Virus genome (UHGV): UHGV-0133264
Strand: one strand, 5' to 3'
DNA length: 21,778 bases
DNA from: a virus
In this document: piece after piece, positions 1 through 21,778 of the stretch
How positions within the stretch are numbered: the first letter of the stretch is position 1
Layout of the letters: every line of letters starts with the position of its first letter
Translations under genes and position numbers: made by a program
Notes under the pieces: generated by a model
The model's database searches: none
Told to the model about the DNA's origin: nothing
What the model saw: the letters and a program-made list of their open reading frames with translations, nothing else

Positions 1-15
1 GTGCTCTTCCGATCT
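1..15. other. Illumina TruSeq adapter remnant at contig terminus (technical artefact, not biology)
   Basis: Bases 1-15 are GTGCTCTTCCGATCT, the reverse complement of AGATCGGAAGAGCAC, i.e. the 3' end of the TruSeq adapter. Genuine sequence starts at 16. Confidence 0.9.
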
Positions 16-1998
16 CGTGTCCAGTGCCGCATTTATCACGCGGGTAACAATATTAGTCTGTTTGGCATCGGATTCAGTTTTAGAATCAGATGTCTCCTGG
101 TGGCTATTAACCGGAGCTTTTAACTCTGGAGTGATTTCTTTCGCATTAGCCTCGCCGATCGGATTGGGTATTTTTGATACAATCATTGCCGCAGGGGTAT
201 TTTTAACGGCATCAACCGCTGCATCTAATGCTTTACCTGGTAAATTTTTAACCCCATCCCAAATATTACCAGCCGCCTCTTTAATGTGTTTCCCTGGGTT
301 CTTAATGAAATCAATTGCACTATCAATTGCATCACTGAAAACCTGTTTCAGGTTATCGACAGTAAAGAAGTCTTTGATGGCATCCAGCTTTTCAAGCAGC
401 TTATTAGATGTATCGCTAAACCATGCTGAAACAGCATCACCAATCTTTGCTGTGTAATCATCGAACTTGGTAGAAATGGTGTCGCCAAGGTTAGAAATAT
501 ATGTTTCTAAGTTGGTAATCCCACTATCAATGGCATGGGCAATACTTTCCGTCGAAAATGATTGCAACATATTGCCGATATCCTCAAATCCAAGTGATTT
601 GAGAACCTCACCAATGGCGCTGCTAATACCAGATACCAGTCCCCCCATATCAAGAATATTAGCTAACGTATAAGCGGCTTTTTGCTGGAATGATGGATCT
701 TGTCCTGATTTAAGCCCAAACGCTCGACGTTGCGCTTCTGTATCATTCCAACCGGTTACCGCATCATAAATACCTCCAACCACTGTGCCGACTAGGGGAA
801 TTGCGCGTAACGCCCCTTTACCAACTGCCTTTAATCCAAGTTTACCTGCTGCCCGGGCAGCCAAATCTCCGCCTTCATGGGCGAGAGTCTTCTTACCACC
901 ACCGCGTAGCATTCCTACAAGTTTCTTTGCCCCCAGAGCGCCAAAAGCGAGTGCTCCAGCTTTTTTCAGCATGCCACGCCCCATTAACAACGACGCGACG
1001 CCACCGGCCCCCTTCCCTAACAGGCTAAATAGTTTGGACAGCAAGCCGCCCTTCTTTTTCCCGGTGTTTTTGGCTATCTGATCAAGGGCGCTGAGAATCT
1101 TGTCATTGCCCTCTTTAATTTCGCTGGTCTGCTCCTGAAGTTCCTGAACCGTCCGTTTTTGGGTGTTAACCTGAACGACATCGGCACTATTTTGCGATTT
1201 ACGCCTAAAAAAACCTTTTCTACGGCTGTTATCGTCATTGCCACGAATCACATCGGCAATAGACTTTCTGGCACCATTAAGCGATCCGCCAACTTCTTTT
1301 GATATCCCGCCAAGCTCCTTCCCTGCTGCCCACAATGGACCTGCAACGGCATAACCTAACGCATCGACAGCACGAGTCTCTGAAGGGTTACCTATGCCTT
1401 CAGCTACTTTTGACAGTTTTTTTAATAAACCTGATTCAGCATTTAGACGCTCATCATCCTCTTTTCGCCTGGCCTTTTCTGCTCGTTCAGCACGGGCATC
1501 TTCCGCTGCGGCCTTACTCCCTGACTTTCCAATAAAACGACCACGCGCATCGCGTTGGTTTTGGCTTTTTTGCGCACCGCCTTTTTGACCGAACATTTCG
1601 CGAGCGTGTTCGGCTGCTTCGGTCCGTTGTGCCTTTACATCCTCTGGTATAGCCTTCCTGCGTCGTTTTTTACCCTTTGGTGTGGTTGATTTGGCCCGCT
1701 GTTCCTGTTGAGCAACATCTTCCTGAACTACACGAGAAACGTCCCCTAAATTAAGCCGTTTCATTGCCTCAACAATAGGGTCCACTGATGGCGCATTGGC
1801 CACAAAGTCTGGCCGGGAATTTTCGATTGTGCGATTTAATGCCGACACACTGCGAGAGACAGGATCAACAGTTGCAACGCGTCCCCCTTTCAAATCTTCA
1901 ACAGCTTCCCGGATACCTGCAAGCTCTTCCAGCTCTTTTGCACTGGCGGTTTCAACTGTCCTTATAACATCGTCAATGTTGGCGTTTTTTCTTTCCAT
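16..1998 (-). CDS. Tape-measure / injected structural protein, N-terminal ~661 aa (3' end truncated by contig edge); occupies the position of P1 sit
   Basis: The minus strand is open from an ATG at ~1998 (MERKNANIDDVIRTVETASAKELEELAGIREAVEDL...) to the window edge. The product is Lys/Gly/Ala-rich with GKKKGG and GxxxG stretches typical of tape-measure proteins. The plus-strand ORFs listed at 17-2026 are fragmented, multi-frame and low-complexity, as expected for its antisense. Not in the ORF track because it has no stop inside the window. Confidence 0.6.
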
Positions 1999-2079
1999 GA
2001 TCTTATCGCCTACCGTTTCGGTTTAAGTTTTTCTTCCAGTTTCTCCAACAGGAAAAACGCATAGGATTCAGTAAGCCTT

Positions 2080-2961
2080 TCAGCGTCCTGAATCGGTATA
2101 CCCCCATACAAAACCAGGTTGGACACTAAGGTCTGATAGCTTTTCAATCCCCACCTGTGGAATGAAGTCGGTAGCCCGAAAGGGCACCCACAGACGGGTA
2201 TACGCACCCTCTGTGGACTCCTTTTTATCCTGATTTGGGCATTTATGCGGCGGGAGACGAAGACGCATTTCACCTTTATCGATGTAGCACGGTAAACCAT
2301 GTTCGAGCTTTTCATGAGCCAGTCGGATGTGTGCCGCCAGCTTCATAAATTCAGTATCAATGGCCATCCGTTTAATCGTTTCATAACGACGCTCAGCCTG
2401 ATCTTCACGAGTACCGCTAACATCGTTATAAAGCTCACACTGATAAGCGAATTCCCAAAAACGCAAATCAACGATCGCTTCTTTGAATTCCGCGTCGTCT
2501 TCAGGTGGCAATGCTGCACGGCGCATCTCCAGCATTTCCATTGCCCAACCATCAAGCGGCACGATACGCCATTGATAAGGTACTCCCTCTACAGACACCT
2601 CAATATCGTCAATGAAAGGTTCCACTTCCAGGACCTGGATATCTTCAGCCAGAGCATTCATATCGCAATCGTAATAATGCTCTTTACCGCAATGTTTACA
2701 GGTGTAAGTGAATGTCTCGACCGGTGTTTCACGGGAGCCGGTAAATATCCACCATAACGCGGTAATCCGGTCCTGCGCCGTCCATGTCAGGGGATCATGT
2801 TTCGCGGGTTCAGCCAGCAAGGCTTTTAAATACGCCGTTGTCTGTTGTTCTTGTTCCTCCGGTGTTATCGAGTTGAAACGCATCGCATCAGCAATATTTG
2901 GCTGACGGAACTGGATCAATTCAGTTGGCCGCGATGGTAGCGGGAAAAGGGGTAAAAGCAT
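2080..2961 (-). CDS. Hypothetical tail-morphogenesis protein with Cys-rich motif (CKHCGKEHYYDCD); P1 pmgB position
   Basis: 293-aa ORF with AAGGAG Shine-Dalgarno 5 nt before the ATG. Lies in the same operon between the tube-like gene and the tape-measure gene. Function unknown. Confidence 0.6.
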   Translation of the reverse strand: MLLPLFPLPSRPTELIQFRQPNIADAMRFNSITPEEQEQQTTAYLKALLAEPAKHDPLTWTAQDRITALWWIFTGSRETPVETFTYTCKHCGKEHYYDCDMNALAEDIQVLEVEPFIDDIEVSVEGVPYQWRIVPLDGWAMEMLEMRRAALPPEDDAEFKEAIVDLRFWEFAYQCELYNDVSGTREDQAERRYETIKRMAIDTEFMKLAAHIRLAHEKLEHGLPCYIDKGEMRLRLPPHKCPNQDKKESTEGAYTRLWVPFRATDFIPQVGIEKLSDLSVQPGFVWGYTDSGR

Positions 2962-2975
2962 CCTTGCTCCTTAAT

Positions 2976-3587
2976 TCAAAGAGAAAAACTAAAGCCCAGA
3001 AGGGAAGCCAAAGAACTTGAGGATTGGTTAAACGTGCTGTGCAATGCGAAGGTCATTGGGAATGACTTAAATTCCGTAACCTGATCCCGCGCATAGGTGA
3101 CATCGCCGGTAGTGACCGGGAATACAGTCATCTCATTTTCCAGTTTGGTTAAGCCGGAAGACAGCAACCGATAAATACGCACATTGAGCAAATATTTAGA
3201 CGGTATATTCCCGGTACCGTCTGGATTAATCACCCGACTTTTTGCCGTCTTAAACCAGTCCAAAACGAGGCCATCAACGGTATCCCTGACCATCATTGTT
3301 ATCTGCCCTGGCGAACGCTCCGTTGGTTGAAGGATATTCCCTCCGCCGATTTTAATCGTTTCATATTCGATGCTGTAATCGTGGTAGGTAATATCTTTGG
3401 CAAAGAAGTCTGCTCCCTCCAGTCCATCAACTTCGACAGAGAACTGCCATCCTTGCGCGAACAGCATTTTGTTCATGATGATTGACGTCAGCTTACCAAC
3501 TTCCCGCTCACCAACGCCGGAGCCAAATAATGTCGTCGTTAATGCCGAAGATACATAAGACTTTACTGAAGCAACATTAAGCCCCAT
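2976..3587 (-). CDS. Putative tail tube-like structural protein (P1 tub position)
   Basis: 203-aa ORF with a GAGGGGG Shine-Dalgarno that overlaps the stop codon of the upstream gene (tight coupling). Beta-rich composition of about 22 kDa. The tube assignment rests on synteny and size only. Confidence 0.45.
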   Translation of the reverse strand: MGLNVASVKSYVSSALTTTLFGSGVGEREVGKLTSIIMNKMLFAQGWQFSVEVDGLEGADFFAKDITYHDYSIEYETIKIGGGNILQPTERSPGQITMMVRDTVDGLVLDWFKTAKSRVINPDGTGNIPSKYLLNVRIYRLLSSGLTKLENEMTVFPVTTGDVTYARDQVTEFKSFPMTFALHSTFNQSSSSLASLLGFSFSL

Positions 3588-3597
3588 ATCAGCCCCC

Positions 3598-4188
<591 letters not shown>

Positions 4189-4318
4189 TTAACCGATTCT
4201 ACGAGTAGTCATTTGTTCATTGAGTAGGAATATTGTTGTCTGGGGGGTAATCAGTGTAGGTGGAATGAGGGATATGATATGGTTATCACATAATCAGGTT
4301 GTTTTGAGTAAAACAATA

Positions 4319-4346
4319 AAACGCCCTTTAATGGGCGTTTTTTTAA
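4319..4346. terminator. Bidirectional rho-independent terminator downstream of the sim-like operon
   Basis: Stem AAACGCCC, loop TTTAAT, stem GGGCGTTT, followed by TTTT on the plus strand and preceded by an A-run, so a U-tract follows the hairpin on either strand. Confidence 0.55.
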
Positions 4347-4373
4347 AACTTAAATTGACTATCCTTTCAAATA

Positions 4374-5186
4374 CTATTTTAATTCTATGTAATTTTTAAA
4401 TTCTCCCTCATATTTATACATGATGCTATCAAATCCTTCCATTACATCAACGAATTGTTGTGAACATTCCGGCTTCCAAGGCGTACACTTACGAACCATA
4501 TCCATTTTTTTCTTATCCTTCGTTGTATCGACTAAGGATAGGTACCCTATAAAATTCATCATCTGAACAGGATCTTGATTTGTGAATATATATTTGACGT
4601 TTTGCTTAGTAGGCGAAAAAGAATCAAAAGCAGGGAACATATATTCACCAGAAAAAGAGAGTGCAGCATCAATGACGTCTGTTGCAGGAGTGCAGTTGCT
4701 CAGAATTGGCACTAAGCTAAAATTAGCACCTGAGCACACTGCATATATATCATCCCCTTTTTTTAGTTTTAACAGAGAGTCTTGCTTTGAATCCAATATT
4801 TTCAATTTGATATAATTTAGTGGCGTTGCATTTTCCCCTGGAGTAAATAACTCTACAATTGGTTTATTATTCACCATTCTTATGGATTTTATTTCACCAT
4901 ACACAATTGGAATTGTGTTCCATTTTTCCTGAGCAGCAAATTCATTATCTTTAAAATCATTAACCAACTCAGATGGCAAATGATAACCAAATTGATTGTT
5001 CATTGCTTTCGAAGCAAATCCAGACAAATAGAATGCCCTTACTAAATCATAATCTTTCTTTGAGGTAGAAAGCCAATCTGGCAATTTATTATCAGCTATC
5101 GCGCTTCCAGCAAAAATAGCACAACAAAATGTTATTACATTAAATAATTTCATTTTCCATTCACTCATTAATCGGTTTAAACTCAC
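4374..5186 (-). CDS. Secreted protein with N-terminal signal peptide; Sim-like superinfection-exclusion candidate (P1 simC position)
   Basis: 270-aa ORF. Internal Met 12 (about 5153) begins MKLFNVITFCCAIFAGSAIA, a classic signal peptide with an AxA cleavage site. AT-rich coding region with many Lys and Asn codons. Confidence 0.55.
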   Translation of the reverse strand: MSLNRLMSEWKMKLFNVITFCCAIFAGSAIADNKLPDWLSTSKKDYDLVRAFYLSGFASKAMNNQFGYHLPSELVNDFKDNEFAAQEKWNTIPIVYGEIKSIRMVNNKPIVELFTPGENATPLNYIKLKILDSKQDSLLKLKKGDDIYAVCSGANFSLVPILSNCTPATDVIDAALSFSGEYMFPAFDSFSPTKQNVKYIFTNQDPVQMMNFIGYLSLVDTTKDKKKMDMVRKCTPWKPECSQQFVDVMEGFDSIMYKYEGEFKNYIELK

Positions 5187-5496
5187 TAATTAATTCACCA
5201 AGACTATTTGGGTATGCTTTATAAATAACATACTCCGAAGAGCCATCTGAATATTGGTAAACCCCATAACAGACCAGTTTATTTATTCCTTTCTGAATAG
5301 TTTTTTGATTATAAGAATCAACCACTGTTATTCCATATGACGATAATATTTCGTTATATTCTTCAATAAGAGCTTTTCTTGTTTCCACTGAATTACAATC
5401 TACCTTCGAAAAGTCAACTTCATCAGCAAAAACATTAAATGTTAAAAAGGAAAGCACTAAAAACAAACGAATCAGCATAAATCCACTCCTACGCAT
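5161..5496 (-). CDS. Small secreted protein with signal peptide (P1 simB position)
   Basis: ORF of 111 aa. The likely start is Met 7 (about 5478), preceded by AGGAG, giving MLIRLFLVLSFLTFNVFA as signal peptide. Confidence 0.5.
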   Translation of the reverse strand: MRRSGFMLIRLFLVLSFLTFNVFADEVDFSKVDCNSVETRKALIEEYNEILSSYGITVVDSYNQKTIQKGINKLVCYGVYQYSDGSSEYVIYKAYPNSLGELISEFKPINE

Positions 5497-5499
5497 GGA

Positions 5500-5631
5500 T
5501 TAATAGTCATTGATCGCAAAGGCGTAAACTTGCCAAAGGTATTTCGTATAATCGGTACAAATCTCCTTTACGCTTGATGCTGCATTAACAGTCCCAGCCA
5601 TAAATAATAACGATAGTAATAGTTTTCTCAT
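5500..5631 (-). CDS. Unlisted 43-aa secreted peptide (MRKLLLSLLFMAGTVNAASSVKEICTDYTKYLWQVYAFAINDY); P1 simA position
   Basis: Found by reading the minus strand; too short for the ORF track. AGGTGAG Shine-Dalgarno about 7 nt upstream of the ATG. Signal peptide with VNA-A cleavage site. Its stop lies 3 nt before the next gene's upstream ATG. Confidence 0.4.
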   Translation of the reverse strand: MRKLLLSLLFMAGTVNAASSVKEICTDYTKYLWQVYAFAINDY

Positions 5632-5727
5632 TATAAACTCACCTGCCTTATCACCCATTTAGGGTACATATTTTCGCCTTTAAAAAAAAGAGGTTATTAG
5701 ATCCAACTGTGTATTTATTAAGCAGAT

Positions 5728-5744
5728 AATGCTCTAATAAATTT
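5728..5744 (+). promoter_or_regulatory. C1 repressor operator (Op51-type), 16/17 match to ATTGCTCTAATAAATTT
   Basis: AATGCTCTAATAAATTT seen directly. Sits between the divergent sim-like operon and the c4-icd-ant operon, about 40 bp upstream of a consensus promoter. Confidence 0.7.
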
Positions 5745-5782
5745 GTATTTTTAAGTCACGAATGCTATCTTTTCGCATCATA

Positions 5783-5811
5783 TTGACCTTTTAATCGTTC
5801 AGGCTTATAGT
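5783..5811 (+). promoter_or_regulatory. Sigma-70 promoter for the c4-icd-ant operon (P51-type)
   Basis: TTGACC, 17-nt spacer, TATAGT. Confidence 0.6.
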
Positions 5812-5924
5812 TCCGCCGTCGTAGCAAATTCTGCGACCGGGTTTAGCAGCCTGAATGATTGTGCGGACAGCCGCAGATATCCGATATTGCGGTATTTTTG
5901 TGTCCGTAAAACCGCGTTACGCCC

Positions 5925-6002
5925 AAATTATGGTGGGGCGTGATGGGGAGGCTTCGGCCTGCTGGTTTCACAATCGCCAGTCTGCTAACCCCGTCACGTC
6001 CT
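5925..6002 (+). ncRNA. c4: c4-type antisense RNA, processed from the leader of the icd-ant transcript
   Basis: Long-range helix CGTGATGGGG (about 5938-5947) pairs with CCCCGTCACG (about 5990-5999), enclosing a GGCTTCGGCC hairpin. The element contains CTGCTAAC, complementary to two GTTTAGCAGC copies at about 5841-5850 and 6010-6019, the latter just upstream of the icd Shine-Dalgarno. Boundaries are approximate. Confidence 0.5.
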
Positions 6003-6058
6003 GCCACCTGTTTAGCAGCGGGTAGCAGGTTGTTAAACCTGATTGTGAGGCCGTAACT

Positions 6059-6280
6059 ATGGTTAATGCCAATCCTTGCGCACGCCCAGAATTCATCTGG
6101 CGTTTCTATTCCTGTAAAAAACACCACTATCACTTCGTTATCGCAGCAACTGAAGACGAAGCACGCTCTCAATTGCCTGATGGCCCCTGCATTTTTACTG
6201 CCCGTTTTTCAACTAACTCGCGCAATTCACTTAGTTACTGGAGCCTCCCCTTCTCTGCCGACGTTCAGGGGGGTTTATGA
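6059..6280 (+). CDS. icd: Icd-like small protein (interference with cell division), translationally coupled to ant
   Basis: 73-aa ORF with GTGAGG Shine-Dalgarno. Its TGA stop overlaps the ant ATG in an ATGA arrangement. Lies immediately downstream of the c4 target repeat. Confidence 0.55.
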   Translation: MVNANPCARPEFIWRFYSCKKHHYHFVIAATEDEARSQLPDGPCIFTARFSTNSRNSLSYWSLPFSADVQGGL

Positions 6281-7323
6281 AAAAACCTCTCGTCACCCGT
6301 AATGACATAGCCGAAGCGATCGCCCTGCATACTGCCTGTATACCGACACGGGAGATCCCCGGCGCAATTGCCAACTATTTCATGATAACCAGGCGTTTTT
6401 ATACCCGAACAGATAAGGCTGTGATCAACAGGCTACTGATAGCCGAGATCAGGGATTATTTGATTGAACAAGGACGTCTACGTTACGCAACGGTGGCAGC
6501 AGAAATGAGAAAGGAGGCACATAGAATGACCAGTAATAATTTGAATGTTAAAAAACCAGCACCTGTTGCTTCAGCAACGCCAGCACCAGCCGTGAATGTC
6601 ATCCCCACCACCGGAGACACAATCGACAGCCTGACACTGTTAAAGATGGTCAATGAGGCACGGAAATTATGTAGCGAAAAACCAGTTCGCAACAATGATT
6701 TCATTGCCAGAGTTAAGGATGAGCTTGATGGGGAGGGTTACGAAATCTTCGTAACCCCTATGGATAAGAAAAAAGGTGGAGCGGATCAGGTAGTTATAGT
6801 AATGACATACAAACAAGCCCTGCGCGTTGCTGCTCGCGAATCGAAAGCGGTCCGCCGTTCGCTGATCGACAAACTGGAAGAATTGCAGCAGGCAAACTCC
6901 CCTACCCCATCGATCCCCCAAACATTACCGGAAGCACTGCGCCTGGCTGCCGAGTTAGCAGAACAGAAAATGCAGCTGGAACAACAGCTGGTGGCCGCAG
7001 CCCCTAAAGTCGATTTTGCCGACCGGGTATCAGTGGCTAATGGAATCCTGATCGGGAACTTTGCAAAGGTCGTTGGACTGAAGCAAAACGCCCTTTTCTC
7101 ATGGTTGCGCCAGAACGGCATTCTCATGGCTTTTGGTGCGCGCAAAAACGTACCGCGCCAACAGTACATCAACGCCGGGTATTTCACGGTGAAAGAAGTG
7201 GTGCTGGATGATGAAAATGGCTACCAGATACGGCTGACGCCCCAATTAACGGGTAAAGGCCAGCAGTGGTTGACTCGCAAGCTACTTGATGCTGGTTTGT
7301 TAAAACCAGTAGCAATAGGTTAA
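6277..7323 (+). CDS. ant: Antirepressor Ant1 (348 aa), with in-frame internal start for Ant2 at about 6526
   Basis: The C-terminal ~110 aa (LPEALRLAAELAEQK...APKVDFADRV...GKGQQWLTRKLLDAGLL) form an Ant/KilA C-terminal domain, about 60% identical to the C-terminus of the downstream kilA. A strong internal AAGGAGG sits 8 nt before Met 84 (MTSNNLNV...). Position after c4-icd matches the P1 immI operon. Confidence 0.75.
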   Translation: MKKPLVTRNDIAEAIALHTACIPTREIPGAIANYFMITRRFYTRTDKAVINRLLIAEIRDYLIEQGRLRYATVAAEMRKEAHRMTSNNLNVKKPAPVASATPAPAVNVIPTTGDTIDSLTLLKMVNEARKLCSEKPVRNNDFIARVKDELDGEGYEIFVTPMDKKKGGADQVVIVMTYKQALRVAARESKAVRRSLIDKLEELQQANSPTPSIPQTLPEALRLAAELAEQKMQLEQQLVAAAPKVDFADRVSVANGILIGNFAKVVGLKQNALFSWLRQNGILMAFGARKNVPRQQYINAGYFTVKEVVLDDENGYQIRLTPQLTGKGQQWLTRKLLDAGLLKPVAIG

Positions 7324-7335
7324 CAAAAGAAAAAA

Positions 7336-7360
7336 CCTGCCAGCGAACTGGCAGGTTTCT
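7336..7360 (+). terminator. Rho-independent terminator after ant
   Basis: Stem CCTGCCAG, loop CGAA, stem CTGGCAGG, then TTTCT. Confidence 0.7.
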
Positions 7361-7400
7361 GAGCAGTTCGACCAACCCGATCTGGATCGAGTTAGAAAAA

Positions 7401-7417
7401 TTTGCTCTAATAAATTT
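7401..7417 (+). promoter_or_regulatory. C1 repressor operator (Op53-type) controlling the kilA-repL lytic replicon
   Basis: TTTGCTCTAATAAATTT, 16/17 to the C1 operator consensus, about 70 bp upstream of the kilA ATG. Confidence 0.7.
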
Positions 7418-7486
7418 CGTTTTCTAAGTGCAAAGAATCACCATTTCGAGCTGGTGATTGAAGGTTGATGCAAATTTGGAGAAAAA

Positions 7487-8286
7487 ATGCAACAAACATT
7501 CAATGCGGATATGAATATATCAAACCTTCATCAAAATGTCGATCCTTCAACCACTCTACCTGTTATTTGTGGTGTTGAAATTACGACCGACCGCGCTGGC
7601 CGTTACAACCTTAATGCTCTACACAGAGCGAGCGGACTCGGTGCCCATAAAGCGCCAGCTCAATGGCTAAGAACGCTGTCAGCCAAACAGCTCATTGAAG
7701 AGCTTGAAAAAGAAACTATGCAGAATTGCATAGTTTCGTTCGAAGGTCGTGGCGGCGGCACTTTTGCCCATGAATTGCTCGCTGTGGAGTACGCAGGTTG
7801 GATTTCTCCCGCGTTTCGGCTGAAGGTAAACCAGACATTTATCGACTATCGAGCCGGAAGATTACAACCAGCTATTCCGCAGAGTCTCCCTGAAGCACTC
7901 CGTTTGGCAGCCGACCTGGCAGAGCAAAAGCAACGCCTGGAGCAAAAAATGCTTATGGATGCCCCTAAAGTCGAATTCGCCGAACGCGTTGCTACCGCAG
8001 CGGGGTTCTAATCGGCAACTATGCCAAAGTGCTCGGCCTGGGCCAAAACTATCTCTTCACCTGGTTGCGTGATAACGGAATTCTGATCGCAACCGGTGAA
8101 CGCAGGAACGTCCCCAAACAAGAATACATATCCCGTGGGTATTTCACCCTTAAAGAAACCGTGATCGATACAAGCAATGGAAGCAGGATTTCTTTCACGA
8201 CTCGTATAACCGGCAAAGGTCAGCAGTGGCTTATGAAGCGATTGCTTGATGCTGGTGTGCTGGTGCCTATCGCGGCGACGCGCTAA
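7487..8286 (+). pseudogene. kilA: kilA (KilA-N domain plus Ant/KilA C-terminal domain) interrupted by a 1-nt frameshift near 8005
   Basis: ORF 7487-8011 (174 aa, KilA-N-like) and ORF 8029-8286 (85 aa, C-terminal domain) are colinear with the intact ant paralogue. Around 8001-8016 the sequence CGGGGTTCTAATCGGC reads F-stop, while the +2 frame reads LIGNYAKVLGLGQN, matching ILIGNFAKVVGLKQN in ant. The span is 800 nt; one more base restores a 266-aa protein. Confidence 0.7.
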
Positions 8287-8315
8287 CAGACGTAGTAAGA
8301 ACCACCAGCATTGTA

Positions 8316-9161
8316 ATGCTGGCTAAAGTCACTTTCCTGAGCTGTATAACGATGAGCGATTTTACTTTTTCTGGCTATGAATTGGCCTGCTTTGTAACAC
8401 ACTCCGGTCTATCCCGTAGCGCCGGGCATATCCTGTCGCAATGTGCAAATCTCGCGGCAACAACCAGTGAATACTTCATTCACAAGCCTCACCGCCTGAT
8501 CGCGGCAGAAACTGGTTATAGCCAATCAACCGTCGTTCGTGCATTCCGTGAAGCTGTAAACAAAGGAATCCTGTCTGTAGAGATTGTTATCGGCGATCAC
8601 CGTGAACGCCGCGCTAACCTGTACCGGTTTACACCATCCTTTTTGGCCTTCGCACAACAAGCTAAAAACGCGCTGACTGAAAGCAAATTAAAGATCTCTT
8701 CAGCCGCAACCAAGGTTAAAGCTGTTCTCGCTAAGACATTGGCTTTATTTGATTTTTTATCCACACCCCCATGTCAAAATGATACCCCCTCCCCCTGTCA
8801 GGATGACGTGGCAATAAAGAATAAGAAGTCACAAGTTAAAAAAACAAAAAGATCAGTTTCCGGCGGTGCCGGAACGACCAGACTCAAAAAATTGACTTCA
8901 TGGATCGCTGAGGCAAAAGCAAAGGCTGACAATCTGCGGTTATCCAAAAAACGCGCTCAAAAACATGAGTTCAAGCAGAAAGTAGAGGCGGCTGCGCGGA
9001 AATATGCTTACCTGAAGAACAAGCGTTCGCCTGATATTGGCGGGATATCAAACTTCGATAACCTACCGCATTGCATGACGGTAAACGAAGCTCTTAATGC
9101 GGTTTTAGCCAAAAATAAAGATAACGAACAATGGGGTATACCGGCGGGATTCAGAGGGTGA
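8316..9161 (+). CDS. repL: RepL, initiator of the lytic replicon (origin expected inside the gene)
   Basis: 281-aa ORF directly downstream of kilA under the Op53 operator. The stretch from MSDFTFSGYELACFV onward matches my recollection of P1 RepL. An alternative start at Met 13 (8352) is possible. Confidence 0.75.
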   Translation: MLAKVTFLSCITMSDFTFSGYELACFVTHSGLSRSAGHILSQCANLAATTSEYFIHKPHRLIAAETGYSQSTVVRAFREAVNKGILSVEIVIGDHRERRANLYRFTPSFLAFAQQAKNALTESKLKISSAATKVKAVLAKTLALFDFLSTPPCQNDTPSPCQDDVAIKNKKSQVKKTKRSVSGGAGTTRLKKLTSWIAEAKAKADNLRLSKKRAQKHEFKQKVEAAARKYAYLKNKRSPDIGGISNFDNLPHCMTVNEALNAVLAKNKDNEQWGIPAGFRG

Positions 9162-9211
9162 TAGATTGCTCTAATCTGGAGTCACCTGGCGTTTTCAGTT
9201 TGAGGTCGGAG

Positions 9212-9457
9212 ATGCAATCTGATTTTTTACAGTTAGCGATCGCTTTTGCAGGATATGTTTGCATTGGCTTCTGTGTATACATGATCAGCCGAAAAATACT
9301 TGTCGATATCGACCGCAAAGAACGAGCAGAGGAAATCTTAGTATGGATTTTCTTTGGCGCGGTCTGGCCATTAGGGATCATGTTTGCTGCAACATTTCTT
9401 CTGATGTGGATATTCACCCTTCCAGGTGATTTCTATAGAAAAAAAGCCAGACATTGA
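9212..9457 (+). CDS. Small two-helix membrane protein (possible P1 rlfA position)
   Basis: Listed ORF 9131-9457; the likely start is the internal ATG at 9212 with GAGG upstream, giving MQSDFLQLAIAFAGYVCIGFCVYMI... Two hydrophobic segments. Confidence 0.4.
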   Translation: MQSDFLQLAIAFAGYVCIGFCVYMISRKILVDIDRKERAEEILVWIFFGAVWPLGIMFAATFLLMWIFTLPGDFYRKKARH

Positions 9458-9639
9458 TACACCCGCTGCGGGTGCTTGAGGCTATCTGCTTCAGGCATTA
9501 CCCGACAAGCAGATAGAAAAAAGCCCCAGATAACATTACGCGTCCTGCAAGACGCTTAACATTAATCTGAGGCCATATCTATGCTTAGCATACGTAGATT
9601 AGCCCTCTCCCCTTTTAAGGAGCAAGGAATTTTTTACTG

Positions 9640-10272
9640 CTATGCCGCCTTTCCAGTTATGGATTCAGCGACAAGAACAACCCCATGCTTACTTCGATCT
9701 GGGTGTTCACTCCATATCTCGGATTCAGGAATACTTTCCCCGTCATAGCAAACACGTTCGCCGTCAAACGGGTAATACTGAGCGGCATCGGTGTCGAGGA
9801 TAAACACTTTTAGCTCGGAAGAGCGACGGGCGATGTGTTGCCAAAGAGCTTTTCCACCTTCGTATTGCTCATTATCACTGAGCAAAACAACACCAGCTTT
9901 TGAGGCTACGGTTTCGTAAACAAAAGTAGCTAAACCGACATCCCGGACGGTTCCATCAACCACGATACCTTCAATCTGGGCAACATCGCTATCCTCCCAG
10001 AACTTCCTTACCAGTACGCCTTCAAGCTGCGGGCGACGTTGAAGTTCAAGAGTAGCGACAACCTTATGGCGCATATCACCATCGATAACAGAAGGCGCAG
10101 CCTCTATTACAGCTGCAAATGGGGTTTTGGAATCCCATATAACCTGGTAAAGCACACCCTGGATGGTAACTCCGTCCAGGATCGAAAATCGACGAGCGAC
10201 AGTACCCGGGGAGTACGACATTGGAATCACAGCCATTTTAGAGTCCCCCTTTAACAGTACAGGCACAAACAT
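9640..10272 (-). CDS. Hypothetical protein (possible rlfB/pmgF position)
   Basis: 210-aa ORF. The likely start is Met 13 (about 10236), preceded by AAGGGGGA. Monocistronic: promoter-like AT-rich region upstream and the terminator of the neighbouring operon beyond it. Confidence 0.5.
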   Translation of the reverse strand: MFVPVLLKGDSKMAVIPMSYSPGTVARRFSILDGVTIQGVLYQVIWDSKTPFAAVIEAAPSVIDGDMRHKVVATLELQRRPQLEGVLVRKFWEDSDVAQIEGIVVDGTVRDVGLATFVYETVASKAGVVLLSDNEQYEGGKALWQHIARRSSELKVFILDTDAAQYYPFDGERVCYDGESIPESEIWSEHPDRSKHGVVLVAESITGKAA

Positions 10273-10363
10273 CTACCTCAATAATTGTAGTTTATTAGAA
10301 CATTAATAATCTAACATAAAACTCCAGACAATGTTATCGATGCATTTTTATATAAAAAGGTTA

Positions 10364-10386
10364 TAAAAAAAGCTCCCGAAGGAGCT
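10364..10386 (-). terminator. Rho-independent terminator ending the late head/sheath/tube operon
   Basis: On the minus strand: stem AGCTCC, loop TTCG, stem GGAGCT, followed by TTTTTTT. Lies about 20 bp after the stop of the 169-aa gene. Confidence 0.7.
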
Positions 10387-10407
10387 TTAAAATACAAGGG
10401 ATGACTC

Positions 10408-10917
10408 TTAATCCCACTCAATCCAGTTGTAGACGATACGAAGTGACGGGCGCACAGCGGCAGTCACATCTTCGGTACTAAAGTCGATTGCATCACTGTA
10501 GATTTTGCAGTCCAACATTTCAATTGTTGTAGCAGCTTTTGTCACAGCGTTAACCCCGGAAGATTTGGATTCAGGGGTAGCAGCCATCGTGATATCAACA
10601 TAGTCCTTCGCCGCAATGCGATCCTTAATGAACTGAAGAATATCGCCTTCGATAGTCTCCACGCACTGGACCTGGATTTCCCCAGAGTTTCGAATTGGTC
10701 CGTGCTGGTTGAACTTCACACCATTCGGACCATAGTCCTCCACATCCTCGCGGGTCATTTCAGGAATTTGCGACGTGCGAACCAGTACACTGATATCTTC
10801 ATAGCCTGCAAAAGTGAGCTGGAATTCAGACGATACCAGACGTTCGCCTTTAGCCGCGTTGGCAGTATAGCGGCCCTTAATAAATTTACGGTTTCCCTTA
10901 GTGTTATTGTGCCCCAT
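10408..10917 (-). CDS. Tail tube-like protein (gp19-type fold suspected)
   Basis: 169-aa beta-rich ORF, last gene of the operon. The C-terminus RIVYNWIEWD resembles the T4 gp19 C-terminal LALDYWE motif. Recalled motif only. Confidence 0.45.
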   Translation of the reverse strand: MGHNNTKGNRKFIKGRYTANAAKGERLVSSEFQLTFAGYEDISVLVRTSQIPEMTREDVEDYGPNGVKFNQHGPIRNSGEIQVQCVETIEGDILQFIKDRIAAKDYVDITMAATPESKSSGVNAVTKAATTIEMLDCKIYSDAIDFSTEDVTAAVRPSLRIVYNWIEWD

Positions 10918-10928
10918 ATAAAATCCTT

Positions 10929-11510
10929 TTACTGGAACGCCCGAACAATATCGGAACTGTTATATATCGAAGAACCGGTCAACTGGAGGTTGACGGTGTT
11001 TTTCAGGAAATGCCCATTGCTGTCCCTGGGCGCATCGAGATCGAAACTTATGTCCTGGATAGCGACATCAATGATGTTGATCCGGCGACCAATGTTTAGC
11101 GTCACCCGCTCCGGGATTCGACCACCAATACTGGCGTCTTTAAGTTCCGGGCTAATCATTGCTGACAACGCGGCGATAGCACCTGAAACTTCCGTATATG
11201 GGTTAAACAAAGCAATGAAAATTACTGGCAGCGTGAACGTCGGCGGAGTTCCCCCCTCCCAAACCATTAAGCTGTTCCAACGGGCAACTGACGTTGTTTC
11301 AGTACCAACCTGCGCAAAACCACTGAAGGCACCAGCAACAGAACCCATAGACATACCAGTAAACGGCGCTTCCCAATTCTGGGCCAGATTCATTGCCGCC
11401 CCCTGGCTGATATATCCGGTAACCTGGTACTGAGAGTTCGTTAAAGTAACTTTCAGAAATGGCGATACACCGTCAGCCTGGCTGTAAACCCCAAAAGGTA
11501 TAGGTGCCAT
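10929..11510 (-). CDS. Tail/baseplate structural protein (P1 bplB/pmgG position)
   Basis: 193-aa ORF tightly packed in the late operon. Gly/Ser/Thr-rich, beta-type composition. Confidence 0.45.
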   Translation of the reverse strand: MAPIPFGVYSQADGVSPFLKVTLTNSQYQVTGYISQGAAMNLAQNWEAPFTGMSMGSVAGAFSGFAQVGTETTSVARWNSLMVWEGGTPPTFTLPVIFIALFNPYTEVSGAIAALSAMISPELKDASIGGRIPERVTLNIGRRINIIDVAIQDISFDLDAPRDSNGHFLKNTVNLQLTGSSIYNSSDIVRAFQ

Positions 11511-11545
11511 TCAAGTTAAAGGCCGGAGTTCTCCGGCCTCCTCCT

Positions 11546-12361
11546 TTAGCCGAGGCGCTTACGGCGCAGTTTCATTGACTTTTTGCGGGCCAGTTTTGCC
11601 GCGCCGGTCTGGGCTTTACGACGCGCTTTTTTCAGCGCCGATTTTTGAGCCGCAGTCAGACGTTTTTTACGCAGACGTTTACGGATGAGTTTGATCTCGC
11701 CGTTACGAACAACCTTCTTAAATGCTTCAGTCAGCATTTCATCAGAAGTGCCAGCAACAACAAACGCCGCTTCAAGTTCGTCGCGGTCGTCGCTATCCAA
11801 ACCAGCGATAGCGGAACCAACATCAGCAGCTGCGTCGTCGTCTTCATCGTCGGCCAATGCTTCGATCAGGTCATCATCTACACCGCATGCTGCGAGGAAG
11901 TCAGCAACATTTGCCCATGCTTCGTTATAGGCATCGTCCTGTTCTTCTGTAACTTCGGTATCGTCGTCGTCAGAGATACCAGCAATAGCCTGAACGAAAC
12001 CATCAAGGGAGTCGAAAGTCAGATCACCGCTATCAGCCCAGGCGAAAACGGCATCGGCCGCATTACTCAACGCATTCTGCATAGCACTTCGATTTGCAGC
12101 TTCCAGAATCATCTTGTGCGCCTGTTCGACGGTCCATTCTTTACCTTCTTTCCCTTCCAGGATTTGCTCAGGTGCCGGGTCAGATTGAACGTTCTCGTTA
12201 ATCTGTGCCGCCGGTTCCGGATTATTATTAATCACCGGTTCGGTTGGCGGTTGGGCACTTGCACGGGCAGATTCCATTAACTGCACCGGATCAGCGTTCA
12301 AAGCGAAACGGGACAATTCATTCCCCAAAAATGCCCCTGATTGAAAAAAGTTTTTGCTCAT
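11546..12361 (-). CDS. Acidic/basic bipartite protein of the late operon
   Basis: 271 aa. Central region is extremely acidic (DDDDTEVTEEQDD..., DDEDDDAAAD, DSDDRDELE). The C-terminal ~55 aa are strongly basic (KLIRKRLRKKRLTAAQKSALKKARRKAQTGAAKLARKKSMKLRRKRLG). The antisense ORFs at 11645-12280 and 11685-11930 are artefacts. Confidence 0.6.
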   Translation of the reverse strand: MSKNFFQSGAFLGNELSRFALNADPVQLMESARASAQPPTEPVINNNPEPAAQINENVQSDPAPEQILEGKEGKEWTVEQAHKMILEAANRSAMQNALSNAADAVFAWADSGDLTFDSLDGFVQAIAGISDDDDTEVTEEQDDAYNEAWANVADFLAACGVDDDLIEALADDEDDDAAADVGSAIAGLDSDDRDELEAAFVVAGTSDEMLTEAFKKVVRNGEIKLIRKRLRKKRLTAAQKSALKKARRKAQTGAAKLARKKSMKLRRKRLG

Positions 12362-12370
12362 TGTATTCCC

Positions 12371-13960
12371 TTACTTAATAAGCAGCGGTACGCCCTGGAT
12401 ACGACGGGCTACACCTGTCGGGCAGCAGGCCCAGACCACTTCCCATTTATCGAATTCCGCCTGCGTAACTTTCAGCACATACGGTTCTGTACCGTCAGCA
12501 TCCGGATCACGCGGAGCCACCAGAGCGCCAGAGGCGACAAAGCGATCTAAAAGTTTGGTCATCCCTTTAGTCAGGCCAGACTCAGTAATGCCGTCCGGGT
12601 TATGCTTCATCTGTCGGGCTAGCTGGACAAAGAAACGGCTGATTGCGTTCATCAAGGATGGTACGTGCTGGAAATGCAGATAGTTGTCCTGCGTGCAGCA
12701 AGTTAAAGCATCATCGATGATCATCTGGCCAGAGGTGCCTACAGATACTTTATTGAGACGCCCCTTAACCATAGCTTCTTCGTCCGGGGTGTCTTCCGGA
12801 TACAGCGGCTGAAGTGATGCTCGAGCAATGACGGCACGTTCTTCACCAGCCGGTGAGTAATGCCAACCGCCGACATCGGAGTTTTTCTTAACGCCACGAG
12901 CTTTCGCCGCATACGCCGCGCCAGACAGACCGAAGACCACACGGGATTGGGTCCATTTGTCTTTGCAGGAGAACGGAAAGTGATAGACAGCACAGCTTAC
13001 ATAATCGGTACCAAGTAAACCGGTATCTTCAACAGCAGAGATCGCTTCCGTGTACGTCAATGTCGGTTTGACATCAAAGAAGCCATCAATCAGGCGATCA
13101 GAACAGATATTACCTAACGCGGTGATCGCCGCATTGTCATAGCAACCCAGGCCGAGAACAGCGGTGTACATGTACGGCGCATTGTTCAGCACTTTCACCG
13201 CACGCAGGTAAGCAGCAGTTGAGATTTTCGACTGATCGCCGTTGGTACCGCCAGTGAACGCCAGCGATTTTTTATTTGTTACTTTCGCGGTAGAAATCAG
13301 CTCTTCATTAACAACCGCGCGCAGATATTTAGAACGGGCTTCCAGAGCCGTAGGCAGATAACACAAGCGGCCCATGTCATCTTTCGCTTCTTCCGCCAAA
13401 GATACAATATGTGTCTCCAGGGTCGTAACCACACCGAGCGAAGTCGTCTGGGTCAGTTTCAGGAGGAAGCGTTCATTACCTGCGCTGTCCGCAGCTGCCG
13501 TTTCGATGGTTAACTCACGCGTAGGTGAAACGCATGGGTCGCCGTCATCAACGTAGATCGCAAAGGCTTCGCCGCTATCAAGTTCAATTTCAGAACCGTA
13601 TGGCAACGCGCTGTAAGCCGGTTCGCCTGATTCATCGAACATAATAATCGGGAACTTCGCATCATCCGGAACAGCACGAACAACATAACCAGACGTTTGC
13701 TGAATAGCTTCGTACACATGACGAATTGGTTCGAACTGTGAGCCGGAAGACGGCTTCAGCGGTTCGCCGAGAACATCTTCGTAATTAGACTCAGTAACAG
13801 CGAGAACAGTAAACGGCTTGCCACGCGCAAATACGCCAATACCAGCCCATAAGCTGCTATTTAATGCAACACCGGTAGATAACGTCGCATCGGCATTGAT
13901 CGGGCTAACCGCTACGCCGGATGCATTACCTAATGACTGTTGAATTGAATATTGAGACAT
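12371..13960 (-). CDS. Tail sheath protein (P1 gene 22 position)
   Basis: 529-aa ORF immediately downstream of the major head gene and upstream of the tube/baseplate genes. AGGGAAAG Shine-Dalgarno. Assignment by synteny and size, not by alignment. Confidence 0.5.
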   Translation of the reverse strand: MSQYSIQQSLGNASGVAVSPINADATLSTGVALNSSLWAGIGVFARGKPFTVLAVTESNYEDVLGEPLKPSSGSQFEPIRHVYEAIQQTSGYVVRAVPDDAKFPIIMFDESGEPAYSALPYGSEIELDSGEAFAIYVDDGDPCVSPTRELTIETAAADSAGNERFLLKLTQTTSLGVVTTLETHIVSLAEEAKDDMGRLCYLPTALEARSKYLRAVVNEELISTAKVTNKKSLAFTGGTNGDQSKISTAAYLRAVKVLNNAPYMYTAVLGLGCYDNAAITALGNICSDRLIDGFFDVKPTLTYTEAISAVEDTGLLGTDYVSCAVYHFPFSCKDKWTQSRVVFGLSGAAYAAKARGVKKNSDVGGWHYSPAGEERAVIARASLQPLYPEDTPDEEAMVKGRLNKVSVGTSGQMIIDDALTCCTQDNYLHFQHVPSLMNAISRFFVQLARQMKHNPDGITESGLTKGMTKLLDRFVASGALVAPRDPDADGTEPYVLKVTQAEFDKWEVVWACCPTGVARRIQGVPLLIK

Positions 13961-14020
13961 AACTTTCCCTGTTATGCGCCCCGCGCGGGGGCGCTATGTT
14001 AAACGGAGAGCTTCCCCTGA

Positions 14021-15748
14021 TTACTCAGAGTCACCAGCATCAATCGTGTTACCGGTCAGGAAGTTAATTCCGCCATTTTTTGCCATAGTCAGAGTTACAC
14101 GGGTGAAGTAGTCAGCACCGTTGCGTGGATGCATATCGTTGATAGCAGAACCCCACAGAGTGGTTCGGTTGACCAGTGCCGGGGTGGTCGGATGCTGGAA
14201 TGGGATAGCCGGGACCGCATCACCAGTCACGAAGCCTGCCTTGCCCGGATTTTCATCACGGACGTAGCACAGCACATCCATCGGGCTGAACTGGATACCT
14301 TCGGCGGTCAGGTTCGTGCAAATACCTTCAGGTACTTCGTACACCTTCACGTTACCGAACAGGGTGCCGATGAAGTGAACGTACGGAGTCTGGGTATATT
14401 CTTCAGCTGGCTGGAAGAAATCCTTCGGAAGCTGTTTGAAGAAAGATGCAGCATCAGCACCAGCAAACATCCCCATCGCACCAGAAGATTTAACGCGCTC
14501 AATAATGTCGCGATATACAGTCTGGAATTTGCCGCGAATGATGGTTGCCCATACATCAAAGGACTGGTTAACCGGCAGAGCGATGTCAAAGGAGTCGGTC
14601 GCAAGAGTACGCCAGATCATGATGCGAAGACGCAGCATATCCTGTTCATGAGACAGGTATTCCTTCAGGGTGCGGAACTGTAGGGACCCCAGGTCCAGAC
14701 CAAACTCACGCTGTGCTTCATACGCCGCCTGTACCGTGTGCTCAGCCGCGATGACGAACTGGCTTGGGAACAGGGTGTAACTCTTCATTTCGTGGTTGAT
14801 AAGTGGGATCAGCTCAGGAGCTGCTTCAATATTGATCTCCGCCTCAATGGCGATCTCTGTACCTTTATCCGGCGCTTTGGAGAACGACAGGGCAATCTGA
14901 CCAATGTTGTAGTTCAGAGAGCAGGTAACAGTAATTTGTTCGCCAGCTTTGTTATTGAATGTGTGAAGCAGAGTACCGGAGCCGTTATCAACAACAGACT
15001 TAATGCGGTTAACGTAGATATTTGTACGGCCTTTGCGGATCGGGACATTCTGGCCTTCAAAGTCTTCCATCTTGAAGGTTGCGGTTTTGCTGGTGCCATC
15101 GGAACTTGCCACCAACACATAGCGGCGGCGCAGTTGGCTATACACACCAACAGATTGCATATCCAGAACATCACCCGAAGCATAAGAACCAAAAGAGGAA
15201 CCCGCTACGTTAAAGATTTCATAGATTTCGGACTTGTCACGCGTAACTGGAATGAAGGTACACGCATCAGCGGTAGCTGCCCCCAACTGAACAGGCAGGA
15301 TCATCGCGAGGAATAAAGGCAGACGCATAACACCGTCAGAAACGCTCATCATCTCTGCTGCGACGGATTCCAGCATCGCTTTATTGGTGGCATCCATGCT
15401 ATTGCGGGTGGACTCAATCAGGCAGTTTTCCAGAGTCTGGTGGCAGGAGGCCAGAATTTCCGGACGCGGCATAGATTTATGTGCTGCGGCGTAGTCAGCC
15501 AGTGCACTTGCCCACGCTGTAGCGATTTGAGCAGTGGCATTATCAGAGATACCTGCAAAAATCGGGTCTTTGCGTGCAGCTTCAAGGATAGATGCGGCAC
15601 GTGCGGCATCATCTTTGATGAATTGGTTATCAGTACCGAACTGTGCTGTACTTGCCCAGCCAAGAACGGCTTTAGAGCGTTTTGCGATATCTGCAATACG
15701 ATTCTGGTATTCGCGTAAGTTACTCAAGTTACTCTTCCTTAAACACAA
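14021..15748 (-). CDS. Major head (capsid) protein precursor (P1 gene 23 position)
   Basis: 575-aa ORF adjacent to parS. N-terminal ~130 aa are Ala-rich and helical, consistent with a cleaved delta/scaffold domain. The listed start is TTG; a second TTG seven codons in is preceded by AAGGAAGAG and is the more likely start. Confidence 0.55.
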   Translation of the reverse strand: MCLRKSNLSNLREYQNRIADIAKRSKAVLGWASTAQFGTDNQFIKDDAARAASILEAARKDPIFAGISDNATAQIATAWASALADYAAAHKSMPRPEILASCHQTLENCLIESTRNSMDATNKAMLESVAAEMMSVSDGVMRLPLFLAMILPVQLGAATADACTFIPVTRDKSEIYEIFNVAGSSFGSYASGDVLDMQSVGVYSQLRRRYVLVASSDGTSKTATFKMEDFEGQNVPIRKGRTNIYVNRIKSVVDNGSGTLLHTFNNKAGEQITVTCSLNYNIGQIALSFSKAPDKGTEIAIEAEINIEAAPELIPLINHEMKSYTLFPSQFVIAAEHTVQAAYEAQREFGLDLGSLQFRTLKEYLSHEQDMLRLRIMIWRTLATDSFDIALPVNQSFDVWATIIRGKFQTVYRDIIERVKSSGAMGMFAGADAASFFKQLPKDFFQPAEEYTQTPYVHFIGTLFGNVKVYEVPEGICTNLTAEGIQFSPMDVLCYVRDENPGKAGFVTGDAVPAIPFQHPTTPALVNRTTLWGSAINDMHPRNGADYFTRVTLTMAKNGGINFLTGNTIDAGDSE

Positions 15749-15849
15749 GGCACTTGTGTGAATCCCTTTTCGGAAGAGATTTTATTGAAAGTCACTTGTT
15801 GACTTTCTCACGAAAAGTAATTTTTTAAATTTTTTATGCGGGGAAGTGG

Positions 15850-15950
15850 ACGGTGAAAGCAGGCGTTAAATCGTGGGAATTTCAGTCTGAAATTTTTCTA
15901 AAAAATATATTCAAATCATAATATTAGAAATGAAATTGGCGCGGGACATT
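15850..15950. promoter_or_regulatory. parS: parS partition site (ParB box A/B motifs flanking an AT-rich IHF-type core)
   Basis: Just 3' of parB. Heptamers ATTTCAG/TGAAATT/ATTTCAT and hexamer-like TCCCAC/GCGCCA motifs surround an AT-rich stretch (TTTTTCTAAAAAATATATTCAAATCATAATATTAG). Boundaries approximate. Confidence 0.55.
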
Positions 15951-15991
15951 TTAGGAAGGGGAGGGGCTAACACCACCTCCCACCAGCAGGT

Positions 15992-16957
15992 TTATTTTCC
16001 TGCGGACATTTTCTCAATGATTTTTTTTATTGCTTCGTCAATTTCAGTTTGCACTTCAGACGGGAGTCGGGAGAACTCGTAGGCGACTACCCGTTTTTTC
16101 GGATCGGTCTTCTTTCGTGCGTACTGGCGTCGGTCAGAGAAATCTCGCAGCTTCTCTACCACTACAGATTTAACCGGCGCAGGTTTCAGGCTTTTGCTTT
16201 CCGCTTTGAAGATAGCCAGTATCTTCGCTTTATCCTCTTTCGCGCCCTCAGTCTCTGCAATTCGCTCGCGCACCGTATCAACCAGTTCTCCAATCGGTAC
16301 GTTTTTAGCGTTAGCATCTTCGGAGATCTGGAGCAGCAACTGATAATCAGGCAGGGCGAGATCGCTGGCAACAGGGAAGACAGCAATCATCTCATCCGGC
16401 ACCGCCGCAGCCTGGAAAGCTCGCGTCACTTTAGCCTTTGAGATGTTCTCAGCGCGGGCGATCTCTTCTTTGGTCATGCTCTTACCGTACATAACCTCAA
16501 AGCGTTTACCCAGCTCGCGCAGAGTGTGTTCGCGAGCTGTCTGGATATCAATGGCCAGCTGGCGGGCATCCGCCAAGCTGATCTCATCTTTTGTCACCAG
16601 AATCTCAAATTTCGTTTCATTGAAGATACACGCAGCGCGGCGGCGTGATCCGTCCAATACCTCAATGCGCTCCCCAACCATACGACCGATAGCCGGGAAG
16701 AACTGTTGCAATTTAATGGTGCGGGAAATATCGCTTACCGACTCAGGAGTAAGCAGAGACTGATCGCGGCCGTTAACTGCCGGGTCAACGAACGTGCGCG
16801 ACTCAATCTCACCACTCAGCACAACGGTAAGCAAAAATTTAGCCTGGCGGCCAGATTTTAGGGTAAAGGTTTTGGTGCCTTCACTGCCTTCAAGCATGCG
16901 AGCAAACTCGGAGCTATTCTTGCCCAGCACTCGTCCACGGGAAACTATTTTCTTCAT
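15992..16957 (-). CDS. parB: ParB partition protein (centromere-binding)
   Basis: 321 aa. Contains the ParB-family motif VLDGSRRR and a helix-turn-helix region (ISKAKVTRAF). Start overlaps the parA stop by 4 nt. Confidence 0.9.
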   Translation of the reverse strand: MKKIVSRGRVLGKNSSEFARMLEGSEGTKTFTLKSGRQAKFLLTVVLSGEIESRTFVDPAVNGRDQSLLTPESVSDISRTIKLQQFFPAIGRMVGERIEVLDGSRRRAACIFNETKFEILVTKDEISLADARQLAIDIQTAREHTLRELGKRFEVMYGKSMTKEEIARAENISKAKVTRAFQAAAVPDEMIAVFPVASDLALPDYQLLLQISEDANAKNVPIGELVDTVRERIAETEGAKEDKAKILAIFKAESKSLKPAPVKSVVVEKLRDFSDRRQYARKKTDPKKRVVAYEFSRLPSEVQTEIDEAIKKIIEKMSAGK

Positions 16958-18165
16958 GCCGACTCACCCCTTACAAACTCAATCCGATCAAACACAGCCT
17001 TAGTGAAACGCTCGGCCTCGGTTCGTGCCTTCTTCAGTGCCTCAGCACTGCCTGGATATGATTGCGGGTTGGCACTGATTACGGTGTCGAAAGACTCGCC
17101 GCATCGCTCGAAGCCATCCAGGCGAGGCAGAGAAGAGTCCAGAATGTTGCTGGCGTAAACCTCGCGCGCAAGGCTGTGTGATGTCTCGTGATCACGCTTG
17201 CCGGTCATCTTCGACATAAAACCAATGCTGGCGCTTAAACGCGGCTCTACGCCTTCCTCCTCCAGTTGCTCCAGCATTTCTGGCAGACGGGTGAGATATT
17301 TCAGAGTTGAGTGGAAGTCAACCTGGGCTGGTGGGGTAGGGGTAAGCAACAGATCGCTTGCCGCCAGACCGTTAAGCAGGAACGGATCCAAGTGCGGACC
17401 GGTATCGATAAAGATAAAGTCATAATCATCAGCAACACGATCAATGATATTGCGTCGAAGGATTTCGTACTGATTTTGTCCAGGAAGATGCTCTTCAACC
17501 AGCTCTTTCCATTGGCTGGCAACAAAGCCATCGTCGATAGAGGCTGGAATCACGTCTACGCCGGGAACGATGGTCGGACGAATCACCTCTTTGCGTAGCG
17601 TCTCCGCGTCCAGGTCGTTCAGCATCGCCTGCGCGGCTGTTTCCAGAATGGATCCAATACTGTGAGTATGGTCGAGGAACATTGTGCTGGATGCCTGCGG
17701 GTCAAGGTCAATAACCAGAATGCGCAGATCGTGACGCAGTAAATCCTGATGCACACGCAGCGCGTGCGCCAGCGTGACTGTGGAAACCGTTTTAGATACG
17801 CCACCTTTCAGGTTTACGACAAAAATAACGTAAGGCGATTTGTGAATGTCGCGATATTTGGGAATCTTGCGGTGGGCATAGATATCAATGACGTTCTGGA
17901 TAGTGAGCGCGTACTGTTCAACGTTACCGACCTGTTTCTTGTTGAACTGGTACCCATCATCTTCCATCTCTTTGATGGCCTGCTCCACAATGCGGCGGCT
18001 CAGCTTCGGCAACTTTGCCACAGCGTTACGAGTAAACGTCTGATAATACTCGGTCTGATTGAACTCTTTGCGCTGATCTTCGATATCCTGGCTCATGGCC
18101 TTCAGCAATGCGCTTGCACGAAGAGCTATGGTGCCGACACCGCCGTAATCGCGTTTCATCATCAT
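16954..18165 (-). CDS. parA: ParA partition ATPase (type Ia, long N-terminal regulatory domain)
   Basis: 403 aa. Deviant Walker A NLKGGVSKTVST, Walker A' ILVIDLDPQ, Walker B FIFIDTGP. AAGGAG directly followed by ATGATGATG; the third ATG (18159) is the likeliest start. Confidence 0.9.
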   Translation of the reverse strand: MMMKRDYGGVGTIALRASALLKAMSQDIEDQRKEFNQTEYYQTFTRNAVAKLPKLSRRIVEQAIKEMEDDGYQFNKKQVGNVEQYALTIQNVIDIYAHRKIPKYRDIHKSPYVIFVVNLKGGVSKTVSTVTLAHALRVHQDLLRHDLRILVIDLDPQASSTMFLDHTHSIGSILETAAQAMLNDLDAETLRKEVIRPTIVPGVDVIPASIDDGFVASQWKELVEEHLPGQNQYEILRRNIIDRVADDYDFIFIDTGPHLDPFLLNGLAASDLLLTPTPPAQVDFHSTLKYLTRLPEMLEQLEEEGVEPRLSASIGFMSKMTGKRDHETSHSLAREVYASNILDSSLPRLDGFERCGESFDTVISANPQSYPGSAEALKKARTEAERFTKAVFDRIEFVRGESA

Positions 18166-18188
18166 CTCCTTATCGTTTCGTATAAGTG

Positions 18189-18253
18189 AATTGTACGTGT
18201 GATTCTGTTACGTGCAACTTTTTTTGATATGTGCGTTATTTATTGCACGTTAT
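18189..18253 (-). promoter_or_regulatory. par operon promoter with ParA operator-like inverted repeat
   Basis: On the minus strand: TTGCAC, ~16-nt spacer, TACAAT, about 25 nt upstream of the parA Shine-Dalgarno. Inverted repeat ACGTGCAA ... TTGCACGT overlaps the -35. Confidence 0.5.
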
Positions 18254-18274
18254 GCGGTAGCGAAGAGTCTATTC

Positions 18275-18558
18275 GATGTGTGCTGGAGGGATGATGAAGA
18301 CCCAGAATGTGCGATAGAGGGAAGTCGCATTGAATTATGTGTTGTGGAGGGATCGCAGGTATCAAATATGTGCGCTGAAGGGAAAGGCAGAGGATTAGAT
18401 GTGCGCTGGAGGGAAAACCGGATGGTTAGATGTGTGCTGGAGGGAAAGTCTGGACAAACTGTGGGGCGCCGCCCTCCAGCGCACACCAAAAACAGGAAAA
18501 TGGGTAGGTATTCCCGGCAGCGCACATTTTTCAAATGCAGCTGCCCTCCAGCACACAC
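18275..18558. repeat. incA: incA copy-control iteron array: nine ~19-bp RepA-binding repeats, six in one orientation and three inverted
   Basis: Repeats of the form GATGTGTGCTGGAGGGAAA at about 18275, 18306, 18336, 18366, 18398 and 18428, then inverted copies (CCCTCCAGCGCACAC-type) at about 18472, 18511 and 18543. Directly 3' of the repA stop. Confidence 0.9.
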
Positions 18559-19419
18559 TTATTCGGGAAGTTTCAGCTTTGGATTGCGAGAATGGACGAT
18601 TACAAAACTTTCCCGGCCTTTCTTCTCAATTGAACAGTCGAGATAGCCGATTGTTTTAAGCTGTTCTATCGCTTTCTTAATGATACGGTTTTGTTCGCCA
18701 ACGGCTGACTGCAAAGCCAGGCGCTCGCGGATTCGCGCGAACGATAGCGGCAACGGGTTCTGCGGAAGGCTTTCAATGAAGGTGTAAATAGCTTGCGCAG
18801 CTTCTTTCTTCGGAAGGGCACGCAAGGCGTGGTGCTGCAACAGGACGCGATAATCAAGCTGGAACAGCTCCCACAGCTTCGAGTCGGCTTCCAGCTCGAT
18901 CAGATCGAGGTCAGCATCGAAACGTCCGACCTTCAACAGACCAGTCTGGTAGCCACCTTTAGCATCTTTACCGCGCTTAAAAGCGATACCCTTGTTACGC
19001 AAGCGGCCAAGTGATTCATGAATGGTTAAACGCAGTTTCGCATCCAGACGTTTTGAGGGGAAACCACAGGCTTTAGCGAATTCCTGAAACGATAACTGGA
19101 TGGTGTTTGAGGACAAGCCGTATTTGCTGAACGCGTAGATAACACCGATCCACGTTTTGAAATCAGTATCCATATCGAGTCGAGGACCGGTGATTTTAAT
19201 GTCATCGTAACCTTCGGCTTTAGCTATCTCCAACTGAGAAAACGCTTTGGTGGCATCAATCTCTTTACTTTCTCCTTTGCTCTTTGATGGCTTCGGCACG
19301 AATACCCCCAAACGCATCAACGCTACAGGCTGCACAGTGTTGTTTGAATTAACTGTTAGTTCTTTTGCCTTACTCTCAATGTCTGCGTAAAGAATATCGG
19401 AGATAAAAGATTGATTCAT
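18559..19419 (-). CDS. repA: RepA plasmid replication initiator (iteron-binding)
   Basis: Listed ORF 18559-19512; the upstream 31 codons run into the incC iterons, so the real start is Met 32 at 19419 (MNQSFISDILYADIESKAKELTVNSNN..., 286 aa). Flanked by iterons on both sides. Sequence matches my recollection of P1 RepA. Confidence 0.9.
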   Translation of the reverse strand: MNQSFISDILYADIESKAKELTVNSNNTVQPVALMRLGVFVPKPSKSKGESKEIDATKAFSQLEIAKAEGYDDIKITGPRLDMDTDFKTWIGVIYAFSKYGLSSNTIQLSFQEFAKACGFPSKRLDAKLRLTIHESLGRLRNKGIAFKRGKDAKGGYQTGLLKVGRFDADLDLIELEADSKLWELFQLDYRVLLQHHALRALPKKEAAQAIYTFIESLPQNPLPLSFARIRERLALQSAVGEQNRIIKKAIEQLKTIGYLDCSIEKKGRESFVIVHSRNPKLKLPE

Positions 19420-19476
19420 ATTAGCTTTTCCAGAATTATGTGGATAGTTTTTATAAGTGATGATAACTACCCATGC

Positions 19477-19580
19477 TTTCCCGTCAGCACACATCCTATA
19501 TCCCGCCAGCACACATTAGCAACCCGTCAGCACACATTTTTTTCCCTCCAGCGCACATCGTTTTCCCTCCAGCACACATC
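19477..19580. repeat. incC: incC iterons (five 19-bp RepA-binding repeats at ~21-bp spacing) forming part of oriR and carrying the repA promoter
   Basis: TTTCCCGTCAGCACACATC, ATCCCGCCAGCACACATT, CAACCCGTCAGCACACATT, TTTCCCTCCAGCGCACATC, TTTCCCTCCAGCACACATC, all in the same orientation. Confidence 0.9.
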
Positions 19581-19619
19581 GCGAAAGGCTTCTAAGCCAG
19601 ACGTGGCGCGGCCTGCAAC

Positions 19620-19697
19620 GATCAGGGATCTATATGGATCTAATTAGGATCTGTATGGGTCTAATTATTGGATCTATCCAGTGGATAATGTGGATAA
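19620..19697. other. oriR: oriR core: five GATC (Dam) sites in short repeats plus two tandem DnaA boxes
   Basis: GATC at about 19620, 19627, 19637, 19648 and 19671 within GGATCT repeats. AGTGGATAA and TGTGGATAA (perfect DnaA box TTATCCACA on the other strand) at about 19680-19697. Confidence 0.85.
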
Positions 19698-19738
19698 GTG
19701 AAAAACCGGCCAACGTAGCCGGTTGGAAGGGAGTCGTA

Positions 19739-20131
19739 TTATTCTACGCTTTCAATGAGAAGGCCATGTTCATAGCATTTAAGCTCATCGCCCTCGTACA
19801 AGAACTGGTATCCAATACCACCATATTCAGGCACATTAGGGAATAACTCATCACTCACTGAAGAACAAATCACACCAATGCAGCGATCAACACCTTCTCG
19901 TTCTTCAGTGCTGAAGAAATCCTCTTCAGTAAGCACTTGAGTACATTGCTCATCAGCATAAGTTGGAAATACATGCTCAATACAATCTGGATGTTTTAAA
20001 CCAAGCTGATCGGCAAGTTCGAAAGCATGACGGAATTGTTCAGATCCTGGCTTGCCAACAGTGATTTGCTCAATTTTGTAGATTGAAGTCGCTTTGTTGA
20101 TAGTTTGCTTTACTGTTACTTTATCAGACAT
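19739..20131 (-). CDS. Hypothetical acidic protein (P1 upfA position)
   Basis: 130-aa ORF directly beyond oriR. No recognisable motif. Confidence 0.55.
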   Translation of the reverse strand: MSDKVTVKQTINKATSIYKIEQITVGKPGSEQFRHAFELADQLGLKHPDCIEHVFPTYADEQCTQVLTEEDFFSTEEREGVDRCIGVICSSVSDELFPNVPEYGGIGYQFLYEGDELKCYEHGLLIESVE

Positions 20132-20142
20132 AAAAATCCCTT

Positions 20143-20475
20143 TTAGTTACCGCTGATAGCGCGGTTGTAATCATTAACGTTGCGATTCTTCCTGTTAATC
20201 CCCATCAGCATCGTTTCTGTATCGAGGATATACGCTGGCAGATCATCAAAATATTCACTGCTAAACTCCGGCATCCTGCACATAAATGCACTTTTGGGGA
20301 CAGGGTGGTTAACCTTTGTCGGCGTCGGCGTTAAATTCGCTGATCGACTCCCGGAGCAACCGCTGAGTGTCAGCAGGAATGCGCTGGCGAACATTACCCG
20401 CCGCAACCAGTTGTTTCTGAACTTCTGCTTTTCGTTCCATTTGCCTGTCAGCATACTTGGCTTGTTCTGATTCAT
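20143..20475 (-). CDS. Membrane lipoprotein precursor (P1 mlp position)
   Basis: Lipobox LLTLSG-C preceded by a basic n-region (KQKFRNNWLRRVMFASAF). The likely start is an internal Met (about 20454 or 20394). Confidence 0.6.
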   Translation of the reverse strand: MNQNKPSMLTGKWNEKQKFRNNWLRRVMFASAFLLTLSGCSGSRSANLTPTPTKVNHPVPKSAFMCRMPEFSSEYFDDLPAYILDTETMLMGINRKNRNVNDYNRAISGN

Positions 20476-20731
20476 TTTTCACTTCCTGGCTGTGAAAATG
20501 TTGATCTGCTTTGTTCATCGTCTCAATGGTCTGGTTAAGATCCATTATTGACTTATCACGCTCCTTAACAGCCTGATCAAGACTGCCAATTTTCTCCAAG
20601 GCTTGCTTTAGCTGATAACGTTCCCATGCAAACCCAGCACCAACAAGTGCGCAAATCAGAACAAGAACACCAGTAGCAGCAAGTTTCTCCTTCAAAGACA
20701 AAGCTGTTTTTAACGTAGAAAAGAATGACAT
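20309..20731 (-). CDS. Membrane-anchored coiled-coil protein, periplasmic candidate (P1 ppfA position)
   Basis: 140 aa. N-terminal hydrophobic anchor (LAATGVLVLICALVGAGFAW) followed by a charged helical region. AGGAGG Shine-Dalgarno. Its 3' end overlaps the lipoprotein gene out of frame. Confidence 0.55.
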   Translation of the reverse strand: MSFFSTLKTALSLKEKLAATGVLVLICALVGAGFAWERYQLKQALEKIGSLDQAVKERDKSIMDLNQTIETMNKADQHFHSQEVKNESEQAKYADRQMERKAEVQKQLVAAGNVRQRIPADTQRLLRESISEFNADADKG

Positions 20732-20770
20732 GTCTTCCTCCTGAAGAAAAATTATCTGTGAAGTCCTTTG

Positions 20771-21616
20771 TTACTGTGCAGCCTTATTTAATTCATCAAG
20801 AACAGAATCAGGAACCAAAGCTGCGACTGCGCTGGCTGTGCTGGCCTTATTTGCTGATGCTTCTGCCAGCGCGGTACCGATAGCATGGTTATAAGCAGTT
20901 ATGGCTACGCTGGCGCTTTCCTTCGCTCGTTCATACTGCTGTTGCAATGCTGCTACCGGTACTGTTGTCTGGTCGAAAAAAGCACCAAATTGTTCAGTTG
21001 CTTCCTTCAGTGCTTCAACTTGTTGTTCTGTCAGTGATGGTGGGGGAGTGACTGCGCCACCACCGGAATCAGAGCCTGACGAGCTGCCTGAGCCTGCGTT
21101 AAGGGTCTGGTTAATGTCCCCCATAGCAGCGATTAAACTCGACGTATTAAGCGTATTTACAGCGTCCTCAAGCGATTTCGTTGTAGTCGCGTCGCCAATG
21201 GCAATAGAGATCGGCAGTTCTGAAACTTCTCGCTCATTAGCACGACAGTAAACATCCCAACCAATATCGAGTTGAAGGAGCATTGACAGATCAGCATAAC
21301 CAGCCAACAGGTCAGCGTGCTGAGTTGCCAGCCCTCCAATATTCGTTAAACCGGTTGCGGTTGTTCTGATCGTTGAAACATAGCTGGTAATAGTGTCGGG
21401 ATAGACAATTGTATCCAGAATTAATCCGGTCAATTCTTCTGCAAGCAGTTTTGCCGTGTTAGCACTGTTTCGTGCCGATGTTATGGCACCAGGTGTTTTC
21501 ATCCCACCGGCGGCGGCCAATTTCTTATATGCGGATAACTGGTAGTCTTTTTCCAGCATGATATCTCCTAACTTACCTGAACCAGACCGTCTCCGGCTGC
21601 AACGGTAGAGCCGCAT
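20771..21616 (-). CDS. Hypothetical protein with central Gly/Ser-rich linker (P1 upfB position)
   Basis: Listed 281-aa ORF. The likely start is Met 20 at 21559 (MLEKDYQL...), preceded by AGGAGATATC. Contains GSGSSSGSDSGGGAVTPPP. Confidence 0.55.
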   Translation of the reverse strand: MRLYRCSRRRSGSGKLGDIMLEKDYQLSAYKKLAAAGGMKTPGAITSARNSANTAKLLAEELTGLILDTIVYPDTITSYVSTIRTTATGLTNIGGLATQHADLLAGYADLSMLLQLDIGWDVYCRANEREVSELPISIAIGDATTTKSLEDAVNTLNTSSLIAAMGDINQTLNAGSGSSSGSDSGGGAVTPPPSLTEQQVEALKEATEQFGAFFDQTTVPVAALQQQYERAKESASVAITAYNHAIGTALAEASANKASTASAVAALVPDSVLDELNKAAQ

Positions 21617-21778
21617 GAAACAGGATCACCAACGCATACGATCCCTTTCCCGTTGACGGTAAACCATGCCCTGGTTGATATAGCTTGCCCGCCGTGCGTG
21701 CTGTTCCCATCGGTATGTTGTGCATATTGCTTACCATCAACTAACACTTCGACTCCGTTGACTTTAAGTAGTGGAGAT
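21568..21778 (-). CDS. Partial gene (5' end outside window) with PAAR-like C-terminus, possible tail-spike tip protein
   Basis: Minus-strand reading gives ...VDGKQYAQHTDGNSTHGGQAISTRAWFTVNGKGIVCVGDPVSCGSTVAAGDGLVQVS-stop. The pattern resembles a PAAR repeat. The stop is followed within 10 nt by the next gene's Shine-Dalgarno. Not in the ORF track because it has no start in the window. Confidence 0.4.
   Translation of the reverse strand, partial: SPLLKVNGVEVLVDGKQYAQHTDGNSTHGGQAISTRAWFTVNGKGIVCVGDPVSCGSTVAAGDGLVQVS

Follow-up and report, generated by a model that had tools for sequence, protein, structure and literature searches.

An AT-rich island of a P1-like phage-plasmid is very probably the simA-simB-simC superinfection-exclusion operon

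The AT-rich island that separates tail genes from immunity genes in the stretch of DNA analysed here (virus genome UHGV-0133264, 21,778 nucleotides; hereafter the window) is, with high confidence, the simA-simB-simC superinfection-exclusion operon of a P1-like phage-plasmid. It occupies an accessory site, with the tail operon (pmgC-tub-pmgB-sit) on one side and ImmI (Oc4, c4 RNA, icd, ant) on the other. The island is already known, as all elements of the original prediction that we followed up are on record, the short simA included. The operon was reportedly cloned and sequenced in 1989-90 and is said to have received its full annotation with the P1 genome in 2004. Since the identity of sim, its low G+C content, its variability and the annotation of simA are all published, the finding is correct but not new. 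What we add is modest and comprises the interpretation of simA as a remnant, fold predictions for SimC and SimB, and a view of the locus as a site with three cassettes.

The window represents a segment of a P1-like phage-plasmid, and around the island this phage-plasmid is a mosaic that is only ~96% identical to P1, across 84-94% of the window length. The GC minimum of the whole window lies at 4343-5727, with a value of 0.329 vs 0.472 window-wide, i.e. 3.6 SD under the mean of all stretches of the same length. The claim of an AT-rich island at 4374-5640 therefore holds at these coordinates, which coincide with the lowest-GC stretch of the window. By gene, the GC content is 0.336 for simC, 0.312 for simB and 0.365 for simA, compared to 0.474 and 0.493 for the flanking genes pmgC and ant1. 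Three minus-strand ORFs are found in the island (4374-5186, 5161-5496 and 5500-5658). The left flank comprises sit, which runs off the end of the window, pmgB, tub (2976-3587) and pmgC (3598-4164), all on the minus strand. To the right, on the plus strand, Rfam models identify the c4-a1b1 target (5805-5857) and the C4 antisense RNA (5926-6011), and the genes follow in the order icd, ant1 (6277-7323), kilA and repL. Thus, the island is located between pmgC/LPsit and the Oc4 operator/c4 RNA of ImmI and is oriented for transcription away from c4, the position that is expected for sim.

Direct comparison with P1 shows that the DNA of window positions 4200-5844 is 98.7% identical to P1 46612-48256, where simC, simB and simA are annotated, and that the genes, their order, the flanks, the terminator and the operator are the same. 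What had been predicted as a Sim-type exclusion module is thus the P1 sim operon itself, based on DNA identity and gene order. At the protein level 263 of 264 residues are shared for SimC (N220K), 111 of 111 for SimB and 46 of 52 for SimA. The simC gene carries six nucleotide substitutions relative to P1 with a single residue change and simB carries one without any, while all six substitutions in simA change a residue. A further difference to P1 is found in the T-run of the terminator, which is two bases longer in the window (4340, 4342). The closest sequences to the island are E. coli plasmids such as NZ_CP089136, with 99.8% identity over the island. In P1 the operon corresponds to P1_gp041-043 (GenBank M34382, NC_005856 46786-48070), and the P1 record describes simC (P1_gp041) as 'superimmunity', and simB and simA as 'putative superimmunity accessory function'. 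In the 1990 entry M34382 two frames are given, 'sim region ORF 1' and 'ORF 2', the latter with 780 nt encoding the 259-aa form that starts with MKLFN. The proposal that the trio forms an exclusion module stands for simC, the published exclusion gene, but less so for simB and simA, for which the accessory role is putative and the simA gene looks truncated.

The island is bracketed by a bidirectional intrinsic terminator and a C1 operator, as had been predicted. The terminator hairpin (4318-4341, AAAACGCCC-loop-GGGCGTTTT) has a 9-bp G+C-rich stem with U-runs on both strands and sits 32 nt past the simC stop codon, where it stands between sim and the late promoter LPsit with the pmgC-tub-pmgB-sit tail operon. 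Folding yields -16.9 and -18.2 kcal/mol for the two strands, with z-scores of -3.4 and -4.9 relative to shuffled sequences. On the other side the C1 repressor operator Oc4, formerly Op51 (5728-5744, plus strand, AATGCTCTAATAAATTT), has one mismatch to the consensus. Two near-consensus C1 operators are found in the window vs 0.09 expected by chance. Oc4 is located 6 bp upstream of the -35 element of the predicted promoter PsimA and overlaps the -35 element of the divergent c4 promoter P2c4; the P1 record assigns Oc4/Op51 to the divergent c4-icd-ant operon and not to sim. PsimA itself is a predicted sigma-70 promoter on the minus strand (5696-5722), placed from the P1 annotation (48108-48134 minus 42412). 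It has weak hexamers and is not recovered by a consensus promoter scan of the window. The P1 record also marks PsimB and LPsit, and the sim promoters in that record are predictions.

All three proteins are predicted to be exported. Based on a reading of n-, h- and c-regions and of the cleavage site, the N-termini of SimA, SimB and SimC each begin with a brief basic segment, continue into a hydrophobic core free of charges and end in a cleavage site of the small-x-small type. The prediction of three co-oriented genes with signal peptides is thus confirmed as far as the sequence can tell, with a Sec-type N-terminus in each of the minus-strand ORFs. A crude scan for n/h/c-regions flags 7 of 145 six-frame ORFs (at least 40 aa), and these include all three sim ORFs; the remaining ones are four short ORFs that lie antisense or out of frame. 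The SimC signal peptide (MKLFNVITFCCAIFAGSAIA, 5094-5153, minus strand) shows the three regions and an AXA site, with a predicted cut after AIA, and the mature protein would start with DNKLP. Presumably, 20 residues are cleaved from Sim. There is no lipobox in SimC, as the signal peptide ends with AIA and is followed by Asp, with no Cys at +1, and outer-membrane anchoring is therefore not predicted. Processing of Sim is given in the title of Maillou & Dreiseikelmann 1990, as cited in PMC2409434. In SimB the sequence M(RRSGFM)LIRLFLVLSFLTFNVFA is followed by DEVDF, and in the short form MLIRLFLVLSFLTFNVFA is followed by DEV. The SimA signal peptide (MRKLLLSLLFMAGTVNA, then ASSVK) comprises 17 aa and leaves a tail of 26 aa. 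Conserved Cys pairs in both SimB and SimC are consistent with a periplasmic location.

The simC (sim) gene (4374-5153, minus strand) encodes a precursor of 259 aa, in agreement with the original M34382 record, while P1 RefSeq gives 264 aa from ATG 5168. In the predicted layout the signal peptide (residues 1-20) is followed by a helix (32-52), an OB fold (~60-156) and a C-terminal helical domain (183-257) that holds the Cys pair CTPWKPEC. The structure model, computed from an alignment of 8 sequences, is of moderate confidence, with a pLDDT of 66 overall and of 75-87 in the core. We predict from this model that the centre of SimC folds as an OB domain of the type found in secreted 'tRNA_anti-like' lipoproteins. 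Its five-stranded OB barrel superposes on a solved member of Pfam family PF12869 (PDB 3f1z), a 'tRNA_anti-like' family that includes phage proteins annotated as 'host cell surface-exposed lipoprotein'. The match of the SimC sequence to PF12869 (residues 73-165, E 0.0011) is below the gathering threshold (19.0 vs 23.5 bits), and a SimC profile search against PDB sequences returned nothing meaningful (E 0.16). Compared to PF12869, SimC is extended by a helix at the N-terminus and by a helical domain of ~100 aa at the C-terminus. The OB fold is not informative on a specific ligand.

As judged from sequence searches, the SimC family is very narrow and nearly orphan, and thus only a shallow alignment is available for structure prediction. 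HMMER, run exhaustively against 1.84 billion representatives, returned 15 matches, which are mostly fragments and include a few OB-only relatives. Outside the cluster of the query only two relatives are full length at a similar size (84% and 39% identity), while a shorter one of 225 aa is 29% identical. Among these representatives the C-terminal domain is present in only four full-length relatives, i.e. two library representatives, the copy in the diverged P1-like contig L010 and the 225-aa protein. A word-indexed search with SimC found 4 proteins.

The simB gene (5161-5478, minus strand) encodes 105 aa from ATG 5478, with AGGAG and 7 nt before it, and overlaps the start region of simC. P1 annotates a SimB of 111 aa from ATG 5496, whereas the PHROG profile and database homologues correspond to the 105-aa form. 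The mature domain of ~85 aa contains two invariant Cys and is tentatively predicted, by modelling with database homologues, to adopt a cystatin-like or NTF2-like α+β fold. Homologues with 41-55% identity share 23 invariant positions, which indicates purifying selection on SimB. A Pfam match of SimB to TcpS (E 0.068) was discarded as an artefact of the signal peptide. NCBIfam holds no model for SimA, SimB or SimC, and PADLOC gives no match at E ≤0.1 for these three proteins or for those of the alternative cassettes described below.

The third gene, simA (5500-5631, minus strand), encodes 43 aa from ATG 5631. The longest form, annotated in P1 (P1_gp043), has 52 aa from ATG 5658, but alignment to the PHROG profile sets in at residue 10 of this form, which makes the 43-aa protein likelier. 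The proposed 43-aa ORF is thus real, as supported by PHROG and by GGCAGGTGAG preceding the ATG. Its description as unlisted and missed by annotators is only partly correct: simA is annotated in the P1 reference, but a second P1 record lacks it, and so do those PLSDB gene tables that were listed, in which the island holds just two CDS; these tables are incomplete by design.

Several features suggest that simA is a remnant. It lies in one frame with simB, with TAA and a single Ser codon between the two genes. In P1 and in the window the simA DNA is colinear with the first ~50 codons of a gene encoding a 215-aa protein in phage vB_EcoM-Ro157c2YLVW, and the first ~41 residues of this protein match SimA. 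The two genes diverge in the final 18 nt of simA, and it is there that the TAA arises; they share 9 more nt (ATCCATGCG), after which similarity is lost. The same few bases after simA are also similar to sequence upstream of simB from another relative, and owing to the bases shared on both sides the junction maps to within ~10 nt of 5490-5500. From these alignments, the 43-aa simA is probably the truncated 5' end of a gene for a secreted protein of 179-215 aa, most of which has been deleted. The exclusively nonsynonymous changes in simA (6 of 6) are consistent with relaxed constraint, although the numbers are small. A PTPlike_phytase match of the 215-aa protein was rejected (26.6 vs 27 bits, no CX5R motif), and no function is assigned to it.

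The stop codon of simA is variable among plasmids. Using an exact 57-mer around the stop, TAA is found in 128 PLSDB records and AAA in 8, so that the stop is lost in ~6% of the sim-carrying plasmids, with fusion of simA and simB. It is kept in ~91% of records, which are nearly clonal. In plasmid pMCR_SCKP-LL83 the stop codon reads AAA and simA-simB forms a single ORF, annotated as a 471-nt 'simB' (PMC5786510). The short exported SimA could still act.

Relatives of the operon place simB and simC together. In a further contig, L007, which carries them at the same site, SimC is 83% and SimB 92% identical, and the genes are adjacent with no simA in front; the order is a 107-aa membrane protein, SimB, SimC, the full 215-aa protein, a 158-aa YfjT-like protein and pmgC. 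In L010, with identities of 47% for SimC, 59% for SimB and 78% for PmgC, the gene directly upstream of simB-simC encodes a protein of 179 aa that is homologous to the Ro157c2 protein (60% identity). Based on this gene content, simB and simC appear to form a conserved working pair, and the long 'SimA' is a frequent neighbour of simB-simC and possibly an ancestral third member.

The Sim phenotype is said to have been defined originally with multicopy clones, and P1 lysogens can reportedly still be superinfected, which makes strong exclusion by a single-copy prophage a putative property. The superinfection exclusion gene of P1 has been named simC (PMC2409434), and sim confers exclusion in P1 (PMC9177967). 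Sim may stop superinfecting phages from injecting their DNA (PMC8546580), and a review groups it with T4 Imm and P22 SieA as blockers of phage DNA translocation (PMC9952470). For lytic growth simA, simB and simC are each non-essential by CRISPRi (PMC10695390). The low G+C content of sim and its status as a 'recent acquisition' have been described (PMC6906374), and sim is one of eight regions with high variability in P1-like phage-plasmids (PMC9603915). As the proteins encoded here are nearly identical to those studied, we infer that the island would exclude P1 infection and transduction after adsorption. Like Sim, T4 Imm and Sp, P22 SieA and HK97 gp15 are phage-encoded envelope proteins that halt DNA after adsorption, but they show no relationship to Sim in sequence or fold. 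Imm, SieA and gp15 are inner-membrane proteins. For SimB and SimC, in contrast, the prediction is a soluble protein that resides in the periplasm after cleavage of its signal peptide.

We propose that sim would be transcribed leftward from weak sigma-70 promoters beside the C1 operator and that transcription would end at the hairpin 4318-4341, so that no readthrough into the late tail operon would occur. SimC, along with SimB, would be exported by Sec and their signal peptides removed. In the periplasm the two proteins may block a post-adsorption step, i.e. the passage of incoming P1 DNA across the envelope, and this block would exclude superinfecting P1-type phages as well as transducing particles. 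The OB domain of SimC may bind a component of the injection process, namely the tail-tube tip, the Sit tape-measure/transglycosylase or the DNA. We favour the injection apparatus (tail-tube tip or Sit) as the target, because soluble periplasmic proteins with binding-module folds are predicted and their genes lie beside sit-tub. SimB might serve as a cystatin-like binding partner or inhibitor, while the 43-aa SimA would represent what is left of a third component that was once longer, and not a dedicated peptide.

It has to be considered that only SimC matters and that the trio is not a functional unit, with SimB as an unrelated small periplasmic protein and SimA as a dead fragment, both passengers. 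We regard this as rather unlikely. In its favour, the cited literature names sim or simC alone as the exclusion gene (PMC2409434, PMC9177967), the P1 annotation gives simA and simB 'putative accessory' functions, and the truncated appearance of simA favours the same view. A SimB-like domain also occurs without SimC, in orf79 of phage D6 (298 aa) and beside a YfjT-like gene in L012. Against passenger status, simB and simC remain neighbours in three lineages, at identities down to 47-59%, and their reading frames overlap or abut. This conserved adjacency argues for a shared function, and the purifying selection seen at the 23 invariant positions likewise speaks against a passenger SimB.

We consider two further explanations very improbable. 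The island might be a lysogenic-conversion 'moron' that serves the host envelope (stress, colicin or serum resistance, colonisation) instead of exclusion. Low-GC DNA that is exchangeable at a hot spot (PMC6906374), alternative cassettes encoding generic envelope proteins (glycine-zipper lipoprotein, DUF5384, YfjT-like) and the lack of a match to any defence-system model would fit such a role, but exclusion by sim is documented in the literature (PMC9177967, PMC2409434, PMC9952470) and the SimC and SimB proteins here are 99-100% identical to those of P1. Alternatively, Sim could mask or modify the receptor (LPS core) and thereby prevent adsorption instead of DNA passage. Oligosaccharides are possible ligands of an OB fold, and periplasmic or outer-membrane proteins of other phages do mask receptors, e.g. 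T5 Llp acting on FhuA. Such masking is at odds with the adsorption that Kliem & Dreiseikelmann in 1989 reportedly found to be normal. It is also difficult to reconcile with a SimC that has no lipobox and no predicted outer-membrane anchor, and with the placement of Sim among the DNA-translocation blockers (PMC9952470). A block of DNA passage by periplasmic SimC and SimB remains our preferred explanation. The SimC OB-fold model, the cystatin-like SimB model, the conserved simB-simC pair and the truncated simA with its intact relatives provide handles on this block.

Comparison of the pmgC|Oc4 site across P1-like genomes, which had been suggested as a check on composition and content of the locus, reveals no fewer than three alternative cassettes, each encoding exported proteins. 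Part of the query is matched by 549 PLSDB plasmids; the sim island is present in 136-141 records, a P7-type cassette in 168 and a Ro157c2-type cassette in 81-125, so that the three types are similarly frequent. The cassette of P7, SJ46 and RCS47 encodes the lipoprotein Upf50.5, a glycine-zipper protein with a weak sub-threshold match to TraT, and the DUF5384 protein Upf50.0, while that of Ro157c2YLVW encodes the 215-aa protein and a 158-aa YfjT-like protein, both secreted. Insertion site and orientation of both cassettes are the same as for sim and all products have signal peptides, but the proteins are unrelated to Sim except for the SimA-like N-terminus of the Ro157c2 215-aa protein. To our knowledge, no exclusion phenotype has been described for the alternative cassettes. 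The ImmI region of phage D6 was considered as a fourth allele and rejected, as it is organised differently and the SimB-like gene of D6 is located elsewhere.

Tentatively, and with considerable doubt, we suggest that the pmgC|c4 site is an 'exclusion-type' locus at which cassettes of exported proteins are swapped. The ancestral Sim system would then have comprised a full-length SimA-long (180-215 aa), SimB and SimC, and the P1 version would be a decayed one in which SimA-long has been cut to a 43-aa stub. Each cassette might be matched to the adjacent sit/tail-tube genes, and the cassette type could decide which P1-like elements invade an occupied cell. As the genes are physical neighbours, linkage by itself would make cassette type and sit alleles co-vary in a small set of genomes. 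P1-like phage-plasmids spread resistance genes, e.g. mcr-1 and blaCTX-M-55 (PMC5786510, PMC9603915), and knowing which of the at least three cassettes excludes which element could help to explain their coexistence and spread. Every cassette is lower in GC than its own locus, and sim is the most AT-rich of them.

In the P1-like contig L007 (Logan SRR14689322), the sim site is occupied by five tandem genes for exported or membrane proteins (209-3109), encoding in order a 107-aa TM protein, SimB, SimC, the 215-aa secreted protein SimA-long (in phage Ro157c2YLVW, its first ~41 residues match SimA) and a YfjT-like product. In L012, an unrelated context, a SimB-like gene likewise has a homologue of the 107-aa TM protein next to it. 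In L010, a diverged P1-like contig, an IS605-family OrfB (TnpB-like) gene (3108-4238) separates icd/ant from the sim-like module, which is consistent with the sim site being an insertion hot spot.

At the equivalent site, phage P7 carries a cassette with a glycine-zipper lipoprotein gene (P7 segment L002, 2696-3217). TraT is the surface-exclusion lipoprotein of F-like plasmids, and the match of the P7-type protein to it is sub-threshold (E 7e-5; 23 bits, with the cut-off at 31). The RefSeq name of the P7-type protein, 'DNA methyltransferase', looks like a mis-annotation.

The simA stop codon itself (window 5500-5502) is polymorphic among PLSDB records, reading TAA in 128 and AAA in eight. The AAA variant joins simA and simB into a single fusion ORF, whose product has two tandem hydrophobic segments, as at 1262-1732 of plasmid pMCR_SCKP-LL83 (MF510496.1). 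Downstream of simC, two G-to-T substitutions relative to P1, at window positions 4340 and 4342, extend the run of Ts that flanks the terminator hairpin on its plus-strand side.

Further along the window, kilA (7487-8300) carries a 1-nt deletion near 7998 relative to P1. Its ORF ends after 174 aa rather than 266 aa, and the remainder of KilA past the deletion is intact in a different frame; kilA may be a frameshifted pseudogene, or the deletion may be an error of sequencing. Directly downstream of repL, a full-length Rfam match (90.7 bits) identifies the sok antitoxin RNA belonging to a hok/sok-type module (window 9470-9644, plus strand). In P1 this region is occupied by rlfA/rlfB, already published as another variable region of P1-like plasmids.

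Follow-up and report, generated by a model that had tools for sequence, protein, structure and literature searches.

UHGV-0133264 carries the P7 allele of the P1/P7 c4 antisense RNA, with six recognition elements that co-vary strictly among relatives

Upstream of icd and ant in the virus genome UHGV-0133264 (21,778 nt, the whole of which is referred to here as the window), a short sequence occurs twice, and a complement of it lies between the two copies. A first-pass annotation, made from the sequence alone, proposed that this arrangement specifies a c4-like antisense RNA, processed from a transcript that also contains its target twice, and that it blocks translation of icd and, by coupling, of ant, the upstream target possibly acting as a decoy. 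Two questions arise at this locus: which regulatory system it belongs to, and what the upstream copy of the target is for. With regard to the first, we conclude with a probability of about 95% that positions 5730-6075 are the immI immunity control region of a P1/P7-type phage-plasmid, in the allele of P7 specificity. The c4/icd/ant circuit of P1 and P7 has been characterised since 1990 as one working through a processed, trans-acting antisense RNA, and the immI switch described here is this already known one, in the form of the P7 allele of the P1/P7 c4 antisense RNA. As a discovery it carries little weight, curated Rfam families being available and the copy being identical to that of P7. The region allows the window to be recognized as a P1/P7-type phage-plasmid whose immI specificity is of the P7 type, and the result corrects database records in which c4 is still called a protein.

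The repeat itself supplied the first set of recognition elements. The 21.8-kb window contains exact copies of GTTTAGCAGC at two places only, 5841-5850 and 6010-6019, both on the plus strand (as are all features named below), which bears out the approximate positions of the first-pass annotation. The sequence CTGCTAAC lies at 5982-5989, and seven of its eight bases (CTGCTAA, 5982-5988) complement the repeat core TTAGCAG, with a mismatch on either side of this 7-nt complement. The core of the first repeat copy is the a1 target site (TTAGCAG, 5843-5849), homologous to the 'putative a1 target site' of P1, the core of the second is the a2 target site (TTAGCAG, 6012-6018), homologous to P1 a2, and CTGCTAA is the a' recognition element (5982-5988). 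While this triple had been seen at the outset, a second one had been missed, made up of the b1 target site GATTGTG (5857-5863; homologous to the annotated b1 of P1), the b' recognition element CACAATC (5969-5975) and the b2 target site GATTGTGA (6041-6048; homologous to P1 b2). Within b2, GATTGTG occupies 6041-6047, and the 8 nt obtained with its extension are complementary to positions 5968-5975 of C4. Both a' and b' were assigned from complementarity, the fold and the relatives.

The icd Shine-Dalgarno sequence, GAGG, is located at 6047-6050 and is overlapped by b2. The downstream repeat had been described as sitting just 5' of this Shine-Dalgarno, and this had to be revised: the a2 copy ends 28 nt before GAGG, and the element that overlaps it is b2. 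Along the DNA the elements follow the order a1, b1, b', a', a2, b2, and the 7-nt gap between a1 and b1 mirrors the 6-nt gap between b' and a'. Further plus-strand copies of the a 7-mer (at 4077 and 6955) and of the b 7-mer (at 1825) have no partner nearby; thus, the window contains only two bipartite sites.

The sequence between these two sites matched the Rfam C4 family (RF01695) at 5926-6011 with 69.6 bits (gathering score, 45; E = 5.8e-12) and over the full length of the model (positions 1-87 of 87). With its ends taken over from the c4 misc_RNA annotated in P1 and in P7, the mature C4 antisense RNA, of P7 specificity, spans 5932-6008 (77 nt). Folding of this segment gave two hairpins on a closing stem of 17 bp, with a minimum free energy (MFE) of -44.9 kcal/mol (z = -5.7) and none of 200 shuffles as stable, and its MFE structure is also the centroid and agrees with the Rfam consensus structure line. 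Just two long stretches stay unpaired, namely the 9-nt loop of hairpin 2 (5967-5975), in which b' lies, and the 7 nt that join hairpin 2 to the closing stem (5982-5988) and coincide exactly with a'. The first-pass annotation had put an 8-nt complement into the loop of a tRNA-like helix; the strongly folded 77-nt RNA is indeed there, but the complement comprises 7 nt and occupies the multiloop, not a hairpin loop. Citron & Schuster reportedly recognized the c4 repressors as antisense RNAs in 1990 and C4 as a processed 77-base RNA in 1992. The word 'tRNA-like' fits the literature, in which the C4 precursor is described as having a tRNA-like structure and serving as a substrate of RNase P (work of Hartmann et al. 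1995 related in a passage of PMC3858429), and full repression of ant requires C4, according to a passage of PMC8198154.

The upstream target site lies in a leader with an Rfam family of its own. In a scan of the whole window, RF03163 ('a1, b1 targets of C4 antisense RNA') matched 5805-5857 with 55.5 bits (gathering score, 46.7; E = 9e-12), again over the full length of the model (positions 1-53 of 53). This c4-a1b1 leader motif is a pair of hairpins, the second of which presents a1 in its loop and is followed directly by b1, and local folding reproduced the pair in 11 of 13 relatives. The covariance-model search that had been suggested for the c4 family therefore ended with two families, RF01695 and RF03163, both above their gathering scores.

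Promoter P1c4 (former P51b; 5783-5811; TTGACC, 17-nt spacer, TATAGT) was the sole match of the promoter scan, with 10/12 for the sigma-70 consensus, and it is also annotated in P1. Promoter P2c4 (former P51a; 5743-5771), which lies upstream of it, was placed by transferring the P1 annotation through the alignment and was not picked up by the simple consensus promoter scan. The C1 repressor operator (Op51 / Oc4; AATGCTCTAATAAATTT, 5728-5744) overlaps P2c4 and was aligned to the annotated monovalent C1 operator of P1 (AF234173 48140-48156) and P7, and C1 is predicted by this homology to bind there.

On the other side of c4, the list of open reading frames contains icd (6059-6280), which encodes a 73-aa cell-division inhibitor, is the first translated gene of the operon and is annotated in P1, P7 and hundreds of plasmids. 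It is followed by ant1 (6277-7323; 348 aa), whose start overlaps the icd stop in the sequence ATGA, as the first-pass annotation had noted, and whose product matched the Pfam family ANT/KilAC (PF03374, E = 1.3e-30). An in-frame internal start at 6526 corresponds to ant2, at the +249-nt offset given by the P1 and P7 annotations, and residue 84 of ant1 is Met. Promoter region, c4, icd and ant are found in this order. Two separate observations concern the wider surroundings: the kilA of the window carries a frameshift, and there is a truncated hok/sok locus.

The allele was identified by comparison with sequence records. In a three-way alignment of the window, P1 and P7, the region 5730-6075 was 100% identical to phage P7 and differed from P1 at 15 positions of alignment columns 11-356, 13 of which fall in or beside the six a/b elements. 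By BLAST the region belongs with P1-like phages and phage-plasmids: it was matched by 37 records of phages and about 600 of plasmids, largely from Escherichia and Salmonella, and several of them were 100% identical over 701 nt. The C1 operator and the 77-nt c4 misc_RNA are marked at this place in both curated GenBank records, for P1 and for P7. That of P1 goes on to list promoters P2c4 and P1c4 and the sites a1, b1, a2 and b2; a2/b2 bear the note 'repression of translation of icd, ant mRNA', and a1/b1 are given as no more than 'putative'. A search of IMG/VR viral contigs for the C4 scaffold with free a'/b' bases returned 0 matches, and the relatives compared below were taken from plasmid and phage collections. 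We found no sequence features that contradict the immI explanation. The function of the UHGV-0133264 copy is predicted from its 100% identity to P7, and the copy should have P7 immunity specificity, as its recognition bases are those of P7.

The following mechanism is proposed from the elements, the fold, the family membership and the P7 identity observed above, together with the strict co-variation of all six elements described below. A single transcript from the C1-controlled promoters (5743-5811) would comprise the a1/b1 leader, c4, a2/b2, icd and ant1/ant2. The tRNA-like c4 segment would be cut out of it to give a stable 77-nt RNA (5932-6008), the 5' end of which is made by RNase P in P1 and P7. 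The b' element in the loop of hairpin 2 and the a' element in the multiloop joint would then pair with b2 and a2 on the operon mRNA. Ribosomes would be kept off icd, since b2 overlaps its Shine-Dalgarno, and the Ant anti-repressor would not be made, since ant1 is coupled to icd translation through the ATGA overlap. With Ant off, C1 repression, and hence lysogeny, would be maintained, and the bases of a and b would set the immunity specificity (P1 versus P7 heteroimmunity). The a1/b1 copy would pair with C4 as well, its likeliest role, put forward tentatively, being to titrate or compete for C4. The processing, the translational block, the coupling and the immunity specificity are known from the P1 and P7 literature; in these phages, the block of icd translation also makes transcription terminate prematurely ahead of ant, and heteroimmunity is determined by the bases of a and b. 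The work on the P1 mechanism is said to be that of Citron & Schuster 1990 and 1992, Biere et al. 1992, Riedel et al. 1993, Heinrich et al. 1994 and Hartmann et al. 1995.

To characterize the pairings in relatives, we used an alignment of 13 sequences, namely the window, P1, D6 and ten plasmid loci taken down the identity ranking (97.5% to 87.9%). The recognition elements were hypervariable, with variation in 24 of their 42 columns versus 37 of 244 columns elsewhere, and the scaffold was nearly invariant. There were two a alleles (TTAGCAG and TTGACAG) and five b alleles (GATTGTG, GTTAGTG, ACTTACG, GTACATG and ACGAATG), which form seven combinations. In 13 of 13 sequences, a1 equalled a2 and the reverse complement of a', and b1 equalled b2 and the reverse complement of b'. 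The first-pass annotation had named loss of the complementarity in relatives as a ground for refutation; all six elements match throughout, and its reading as a c4-like antisense RNA with two targets in the same transcript is borne out by this co-variation as well as by the Rfam matches and the identity to P7.

The pairings of C4 with a1/b1 and with a2/b2 gave the same figures: 100% of the cells were paired, and 8 of 14 pairs were changed on both sides. Two positions were compensatory in a1:a' and 6 of 7 in b1:b', while controls in slid registers were paired at only 26-52%. Given the order of the elements, a and b alleles cannot be reassorted by a single crossover, from which we infer selection on each pairing. 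The upstream and the downstream sites track the recognition bases of C4 equally strictly through all seven combinations. Duplex energies of whole C4 with its targets were set aside, since RNAduplex ignores the internal fold of C4.

The second question, that of the upstream site, can be approached from the same data. Since a1/b1 follow a'/b' no less closely than a2/b2 do, selection must act on the pairing of the upstream sites with C4. It is possible, though we would not give it even odds, that a1/b1 act as a decoy or competitor, which pairs with C4 in cis on the precursor or in trans, leaves less C4 for a2/b2 and in this way sets a threshold for ant expression as operon transcription goes up. 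The equally strict co-variation (13/13; 8/14 compensatory pairs), the mirrored a1-b1 and b'-a' gaps (7 and 6 nt) and the display of a1 in the hairpin loop of a conserved motif are consistent with such a role. The proposal is also recorded in a passage of Weinberg et al. 2010 (PMC2864571, Additional file 1), according to which a 1990 paper proposed that a1/b1 compete for C4 and free a2/b2; the idea is therefore not new. However, co-variation tells that the pairing matters and not what its purpose is, and precursor folding or processing, feedback on c4 synthesis and protection of the leader fit the data equally well. Moreover, b1 is imperfect at 6 of 7 positions in a distant homologue, locus L004 (described below), and the annotation of a1/b1 in P1 goes no further than 'putative'. 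A decoy at a1/b1 would refine the immI explanation and would not replace it. With a1/b1 clearly under selection, their role is worth a direct experiment.

A different role for a1 is suggested by the spacer between a2 and b2. Local folds place a hairpin there (6026-6041; CAGG-TTGTTAAA-CCTG), for which a role can only be conjectured, with an a'-like loop, TTGTTAA (6030-6036). Compared with a' (CTGCTAA), both C residues are replaced by T in this loop, so it can pair with either a allele through G-U. The spacer might accordingly work as a switch in cis, in which TTGTTAA pairs either with a1 (16 bp, 5838-5853/6026-6041) or with a2 (9 bp), thereby exposing or hiding the C4 targets and the icd ribosome-binding site in the unprocessed transcript. 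The 16-bp helix is present in both the MFE structure and the centroid of the 258-nt precursor, its 16 uninterrupted pairs are nominally significant (5 of 2000 shuffles had runs of at least 16), G-U pairs allow it to form with both a alleles, and the alternative a2:spacer pairing is the MFE structure in two relatives.

Against this, the helix showed no true compensatory change, only a 9-bp core of it persists in D6-type alleles, and none was seen by eye in L004. Its duplex energy is unremarkable, as 114 of 1000 shuffles were as good, and, since each partner is a small hairpin and their G+C stems resemble each other, the cross-complementarity is partly automatic. The conservation is better explained by a plain local spacer hairpin, which is the MFE structure in 11 of 13 relatives by local folding and was read by eye as apparently present in L004 also, and the observation was made post hoc. 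Taken together, we consider pairing of the spacer as a cis switch unlikely. The broader claim, that the spacer is a degenerate, allele-independent mimic of a' that adds a cis switch to immI, and one undescribed as far as could be checked, appears very doubtful to us. If true, the switch would give a1 a role beyond titrating C4.

A protein product of c4 has been annotated repeatedly, and it can be judged from the same relatives. An ATG-started ORF of 56 aa (5855-6025) does span the region and might encode a small repressor protein, and X15639, RCS47 and CP043746 carry a CDS ('c4: CDS') or a 'transcriptional regulator' here. However, 6 of 13 relatives have ATA where the start codon should be, P1-type sequences are put out of frame by a 1-nt deletion and a stop shortens the ORF to 39 aa in two relatives; the variable positions obey the pairing rules of the RNA, and a published title calls the c4 repressors antisense RNAs. 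As the ORF is not conserved, we reject a protein-coding c4.

Equally hard to credit is that the repeat and its complement are fortuitous, or that the structured element is a tRNA gene or a remnant of one, for, although a single direct/reverse-complement/direct triple of 7-mers arose in 68 of 5000 shuffles and 10-mers with at most one mismatch are not rare (4 matches versus 1.6 expected in the window), two separate triples were produced by only 1 of 5000 dinucleotide-preserving shuffles of the 281-nt stretch, the co-variation is perfect across seven allele combinations and the Rfam E-values are about 1e-11. A tRNA gene was also looked for directly: with ARAGORN, neither a tRNA nor a tmRNA turned up in the window, and 'tRNA-like' holds in the sense of an RNase P substrate only.

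The immI reading of the region can finally be set beside the known systems. The closest is immI of P7 (AF503408 / NC_050152), in which the stretch identical to 5730-6075 takes in the operator, the promoters, a1, b1, C4, a2, b2 and the start of icd. A 701-nt query reaching through icd into the start of ant1 was 99.1% identical to P7, and the gene order c4-icd-ant1/2-kilA-repL is the same. The two differ upstream of 5730, where P7 has upf50.0 and upf50.5 and the window has P1-type simC/simB/simA, and in kilA, which is frameshifted in the window. The prototype, immI of P1 (RF01695 and RF03163), has the same architecture, fold, promoters and operator at 95.7% identity, whereas all six recognition elements differ, a' and b' having changed to match their targets. 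The a sites read TTGACAG in P1 and TTAGCAG in the window, and the b sites GTTAGTG in P1 and GATTGTG in the window. This is the classical heteroimmunity difference between P1 and P7.

Other relatives share this organization. In D6, the C4 scaffold scored 69.6 bits and the c4-a1b1 motif 55.9 bits, and D6 together with other P1-like plasmid prophages obeys the same three-way matching rule and carries the b alleles ACTTACG, GTACATG and ACGAATG, in company with either a allele; the D6 types differ in the a2-b2 spacer and in the anti-repressor gene downstream. Still further away is L004 ('ECO95 1-6-1'), an isrK/C4 locus of an integrated lambdoid prophage, not a plasmid prophage. It has a gene other than icd downstream, and its leader, a match to Rfam isrK (RF01394), closes with a terminator-like hairpin and a T run. 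Even there, a leader hairpin displays a1 in its loop, a C4-family RNA scores 80.7 bits, and b2 (CACAAAG) adjoins the Shine-Dalgarno of the downstream gene and is matched by b' (CTTTGTG), b1 alone being imperfect. With a1 and a2 both reading TTGACAG and a' reading CTGTCAA, the lambdoid locus embodies the same logic in other bases.

The recognition alleles of immI, the control region of the P1/P7-type immunity operon, are modular among P1-like plasmids. When window positions 5800-6080 were aligned with 12 relatives (P1, D6, and ten plasmid loci), two alleles of the a site and five of the b site were found in seven combinations among only 13 loci, with the mixed types P7-a plus P1-b and P7-a plus D6-b being present. 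Since this many a/b combinations occur in so small a set, the immunity specificities in nature probably number well above the classical P1/P7 pair.

A mosaic junction, at which P1-type sequence gives way to sequence identical to P7, was located within 4374-5730. Upstream of immI, the superimmunity genes simC/simB/simA (4374-5658, minus strand) are of the P1 type, while P7 carries upf50.0 and upf50.5 in their place; identity with P7 begins at 5730, at the C1 operator, and runs onward.

In a distant C4 homologue at a lambdoid prophage locus (ECO95 1-6-1 contig), the counterpart of the c4-a1b1 leader (RF03163), positions 514-593 of that locus, matched Rfam isrK (RF01394) instead, with 53.8 bits, and the a1 site TTGACAG lies in the same hairpin loop as in c4-a1b1. 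The match and the shared placement of a1 therefore suggest that isrK and c4-a1b1 are homologous leaders, although isrK is not placed in the C4 clan of Rfam.

A long-range helix of 16 uninterrupted bp was predicted between the a1 hairpin (5838-5853) and the a2-b2 spacer (6026-6041) of the window. Uninterrupted runs of at least 16 bp were obtained in 5 of 2000 shuffles, and the helix is only partially conserved. TTGTTAA in the spacer loop resembles a', the element of C4 RNA complementary to the a sites, and G-U pairing would allow it to pair with both a alleles. As an alternative, this a'-like sequence could pair locally with a2 (6010-6018 with 6030-6038).

Farther downstream, sok of the hok/sok type I toxin-antitoxin system (RF01794) was matched at 9470-9644 with 90.7 bits, and no Hok-like ORF follows the match. 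In the nearest plasmid, hokD comes directly after sok; its homology with the window ends at 9608 and picks up again at 10366, such that ca. 757 bp (9609-10365) stand in place of the plasmid sequence. This segment holds a 210-aa ORF (9640-10272, minus strand) for which no Pfam match was found. The stretch 9470-10365 appears to be a hok/sok locus that was truncated and had a cassette exchanged.

In the window, kilA (7487-8286) is split near 7999 into an ORF at 7487-8011 and a second, out-of-frame one at 8029-8286, and one C is missing from ACCGCCAGC relative to P1 kilA. The split reflects either a real pseudogene of this host-killing gene or a sequencing error. In close relatives, the KilAC protein is annotated as intact (266 aa). 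The window contains a single C4 match at the Rfam gathering threshold; many P1-like plasmids, across several plasmid records, match the c4-icd region at two to three separate places.

Follow-up and report, generated by a model that had tools for sequence, protein, structure and literature searches.

The window, a 21,778-nucleotide stretch of the virus genome UHGV-0133264, very probably carries two copies of a known, portable domain, KilAC, at the ends of the adjacent, C1-controlled genes ant1/2 and kilA, where the copies follow interchangeable N-terminal domains, are old, and do not constitute a recombination substrate. Because the two copies are too diverged to recombine, the arrangement is ordinary, textbook phage modularity. 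The domain relationship between Ant and KilA is itself already known, being catalogued in Pfam and RefSeq, reportedly since 2002. It matters little as a discovery. Its value lies in negatives and corrections: the ant/kilA pair is no recombination hazard, and an annotation of the contig ought to mark kilA as frameshifted, whether as a pseudogene or through an assembly error.

The whole stretch is a P1/P7-like phage-plasmid contig with the gene order c4–icd–ant1/2 followed by Op53–kilA–repL. Over about 3.4 kb (from 5800 to roughly 9175-9200) it is 98.4% identical to P7 and 95.4% identical to P1, with the same gene order, and the best matches to the full 21.8 kb, which are P1-like phage-plasmids of E. 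coli, reach 96.7%. The features that follow lie on the plus strand unless stated otherwise. The P1 immI operon is represented by the C1 operator Op51 (Oc4; 5728-5744) upstream, which has one mismatch to ATTGCTCTAATAAATTT and is annotated at the same position in P1 and P7; by the a1/b1 target sites of the C4 RNA (5805-5857; Rfam RF03163, 55.5 bits against a gathering score of 46.7); by the C4 antisense RNA gene (5926-6011; Rfam RF01695, 69.6 bits against a gathering score of 45); and by icd (6059-6280), an ORF of 73 aa at the position annotated in P7 and P1. The icd ORF overlaps the start of ant1 (6277-7323), an ORF of 348 aa within the 3.4 kb shared with P7. The ant2 start, in frame and preceded by AGGAGG, is placed at 6526 from the P7 annotation. 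An exact-sequence look-up found the identical Ant protein in assemblies of Escherichia ruysiae and E. coli as well.

The P1 lytic replicon follows. A terminator-like hairpin with a 13-bp stem (7331-7360, with no strand assigned) lies between ant and promoter P53 (predicted RNA fold of 7318-7375, -22.9 kcal/mol, z = -4.26). The C1 operator Op53 (OrepL; 7401-7417), at the position given in the P1 annotation and with one mismatch to the consensus, overlaps the -10 element of P53; at one mismatch, the operator scan is expected to return 0.09 chance matches. Downstream are kilA (7487-8286, frameshifted) and, 30 nt further on, repL (8316-9161), an ORF of 281 aa annotated in P1 and P7 as the lytic replication initiator, which contains oriL and whose orthologues match PF26868. 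On the minus strand, a P53as-like antisense promoter within the kilA 5' end (7514-7542; 10/12 consensus match plus an extended TG) corresponds to PaskilA of the P1 annotation. The reference genomes of P1 and P7 (AF234172, AF503408) have the same genes, order, operators, and C4 RNA, and both their KilA and their Ant proteins carry KilAC. The window differs from them by a 1-nt deletion in kilA and by its sequence downstream of repL, which from ~9176 stops matching rlfA/rlfB of either phage; a Pfam search of the ORFs in that region gave no significant match.

The original prediction that the C termini of ant and kilA are homologous holds at approximately the positions given for it, but the shared segment is about 134 codons long, not ~110. 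It spans 6913-7314 in ant and 7874-8275 in kilA, with 66% amino acid identity over 134 residues (Ant 213-346), and it contains all three of the motifs that had been quoted, LPEALRLAA[ED]LAEQK, APKV[DE]FA[DE]RV, and GKGQQWL. In a full comparison, Ant and the intact KilA of P7 are 51% identical over 200 aa (E = 3e-66). Both proteins exceed the 25.3-bit gathering score of PF03374 (ANT/KilAC), Ant with 106.3 bits at residues 235-337 (6979-7287) and P7 KilA with 112.2 bits at residues 152-254. Like other members of the KilAC/ANT family, the two modules are C terminal and follow a variable N-terminal domain; they show no substantive difference from the family except that the kilA copy of the window is split by a frameshift.

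That the domains ahead of the common module are unrelated, as had also been proposed, was borne out and is again a known arrangement. KilA-N (PF04383) is found at residues 27-123 of the 174-aa kilA ORF (76.5 bits; cut-off, 23.8). The N-terminal part of Ant has no Pfam match, KilA-N included, and matches only PHROG 63 and 1726, both "anti-repressor". By BLASTP, similarity between the Ant N-domain and KilA-N is undetectable (E = 0.44), and hhalign, run on profiles of the Ant and pRha N-domains, returned a probability of 15.8%. An NCBIfam search returned no matches.

The kilA gene is not a single ORF in this contig; a frameshift in it had been overlooked. At 7997-7998 the ACCGCCAGC of P1 and P7 reads ACCG-CAGC, with one C lost at 7998, so that frame 0 ends at the TAA at 8009-8011 after 174 codons. 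The resulting frame-0 ORF (7487-8011) encodes KilA-N (7565-7855), the linker, and the first KilAC residues before its premature stop. The remainder of the KilAC sequence, GKGQQWL included, lies in the +2 frame (7999-8286). The module coding sequence is thus distributed over frame 0 (7874-7998) and frame +2 (7999-8275), as also seen in the tblastn HSPs (7874-8008 and 7999-8274), and an 85-aa ORF at 8029-8286 matches positions 32-106 of the PF03374 profile with 82.5 bits. The KilAC sequence is intact and in one frame in ant and is split in kilA; because of the 1-nt deletion, only ant encodes an intact KilAC in this contig. The lesion looks private to it, since the best 30 E. coli matches all span 993-994 nt against the 992 nt of the query and an exact-sequence look-up found the truncated 174-aa product on no other contig. 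It could be a real pseudogene or an assembly error of the metagenomic contig.

AF2 models give Ant a confident N-terminal globular domain of the P1/P7 type (residues ~115-207; 6619-6897), a long linker helix (217-241), and then the KilAC core. The pLDDT of the N-domain is mostly 80-95, falling to ~70 around residues 161-170; the mean pLDDT is 75-76. The core is modeled as short helices, a long beta-hairpin, and a C-terminal helix, and the module as a whole (6913-7314) would comprise the linker helix and a winged-helix-like core. The ~90-residue core is tentatively predicted to resemble a winged helix-turn-helix of the MerR/excisionase type. A sequence search among solved structures found no relatives of KilA, and the angiotensinogen matches that it returned for Ant were set aside as chance; a Foldseek search of the PDB with the full-length Ant model gave nothing at E <= 0.001.

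Two co-oriented copies of one domain had been proposed as a substrate for homologous deletion, and a model in which the direct KilAC repeats drive such a deletion would yield an Ant::KilA hybrid with repL expressed from the immI promoter. We consider this very improbable. In its favor, the copies share one orientation at a distance of 961 nt, their longest common run keeps codon phase, and natural alleles of kilA itself document deletion between short repeats, a 75-nt in-frame loss between TTCTAATCG and TTCTGATCG. However, the nucleotide sequences speak against it. An alignment of 6900-7323 with 7870-8286 has 258 identities in 414 ungapped columns (62.3%), too low for recombination and low enough to refute the proposal on its own terms. 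No 60-nt window of the alignment exceeds 70% identity, and the window as a whole lacks any repeated 20-mer. The longest exact run between the copies is 14 nt (GCCCCTAAAGTCGA, at 7000 and 7961), the next longest being 12 and 11 nt. Within the window, blastn aligns 6928-7197 with 7889-8157 (66.9% over 272 nt, E = 6.6e-18), and megablast gives no match between the ant and kilA copies. Recombination by RecA/RecBCD in E. coli needs roughly 20-30 nt of perfect identity, as reported by Shen and Huang (1986); the 14-nt run is shorter than this, and the pair, at 37-38% divergence, also lacks the low overall divergence that RecA-dependent recombination calls for. In phage lambda, the recombinant yield from repeats of ~800 bp was ~1e-6 for RecABCD when they differed by 22%, and <1e-8 via Red when they differed by 52% (PMC2327257), which further disfavors the model.

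Nor were products of such a deletion found. As modeled, it would remove the ant 3' end, the terminator, P53/Op53, and the kilA 5' end, so that the earlier wording, in which kilA-repL is placed under immI control, is wrong: kilA would be destroyed. We searched with an 802-nt chimeric probe in which ant-N (6500-6900) is joined to the repL 5' end (8316-8716); its halves normally lie 1,416 nt apart and match in separate places, whereas in a deletion fusion they would lie ~450 nt apart and match as one joined place. None of 518 plasmid records, 529 E. coli records, or 26 phage records contained an ant::kilA fusion. In a protein search with Ant residues 1-212, the best 120 of 1,635 matches were examined; 117 of these are at least 260 aa long, and all 117 clusters carry a KilAC of the Ant type (93-100% identity, against at most 68% to the KilA type). 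The recombinant junctions that the proposal would lead one to look for are therefore absent from more than 1,000 nucleotide records and from 117 protein clusters. One candidate (H72/L005), in which only the last 238 nt of kilA precede repL, was rejected; its upstream neighbor is a portal gene and not ant, which makes it a rearrangement unrelated to an ant::kilA deletion.

The same comparisons bear on the age of the copies. Identity between the ant and kilA modules is 70%, 80%, and 38% at the three codon positions, and among fourfold sites of residues shared by both, only 38% agree; saturation of the synonymous sites precludes an estimate of dS. The similarity of the two modules very probably reflects purifying selection on the protein. 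In each of the five genomes compared (the window, P7, P1, pKP12226, and pO26_EH031_1), identity between the paralogues is 60-63%, whereas orthologues across these genomes are 97-100% identical and variant ant alleles 84-92%. No tracts of gene conversion between the ant and kilA copies are visible in the five genomes or in the window alignment, which counts against the proposed deletion. A recent in situ tandem duplication that is still homogenized by gene conversion would account for two adjacent, co-oriented genes whose KilAC domains form weakly sister clades in an unbootstrapped NJ tree, but the saturation of synonymous sites, the 60-nt windows that never exceed 70% identity, and the steady paralogue identity set against 84-100% among orthologues make it extremely improbable. 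Moreover, the distance between the two P1 copies is no smaller than that from either of them to non-P1 KilAC domains, which also argues against recent duplication. The weakly sister position of the two P1 clades leaves room for an old duplication within the P1 lineage. The KilAC copies of ant and kilA are very probably old homologues held apart by divergence rather than the products of a recent duplication.

KilAC was reportedly defined on the C terminus of P1 KilA by Iyer, Koonin and Aravind (2002), according to later papers, and Azulay et al. linked the domain to Ant1/Ant2 of P1/P7 (PMC9043618); RefSeq already labels the products of both ant and kilA as KilAC proteins. In the Ant proteins of pKP12226 and pO26_EH031_1, ORF6N (PF10543) replaces the P1-type N-domain, and the mosaic breakpoint between these alleles and the window falls exactly at 6913, the first codon of the shared module. 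From 6913 onward, the window resembles pKP12226 at 98.0% and pO26_EH031_1 at 95.4%; upstream, neither plasmid matches over 6530-6912, and the stretch with icd and the start of ant1 (6086-6529) is only ~70% identical. The conserved KilAC thus marks a boundary at which P1-like plasmids exchange immI alleles with different Ant N-domains.

Phage_pRha proteins carry the same module. Their KilAC domains are 57-72% identical to both P1 copies and share the IPQTLPEALRLAA linker with them, and they differ in having Phage_pRha as the N-domain. We examined two of these loci, P0015 (Edwardsiella) and P0032 (E. coli), whose KilAC domains are 65-68% identical to the P1 copies. Both loci belong to lambdoid prophages with repressors of the CI/Peptidase_S24 type and occupy the nin region, with the replication genes on one side and Q on the other.

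In the preferred reading, that of two long-diverged copies of a portable domain, each module would consist of a linker helix and a ~90-residue core and would combine with a P1-type Ant-N, ORF6N, KilA-N, or pRha domain. The N-terminal domains would give specificity, and KilAC would act as a generic effector or nucleic acid-binding module whose target is DNA or a conserved host factor. By analogy with isolated KilAC domains elsewhere, candidates for such a factor may lie in cell division or in SOS/RecA. The KilAC domain of AriS from Listeria phi10403S blocks the SOS response (PMC9043618), KilA-C of Gp07 from S. aureus phi11 causes filamentation in E. coli (PMC5944126), and CreP of A. baylyi, a lone-KilAC toxin, causes bacteriostatic filamentation with weak coimmunoprecipitation of FtsZ (bioRxiv 10.1101/2024.01.05.574328). 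These three proteins resemble Ant and KilA in having a C-terminal or stand-alone KilAC with variable N-domains (AntA/B, Bro-N, pRha), a likeness drawn from published descriptions; they are distant in sequence from the P1 proteins, and the activities are their own.

It had been suggested that Ant and KilA share a target, with C1 in mind. A common target is plausible, and to judge from the distribution of the domain, C1 would be an unlikely one, as KilAC is conserved in phages with unrelated repressors. The more specific proposal is that KilAC is a C1-binding module and KilA a second antirepressor acting on the target of Ant1/Ant2. Binding of C1 by the antirepressor is known for P1 Ant (Riedel 1993, as cited in PMC9043618), M. 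Lobocka has put KilA forward as a further antirepressor (personal communication, as cited in PMC8201110), and no P1vir genes are expressed more highly than ant1 and kilA (PMC8201110). Among the P1-like plasmids examined, moreover, the P1-type and ORF6N-type Ant have no conserved segment other than KilAC, which would also be consistent with C1 binding by this domain. Against this, the pRha proteins carry closely similar KilAC domains, and both of the loci examined have repressors unrelated to C1; on their own, KilAC domains affect processes of the host (Listeria, E. coli, and Acinetobacter); and kilA is non-essential by CRISPRi, is disrupted here, and elsewhere has a 25-aa deletion that takes out two HTH helices. 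On balance, we think it improbable that KilAC is the part that recognizes C1. It is somewhat less doubtful, though still unlikely, that Ant and KilA both carry in KilAC a toxic effector that works by itself on the host, with P1-like plasmids inactivating the copy in kilA time and again to lower the cost of carrying it, a possibility raised by the private frameshift in the window together with a second frameshift allele (P0122) and the widespread 25-aa deletion (P0123).

Damage to kilA is indeed not limited to this contig. The P0123 product (241 aa) has an in-frame loss of 25 residues (GNYAKVLGLGQNYLFTWLRDNGILI), corresponding to the two HTH helices, which is caused by the 75-nt deletion between TTCTAATCG (8006-8014) and TTCTGATCG (8081-8089). 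It is listed in 65 blocks of the collection, and the 24 contigs that we read name Salmonella and E. coli as sources. By CRISPRi, kilA, ant1, and ant2 all score as non-essential, and the damaged alleles fit a domain that is dispensable and possibly costly. P0122 is a further kilA frameshift allele, independent of the others.

In the P1-like plasmids pKP12226 and pO26_EH031_1, the ant allele carries ORF6N (PF10543) as its N-domain (L003:1820-2911 and L004:1727-2839, respectively). Comparison of the window with both plasmids reveals a sharp mosaic breakpoint at window position 6913, which is the exact start of the KilAC module. Identity across icd and the 5' end of ant1 reaches only ~70%.

Many P1-like plasmids also contain a second match to the ant/kilA region of the window, and an additional ant gene between pacB and c1 has been described (PMC6906374). 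At L006:3007-3339, a KilAC gene that adjoins c1 and is cut off by IS1 shares 84 to 92% nucleotide identity with the KilAC copies of immI ant genes, the KilAC copy of kilA being much more distant from it. The pRha-KilAC proteins of two lambdoid prophages (L007:8001-8705 and L009:8001-8708) have KilAC domains that are 66 to 68% identical to that of P1 Ant. Both of their genes are housed in the nin region, with replication genes on one side and NinG/Q on the other, and the prophages that bear them have CI/S24-type repressors.

The kilA gene itself is altered in several ways. In the window, 1 nt has been lost relative to P1 and P7 (CC to C, within 7997-8011), and this deletion gives rise to a premature TAA at 8009-8011. 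The resulting 174-aa truncated KilA product was found on the window's own ENA contig only, and the gene is either a pseudogene or the product of an assembly error. A natural kilA allele of 241 aa (P0123), for which the collection lists 65 blocks, has lost 75 nt in frame between TTCTAATCG and TTCTGATCG, two direct repeats that match imperfectly (window 8006-8014 and 8081-8089); two HTH helices of KilAC are missing as a result. At kilA loci of this type (L011:2501-3226, L012, and L013), an IS element interrupts the immI region upstream of kilA. In plasmid p3347558_2 (L005:2900-3270), just the final 238 nt of kilA, from the equivalent of window position 8049, lie 5' of repL. An ant-kilA recombinant was considered here and rejected, as the neighbor of this remnant is a phage portal gene; the locus is the product of an illegitimate rearrangement.

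Downstream of repL, the match to P1 and P7 (rlfA/rlfB) is lost over window 9176-10400. Neither the 108-aa open reading frame (9131-9457, plus strand) nor the 210-aa open reading frame (9640-10272, minus strand) in this region gave a significant Pfam match. A hairpin with a 13-bp stem (7331-7360) separates the ant stop codon from P53, and the RNA fold of 7318-7375 has an energy of −22.9 kcal/mol (z = −4.26). Because its T-run is on the minus strand, the hairpin is likely to be either a terminator that would keep immI read-through out of the lytic replicon or one that acts in both directions.

Follow-up and report, generated by a model that had tools for sequence, protein, structure and literature searches.

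The kilA gene of the bacteriophages P1 and P7 (NC_005856, P1_gp049/YP_006517.1; AF503408, AAQ07518.1) stands first in the C1-controlled kilA-repL lytic-replicon operon. The P1 protein kills the host when expressed (PMC9948254), and kilA is described as lethal upon expression and as unneeded for P1 lytic replication or plaque formation (PMC9948254; PMC10695390). The GenBank annotations X15638 and X15639 likewise list the gene as dispensable for lytic growth. In a comparison of 77 P1-like phage-plasmids kilA was placed among the 21 "extremely conserved" genes (PMC9603915). Its ANT/KilAC domain is shared with the P1 antirepressor ant1/ant2, which differs from KilA in having no KilA-N domain and in being under the control of the C4 antisense RNA. 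For Phi11 Gp07, growth inhibition is reported to map to the C-terminal KilA/Ant-like domain (PMC5944126).

Here we analyzed a stretch of 21,778 nt (referred to as the window), which corresponds to the whole metagenome contig ena:ERZ1753986:NODE_433_length_21778_cov_3.91663 and has a SPAdes-style header with a mean k-mer coverage of about 3.9. It represents a segment of a P1/P7-like phage-plasmid with the gene order sit-tub...icd-ant-kilA-repL...23-parBA-repA, and its best match among plasmids covers 96% of its length at 96.7% identity. As in P1 and P7, kilA is located between ant1/2 and repL behind PkilA (P53) and Op53. The alignment is collinear, and the kilA region shows 98.1–98.8% nucleotide identity to P1/P7 over 1001 nt, with 99.4 and 98.9% identity for the two pieces of the protein. 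Based on the annotation of NC_005856 and AF503408, which was transferred by gap-free alignment, the PkilA (P53) promoter with the overlapping C1 operator Op53 lies at positions 7383-7417 (+ strand). The operator itself, which controls kilA-repL, covers 7401-7417 (+, TTTGCTCTAATAAATTT). The repL gene at 8316-9161 (+), which encodes the lytic replication initiator and contains oriL, is intact with 281 aa and 98.9% identity to P7 RepL over the full length. On the other side of kilA, the ORF list, tblastn and Pfam agree that ant1 (6277-7323, +) is, as stated in the initial annotation, an intact paralogue, and that it has the C-terminal ANT/KilAC domain in common with KilA; the amino-acid identity to the product of 7999-8274 is 63%.

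Two regions of the window differ in gene content from P7. At 9162-10400, a known variable region of P1-like plasmids, the rlfA-rlfB(rapA/B)-pmgF segment of P1/P7 is replaced by an ORF for 81 aa at 9212-9454 (+, phrog_3772) and an ORF for 208-210 aa at 9640-10272 (-, phrog_7522). The latter has no Pfam match, and its N-terminus shows 47% identity to P7 Upf52.1/PmgF. The second region (4217-5730) does not align to P7 and carries ORFs for 259 and 105 aa in place of upf50.0/upf50.5, as is also the case in p64EVA-6. Other members of the clone described below have SH3/YfjT/phytase-like genes at this position, and because the contents differ between clone members we regard it as a swap-prone accessory slot near the immI region.

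The kilA gene of the window is split into two parts, and the proposal that the two ORFs represent the N- and C-terminal half of a single KilA-N plus Ant-C protein is supported by two types of evidence. When the KilA proteins of P7 and p64EVA-6 were used as tblastn queries, both gave two collinear pieces, one with residues 1-173 in frame 2 (7487-8005) and one with residues 172-266 in frame 1 (7999-8283). In addition, Pfam assigned KilA-N (PF04383) to the first piece and ANT/KilAC (PF03374) to the second, and both domains are present in the intact P7 KilA, where ANT/KilAC spans residues 152-254. The 5' part at 7487-8011 (+) consists of 174 codons and a TAA stop, with KilA-N at residues 27-123 (ORF list, alignment, tblastn and Pfam). 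The 3' part at 7999-8286 (+, frame 1) comprises residues 172-266 with the stop codon and contains most of the ANT/KilAC domain; the 85-aa ORF listed within it at 8029-8286 (+) begins with a GTG at 8029. We found no Shine-Dalgarno-like sequence upstream of this GTG, and the gene caller of the source assembly had called no gene at the 3' part. Thus, with the frames joined the window KilA has the P1/P7 architecture of KilA-N followed by ANT/KilAC, but as it stands the two domains lie in two frames and the first ORF ends after 174 codons instead of 266. As the initial annotation also held, a single missing nucleotide separates the halves: the kilA span amounts to 800 nt in the window versus 801 nt in P1, P7 and pE166-P1, and compared with P1/P7 one C is missing at nucleotide 512/513 of the gene.

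The exact position of the lesion was derived from the alignment and the gap listing, and it differs from the first description. One C of an ancestral CC doublet in codon 171 is missing (ACCGCCAGCGGGG to ACCGCAGCGGGG), with the junction at 7998-7999 (+). The gap is placed unambiguously by the alignment, which reads ACCGCCAGCGGGGTTC in P1/P7 and the other relatives and ACCGCAGCGGGGTTC in the window. The shifted frame continues with GCA GCG GGG TTC TAA and reaches the premature TAA at 8009-8011 (+), so that the protein ends with A-G-F after 171 native residues. It would retain KilA-N and the linker and lose residues 172-266, which includes about 80% of the ANT/KilAC domain. The G-run at 8002-8005 (+), right after which the frameshift had been assumed to occur, begins 3-4 nt downstream of the junction and has four G in every compared sequence (alignment, IMG/VR loci). 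In some IMG/VR variants GGA or GCT occurs close by, but the frame is kept in all of them. Slippage in the G-run is therefore excluded as the lesion by the unchanged run length, and as the CC to C change sits upstream of the run, the suggestion of a homopolymer error does not apply: no run of about four or more bases has changed in length. We also considered gene conversion from ant as the origin of the window-specific substitutions near the site, but only two of the five match ant. All of these substitutions affect third positions and are common to the whole intact clone, and consequently they have no bearing on the deletion.

The deletion is restricted to this contig. An 81-nt query across the site retrieved 510 records of plasmids and 513 of complete E. 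coli genomes, and none of them matched the junction at 100%; the best matches differ only by the gap. Likewise, the exact 30-nt junction was absent from GTDB representative genomes, IMG/VR and JGI metagenomes, and of the 80 best IMG/VR loci 78 were readable, all of which have an uninterrupted kilA of 266 codons. A protein look-up recovered the exact 174-aa product on one contig only. A KilA of "174 aa" nevertheless recurs in protein databases, because kilA deletions upstream of 8009 run into the same TAA and end in 174-aa products. The alignment and the junction searches thus revealed no relative that shares the deletion or has a kilA that is naturally divided into two ORFs at this site, and together with the intact gene in contigs of identical background this rules out a lineage-specific two-ORF arrangement.

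When the Ant, RepL and 208-aa proteins of the window were used as queries, they led to contigs that belong to the same clone but stem from other samples. The longest alignment was obtained with the 91-kb contig ERZ27230629 k119_16832, which matches window 16-20266 (20,251 nt) with 0 mismatches and a single gap, the missing C. The same result of 0 mismatches and one gap was obtained for ERZ28639843 scaffold_181 (15,000 nt), ERZ1749296 NODE_607 (cov 3.69; 10,840 nt), ERZ1749900 NODE_1913 (cov 3.54), the NCBI assembly GCA_052443945.1 (DBJYTR010000015.1) and six further loci. All in all, the 91-kb contig and ten other loci differ from the window by the missing C alone, and all of them have the CC doublet and a 266-aa KilA. 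Since the split from this intact clone the window sequence has acquired no substitution at all, and the more diverged clone members are distinguished by 42 substitutions and no other indel. The haplotype, at 0 mismatches over 10-20 kb, is found in unrelated public samples, namely ENA metagenomes, contigs of the human-gut project PRJNA240307 and an NCBI isolate assembly, and judged from these sequence matches it appears to be a widely disseminated P1-like phage-plasmid clone. ERZ1749900, ERZ1749296 and ERZ1753986 are SPAdes assemblies with similar names, close ENA accessions and near-equal, very low coverage (3.54, 3.69 and 3.92, respectively); this similarity could reflect a common cohort or subject, or a low level of carry-over from one library to another.

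On balance, we hold with moderate confidence that the missing C is most likely a consensus error of a low-coverage assembly, and we infer a technical cause. According to this explanation, the plasmid in the sample would have a normal 266-codon kilA, and a read or PCR indel would have been kept in the consensus at a position covered by one or two reads. The depth is indeed low (contig mean cov_3.91663), and the deletion is a singleton on an otherwise identical haplotype, as indicated by 0 mismatches and one gap over 20,251 nt of the 91-kb contig and by the ten other loci. It occurs on no other contig, and in the similarly named assemblies ERZ1749296 and ERZ1749900 the kilA of the clone is uninterrupted. 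Furthermore, a lone indel fits poorly with the real variation of the clone, because the diverged members show 42 substitutions versus no indel. Positions 1-15 of the window are an Illumina adapter tail (GTGCTCTTCCGATCT), and therefore the reads were evidently not trimmed before assembly; the last four bases (21775-21778) align to no relative. The doubt about contig quality that had been raised because of the adapter is borne out by this tail and by the coverage of 3.9 in the header, and at so low a coverage a single-base call cannot be trusted.

Several observations weigh against an error. The contig is otherwise clean, with 0 mismatches over 20 kb, and the 23 other genes compared by tblastn are each full length in a single frame. 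Other 1-nt indels relative to P7 and p64EVA-6 lie between genes, and the ones in 16-20266 reflect real lineage variation, since they are also present in the 91-kb contig. The lengths of intergenic G-runs match those of independent assemblies. A generally error-prone, frameshift-rich assembly can hence be dismissed. Moreover, no repeated k-mer of at least 15 nt spans the junction, which excludes an artefact of the assembly graph due to repeats, and genuine sporadic 1-nt deletions of kilA exist in other assemblies. Illumina indels are rare outside long homopolymers, and a CC doublet is not known as an error hotspot. An error and a mutation are both rare events, and order-of-magnitude estimates for the two, which draw on general Illumina indel rates and not on the present data, came out similar.

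The other member of the pair put forward in the initial annotation, a genuine inactivating deletion, was the right alternative to weigh, and the low coverage backs the concern about the assembly. In this case the window would contain a private and very recent loss-of-function allele, which arose after the split from the otherwise identical intact clone. We regard this as a serious possibility, but tend to think that it does not apply. In its favor are the otherwise clean assembly and the position of the lesion outside of any homopolymer, and as P1 can replicate lytically and form plaques without kilA, which is lethal when expressed, a null allele would be tolerated. Comparable lesions are also on record, with private 1-nt deletions or truncations in public assemblies including isolates (P0002, P0008, P0138 and P0147). 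The loci L087/L088, L089 and L090 have private 1-nt deletions in kilA at codons 118, 151 and 183. The deletion at codon 118 (TTT to TT) was obtained with two assemblers (ENA ERZ28601993 and Logan ERR11509840), the one at codon 151 (GG to G) is found in a Logan contig, and the one at codon 183 (a single C) in the isolate assembly GCA_041021115.1. The truncation alleles P0008, P0004, P0002 and P0138 are, like the allele of the window, private or rare, and several of them are 1-nt deletions in runs of 1-3 nt. They differ from it in position: the other truncation alleles lie at codons 118, 151, 183 and about 189, and the lesion of the window is the only one at codon 171. A recurrent in-frame allele is far more common than any of these frameshift alleles: P0122 (241 aa), which was found in 30 contigs from Salmonella and E. 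coli, is devoid of 25 residues (GNYAKVLGLGQNYLFTWLRDNGILI) as a result of a deletion between the repeated ...GVLI/...GILI motifs inside ANT/KilAC.

Against a genuine allele stand its singleton status on an identical 20-kb background in a 3.9x contig, the intact gene of the same clone in ERZ1749296 and ERZ1749900 and the ratio of 42 substitutions to 0 indels in the real variation of the clone. A further argument is the strong conservation of kilA without any sign of selection for its loss. Of the 520 complete-genome E. coli records, 510 have a collinear kilA of full length, and its span is exactly 801 nt in 58 out of 60 records of a spread sample. The kilA of the window lineage differs from that of P7 by ten synonymous substitutions and one non-synonymous substitution. 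The idea that loss of this host-killing function would be selected in a resident plasmid prophage is unsupported in view of this wide conservation, to which the 78 of 78 intact IMG/VR loci and the listing among the extremely conserved genes (PMC9603915) also belong.

If the deletion is genuine, the C-terminal part of kilA would be untranslated or hardly translated, and host killing by the truncated protein would probably be lost or weakened. This expectation is drawn by analogy from Phi11 Gp07: with growth inhibition reported to map to the C-terminal domain, a truncated KilA could well be non-toxic. The lytic replicon itself should hardly be concerned. PkilA (P53), Op53, the start codon of kilA and repL with its upstream ribosome-binding region are identical to those of the intact clones, and the last 24-53 bp of kilA, from which the repL ribosome-binding site is derived, are unchanged. 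The suggested consequence for the firing of the lytic replicon is thus not supported; any effect of the deletion on repL is expected to be small, and repL and lytic growth would be essentially unaffected. The 304 nt between 8012 and 8315, which would be untranslated ahead of repL, contain no marked C-rich, G-poor stretch (C/G ratio at most 1.4, a weak heuristic only), so a strong Rho-dependent polarity on repL is not predicted and was rejected on these grounds.

A third explanation, to which we give very little credence, assumes that the two frames are joined in expression. If tRNA-Gly slipped by -1 on G GGG (8002-8005), either as a programmed frameshift or in a leaky hypomorph, the outcome would be a 266-aa KilA(S172A). 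Judged from the sequence, the P-site tRNA on GGG 8003-8005 could re-pair with GGG 8002-8004, the -1 frame from the G-run would be the native frame and the stop of the 0 frame would follow two codons on. However, the two-frame arrangement exists in no relative of any collection, which excludes that the G-run of kilA has evolved as a site of recoding. G GGG TTC departs from the X XXY YYZ form of canonical slippery heptamers, and the fold of the downstream 90 nt is no better than that of shuffled sequence (z = -0.34). In addition, the flanks are identical in all intact kilA genes, where no frameshift is needed. On account of the unconserved arrangement, the non-canonical heptamer and the fold we discard a programmed -1 frameshift. 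It is just as improbable that a genuine deletion behaves as a leaky hypomorph, in which most ribosomes would stop at 8009-8011 and produce a KilA-N-only protein and a small fraction would slip by -1 to give KilA(S172A); if true, this would represent naturally attenuated host killing in a resident phage-plasmid.

Finally, a misassembly or chimera via the ant paralogue, another repeat or a mixture of P1-like strains is conceivable in that the C-terminal domains of ant and kilA are homologous and several P1-like plasmids are often present per metagenome, but it is close to refuted and would be most surprising, as ant and kilA have no exact word of more than 14 nt in common, the one of 14 nt lies 37 nt from the junction, no junction-spanning 15-mer or 21-mer recurs in the window, and both flanks are identical to a single known haplotype, which leaves no room for a chimeric join.

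Taken as a consensus error or as a real mutation, the split kilA goes back to the private loss of a single base from a gene that is well known and dispensable, a lesion known in kind and ordinary either way. If it is an error, the lesson is not to take a frameshift for biology when the coverage of a contig is only about 4x; here the adapter had been left untrimmed as well. If it is genuine, it would add a further sporadic null allele to a gene that P1 does not need for lytic growth, and the only conclusion would be that a P1-like plasmid in the wild is able to survive when full-length KilA is missing. Among more than 500 resident P1-like plasmids an interrupted kilA is a rare exception, so it is the conservation of this gene, rather than its loss, that needs explaining.

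Follow-up and report, generated by a model that had tools for sequence, protein, structure and literature searches.

In phage T4, the proteins of the prohead core are cut after glutamate residues preceded, two or three places earlier, by a hydrophobic one, and the same type of site is used to trim the capsid protein; the acidic core proteins are broken down into small peptides that exit the head, and the basic internal proteins remain on the DNA and are injected along with it (PMC9958956). The capsid protein of phage P1, gp23, matches that of T4 with an HHpred probability of 100% (PMC9024508 supplement), and an HHpred two-sequence alignment of the P1 protease, Pro, with gp4, the protease of HK97, reveals conserved secondary structure (PMC9024508). 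Pro trims gp23 and DarA. In gp23 it cuts at E120↓S121 (AMLE↓SVAAEM, the arrow marking the cut), the mature N-terminus, SVAAEM, having been established by Edman sequencing (PMC9024508). In DarA, the other known substrate, residues 1-69 have no resolved density in cryo-EM (PMC12810830), and we find that the protein carries DLLE68↓A69. The P1 capsid protein has a 120-residue, scaffold-like (delta-like) N-terminal domain, and both recent structural papers on P1 state that this phage lacks a separate scaffold or core protein; neither gives a role to gene 21, the subject of this analysis.

Scaffolds of the herpesvirus/HK97 lineage are released by assemblin-type proteases, which cut, at the M-site, just upstream of a short conserved C-terminal module. 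The C-terminal tail of the herpesvirus scaffold binds the capsid protein. The P22 scaffold gp8 is helical and absent from the virion, binds coat electrostatically through a basic C-terminal helix-loop-helix, and is recycled intact, not cleaved. In adenovirus, pVII and pX (which gives rise to mu) yield highly basic DNA-condensing peptides, freed from their precursors inside the capsid by the viral maturation protease. The tail assembly chaperones lambda gpG/gpGT and P2 gpE/E+E' are helical and acidic; tails cannot be built without them, and virions do not contain them. They are encoded within the tail module, immediately before the tape measure gene, and their expression involves a programmed frameshift.

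The stretch of DNA that we analyzed (hereafter the window) comprises 21,778 nucleotides of the virus genome UHGV-0133264 and, judged by its sequence, is that of a P1-type (Punavirus) phage-plasmid. Bases 10300-14100 show 94.6-96% DNA identity to P1, P7, SJ46 and RCS47, and parA, parB, repA, repL, ant, kilA, pmgB, tub and pmgC are found elsewhere in the window. The open reading frame (ORF) at 11546-12361 on the minus strand begins with ATG and stays open through to its stop codon, encoding 271 residues with a predicted mass of 29.4 kDa and a pI of 4.6. The product shares 95% amino-acid identity with P1 gp21, which identifies the ORF as the P1 gene 21 ortholog. It occupies the third place in a late operon of five genes, which reads, on the minus strand, 23 (capsid), 22 (sheath), 21, pmgG and bplB, followed by an intrinsic terminator:

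14021-15748, minus strand: gene 23, which opens the operon and encodes the major capsid protein (PHROG 1014)

12371-13960, minus strand: gene 22, tail sheath, adjoining gene 21 upstream (PHROG 1036, E = 8e-231; P1 annotation)

11546-12361, minus strand: gene 21 ortholog, 271 aa, with an N-terminal peptide, an acidic helical core and a polybasic C-terminal module (ORF translation and homology)

10929-11510, minus strand: pmgG, tube-linking (T4 gp48-like) protein, adjoining gene 21 downstream (PHROG 1114; PMC9024508, PMC12810830)

10408-10917, minus strand: bplB, closing gene of the operon, encoding the true tail tube protein (PHROG 1120, tail tube; PMC12810830)

10369-10388, minus strand: strong intrinsic terminator of 23-22-21-pmgG-bplB, AAAGCTCC-TTCG-GGAGCTTT then TTTTAT

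A 35-nt gap with a hairpin lies between gene 21 and pmgG. The sheath gene separates gene 21 from the capsid gene within the same operon, and P1 pro and prt lie elsewhere. An earlier note on this DNA, made from the letters alone, had placed the ORF between sheath and tube/baseplate genes; the location holds in that gene 21 sits between the sheath gene and pmgG, but the details had to be corrected, the true tail tube gene being bplB. BplB forms 52 hexameric tail-tube rings according to the cryo-EM paper, which cites earlier work by the same authors (PMC12810830).

The P1 reference record labels gene 21 "baseplate or tail tube," and derived records copy "tail tube protein." The gene is thus already known, but its current annotation is probably wrong. 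Indeed, gp21 is absent from the LC-MS/MS table of the P1 virion, in which its neighbors BplB, PmgG, gp22 and gp23 are present, and the supplement of the same paper holds no gp21 entry (PMC9024508). It is likewise absent from the 2026 cryo-EM model of P1, where BplB is the tube, Tub the tube initiator and PmgG the tube linker (PMC12810830). gp21 is not a virion tail component. A structural tail tube or baseplate role is not supported, as the predicted model of gp21 is all-helical, the protein is missing from the virion data, and BplB, Tub and PmgG fill the tube-fold roles. The proteomics is uninformative, however, on whether a peptide derived from gp21 is retained, since the tryptic peptides of its basic C-terminal module are all ≤7 aa and the acidic core gives a single peptide of 102 aa.

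Profile searches place the protein in a large family. It matches PHROG 1053 (E = 7e-98, residues 17-270), a group without an assigned function, and an exhaustive HMM search retrieved 596 cluster representatives at E ≤ 0.001, none of them annotated. No Pfam or NCBIfam family was matched, the only hits being below-threshold noise (Tape_meas_lam_C, E = 0.045; PHB esterase, E = 0.015). The family profile had 0 matches at E ≤ 10 against all PDB sequences, a Foldseek search of viral predicted structures gave nothing at E ≤ 0.001, and tblastn with a Vibrio relative found no match in cultured phages. A confident profile hit to a known tail chaperone or scaffold family, which the earlier note had named as the result that would overturn its reading, did not appear; the profile and fold searches for such families returned no matches at all.

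The charge of gp21 is distributed in a highly polarized manner. Residues 111-210 hold 33 D/E and 1 K/R (net −32) and residues 211-271 hold 26 K/R and 2 D/E (net +24); of 20,000 shuffled versions of the sequence, 0 contained both a 50-residue window of net −22 and another of net +22. The long acidic region and Arg/Lys-rich C-terminal tail described in the earlier note are thus borne out. This layout is kept in an alignment of 29 divergent relatives. Across the family the K+R and D+E counts correlate (r = 0.80), and the net charge of the 166 members with one basic module is −9.5 ± 4, which makes the precursor mildly acidic. The AlphaFold2 model is all-helical with a mean pLDDT of 70.9; its helices reach pLDDT 85-93 over about residues 75-205, and a low-confidence linker (208-221) is followed by two C-terminal helices (236-248 and 252-269) with pLDDT 64-80. 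From these data we divided the protein into the following parts:

12272-12361, minus strand: N-terminal peptide, residues 1-30, predicted to be disordered (pLDDT below 50), with a conserved M..F..G start and ending at proposed protease site 1; candidate targeting peptide or pro-peptide

11726-12100, minus strand: acidic helical core, residues 88-212, net −34, 13 kDa; would act as a scaffold-like pro-region that masks charge (AlphaFold2, charge counts)

11549-11725, minus strand: polybasic module, residues 213-271, 6.8 kDa, net +25, pI 12, AFKKVVRNG...KSMKLRRKRLG; the best-conserved part of the family

In the 29 divergent members, every invariant column except G159, and most of the near-invariant ones, falls in the polybasic module, with R218, G220, A245, R258 and K260 invariant. 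The consensus of the module in these 29 relatives is KVVRNGxVxLIRKRxRKxRLSAAQKAALKKARRKAxTxAAKLARKKSMKLRxKRG, and the C-terminal module KVVRxG...QKxALKKARxKA...KSMKxRxxxG is also present in phages of Bacillus and Listeria. Specifically, the polybasic module is 63% identical over 68 aa to gp066 of Bacillus phage HSE3, whereas the capsid proteins of the two phages share 22%. That the basic module is so much more conserved than the capsid protein points to a ligand that does not vary, most obviously DNA, to which the polybasic peptide probably binds. Two other likenesses of the module were considered and rejected. A ribbon-helix-helix fold was hinted at by one relative with a sub-threshold match to RHH_6 (E = 0.013), but seven others gave none; a resemblance to ribosomal protein S21 was not borne out by any Pfam match, even at E ≤ 10.

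The acidic and basic parts meet at a motif that resembles the known sites of Pro. Three such motifs, LME↓S, ILE↓A and LTE↓A, are found in gp21 and resemble MLE↓S of gp23 and LLE↓A of DarA; their general form is two hydrophobic residues and Glu, then Ser or Ala after the proposed cut. Their positions, and that of the capsid site used as reference, are:

12269-12280, minus strand: proposed protease site 1, L28-M29-E30↓S31; in 199 members [IMLVF][LFM][E 137 / D 32][S 112 / A 18 / G 14]

12098-12109, minus strand: site 2, a weaker candidate, I85-L86-E87↓A88, where the long helix begins; of 199 members, 87 have E and 32 have D before the cut, and 126 have A after it

11723-11734, minus strand: proposed protease site 3, L210-T211-E212↓A213, precisely where acidic core and basic tail meet; in 199 members [IMLV][LMTF][E 145 / D 44][A 142 / S 38]

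15365-15376, minus strand: capsid maturation site in gene 23, KAMLESVA, reference for the co-variation analysis (translation; P1 Edman site)

Among the 199 family members, sites 1 and 3 are conserved amid otherwise variable sequence, and two of the three gp21 motifs, site 3 among them, sit in low-pLDDT linkers. The motifs are also concentrated in this family. When the motif was defined separately for each genome, it occurred 1.01 times per 100 aa in gp21 relatives, compared with 0.14 in the other ORFs of the same loci, an approximately 7-fold enrichment, and with 0.19 for a control motif bearing the other acidic residue. Shuffled sequences contained 16.4 ± 4.1 genome-specific motifs, as against 96 observed in the gp21 relatives.

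The residue preceding the cut varies within the family, and we asked how it relates to the capsid site of the same genome. Paired loci, carrying both a capsid gene and a gp21 relative, were collected with a scan of viral contigs seeded with divergent sequences, giving 44 representatives below 85% identity. The capsid proteins were aligned independently, and the residue aligned to P1 E120 was read off. The residue before the cut agreed between the capsid site and gp21 site 3 in 44 of 44 genomes (31 E/E, 10 D/D and 3 S-A/S-A). On a neighbor-joining (NJ) tree of the capsid proteins, the residue before the cut underwent at least six parsimony changes, which represent independent switches. Of all gp21 columns, column 212 shared the most information with the capsid site, its mutual information of 1.106 bits equaling the full entropy and that of the runner-up being 0.711 bits; in the reciprocal test, the cleavage position itself was the best capsid column for gp21 site 3. 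Agreement of site 2 with the capsid-site residue was partial (0.61). Sites 1 and 3 also vary together within the protein, with 131 E/E, 31 D/D and 7 S-A/S-A members and about 9 discordant ones. A protein that does not encounter the prohead protease has no reason to track its specificity; gp21 is thus very probably a substrate of Pro and, hence, resides inside the prohead.

The arrangement of motifs in divergent members bears on what is released. Three family members have two basic modules, each flanked by motifs, and in these the D/E count doubles along with that of K/R. The N-terminal acidic extension of member P0179 has seven xLD↓xA repeats, and those of P0094, P0095 and P0181 each have several LLE↓S or MFE↓S repeats. 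In Thornevirus-type phages of Bacillus and Listeria, whose capsid protein is of the Gp23 type and whose T4-type S77 protease carries a fused coiled coil, the family member comes just after a gp13-like neck gene and its basic module is internal. In HSE3 this internal module lies between NLDE↓A and RLGE↓S; in SP-15 its flanks are LDE↓R and FKE↓S. These patterns suggest that the basic module behaves as an excised unit across the family.

We consider it probable, with moderate confidence, that gp21 is not a tail protein but a head precursor that is loaded into the prohead and cut there by Pro, with an acidic pro-region and a basic peptide that ends up with the DNA. The basis is in silico: membership of the family, the charge layout, the conserved motifs and the co-variation with the capsid site. 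From it we infer that gp21 resides in the prohead and is cleaved, and what becomes of the basic peptide, including its binding to DNA. The precursor would be made in bulk from the operon that also encodes capsid and sheath, an operon structure that is observed. In the cytoplasm, its acidic part may neutralize the basic module, leaving the precursor net negative; the charge compensation is observed in the family, and masking would be its consequence. After entry of the precursor into the prohead, Pro would cut after E30, probably after E79/E87, and after E212, as the motifs and the co-variation suggest. The predicted products are small N-terminal pieces, the 13-kDa acidic helical core and a 59-residue polybasic peptide. 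The acidic fragments would leave or be displaced by the incoming DNA, as scaffold fragments are, and the 6.8-kDa peptide, of net +25, would stay on the DNA as a counter-ion or condensing peptide and may be co-injected. The packaged internal protein with a DNA-binding basic tail that figured among the suggestions of the earlier note comes close to the reading that we favor, with DNA binding a probable rather than an observed property. Its alternative of a scaffold or chaperone pointed in the right direction as to "scaffold," but for the head and not for the tail.

Compared with the T4 core proteins gp22, gp67, gp68 and IPI-III, which are cut by the T4 gp21 protease, P1 gp21 is alike in its proposed prohead loading and proposed cutting after glutamate, but no similarity in sequence or fold was detected. 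Unlike in T4, the acidic scaffold-like and the basic internal-protein-like parts are joined in one polypeptide, and the product proposed to be retained is a 59-residue peptide and not a folded protein. The best-supported placement of this fused acidic pro-region and excised polybasic peptide is as a variant within the known class of prohead core and internal proteins. The adenovirus precursors belong to an unrelated virus lineage and are cut by an unrelated protease, and represent an analogy without homology.

Gene position also differs from the T4 pattern, in which such genes lie next to that of the protease. In the loci of relatives that we examined, the family gene was always among tail or neck genes and never next to the protease gene. 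Distant relatives from Vibrio, Mailhella and a metagenomic prophage hold the morphogenetic genes of P1 in one contiguous block, ordered MCP-x-sheath-gp21-PmgG-BplB-PmgC-Tub-PmgB-Sit-PmgA-BplA-gp16, and in Thornevirus-type phages the order is protease-MCP-x-neck-[family member], with the family member 5-6 genes before the sheath gene. This steady placement among tail and neck genes counts against a head function.

An alternative that shares the cleavage-site evidence, but that we think unlikely, is that gp21 is a head scaffold with a releasable anchor, as in herpesviruses and P22: the basic C-terminal helix-loop-helix would bind the capsid, the cut at E212 would free the acidic body, and all fragments would leave. 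The proposed cut does lie just upstream of a short conserved C-terminal module, as at the herpesvirus M-site, and the two C-terminal helices predicted at 236-248 and 252-269 (pLDDT 64-80) fit such an anchor. No homology to P22 gp8 was detected. An anchor that leaves would also suit a phage in which no scaffold has been identified, and would fit the cryo-EM paper, which mentions no unassigned or extra density inside the capsid (PMC12810830). Against this stands the conservation pattern, as the basic module is 63% conserved and the capsid protein that it would bind only 22%, which, unlike in herpesviruses, disfavors a capsid-binding role for the tail. In addition, the tandem modules flanked by sites and the internal, doubly flanked modules look like excised products, and gp23 already carries a delta-like N-terminal domain.

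Less likely still, in our estimation, is a tail assembly factor that stays out of the virion. Such a protein would serve the baseplate hub, tube or tape measure as chaperone or scaffold, and its acidic domain would bind a basic partner such as the basic region of the tape measure Sit. Reportedly, P1 gene 21 was defined by Walker and Walker in 1983 through amber mutants with a tail or baseplate defect, the origin of the "baseplate or tail tube" label, which this reading would explain. It would also accommodate the absence of gp21 from the virion, the position between sheath and tube linker that is conserved in distant relatives, and a basic stretch in Sit (residues 301-400, 19 K/R and 3 D/E). 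CRISPRi scores gene 21 as essential, but the CRISPRi authors themselves stress polarity. Both phenotypes are confounded, since an amber codon or a dCas12a roadblock would be polar on the downstream essential tail genes pmgG and bplB, and polarity can thus explain the mutant and CRISPRi results alike. The mapping of the classical cistron among the three adjacent ORFs 21, pmgG and bplB is also uncertain, a further confounder of the amber phenotype.

A tail factor, moreover, would never meet the prohead protease, which leaves the 44/44 agreement with the capsid site, the co-variation within the protein and the 7-fold motif enrichment unexplained. Nor does the gene occupy the place of the lambda and P2 chaperones. 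It had been thought to replace the tail-chaperone slot of contractile-tail phages, but in the contiguous module of distant relatives PmgB is directly upstream of the tape measure and holds that slot, with gp21 five genes further upstream; in the Thornevirus-type phages it accompanies the neck genes, and the sheath gene follows five to six genes later. No similarity to tail chaperones in profile or fold was found, and no support was found for the proposal that the acidic domain binds the Lys-rich tape measure. There is also no overlapping frame; a programmed frameshift of the gpG/GT type finds no support, as no overlapping or continuing ORF is present on the same strand at the 3' end of gene 21.

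Finally, we regard as highly improbable the earlier proposal of a DNA-mimic anti-restriction factor, in which the acidic core (125 aa, net −34) would be packaged and injected to block restriction enzymes: the dense acidic charge on a compact helical domain, presumably similar in size and charge to T7 Ocr, the escape of a core with a 102-aa tryptic peptide from LC-MS/MS and the known packaging of anti-restriction proteins by P1 speak for it, but we found no structural likeness to known mimics of the Ocr or ArdA type.

Extending the head-precursor reading to the family as a whole, we suggest more tentatively that its approximately 600 clusters may represent "pro-protamine" polyproteins of T4-like-headed myoviruses, in which one or two copies of a near-universally conserved polybasic peptide of ∼58 residues would be escorted into the prohead by an acidic pro-region, excised by the capsid-maturation protease and kept on the packaged genome as a counter-ion, condensing agent or co-injected escort of the DNA. 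If so, trypsin-based proteomics and cryo-EM would both have overlooked a component of the virion of a much-studied phage. P1 is both a classic model phage and a delivery vehicle. Were the head-precursor reading of gp21 true, the 20-year-old annotation "baseplate or tail tube," which has spread through P1-like records, would be wrong, P1 head assembly would be closer to the T4 core pathway than to the HK97 pathway, and a widespread family without annotation would acquire a function open to testing. More generally, co-variation of the cleavage residue between the capsid protein and a candidate may predict substrates of prohead proteases from sequence alone. A polybasic peptide released by the protease and bound to packaged DNA would, if true, bear on packaging energetics, virion stability, transduction and the use of P1 capsids as cargo carriers.

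In the interval between the stop codon of gene 21 and the start codon of pmgG, the window carries a short inverted repeat:

11523-11542, minus strand: GC-rich hairpin

It reads GGCCGGAG-AA-CTCCGGCC and is followed by TTTAAC. The terminator scan did not call this hairpin because the T run is short. It may serve as a partial terminator; alternatively, it may be an mRNA-stabilizing structure dividing 23-22-21 from pmgG-bplB. Further along, downstream of bplB, the stretch from 9131 to 10272 is unlike P1:

9640-10272, minus strand: 210-aa ORF (PHROG 7522; weak GNAT-like match)
9131-9457: 108-aa membrane-like ORF, after repL

The former replaces the 98-aa pmgF of P1, and the latter takes the place of rlfA and rlfB. 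A further departure from P1 was found in kilA:

7487-8286, plus strand: kilA, 97.6% identical to P1 kilA

Compared with the P1 gene, kilA has a 1-nt deletion that changes the reading frame from roughly codon 173 onward and splits the gene into two ORFs (7487-8011 and 8029-8286). Either this host-killing gene has been inactivated, or the deletion reflects an error in sequencing.

Gene order bears on which protein might assist tail assembly:

2080-2961, minus strand: pmgB, with a weak match to Pfam T4_baseplate (PF12322; E = 0.004)

Since pmgB always lies immediately upstream of the tape-measure gene in distant relatives, its product PmgB is the stronger candidate for a factor assisting assembly of the tape measure or the hub. 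Three distant relatives (L002, L004 and L005) also have an extra small ORF, 103 to 182 aa long, that separates the capsid gene from the sheath gene and is missing from both P1 and the window.

Two proteins encoded by the P1 sequence L011 bear on maturation by the head protease, Pro:

2515-3534: P1 pro, encoding the 339-aa Pro
11405-13324: P1 darA, encoding DarA, with the motif DLLE68|A69

Pro contains a coiled-coil region toward its C-terminal side (about residues 200 to 285), and the hydrophobic-hydrophobic-E|S motif occurs six or seven times in the protein; together these features suggest a self-processing protease-scaffold fusion resembling gp062 of Bacillus phage HSE3. The DarA motif is of the same type as the site in the capsid protein gp23, and cryo-EM resolved no density for DarA residues 1 to 69; we therefore arrive at a precise prediction of the DarA cleavage site, E68|A69.

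Finally, in a minority lineage (loci L005, L171 and L172; proteins P0070, P0075, P0106, P0122, P0127, P0143 and P0151), Ser or Ala replaces the Glu or Asp preceding the proposed cut. The replacement is seen in the capsid protein as well as in the relative of gp21, which implies that the specificity of the maturation protease has changed in this lineage.

Follow-up and report, generated by a model that had tools for sequence, protein, structure and literature searches.

We show here that a palindrome and the adjoining -10 hexamer in a 21,778-nucleotide stretch of viral DNA (genome UHGV-0133264; hereafter the window) very probably (probability about 0.92) constitute LP23, the Lpa-dependent late promoter of the 23-22-21-pmgG-bplB operon, located 67 bp downstream of a P7-type parS. 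A preliminary description had proposed an activator-dependent late promoter at this position in which a palindrome replaces the -35 element, a proposal borne out by orthology to the annotated LP23 and by a fit to the late promoter consensus without mismatch. An activator-dependent promoter was thus correctly recognised from sequence alone by a reader working without tools, while the recognition unit is corrected from a 21-bp to a 9-bp palindrome. The identity of LP23 and the unusual -22 palindrome beside parS are already known, the P1 and P7 entries in GenBank having annotated them for about two decades. The LP23-parS layout is therefore real but ordinary and matters little as a discovery, the "PL23" plasmid already serving as a published Lpa-dependent lytic reporter in P1.

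Results

Genome context and gene order

When compared with phage records by megablast, the whole window matched P7 (AF503408 45278-67536) and P1 (NC_005856 42428-64985) with 88-94% coverage and ~96% identity; it therefore belongs to a phage-plasmid of the P1/P7 type (Punavirus). The 1-kb region around LP23 matches 781 plasmid records, mainly from Escherichia and Salmonella. In P1 coordinates the window spans 42.4-65.0 kb and does not include lpa (P1 89991-90443, P7 96850-97302), which this genome is presumed to carry as its relatives do. The par genes, parS, LP23 and the head-operon genes are all located on the minus strand, as follows.

16954-18165, minus: parA, the par gene preceding parB
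15992-16957, minus: parB, P7-type ParB of 321 aa, 99% identical to P7 ParB (Pfam PF08775, E = 3e-33)
15728-15771, minus: predicted 5' leader of the gene 23 mRNA, 43/44 identical to P1
15732-15740, minus: Shine-Dalgarno (SD) sequence AAGGAAGAG of gene 23, within the predicted leader
14021-15727, minus: gene 23, major head protein of 568 aa, TTG start, 96% identical to P1 gp23 over its full length
12371-13960, minus: gene 22 (sheath), ORF length and order as in P1
11546-12361, minus: gene 21, ORF length and order as in P1
10929-11510, minus: pmgG, ORF length and order as in P1
10408-10917, minus: bplB, ORF length and order as in P1
10369-10388, minus: strong intrinsic-terminator-like hairpin, AAAGCTCC TTCG GGAGCTTT followed by TTTTAT, closing the presumed operon

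Genes 22, 21, pmgG and bplB (10408-13960) form the remainder of the presumed LP23 operon, and all four have late kinetics in P1 RNA-seq (PMC8201110). By homology with P1, the start codon of gene 23 is TTG 15727, downstream of the SD sequence, and not the in-frame TTG at 15748. The intergenic region therefore extends over 15728-15991 (264 bp). The preliminary description had placed it at 15749-15991; its flanking genes, parB and gene 23, are supported by the identities of their products, and its gene 23 boundary is displaced by the TTG at 15727. A 9-nt tandem duplication, GAGTAACTT GAGTAACTT, spans the gene 23 TTG start codon (15717-15734, minus). Each copy differs by one mismatch from the Lpa box AAGTNACTT, and the first copy reads GAGTAAATT in P1.

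The promoter element

The intergenic region contains the following promoter-associated features, the repeat and the minus-strand -10 element both lying where they had been reported from the letters alone.

15787-15807, either strand: perfect 21-bp inverted repeat GAAAGTCA-N5-TGACTTTC, exact, with a 5-nt spacer
15789-15797, minus: 9-bp palindrome AAGTGACTT, the "-22 region" and presumed Lpa site, by orthology to P1/P7 LP23
15779-15784, minus: -10 hexamer TAAAAT of LP23, 4 nt downstream of the 9-bp palindrome

The hexamer is positioned 2 nt downstream of the 21-bp repeat, and TCAA forms the 4-nt spacer between AAGTGACTT and the -10. The 9-bp box covers most of the promoter-proximal arm of the 21-bp repeat together with part of its loop. 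LP23 is located 51 nt upstream of gene 23 and is oriented with the late head operon. Perfect inverted repeats with arms of 8 nt or more and a loop of at most 10 nt number only two in the intergenic region, the 21-bp repeat and the parS boxA2/A3 pair, which exceeds chance (mean of 0.13 in shuffled sequences; P(at least 2) = 0.027). The window contains three copies of the palindrome AAGTNACTT, compared with 0.25 copies expected, and among these copies only that of LP23 has a properly spaced -10. The full motif AAGTNACTT-N4-TANNNT has a single match without mismatch in the 21.8-kb window, and this match is LP23.

At the -35 position of LP23, GAAAGT at 17-nt spacing fits TTGACA at 1 of 6 positions, as read from the sequence. 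A consensus scan of 15600-16100 detected no sigma-70-type promoter, a terminator scan found no terminator in the parB-23 intergenic region, and no known RNA family was detected in 15600-16100 at E <= 1 (Rfam). A TTGACA-like hexamer (e.g. CTGACA, GTGACA, TTGACA, TCAACA) is present in all of the annotated P7 late promoters and at window 15798-15803; it ends at the first A of the Lpa box and lies 12 nt from the -10, not 17.

Comparison with the annotated late promoters

The annotated "predicted late promoter LP23" occupies 58825-58843 in P1 (NC_005856; -22 region 58835-58843) and 61543-61561 in P7 (AF503408; -22 region 61553-61561). The -10 signal and -22 region of both map to window 15779-15784 and 15789-15797, respectively. 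The promoter core is 100% identical between the window and P1 (32/32), and the window from 15700 to ~15803 is essentially identical to both P1 and P7. Upstream, on the par side, identity to P1 is lower, the spacer matching at 34/52 positions and parS at 51/83. LP23 is described as predicted in both GenBank records, and no published 5'-end mapping for LP23 was found in the literature.

A late promoter consensus was derived from the nine promoters annotated in P7: LPmat, LPpro, LPlyz, LPdar, LPs, LPsit, LP23, LPdam2 and LPpac. These align as (A/G)AC-AAGTGACTT-N4-TANNNT, to which LP23 shows 0 mismatches. The 9-bp core is thus found at all nine, as had been anticipated for the palindrome, whereas the 21-bp version, and with it the left arm, is found at none other than LP23. 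The 21-bp palindrome does not hold as the promoter unit, the working unit being the 9-bp AAGTGACTT. A search of the window for palindrome copies also located LPsit, which is experimentally named, at 4196-4214 as AAATGACTA-ctcg-TAGAAT, with 2 mismatches to the full motif. A late-promoter-like sequence, AAGTGACTT-tagc-CAGCAT, is found at 8316-8334 (minus), antisense at the repL start codon and pointing into kilA. Its -10 is of the same type, CAGNAT, as that of the annotated LPmat (CAGAAT), and the motif is also present in P1 (L003 8327-8345), where it carries no promoter annotation.

Conservation of the promoter core

Divergent lineages were represented by Cronobacter phage JK004 and Salmonella plasmids (including CP146848), whose gp23 is 77-79% identical. 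Both the JK004 and the Salmonella lineage retain the core GTCAACAAGTGACTT-N-CAATAA-N-AT unchanged, while the outer arm reads GTTT or GCTT in place of GAAA in the JK004/CP146848 lineage, 5 of the 8 arm positions still pairing. Among 99 IMG/VR contigs with the core, nearly all from the P1/P7 clade, the full 8/8 repeat is retained in 97; the outer arm bases of the 21-bp repeat are conserved in the P1/P7 clade only. Since the core is invariant while the outer arms diverge, the conserved functional unit would be the 9-bp box plus the -10. Lpa presumably acts in LP23 through the 9-bp box, and the 21-bp extension is a clade-specific feature, possibly without significance. In searches for further divergent lineages, the exact core was found in two lineages only. 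Diverged Lpa boxes are present in Ca. Pantoea alvi and Enterobacteriaceae B14 contigs, and the upstream region of D6-like elements is unrelated.

In Salmonella plasmid NZ_CP077703 (L009), positions 2225-2528, aligned with window 15700-16000, combine parS and the end of parB, both of P7 type, with a gene 23 of JK004 type, with the switch between par and head sequences located at the invariant promoter core. This location suggests that the core may act as a joint at which par cassettes and head modules recombine; cassettes and modules do reassort. The window itself pairs a P7-type par cassette with a P1-type gene 23.

The parS centromere

The centromere had been placed between parB and the head gene, and alignment with P7 confirms this location. 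Coordinates were transferred from P7 AF503408 by pairwise alignment, the individual sites being as follows.

15865-15947, minus: parS, P7 specificity type
15942-15947, minus: boxB1 GTCCCG, identical to P7
15930-15936, minus: boxA1, from the P7 alignment
15914-15926, minus: IHF site, from the P7 alignment
15887-15893, minus: boxA2, from the P7 alignment
15879-15885, minus: boxA3, from the P7 alignment
15874-15879, minus: boxB2 TTCCCA, identical to P7 (TCGCCA in P1)
15865-15871, minus: boxA4 ATTTAAC, from the P7 alignment
15798-15864, minus: parS-Lpa box spacer, CT-rich at first, followed by an A/T tract (15819-15835) and the left arm of the repeat

All seven annotated P7 parS sites (four box A, two box B and the IHF site) map gap-free to 15865-15947, and the box B type agrees with that of the cognate ParB, both being of P7 specificity. 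By this alignment 15865-15947 is a P7-type parS, the predicted centromere just downstream of parB, and it simply ends the par module that neighbours LP23. TTTAAC is also found at the box A4 position in two genome contigs, from E. coli (L012) and Kluyvera (L013). Just past the parB stop lies a GC-rich hairpin (15954-16000, minus; main stem 15959-15981; -20.1 kcal/mol) without a U-tract. It falls within a segment of ~40 nt that is present in P7-type cassettes (the window, P7 and Salmonella CP077703) and missing from P1-type cassettes.

Proposed activation of LP23 and published P1 data

In the prophage, the C1 repressor would hold lpa off and LP23, lacking a -35, would be silent, with ParB and IHF expected on parS ~94-176 bp upstream of the predicted start. 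Upon induction or infection Lpa would be made and, together with host RNA polymerase (sigma-70) and host SspA, would activate promoters carrying AAGTGACTT near -22, that is, four bases upstream of a TANNNT -10. The transcript would begin near G15771 (minus), a start deduced from the -10 position, and would leave parS behind, extending through gene 23 as far as the terminator at 10369-10388. In P1, Lpa modulates host RNA polymerase and host SspA is needed (PMC8201110); late transcription is summarised in PMC10695390. The Lpa dependence, PL23 reporter, RNA-seq and CRISPRi data all derive from P1 and not from this element, the promoter sequence being identical in the two.

The published P1 expression data distinguish gene 23 from the par genes. 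Log fold changes at 10 and 30 min, respectively, are 9.46 and 11.46 for parA, 9.19 and 11.35 for parB, 5.44 and 12.07 for gene 23, and 4.68 and 11.45 for gene 22 (PMC8201110 Table S1); the changes are relative to each gene's own time 0, and therefore permit comparison of kinetics, not of absolute levels. Genes 23 and 22 follow the kinetics of the Lpa-controlled sit, S, pacA and mat (PMC8201110 Table S1). With parA and parB early and genes 23 and 22 late, the kinetic class changes exactly at the parB-23 junction. In P1 CRISPRi (dCas12a), parA and parB knockdowns were non-essential, with an EOP of about 1.3-1.6, and gene 23 was essential. Since roadblocks in parA and parB spare plating while gene 23 is essential, gene 23 is independent of par-operon transcription. 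These P1 results show that gene 23 is not transcribed by read-through only, in agreement with the reading of the element as a promoter.

Alternative explanations of the element

The 21-bp repeat could instead act as an RNA hairpin or terminator stopping par read-through, or as the operator of another dimeric regulator, and would then be no part of a promoter. As RNA it forms an 8-bp hairpin (-9.1 kcal/mol, z = -1.7), gene 23 RNA lags behind parB RNA at 10 min in P1 (PMC8201110), and the retention of the full repeat in the IMG/VR contigs is what such a role would favour. The stem is, however, weak and mostly A/U and is followed by the tail AAUAAAAUCUCUU in place of a U-tract, and the terminator scan of 15600-16100 was empty. 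The hairpin being weak and without a U-tract, the repeat is therefore not a terminator, and this candidate was rejected. A role for the repeat as a whole is also at odds with the reduced arm pairing in JK004/CP146848, where the 9-bp core and -10 are nevertheless invariant, and with the absence of the left arm from the other annotated P7 late promoters. No C1 operator occurs at the repeat or near LP23, the only matches in the window being at 5728 and 7401 (P1 Oc4 and OrepL), and C1-operator control of LP23 was accordingly discarded. We thus consider a terminator or foreign operator extremely unlikely. It is just as hard to credit that gene 23 is driven by ordinary sigma-70 promoters ("P1 23", "P2 23") in the spacer and parS, or by read-through from Ppar, with the palindrome incidental. 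The P1 record does predict two sigma-70 promoters over this region. Their hexamers are degraded in the window (-35 TTTTCG vs TTGTCA in P1; -10 AAAAAT vs TAAAAT in P1), the consensus scan yielded no such promoter, and in P1 late kinetics (PMC8201110) and Lpa dependence are reported and the parA/parB roadblocks are harmless.

It had also been proposed that transcription across parS, or ParB spreading onto the late promoter, couples partition status to capsid expression. Such a role, in which the partition complex at parS also tunes LP23 by silencing or insulation, or in which transcription across parS links partition to the capsid, is very unlikely in our estimation. In its favour, box A4 and the Lpa box are separated by 66-68 nt in six sequences with different par cassettes and head modules and a diverged spacer, and by 64-69 nt in 92 IMG/VR contigs; in addition, no intrinsic terminator was found by scan between parB and 23, and P1 ParB spreads and, when overproduced, silences the genes beside it (Rodionov et al. 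1999, cited in PMC5002424). The same review considers ParB silencing a likely result of overexpression and dispensable for partition (PMC5002424). The constant spacing is weak evidence, because most of the compared sequences are close relatives and the spacing may reflect inheritance only. LP23 is directed away from parS, and therefore only par read-through from Ppar would cross the centromere. P1 RNA-seq shows the kinetic break at parB-23 (PMC8201110), roadblocks in parA and parB do not reduce plating in P1, and PL23 functions on a reporter plasmid. A Ca. Pantoea alvi relative (gp23 72% identical) has a similar gene 23 promoter with a terminator upstream and no parS, its gtcaacATATCACTTtccaTAAAAT lying 51 nt from the gene 23 homologue, the same distance as in the window, and in D6-type relatives the gene 23 homologue is apart from par. 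These relatives indicate that adjacency to parS is unnecessary for such a head-gene promoter. Thus partition-capsid coupling is unsupported, conserved parS-promoter spacing being the sole positive evidence, and the proposed link was not upheld.

The spacer retains its composition, CT-rich and then A/T-rich, across par cassette types despite sequence divergence. Its A/T tract (15819-15835), which covers roughly positions -48 to -64 of LP23, is reminiscent of an UP element.

Complementarity between the promoter and the ribosome binding site

The discriminator of LP23, CTCTTCC (15772-15778, minus), fills the 7 nt that separate the -10 from the predicted start and is complementary to GGAAGAG (15732-15738, minus) in the gene 23 SD. 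In the JK004/Salmonella lineage five pairs are kept in the same register with three compensatory double changes, a comparison that involves two lineages only; in the Pantoea alvi contig the discriminator-SD pairing is absent. Complementarity to the SD just upstream of the late start is also present at LPsit (9-11 nt), LPdar and LPpac. Cognate promoter/RBS duplexes average -8.2 kcal/mol compared with -7.2 kcal/mol for non-cognate pairs, a difference that is not significant (permutation p = 0.18), and folding z-scores are weak (-1.5 and -1.0). A general anti-SD rule for late promoters was consequently rejected on the permutation control, the weak z-scores and covariation from two lineages. At LPsit (4163-4214, minus), the -10 region, CGTAGAATC, could pair without mismatch with GATTCTACG, which adjoins the pmgC SD on its 5' side (duplex -19.7 kcal/mol). 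The upstream arm precedes the expected late start, and the hairpin would thus form only in RNA begun further upstream.

For gene 23, CTCTTCC might mask the SD only in read-through RNA, so that 23 would be translated only from LP23-initiated transcripts. A combined proposal, in which the conserved spacing reflects a functional link (ParB/IHF insulating LP23 or blocking read-through in the prophage), and/or CTCTTCC limits translation of 23 to LP23 transcripts, is very unlikely. If true, coupling would represent a new kind of communication between the maintenance of phage-plasmids and their lytic development.

Comparison with known systems

LP23 of the window corresponds closely with LP23 of P1 and P7, occupying the same place between parS and gene 23 and having the same AAGTGACTT, TCAA spacer, TAAAAT and leader. 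The other Lpa-dependent late promoters of P1 and P7 (LPsit, LPs, LPdar, LPmat, LPpro, LPlyz, LPpac and LPdam2) have the same architecture, without a -35. LP23 differs from the other P7 late promoters in the extra upstream AAGTCA that stretches its symmetry to 21 bp, and in having no C1 operator nearby from several other P7 late operons, for which one is annotated. The window does not conserve the auxiliary sigma-70 promoters that were predicted in P1.

Late promoters dependent on Ogr/Delta in P2/P4 and on C in Mu are likewise transcribed by sigma-70 RNA polymerase and combine a good -10 and a poor or absent -35 with a dyad-symmetric activator site. Their activators are unrelated and their sites are positioned differently, the LP23 dyad lying at -22 inside the spacer, and the likeness is therefore one of analogy only.

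On the partition side, the window parS has the same box order, spacing and IHF site as the IHF-bent centromeres of P1 and P7, differing at box A4 (ATTTAAC vs ATTTCAC in P1 and GTTTCAC in P7). The spacer between parS and the Lpa box is annotated as a "CT/AT-rich region" in the old P1 record K02380. Silencing by ParB and SopB beside plasmid centromeres (Rodionov et al. 1999; Lynch and Wang 1995, both as cited in PMC5002424) is the phenomenon on which the coupling idea relies; in P1, ParB binding extends from parS into adjoining DNA and silencing is observed mainly with overproduced ParB (PMC5002424).

Follow-up and report, generated by a model that had tools for sequence, protein, structure and literature searches.

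The window, the whole 21,778-nucleotide (21.8-kb) stretch of DNA that was analysed, comes from a phage-plasmid of the P1/P7-like kind (Punavirus). From sit, across the tail and capsid genes, and on into the region for plasmid maintenance, it is colinear with both P7 and P1, and it is ~96% identical to many IncY phage-plasmids of E. coli, Salmonella, and Enterobacter. On one side of the partition (par) cassette is capsid gene 23, and on the other the IncY replicon, which comprises incA, repA, and oriR (Table 1). The stop codon of parA overlaps the start of parB by 4 nt. An earlier sequence-only reading had placed the par module at 15,850–18,253, bounds that enclose it well now that parS, parB, parA, and the promoter/operator region have been mapped. 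Pfam and PADLOC scans of the other variable ORFs in the window returned nothing significant.

The replicon beside the cassette carries all the features of the IncY (P1/P7) type: RepA, the 19-bp iterons of incC and incA, DnaA boxes, and a GATC cluster. RepA is identical to both P1 RepA and P7 RepA at all 286 of its 286 residues, and the repA gene differs from its relatives by 29–38 synonymous and 0 non-synonymous substitutions. The 14 incA/incC iterons occupy the P1 positions and agree with P1 at 247 of 266 bases (93%), with 0–3 mismatches in each incA iteron, and the DnaA box pair is identical to that of P1. The earlier statement that RepA and the iterons follow P1 almost residue for residue therefore holds.

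Table 1. Positions of genes and sites at the par locus and its flanks
Feature	Coordinates	Strand	Remarks
gene 22	12371-13960	-	
gene 23 (capsid)	14021-15727	-	
parS centromere	15865-15947	-	83 bp
BoxA4 ATTTAAC	15865-15871	read in par direction	P7 has GTTTCAC
BoxB2 TTCCCA	15874-15879	read in par direction	as in P7
BoxA3 CTGAAAT	15879-15885	read in par direction	as in P7
BoxA2 ATTTCAG	15887-15893	read in par direction	as in P7
IHF-like core	15914-15926	read in par direction	at the position annotated in P7
BoxA1 ATTTCAT	15930-15936	read in par direction	as in P7
BoxB1 GTCCCG	15942-15947	read in par direction	as in P7
parB	15992-16957	-	321 aa; centromere-binding protein, P7 type
parA	16954-18165	-	403 aa; P7-type Walker ATPase (type Ia) with an autorepressor HTH domain at the N-terminus
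par promoter/operator region	~18166-18270	-	
incA	18275-18559	not assigned	nine 19-bp RepA iterons; mapped from P1 annotation
repA	18559-19422	-	IncY replication initiator
oriR	19477-19718	-	five incC iterons, GATC cluster, and DnaA boxes; aligned to annotated P1 oriR

Partition proteins and the par operator

ParA is identical to P7 ParA at 402 of 403 residues (99.8%), with a single substitution, and to P1 ParA at 229 of 398 (57.5%). Its best PDB match is the near-identical P7 ParA (3EZ9/3EZF), aligned over the full length (E = 3e-266), and the P1 ParA structure 3EZ2 is also matched over the full length. The Pfam domains HTH_54 (E = 3.8e-37) and AAA_31 are recognised, and the Pfam and PDB matches together give ParA the N-terminal HTH domain and deviant Walker A ATPase domain of the P1par family.

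ParB shows the same pattern, with 316 of 321 residues (98.4%) shared with P7 and 135 of 318 (42.5%) with P1. The protein matches the Pfam family ParB (PF08775, E = 3e-33), and its residues 137–316 match the P1 ParB structures 2NTZ/1ZX4, which contain P1 ParB(142–333) and a ParB–DNA complex. It thus has the HTH and the C-terminal dimer/BoxB-binding domain typical of P1par-family ParBs, encoded by a gene directly downstream of parA. Five substitutions separate it from P7 ParB (N219S, G223E, T284S, E315G, and K321E), of which T284S falls within the C-terminal dimer domain, near the part that binds BoxB. At the place of the P1 discriminator D288, the alignment has an arginine, R277; P7 and four plasmids of the P7 type also have arginine here. 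In P1, this aspartate is central to recognition of the second BoxB2 base (PMC10999674). ParA, ParB, and parS all fall clearly short of 95% identity to P1, the level above which the earlier reading was to be abandoned, and its description of the two proteins as members of the P1 family that have diverged substantially is borne out by the identities of 57.5% and 42.5%.

Upstream of parA, an inverted repeat, ACGTGCAA (18210–18217) and TTGCACGT (18243–18250), places two ACGTGC hexamers 29 bp apart (ACGTGC-29 bp-GCACGT). ACGTGC repeats at this distance form the perfect IR1-1' ParA-binding motif of the P7 promoter PparAB (PMC8465637), and the window thus carries a ParA operator of the P7 type. The promoter/operator region as a whole aligns with P7 and not with P1, whose operator is unrelated and whose spacer between parA and incA is ~165 bp longer.

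The parS centromere and assignment of the cassette

The parS site has the layout that defines the P1par family: it lies downstream of parB, and its predicted IHF site is flanked by BoxA heptamers (four) and BoxB hexamers (two). All seven elements map one-to-one onto annotated features of P7 and P1 parS, and BoxA1 and BoxA2 are separated by 36 bp in the window, as they are in P7 and P1. The IHF-like core AATCATAATATTA, read by eye as a predicted site, fits eight of the nine specified positions of WATCAANNNNTTR. Both BoxB hexamers are of the P7 type, (G/T)TCCC(G/A), unlike the TCGCCA of P1. The sequence-only reading had correctly recognised a non-P1 box in "TCCCAC" but set it one base out of register, since it is BoxB2 followed by a C; its "ATTTAAC" applies to BoxA4 and not to the other three heptamers. 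It had also proposed that these boxes and the matching ParB region set partition incompatibility. This agrees with the finding that BoxB and the ParB aspartate determine P1-specific partition incompatibility (PMC10999674).

Identity across parS is 65/83 to P7, 51/83 to P1, and 80/83 to a locus in IMG/VR, L030 (IMGVR_UViG_2913167280_000003). The site is the least P7-like stretch of the cassette, 78% identical compared with 95–97% for the par genes, and two of the 18 differing positions belong to BoxA4, while most belong to the IHF spacer. Natural P7-type sites vary in the same places. Among 31 such sites in IMG/VR, BoxA4 reads GTTTCAC in 13, ATTTAAC in 11, ATTTCAC in five, and TTTTCAC in two; several spacer haplotypes occur, and roughly one in three natural P7-type cassettes has the haplotype of the window. 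The variant parS, with its diverged IHF spacer and ATTTAAC at BoxA4, is the sole local peculiarity and a naturally common form.

Comparison with known systems places the cassette closest to P7 par (AF503408/X17529) among the characterised ones. The two share their locus, gene order, 4-nt parA/parB overlap, and neighbouring IncY RepA, as well as BoxB1, BoxB2, BoxA1–A3, the length of the 36-bp spacer, and the ACGTGC operator repeat. They differ by ~4–5% at the nucleotide level, nearly all of it synonymous, by the 18 parS positions, and by the five ParB substitutions and the one in ParA. Phage P1 par (parA-parB-parS/incB; NC_005856) resembles the cassette in family, architecture, genome position, and box arrangement, and adjoins an identical RepA and near-identical iterons; it differs in its BoxB sequence, in its discriminator residue, and at the operator. 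The sequence-only reading had listed P7 as a comparator, and the par cassette was not recognised there as that of P7 in its normal P7 context.

The closest natural relatives among the matches listed are L030, 98.6% identical over the cassette and carrying the parS haplotype of the window, and IncY phage-plasmids such as pB16EC0268-4 (CP088811), 95.4–96.1% identical over the cassette; both differ from the window by a few synonymous changes. In the phage, plasmid, and E. coli collections, none of the matches listed exceeds ~96–97% identity over the cassette. The par systems of pMT1 (Yersinia pestis) and of Klebsiella and Citrobacter plasmids also belong to the P1par family and form a distinct identity band, with ParBs 64–70% identical to that of the window, closer than those of P1. 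Systems of the pMT1 type reportedly have a distinct BoxB specificity.

Because the two Par proteins are nearly identical to those of P7, and the B boxes, locus, and junctions agree with P7, the module is best read as an intact P1par-family ParABS cassette of type Ia, the phage P7 allele in its usual place, with P7 partition specificity expected (probability roughly 0.93); none of the observations speaks against this reading. The expected specificity follows from the BoxB sequences (xTCCCx) and from ParB R277, which are as in P7.

It is improbable that a P7-related cassette has instead drifted to a new specificity, compatible with both P1 and P7, through its variant parS and ParB substitutions such as that at T284. 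Such a shift would be in keeping with parS being the stretch most diverged from P7 and with T284S lying close to the BoxB-binding C-terminal domain. Single BoxB bases or ParB residues can reportedly switch specificity in the P1par family. However, both B boxes, BoxA1–A3, and R277 are identical to P7, and ParB binding needs only BoxA2–A3 and BoxB2, the latter setting incompatibility (PMC10999674). The parS and ParB differences from P7 include none at known discriminators, and all are found in other natural P7-type cassettes. The T284/S284 polymorphism is common to natural cassettes with identical B boxes, and T or S at residue 284 occurs in mixed combinations with the BoxA4 variants, all with BoxB2 TTCCCA, so that this variation looks like neutral polymorphism. 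BoxB1 varies only in two of the natural P7-type cassettes (L009 and L017). By the same measure, there is only a slim chance that the parS haplotype of the window (BoxA4 ATTTAAC and the diverged IHF spacer) and ParB T284 together confer a sub-specificity or a weaker cross-reaction with canonical P7 par; if they did, partition-incompatibility groups would be splitting within the P7 type.

Mosaic boundaries and age of the cassette

Relative to P1, nucleotide identity drops from 93–99% in the flanks to 30–70% across ~15,900–18,270. A megablast search with positions 13,000–19,500 aligns P7 end to end at 94.3%; the P1 alignment breaks into two pieces, with par left out. The junction on the right is sharp and falls at ~18,270, immediately before the first incA iteron, where P1 has the ~165 extra bases and the unrelated operator; the left junction lies in parS or just beyond it. 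The swap relative to P1 covers roughly 15.8/15.9 kb to 18.27 kb, and incA is the right flank, part of the IncY replicon and outside the swapped cassette. The proposal that the par module is heterologous and the maintenance region mosaic is therefore sound as a statement relative to P1, a P1-identical RepA standing beside a non-P1 par.

It is very hard to credit that these are the P1 par genes, changed at their original site by unusually fast evolution with no cassette replacement. Gene order, locus, and parS architecture are as in P1 and would accord with such a history, yet flanks 93–99% identical to P1, with a dS of ~0.2, adjoin a ParA and a ParB with only 57% and 42% identity. The abrupt right junction, the extra ~165 bp of P1, and the unrelated operators also argue against it, as does the affinity of ParB, which is nearer to plasmid ParBs from Yersinia pestis and Klebsiella (64–70%) than to P1-type ParBs (~43%). 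Moreover, one IMG/VR locus, L011, has a P7-type cassette beside a RepA only 41% identical to that of P1. The P1-type and P7-type alleles are far older than the divergence of the backbone, which points to an ancient cassette replacement.

At synonymous sites, the window has diverged from P7 to a similar extent inside and outside the cassette. The dS values are 0.16 for parA and 0.21 for parB, compared with 0.18 for gene 22, 0.28 for gene 23, 0.22 for repA, and 0.28 for upfA (backbone values range up to 0.29), so that a recent import of the cassette can be rejected. At ~0.007–0.03 against P7, dN/dS is low for both parA and parB, which points to a functional module. The cassette is accordingly an old resident allele that has evolved along with its backbone under strong purifying selection. 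A decaying, non-functional remnant is scarcely credible, since beyond the diverged parS spacer nothing favours it, and the full-length reading frames, the low dN/dS, and the intact ParB-binding boxes and operator repeat all contradict it.

An artificial or recoded sequence was also considered, given that no database record exceeds ~97% identity while RepA is 100% conserved. This was rejected, as the differences cluster at third codon positions, many of them are polymorphisms also seen in natural plasmids, and a 98.6% identical relative is present in IMG/VR.

Predicted incompatibility and distribution of par types

If the cassette works like the homologous systems characterised in P1 and P7, dimers of ParB would wrap parS, with IHF bending the 36-bp spacer, to form a partition complex in which the BoxA heptamers are read by the ParB HTH and the BoxB hexamers by the C-terminal dimer domain. 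The ParB–parS complex would then stimulate nucleoid-bound ParA-ATP, which would position copies of the plasmid on both sides of the division plane. The operon would be autorepressed by ParA-ADP acting at the ACGTGC inverted repeats.

On sequence grounds, the element should show no parS-mediated incompatibility with P1 in either direction, and its IncY replicon should make it replication-incompatible with P7 as well as with P1. For the element itself, we infer that the cassette is active in partition, that its parS binds IHF, and that P1 is compatible with it. P1 and P7 themselves are reportedly partition-compatible and replication-incompatible, a classical relationship said to have been set out in several studies between 1989 and 2009. 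A P7 par allele beside a P1/P7-type replicon is thus an arrangement already described, and the interpretation, though right, is not new. The locus illustrates the textbook point that the partition cassette of P1-like phage-plasmids is an exchangeable module, in which the BoxB/ParB pair sets the partition-incompatibility type independently of the replicon. For practical purposes, the appropriate typing of the element is IncY replicon, P7-type par. No new biology follows from it, as both par alleles are common beside an identical RepA in sequenced plasmids.

In PLSDB, 234 plasmids carry a P7-type cassette (at least 80% coverage) and 539 a P1-type cassette. The repA neighbourhood was sampled at four P7-type and three P1-type loci, and in every sampled plasmid of either par type the cassette adjoins an 861-bp IncY repA. 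The RepA accession WP_001076427.1 recurs in three of the P7-type records and one of the P1-type records, and all seven plasmids are typed as IncY by PLSDB. Among P1-like small-parS sites in IMG/VR, BoxB2 is TCGCCA in 66 and TTCCCA in 31. A third type is represented by L068, with a ParB 67% identical to that of P1 and BoxB2 TCCCCA. Taken with the P7-type cassette beside the divergent RepA of L011 and the mixed par types beside IncY repA, this makes reassortment of par and rep modules a general, known property of this phage-plasmid group.

Conservation and divergence in the backbone

The replication initiator gene repA (18559-19422) shows no non-synonymous differences from its counterparts in P1, P7, and plasmids, set against 29-38 synonymous ones. 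This pattern points to purifying selection of extreme strength acting on the IncY initiator. The backbone gene with the greatest divergence is gene 23, which encodes a capsid protein (14021-15727). It differs from the versions in P1, P7, and plasmid relatives by 24-25 amino-acid changes, with a dS of 0.25-0.29, and 13 amino-acid changes and a dS of 0.17 still separate it from its closest relative, the IMG/VR locus L030. Private positions make up 6.3% of the gene among the five P7-type loci compared, and patches of ~84% identity occur at 14.3 kb and 14.9 kb of the window.

Segments unlike P7

Comparison with P7 revealed two segments without similarity to that phage, 4217-5729 and 9176-10365. 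The matching positions in P7 are occupied by upf50.0/upf50.5 and by rapA/rapB/upf52.1. Pfam and PADLOC scans of the four ORFs in these segments gave no significant match. Both segments probably represent slots in which P1-like phage-plasmids carry variable cargo.

ORFs in the segments of the window dissimilar to P7
Start	End	Strand
4374	5186	-
5161	5496	-
9640	10272	-
9131	9457	+

parS-proximal features and par types beside other RepA proteins

Between BoxB1 and the parB stop (15959-15981) is a short repeat, GGGAGG...CCTCCC, that could fold into a hairpin and is kept in P7 and other P7-type cassettes. In two IMG/VR loci with P7-type parS sites, L009 and L017, BoxB1, the non-essential left B box, reads GCCCCG rather than GTCCCG; the base that differs, the second, is at the discriminator position.

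Another IMG/VR locus, L011, carries a P7-type par (92% identity for ParB and 95% for ParA) adjoining a RepA only 41% identical to that of P1; locus L034, compared at parS, has the same parS haplotype. Locus L068 (IMGVR_UViG_2773857937_000001) has a par of a third type, with BoxB2 reading TCCCCA. Its ParB and ParA are 67% and 89% identical to those of P1, and its RepA is 49% identical to P1 RepA.

Follow-up and report, generated by a model that had tools for sequence, protein, structure and literature searches.

PAAR tips in general carry additional proteins, and this principle extends to UpfC of the P1-like phage-plasmids. The closest well-described phage system is T4, in which assembly does not depend on the tip protein gp5.4, which nonetheless confers a fitness advantage and is indispensable on deep-rough LPS mutants (PMC12407873). 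The connection between the two phages dates back to the annotation of the P1 genome, in which upfC carries a note that amino acids 10-93 are 31% identical to the product of phage T4 ORF5.4, and gp5.4/UpfC is the only T4-P1 tail protein pair found by BLAST (PMC12407873). In RefSeq, the product of P1 upfC is named “PAAR motif of membran proteins”. Gonzales et al. identified UpfC as a gp5.4-like spike tip by HHpred in 2022, and reported that deletion of upfC left plaquing unaffected and that UpfC was undetected in LC-MS/MS of P1 virions (PMC9024508). Consistent with the deletion, genome-wide CRISPRi found upfC, upfB, ppfA, mlp, and upfA to be non-essential (PMC10695390). The tip has now been solved: cryo-EM placed monomeric UpfC on the trimeric gp5 needle (PMC12810830), and a separate study fitted an AlphaFold2 model of monomeric UpfC on the gp5 needle in cryo-EM (bioRxiv 10.1101/2025.07.21.665459).

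The product of the next gene, UpfB, was put on the tip in 2026, when cryo-EM described it as a “three-trimeric tripod” on the P1 spike tip (PMC12810830). (Structures called “tripod” in other myophage papers are unrelated.) The PAAR tip and its partner were thus already known in P1. To this we add comparative-genomic support for the partnership, namely strict adjacency of the two genes in about ten lineages and their contiguity with the genes for hub and spike in Vibrio relatives. We also offer an explanation for the separation of the pair from the P1 tail genes and evidence on the start codon of upfB.

Source and Gene Content of the Window

The stretch of DNA analyzed here (21.8 kb, hereafter the window) is 96-97% identical to phages P1 and P7 across its entire length, in an alignment that spans sit, gene 23, parAB, repA, and upfA, and runs up to upfC. 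Because the surrounding DNA is 96-97% identical, we consider the window to come from a P1/P7-like phage-plasmid relative and not from P1 itself. The region under study corresponds to P1 coordinates 63982-65063, where the P1 annotation has upfB (P1_gp065) and upfC (P1_gp066, 94 aa). A total of 616 plasmid records, most of them phage-plasmids of E. coli and Salmonella, contain the same stretch; those nearest to the window are 98% identical to it, and all close relatives carry the 94-aa upfC. The final 4 nt of the window (21775-21778) do not align with any P1-like record, the nearest plasmid records included, and the first codon (S) of the upfC fragment is therefore unreliable.

The features of the region are listed in Table 1. 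The original prediction had the gene pair lying next to a plasmid replicon and among genes of unknown function. The replicon (upfA, oriR, repA, parA, and parB) indeed comes next downstream. The description of the neighborhood is only partly correct, since ppfA and mlp, which follow upfB, are an Rz/Rz1-type spanin pair, with matches to PHROG_89 (E 6.9e-24) and PHROG_30284 (E 1.3e-76), “Rz-like spanin”.

Table 1. Features of the upfC-upfB region, in coordinates of the window.
Feature	Coordinates	Strand	Basis
upfC 3' part, codons 26-94 of 94 plus stop	21568-21778	-	Translation, PF05488, PHROG_281, 9vyi_A, P1 annotation
upfC-upfB junction	21560-21569	-	Sequence read directly
upfB, 262 aa plus stop	20771-21559	-	Translation, PHROG_1559, AlphaFold, PMC12810830
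Gly/Ser linker of UpfB, residues 156-168	21056-21094	-	Translation, pLDDT
ppfA and mlp, same orientation, downstream of upfB, not spike tip	20143-20731	-	PHROG, translation, RefSeq
ppfA, N-terminal membrane helix	20309-20731	-	PHROG, translation
mlp, overlaps ppfA, lipobox LTLSGC	20143-20475	-	PHROG, translation

The UpfC Fragment and Its PAAR Fold

The minus-strand translation of 21568-21777 is SPLLKVNGVEVLVDGKQYAQHTDGNSTHGGQAISTRAWFTVNGKGIVCVGDPVSCGSTVAAGDGLVQVS, ending at a TAG stop codon (21570-21568). The window end cuts the gene, leaving 69 residues, and the PAAR-like motif that had been noticed at the C-terminus of this partial gene is present exactly as quoted. From residue 2 to residue 69, the fragment is identical to PDB 9vyi_A (residues 27-94, E 1.2e-42), the chain named UpfC in the cryo-EM structure of the P1 baseplate, with a full length of 94 aa. 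The fragment also matched PHROG_281 “PAAR motif” (E 1.6e-22), T4 gp5.4 in the comparison with PDB sequences (E 3.5e-6), and, weakly, VCA0105, a PAAR protein of the Vibrio cholerae T6SS. The profile search against Pfam PAAR_motif (PF05488), proposed earlier as a check, returned 27.5 bits for the fragment (E 3.8e-6) against a gathering score of 27.0, while full-length P1 UpfC scored 26.0 bits, marginally under the gathering score. Most full-length UpfC homologues have a precomputed PF05488 match.

A profile score barely over the threshold, with that of the full-length P1 protein below it, could be taken to mean that a truncated reading frame resembles the motif by chance and contains no real PAAR domain, as could the absence of literal Pro-Ala-Ala-Arg residues, which in UpfC are replaced by VEVL and GIVC. 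The same replacement of the literal residues is also seen in T4 gp5.4. Against a chance resemblance stand the identity to a solved PAAR-fold chain (9vyi_A), the PHROG_281 match, the superposition on five solved PAAR proteins, and the conserved metal-ligand positions, the last two of which are described below. The 9vyi_A identity and the Foldseek superpositions refute this reading, and we assign it a negligible probability.

The window by itself covers 69 of the 94 residues of UpfC, and the fold was modeled on a full-length homologue. Full-length homologues of the fragment were collected, 18 of them were aligned, and the homologue P0135, with 89% identity to the fragment, was modeled with AlphaFold. 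The model is all-beta with a pLDDT of 91.4, and its top Foldseek matches in the PDB are PAAR proteins only: the P1 baseplate (9vyi; TM 0.92, rmsd 1.1 Å), the tip of Klebsiella phage KP1 (9f4b_BA; TM 0.91, rmsd 1.8 Å), T4 gp5.4 (4ku0_D; TM 0.88, rmsd 1.9 Å), VCA0105 (4jiv_D; TM 0.85, rmsd 2.0 Å), and E. coli c1882 (4jiw_D; TM 0.84, rmsd 1.9 Å). The PAAR fold, the absence of which would have refuted the original prediction, is thus present in the full-length protein, both in the solved 9vyi structure and in the model (TM 0.84-0.92).

When 16 UpfC lineages are aligned, H14, H46, H53, and C80 (P1 numbering) are present in all of them and fall in the same columns as the H/H/H/C positions of T4 gp5.4. 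The window includes three of these four conserved His/Cys positions (H46, H53, and C80). In PAAR proteins, the metal is reportedly bound close to the apex by three His and one Cys, and we predict from the aligned positions that H14/H46/H53/C80 form a His/His/His/Cys metal site in UpfC. The repeats can be followed in the same manner: NGVEVLVDG...H and NGKGIVCVGDPVSCG of UpfC align with DGIPAARLGD...H and DGKPAARVGDAVDCG of VCA0105, so that the two C-terminal repeats of UpfC match the two PAAR repeats of VCA0105 column for column. Taken together, we are almost certain that the fragment comes from UpfC, the PAAR-type spike tip of a P1-like phage-plasmid, and comprises its C-terminal 69 residues.

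The upfC-upfB Junction and the UpfB Protein

The start of upfB had been placed 9 nt after the stop of the PAAR gene, which is correct because the TAG stop at 21570-21568 is followed by an 8-nt spacer (GAGATATC, 21567-21560) and then by ATG at 21559. An AGGAG ribosome-binding site at 21569-21565 overlaps the upfC stop codon and lies 5 nt ahead of this ATG. The RefSeq-type start of upfB is instead an ATG at 21616, which gives a product of 281 aa and an open reading frame overlapping upfC. We rejected this longer version for three reasons: position 1 of the PHROG_1559 model aligns with residue 1 of the 262-aa product, the N-terminus MLEKDYQL is kept in UpfB homologues down to 50% identity, and a 51%-identical relative has an in-frame TAA 12 nt upstream of its upfB ATG. 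For nearly all full-length members of the family, the length assigned by gene callers is 255-262 aa. These sequence comparisons favor the 262-aa start (ATG 21559), and the annotated start of upfB is probably 19 codons too long.

UpfB matches PHROG_1559 over its whole length (E 2.5e-133, residues 1-262 on model positions 1-263). It belongs to a small family, for which 76 profile matches were found at E<=0.001 in a search of 1.84 billion representative proteins; full-length members are 236-265 aa, and the remaining matches are shorter fragments. The AlphaFold model of UpfB, built with a 14-sequence alignment, is all-alpha with eleven helices (pLDDT 80.6, pTM 0.76). The flexible Gly/Ser linker that had been read from the translation corresponds to the GSGSSSGSDSGGG run, and residues 158-170 are predicted to be disordered (pLDDT < 50). 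This linker joins an N-terminal and a C-terminal helical region, and varies in length and composition among UpfB homologues, being Pro/Thr/Ala-rich in distant ones.

The same prediction had found no recognizable enzymatic motif in this protein, and none of the searches contradicts it. No Pfam family matched UpfB at threshold (the best score was 15.5 bits against a gathering score of 35, with coiled-coil-like families below threshold only), and no PDB sequence matched below E 0.85. Foldseek returned no match at E<=0.001 either in the PDB, where the hits were generic long-helix proteins (E>=0.016, TM<=0.3), or in BFVD (best E 3.5e-3, TM 0.3-0.4). The BFVD matches, to uncharacterized and DUF7217 phage proteins, were treated as not significant at E 3.5e-3. 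Likewise, UpfB did not match any T6SS PAAR/VgrG adaptor or chaperone family or fold in Pfam or by Foldseek against the PDB and BFVD, and neither a membrane segment nor a signal peptide was found in it.

Conservation of the Gene Pair

To see how general the pairing is, we compared 34 loci encoding UpfB-like proteins, many of them near-duplicates, which represent about ten lineages below 70% UpfB identity. They include enterobacterial phage-plasmids with UpfB 50-58% identical to that of the window, Vibrio elements of 87-89 kb in which UpfB is detectable at the profile level only, and IMG/VR viral contigs of 14-92 kb with UpfB 25-31% identical. (A scan of viral contigs with P0087 returned no match.) All 34 loci have a 94-96-aa UpfC-type PAAR open reading frame directly upstream of upfB on the same strand. 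The gap between the two genes is -1 nt in 8 of 15 representative loci, where stop and start codons overlap (ATGA, TAATG, or TGATG), 2, 6, 8, or 9 nt in another six, and 36 nt in the remaining one. The tight coupling proposed from the window, where the ribosome-binding site sits at the 8-nt spacer, is supported by the adjacency in all 34 loci, with gaps ranging from -1 to 36 nt.

The genes are linked while their products diverge at different rates. Across these loci the identity of UpfC to P1 UpfC is 56-84% and that of UpfB to the window protein is 25-57%, which indicates that UpfB evolves about twice as fast as the cap. The synteny supports a physical partnership between UpfC and UpfB independently of cryo-EM, and it does not tell a structural partner from an assembly factor.

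The genes on the other side of upfB could suggest a different association, in which UpfB works with the downstream lysis genes, e.g., as a lysis regulator, and its adjacency to the PAAR gene is mere gene order. In the window and in enterobacterial relatives the ppfA/mlp spanins are directly downstream of upfB, and a GH108 endolysin and a holin-like gene lie downstream in Vibrio relatives. However, the gap to the PAAR gene is -1 to 9 nt in nearly all lineages as opposed to 30-50 nt to the next gene, and a late-promoter-like motif is located at 20751-20772, between upfB and ppfA. The absence of a membrane segment or signal peptide in UpfB and the published density that locates UpfB on the spike also argue against a role in lysis, which we regard as very improbable.

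Separation From the Tail Genes

It had also been remarked that the pair lies away from the main tail operon, and the P1 map bears this out. The minus-strand genes 26-25-7-24-6-5 of P1 are transcribed from the late promoter LP26, in a unit that ends at 73704. Between genes 6/5 and upfC-upfB there is an 8.6-kb block of early genes on the plus strand, containing the C1-controlled uhr, hrdC, dmt, tRNAs, tciABC, ban, and dbn, with minus-strand plp and upl located inside the block between the tRNA and tci genes. Beyond the block, from 65063, the minus strand continues with upfC-upfB-ppfA/mlp-upfA. A search for a P1 upfC promoter on this strand between upfC and uhr, a region outside the window, gave neither a match to the late-promoter pattern nor a sigma-70-like site.

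The Vibrio relatives have a different arrangement. There, genes for a gp24-like baseplate protein, a gp6-like hub (31% identity, E 5e-54), a gp5-like spike (35% identity, E 3.5e-37), the PAAR protein, and the UpfB-like protein are contiguous, with no gaps, and the UpfB-like gene is followed by a 95-aa open reading frame and then by the GH108 endolysin and holin-like genes mentioned above. The simplest reading of this gene order is that upfC-upfB is the former end of a hub-spike operon that was split off by insertion of the early block. The distance of the pair from the tail operon would then be due to the inserted early genes and not to a separate function. One IMG/VR contig has a gp5-like fragment at a distance of 3.4 kb upstream from its PAAR gene, and the size of the interruption therefore varies.

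UpfB as a Probable Tip-Associated Protein

The tight coupling to a partner noted in the original prediction agrees with the published structure, in which UpfB is seen as three trimers on the spike tip (PMC12810830). This assignment was made by fitting an AlphaFold3 trimer into medium-resolution density (PMC12810830), and the three trimers correspond to nine UpfB copies proposed per particle. LC-MS/MS of purified P1 virions yielded 23 proteins, which include gp6 (3 copies) and PmgG (6 copies) but not UpfB (PMC9024508). The absence of UpfB from that list is weak evidence, because gp5, gp26, and UpfC were likewise missed (PMC9024508) and because UpfB has few Lys/Arg residues, so that most of its tryptic peptides, as read from the translation, are very long.

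Alternatively, UpfB may be a cytoplasmic assembly factor or chaperone that stabilizes the PAAR cap or loads it on the gp5 needle and is then released. Adaptor and chaperone proteins of the T6SS do likewise for PAAR or VgrG cargo. The strict PAAR-UpfB adjacency and the translational coupling would suit such a chaperone equally well as a structural partner, and a protein released after assembly would be in line with the LC-MS/MS result, with the independent P1 baseplate preprint, which does not mention UpfB (10.1101/2025.07.21.665459), and with the PDB, in which no UpfB chain is deposited. On the other hand, the tip density in cryo-EM is fitted by the UpfB trimer model, neither T4 gp5.4 nor other PAAR tips are known to require a factor of this kind, and UpfB matches no T6SS adaptor family and no Pfam family at threshold. 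Deletion of upfB caused no plating defect, which also argues against a needed loading factor, although the same is true of upfC; neither gene has a laboratory phenotype, whether by upfC deletion (PMC9024508) or by CRISPRi (PMC10695390). On balance, we consider a chaperone unlikely, and regard UpfB as reasonably likely to be a tip-attached virion protein.

Based on these data, we propose with good confidence an overall account in which UpfC caps the gp5 needle and UpfB most likely docks on the cap. The UpfC monomer is a small conical beta-structure, predicted to be held by its His/His/His/Cys metal site, and it caps the needle, a trimeric gp5 beta-helix in the center of the baseplate, whose blunt end it would sharpen. 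UpfB would be translated from the same message, via the ribosome-binding site overlapping the upfC stop, and its two helical regions connected by a flexible linker would dock on the PAAR cap, where it is reported as three trimers. Upon sheath contraction, UpfC would lead the tail through the outer membrane, and UpfB would enter the envelope together with the spike. What UpfC is, how it folds, and where it sits are established, as are the linkage of the two genes and the dispensability of both; we infer the co-translation, the delivery of UpfB with the spike, and any role of UpfB in penetration.

By analogy with T4 gp5.4, UpfC probably makes DNA delivery more efficient when the host envelope is altered. 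In the laboratory, UpfC and UpfB are both accessory, and they may become important on certain envelopes, as T4 gp5.4 does. A further step would be to view UpfB as the phage counterpart of T6SS PAAR cargo, brought into the envelope ahead of the DNA and acting there as a host-specific penetration or host-range factor, a view that we find possible but rather doubtful. If it is true, an effect of UpfB should be visible only on particular envelopes, similar to that of gp5.4 on deep-rough LPS mutants, and a fast-evolving, cap-borne UpfB would be conserved from enterobacterial to Vibrio P1-like elements.

Comparison With Known Spike Tips

The locus is most similar to that of P1 itself. UpfC of P1 and of the window share genomic position, neighbors, and orientation, and the 68 alignable residues are identical; they differ in that the window has codons 26-94 only and that its four terminal bases are not those of P1. 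The same holds for UpfB: the P1 protein (P1_gp065, PHROG_1559) occupies the same position downstream of upfC, and the window UpfB is 98% identical to the commonest E. coli cluster. In RefSeq P1 UpfB has 281 aa from an ATG overlapping upfC, whereas the evidence from the window favors 262 aa.

T4 gp5.4 (4ku0_D, 5iv5) has the same fold as UpfC (TM 0.88, rmsd 1.9 Å) and a similar size (97 vs. 94 aa), with conserved His/His/His/Cys positions and a sequence identity of about 30%. Both proteins are monomers sitting on a trimeric beta-helix, and both are non-essential in the laboratory. The two systems differ in the needle below the tip, as P1 gp5 is without the lysozyme domain of its T4 counterpart, and in the partner, as the cited T4 literature does not describe an UpfB-like gene or attachment to the tip.

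The T6SS proteins VCA0105 (4jiv_D) and c1882 (4jiw_D) also share the conical fold of UpfC (TM 0.85 and 0.84 respectively). These two are components of secretion systems, whereas UpfC is a phage virion protein. The way in which additional proteins are carried differs as well: the partner of UpfC is a separate small helical protein, and neither a toxin domain fused to the tip nor an effector served by a known adaptor.

Genes Downstream of upfB

The original prediction had placed upfB, the gene following the PAAR-type spike-tip gene upfC, among neighbors of unknown function, a description that no longer applies to the next two genes, ppfA and mlp. The ppfA product has a membrane helix at its N-terminus and a coiled-coil-like body, while the mlp product carries a lipobox (LTLSGC). 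Together with their matches to Rz-like spanin families (PHROG_89, 6.9e-24; PHROG_30284, 1.3e-76), these features identify the two genes as a two-component spanin pair.

Features on the minus strand around upfB
Feature	Window position	Strand	Description
Alternative upfB start region	21560-21616	-	RefSeq ATG 21616 vs ATG 21559
Late-promoter-like site AACAAAGGACTTCACAGATAAT	20751-20772	-	P1 late-promoter pattern, 2 mismatches
ppfA + mlp	20143-20731	-	Overlapping, different frames; Rz-like spanin PHROG matches

Between the upfB stop codon and the ppfA ATG lies a site resembling the late-promoter pattern AACAARTGACT-N5-TANAAT, which we derived from P1 LP23 and LP26. Elsewhere in the window, the pattern scan found just two sites without any mismatch: LP23 itself, at 15779-15800 (-), and another at 4196-4217 (-). 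At a tolerance of up to three mismatches, chance alone would yield 0.4 matches per window. The site is annotated in P1 solely as a portion of a predicted sigma-70 promoter, and it may drive late expression of the spanin genes.

The upfB Start Codon and the Window End

In the RefSeq record of P1, upfB encodes 281 aa and has a 49-nt overlap with upfC. The downstream ATG, giving a predicted protein of 262 aa, is instead favored as the probable start by sequence conservation, by the PHROG profile, and by a stop codon that lies in frame upstream of it in an enterobacterial relative (L003). At the truncated end of upfC, the window's four terminal bases (21775-21778) do not align to any P1-like phage or plasmid record, and the end translates as S-P-L-L-K vs. 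E-S-E-P-L-L-K in P1. With only 4 nt involved, this mismatch may equally reflect an artefact of the contig end or a difference of one codon.

UpfC-type PAAR proteins are named “alanine racemase” in several NCBI records (P0130, P0133, P0134, P0151, and P0152), as is the upfC region of SJ46; the name looks like a propagated annotation error.

PAAR-UpfB Pairs and Gene Order in P1-Like Elements

A broader set of P1-like elements, comprising IMG/VR viral contigs of 14-92 kb (L012-L037), retains the PAAR-UpfB pair, with a stop/start overlap in most, even though their UpfB is just 25-31% identical to the window protein. In the two loci inspected (L012 and L036), an ORF of ~150-170 aa comes next after the pair.

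We also compared gene order between P1 and Vibrio relatives. In P1, the late operon 26-25-7-24-6-5 (L011, 5105-9856) and upfC-upfB (L001, 5771-7022) share a strand and are split by an 8.6-kb block from uhr to dbn, consisting of early genes mostly on the opposite strand, whereas in the Vibrio relatives the genes encoding gp24-like baseplate, gp6-like hub, gp5-like spike, PAAR, and UpfB-like proteins are contiguous (L008, 2216-5768).
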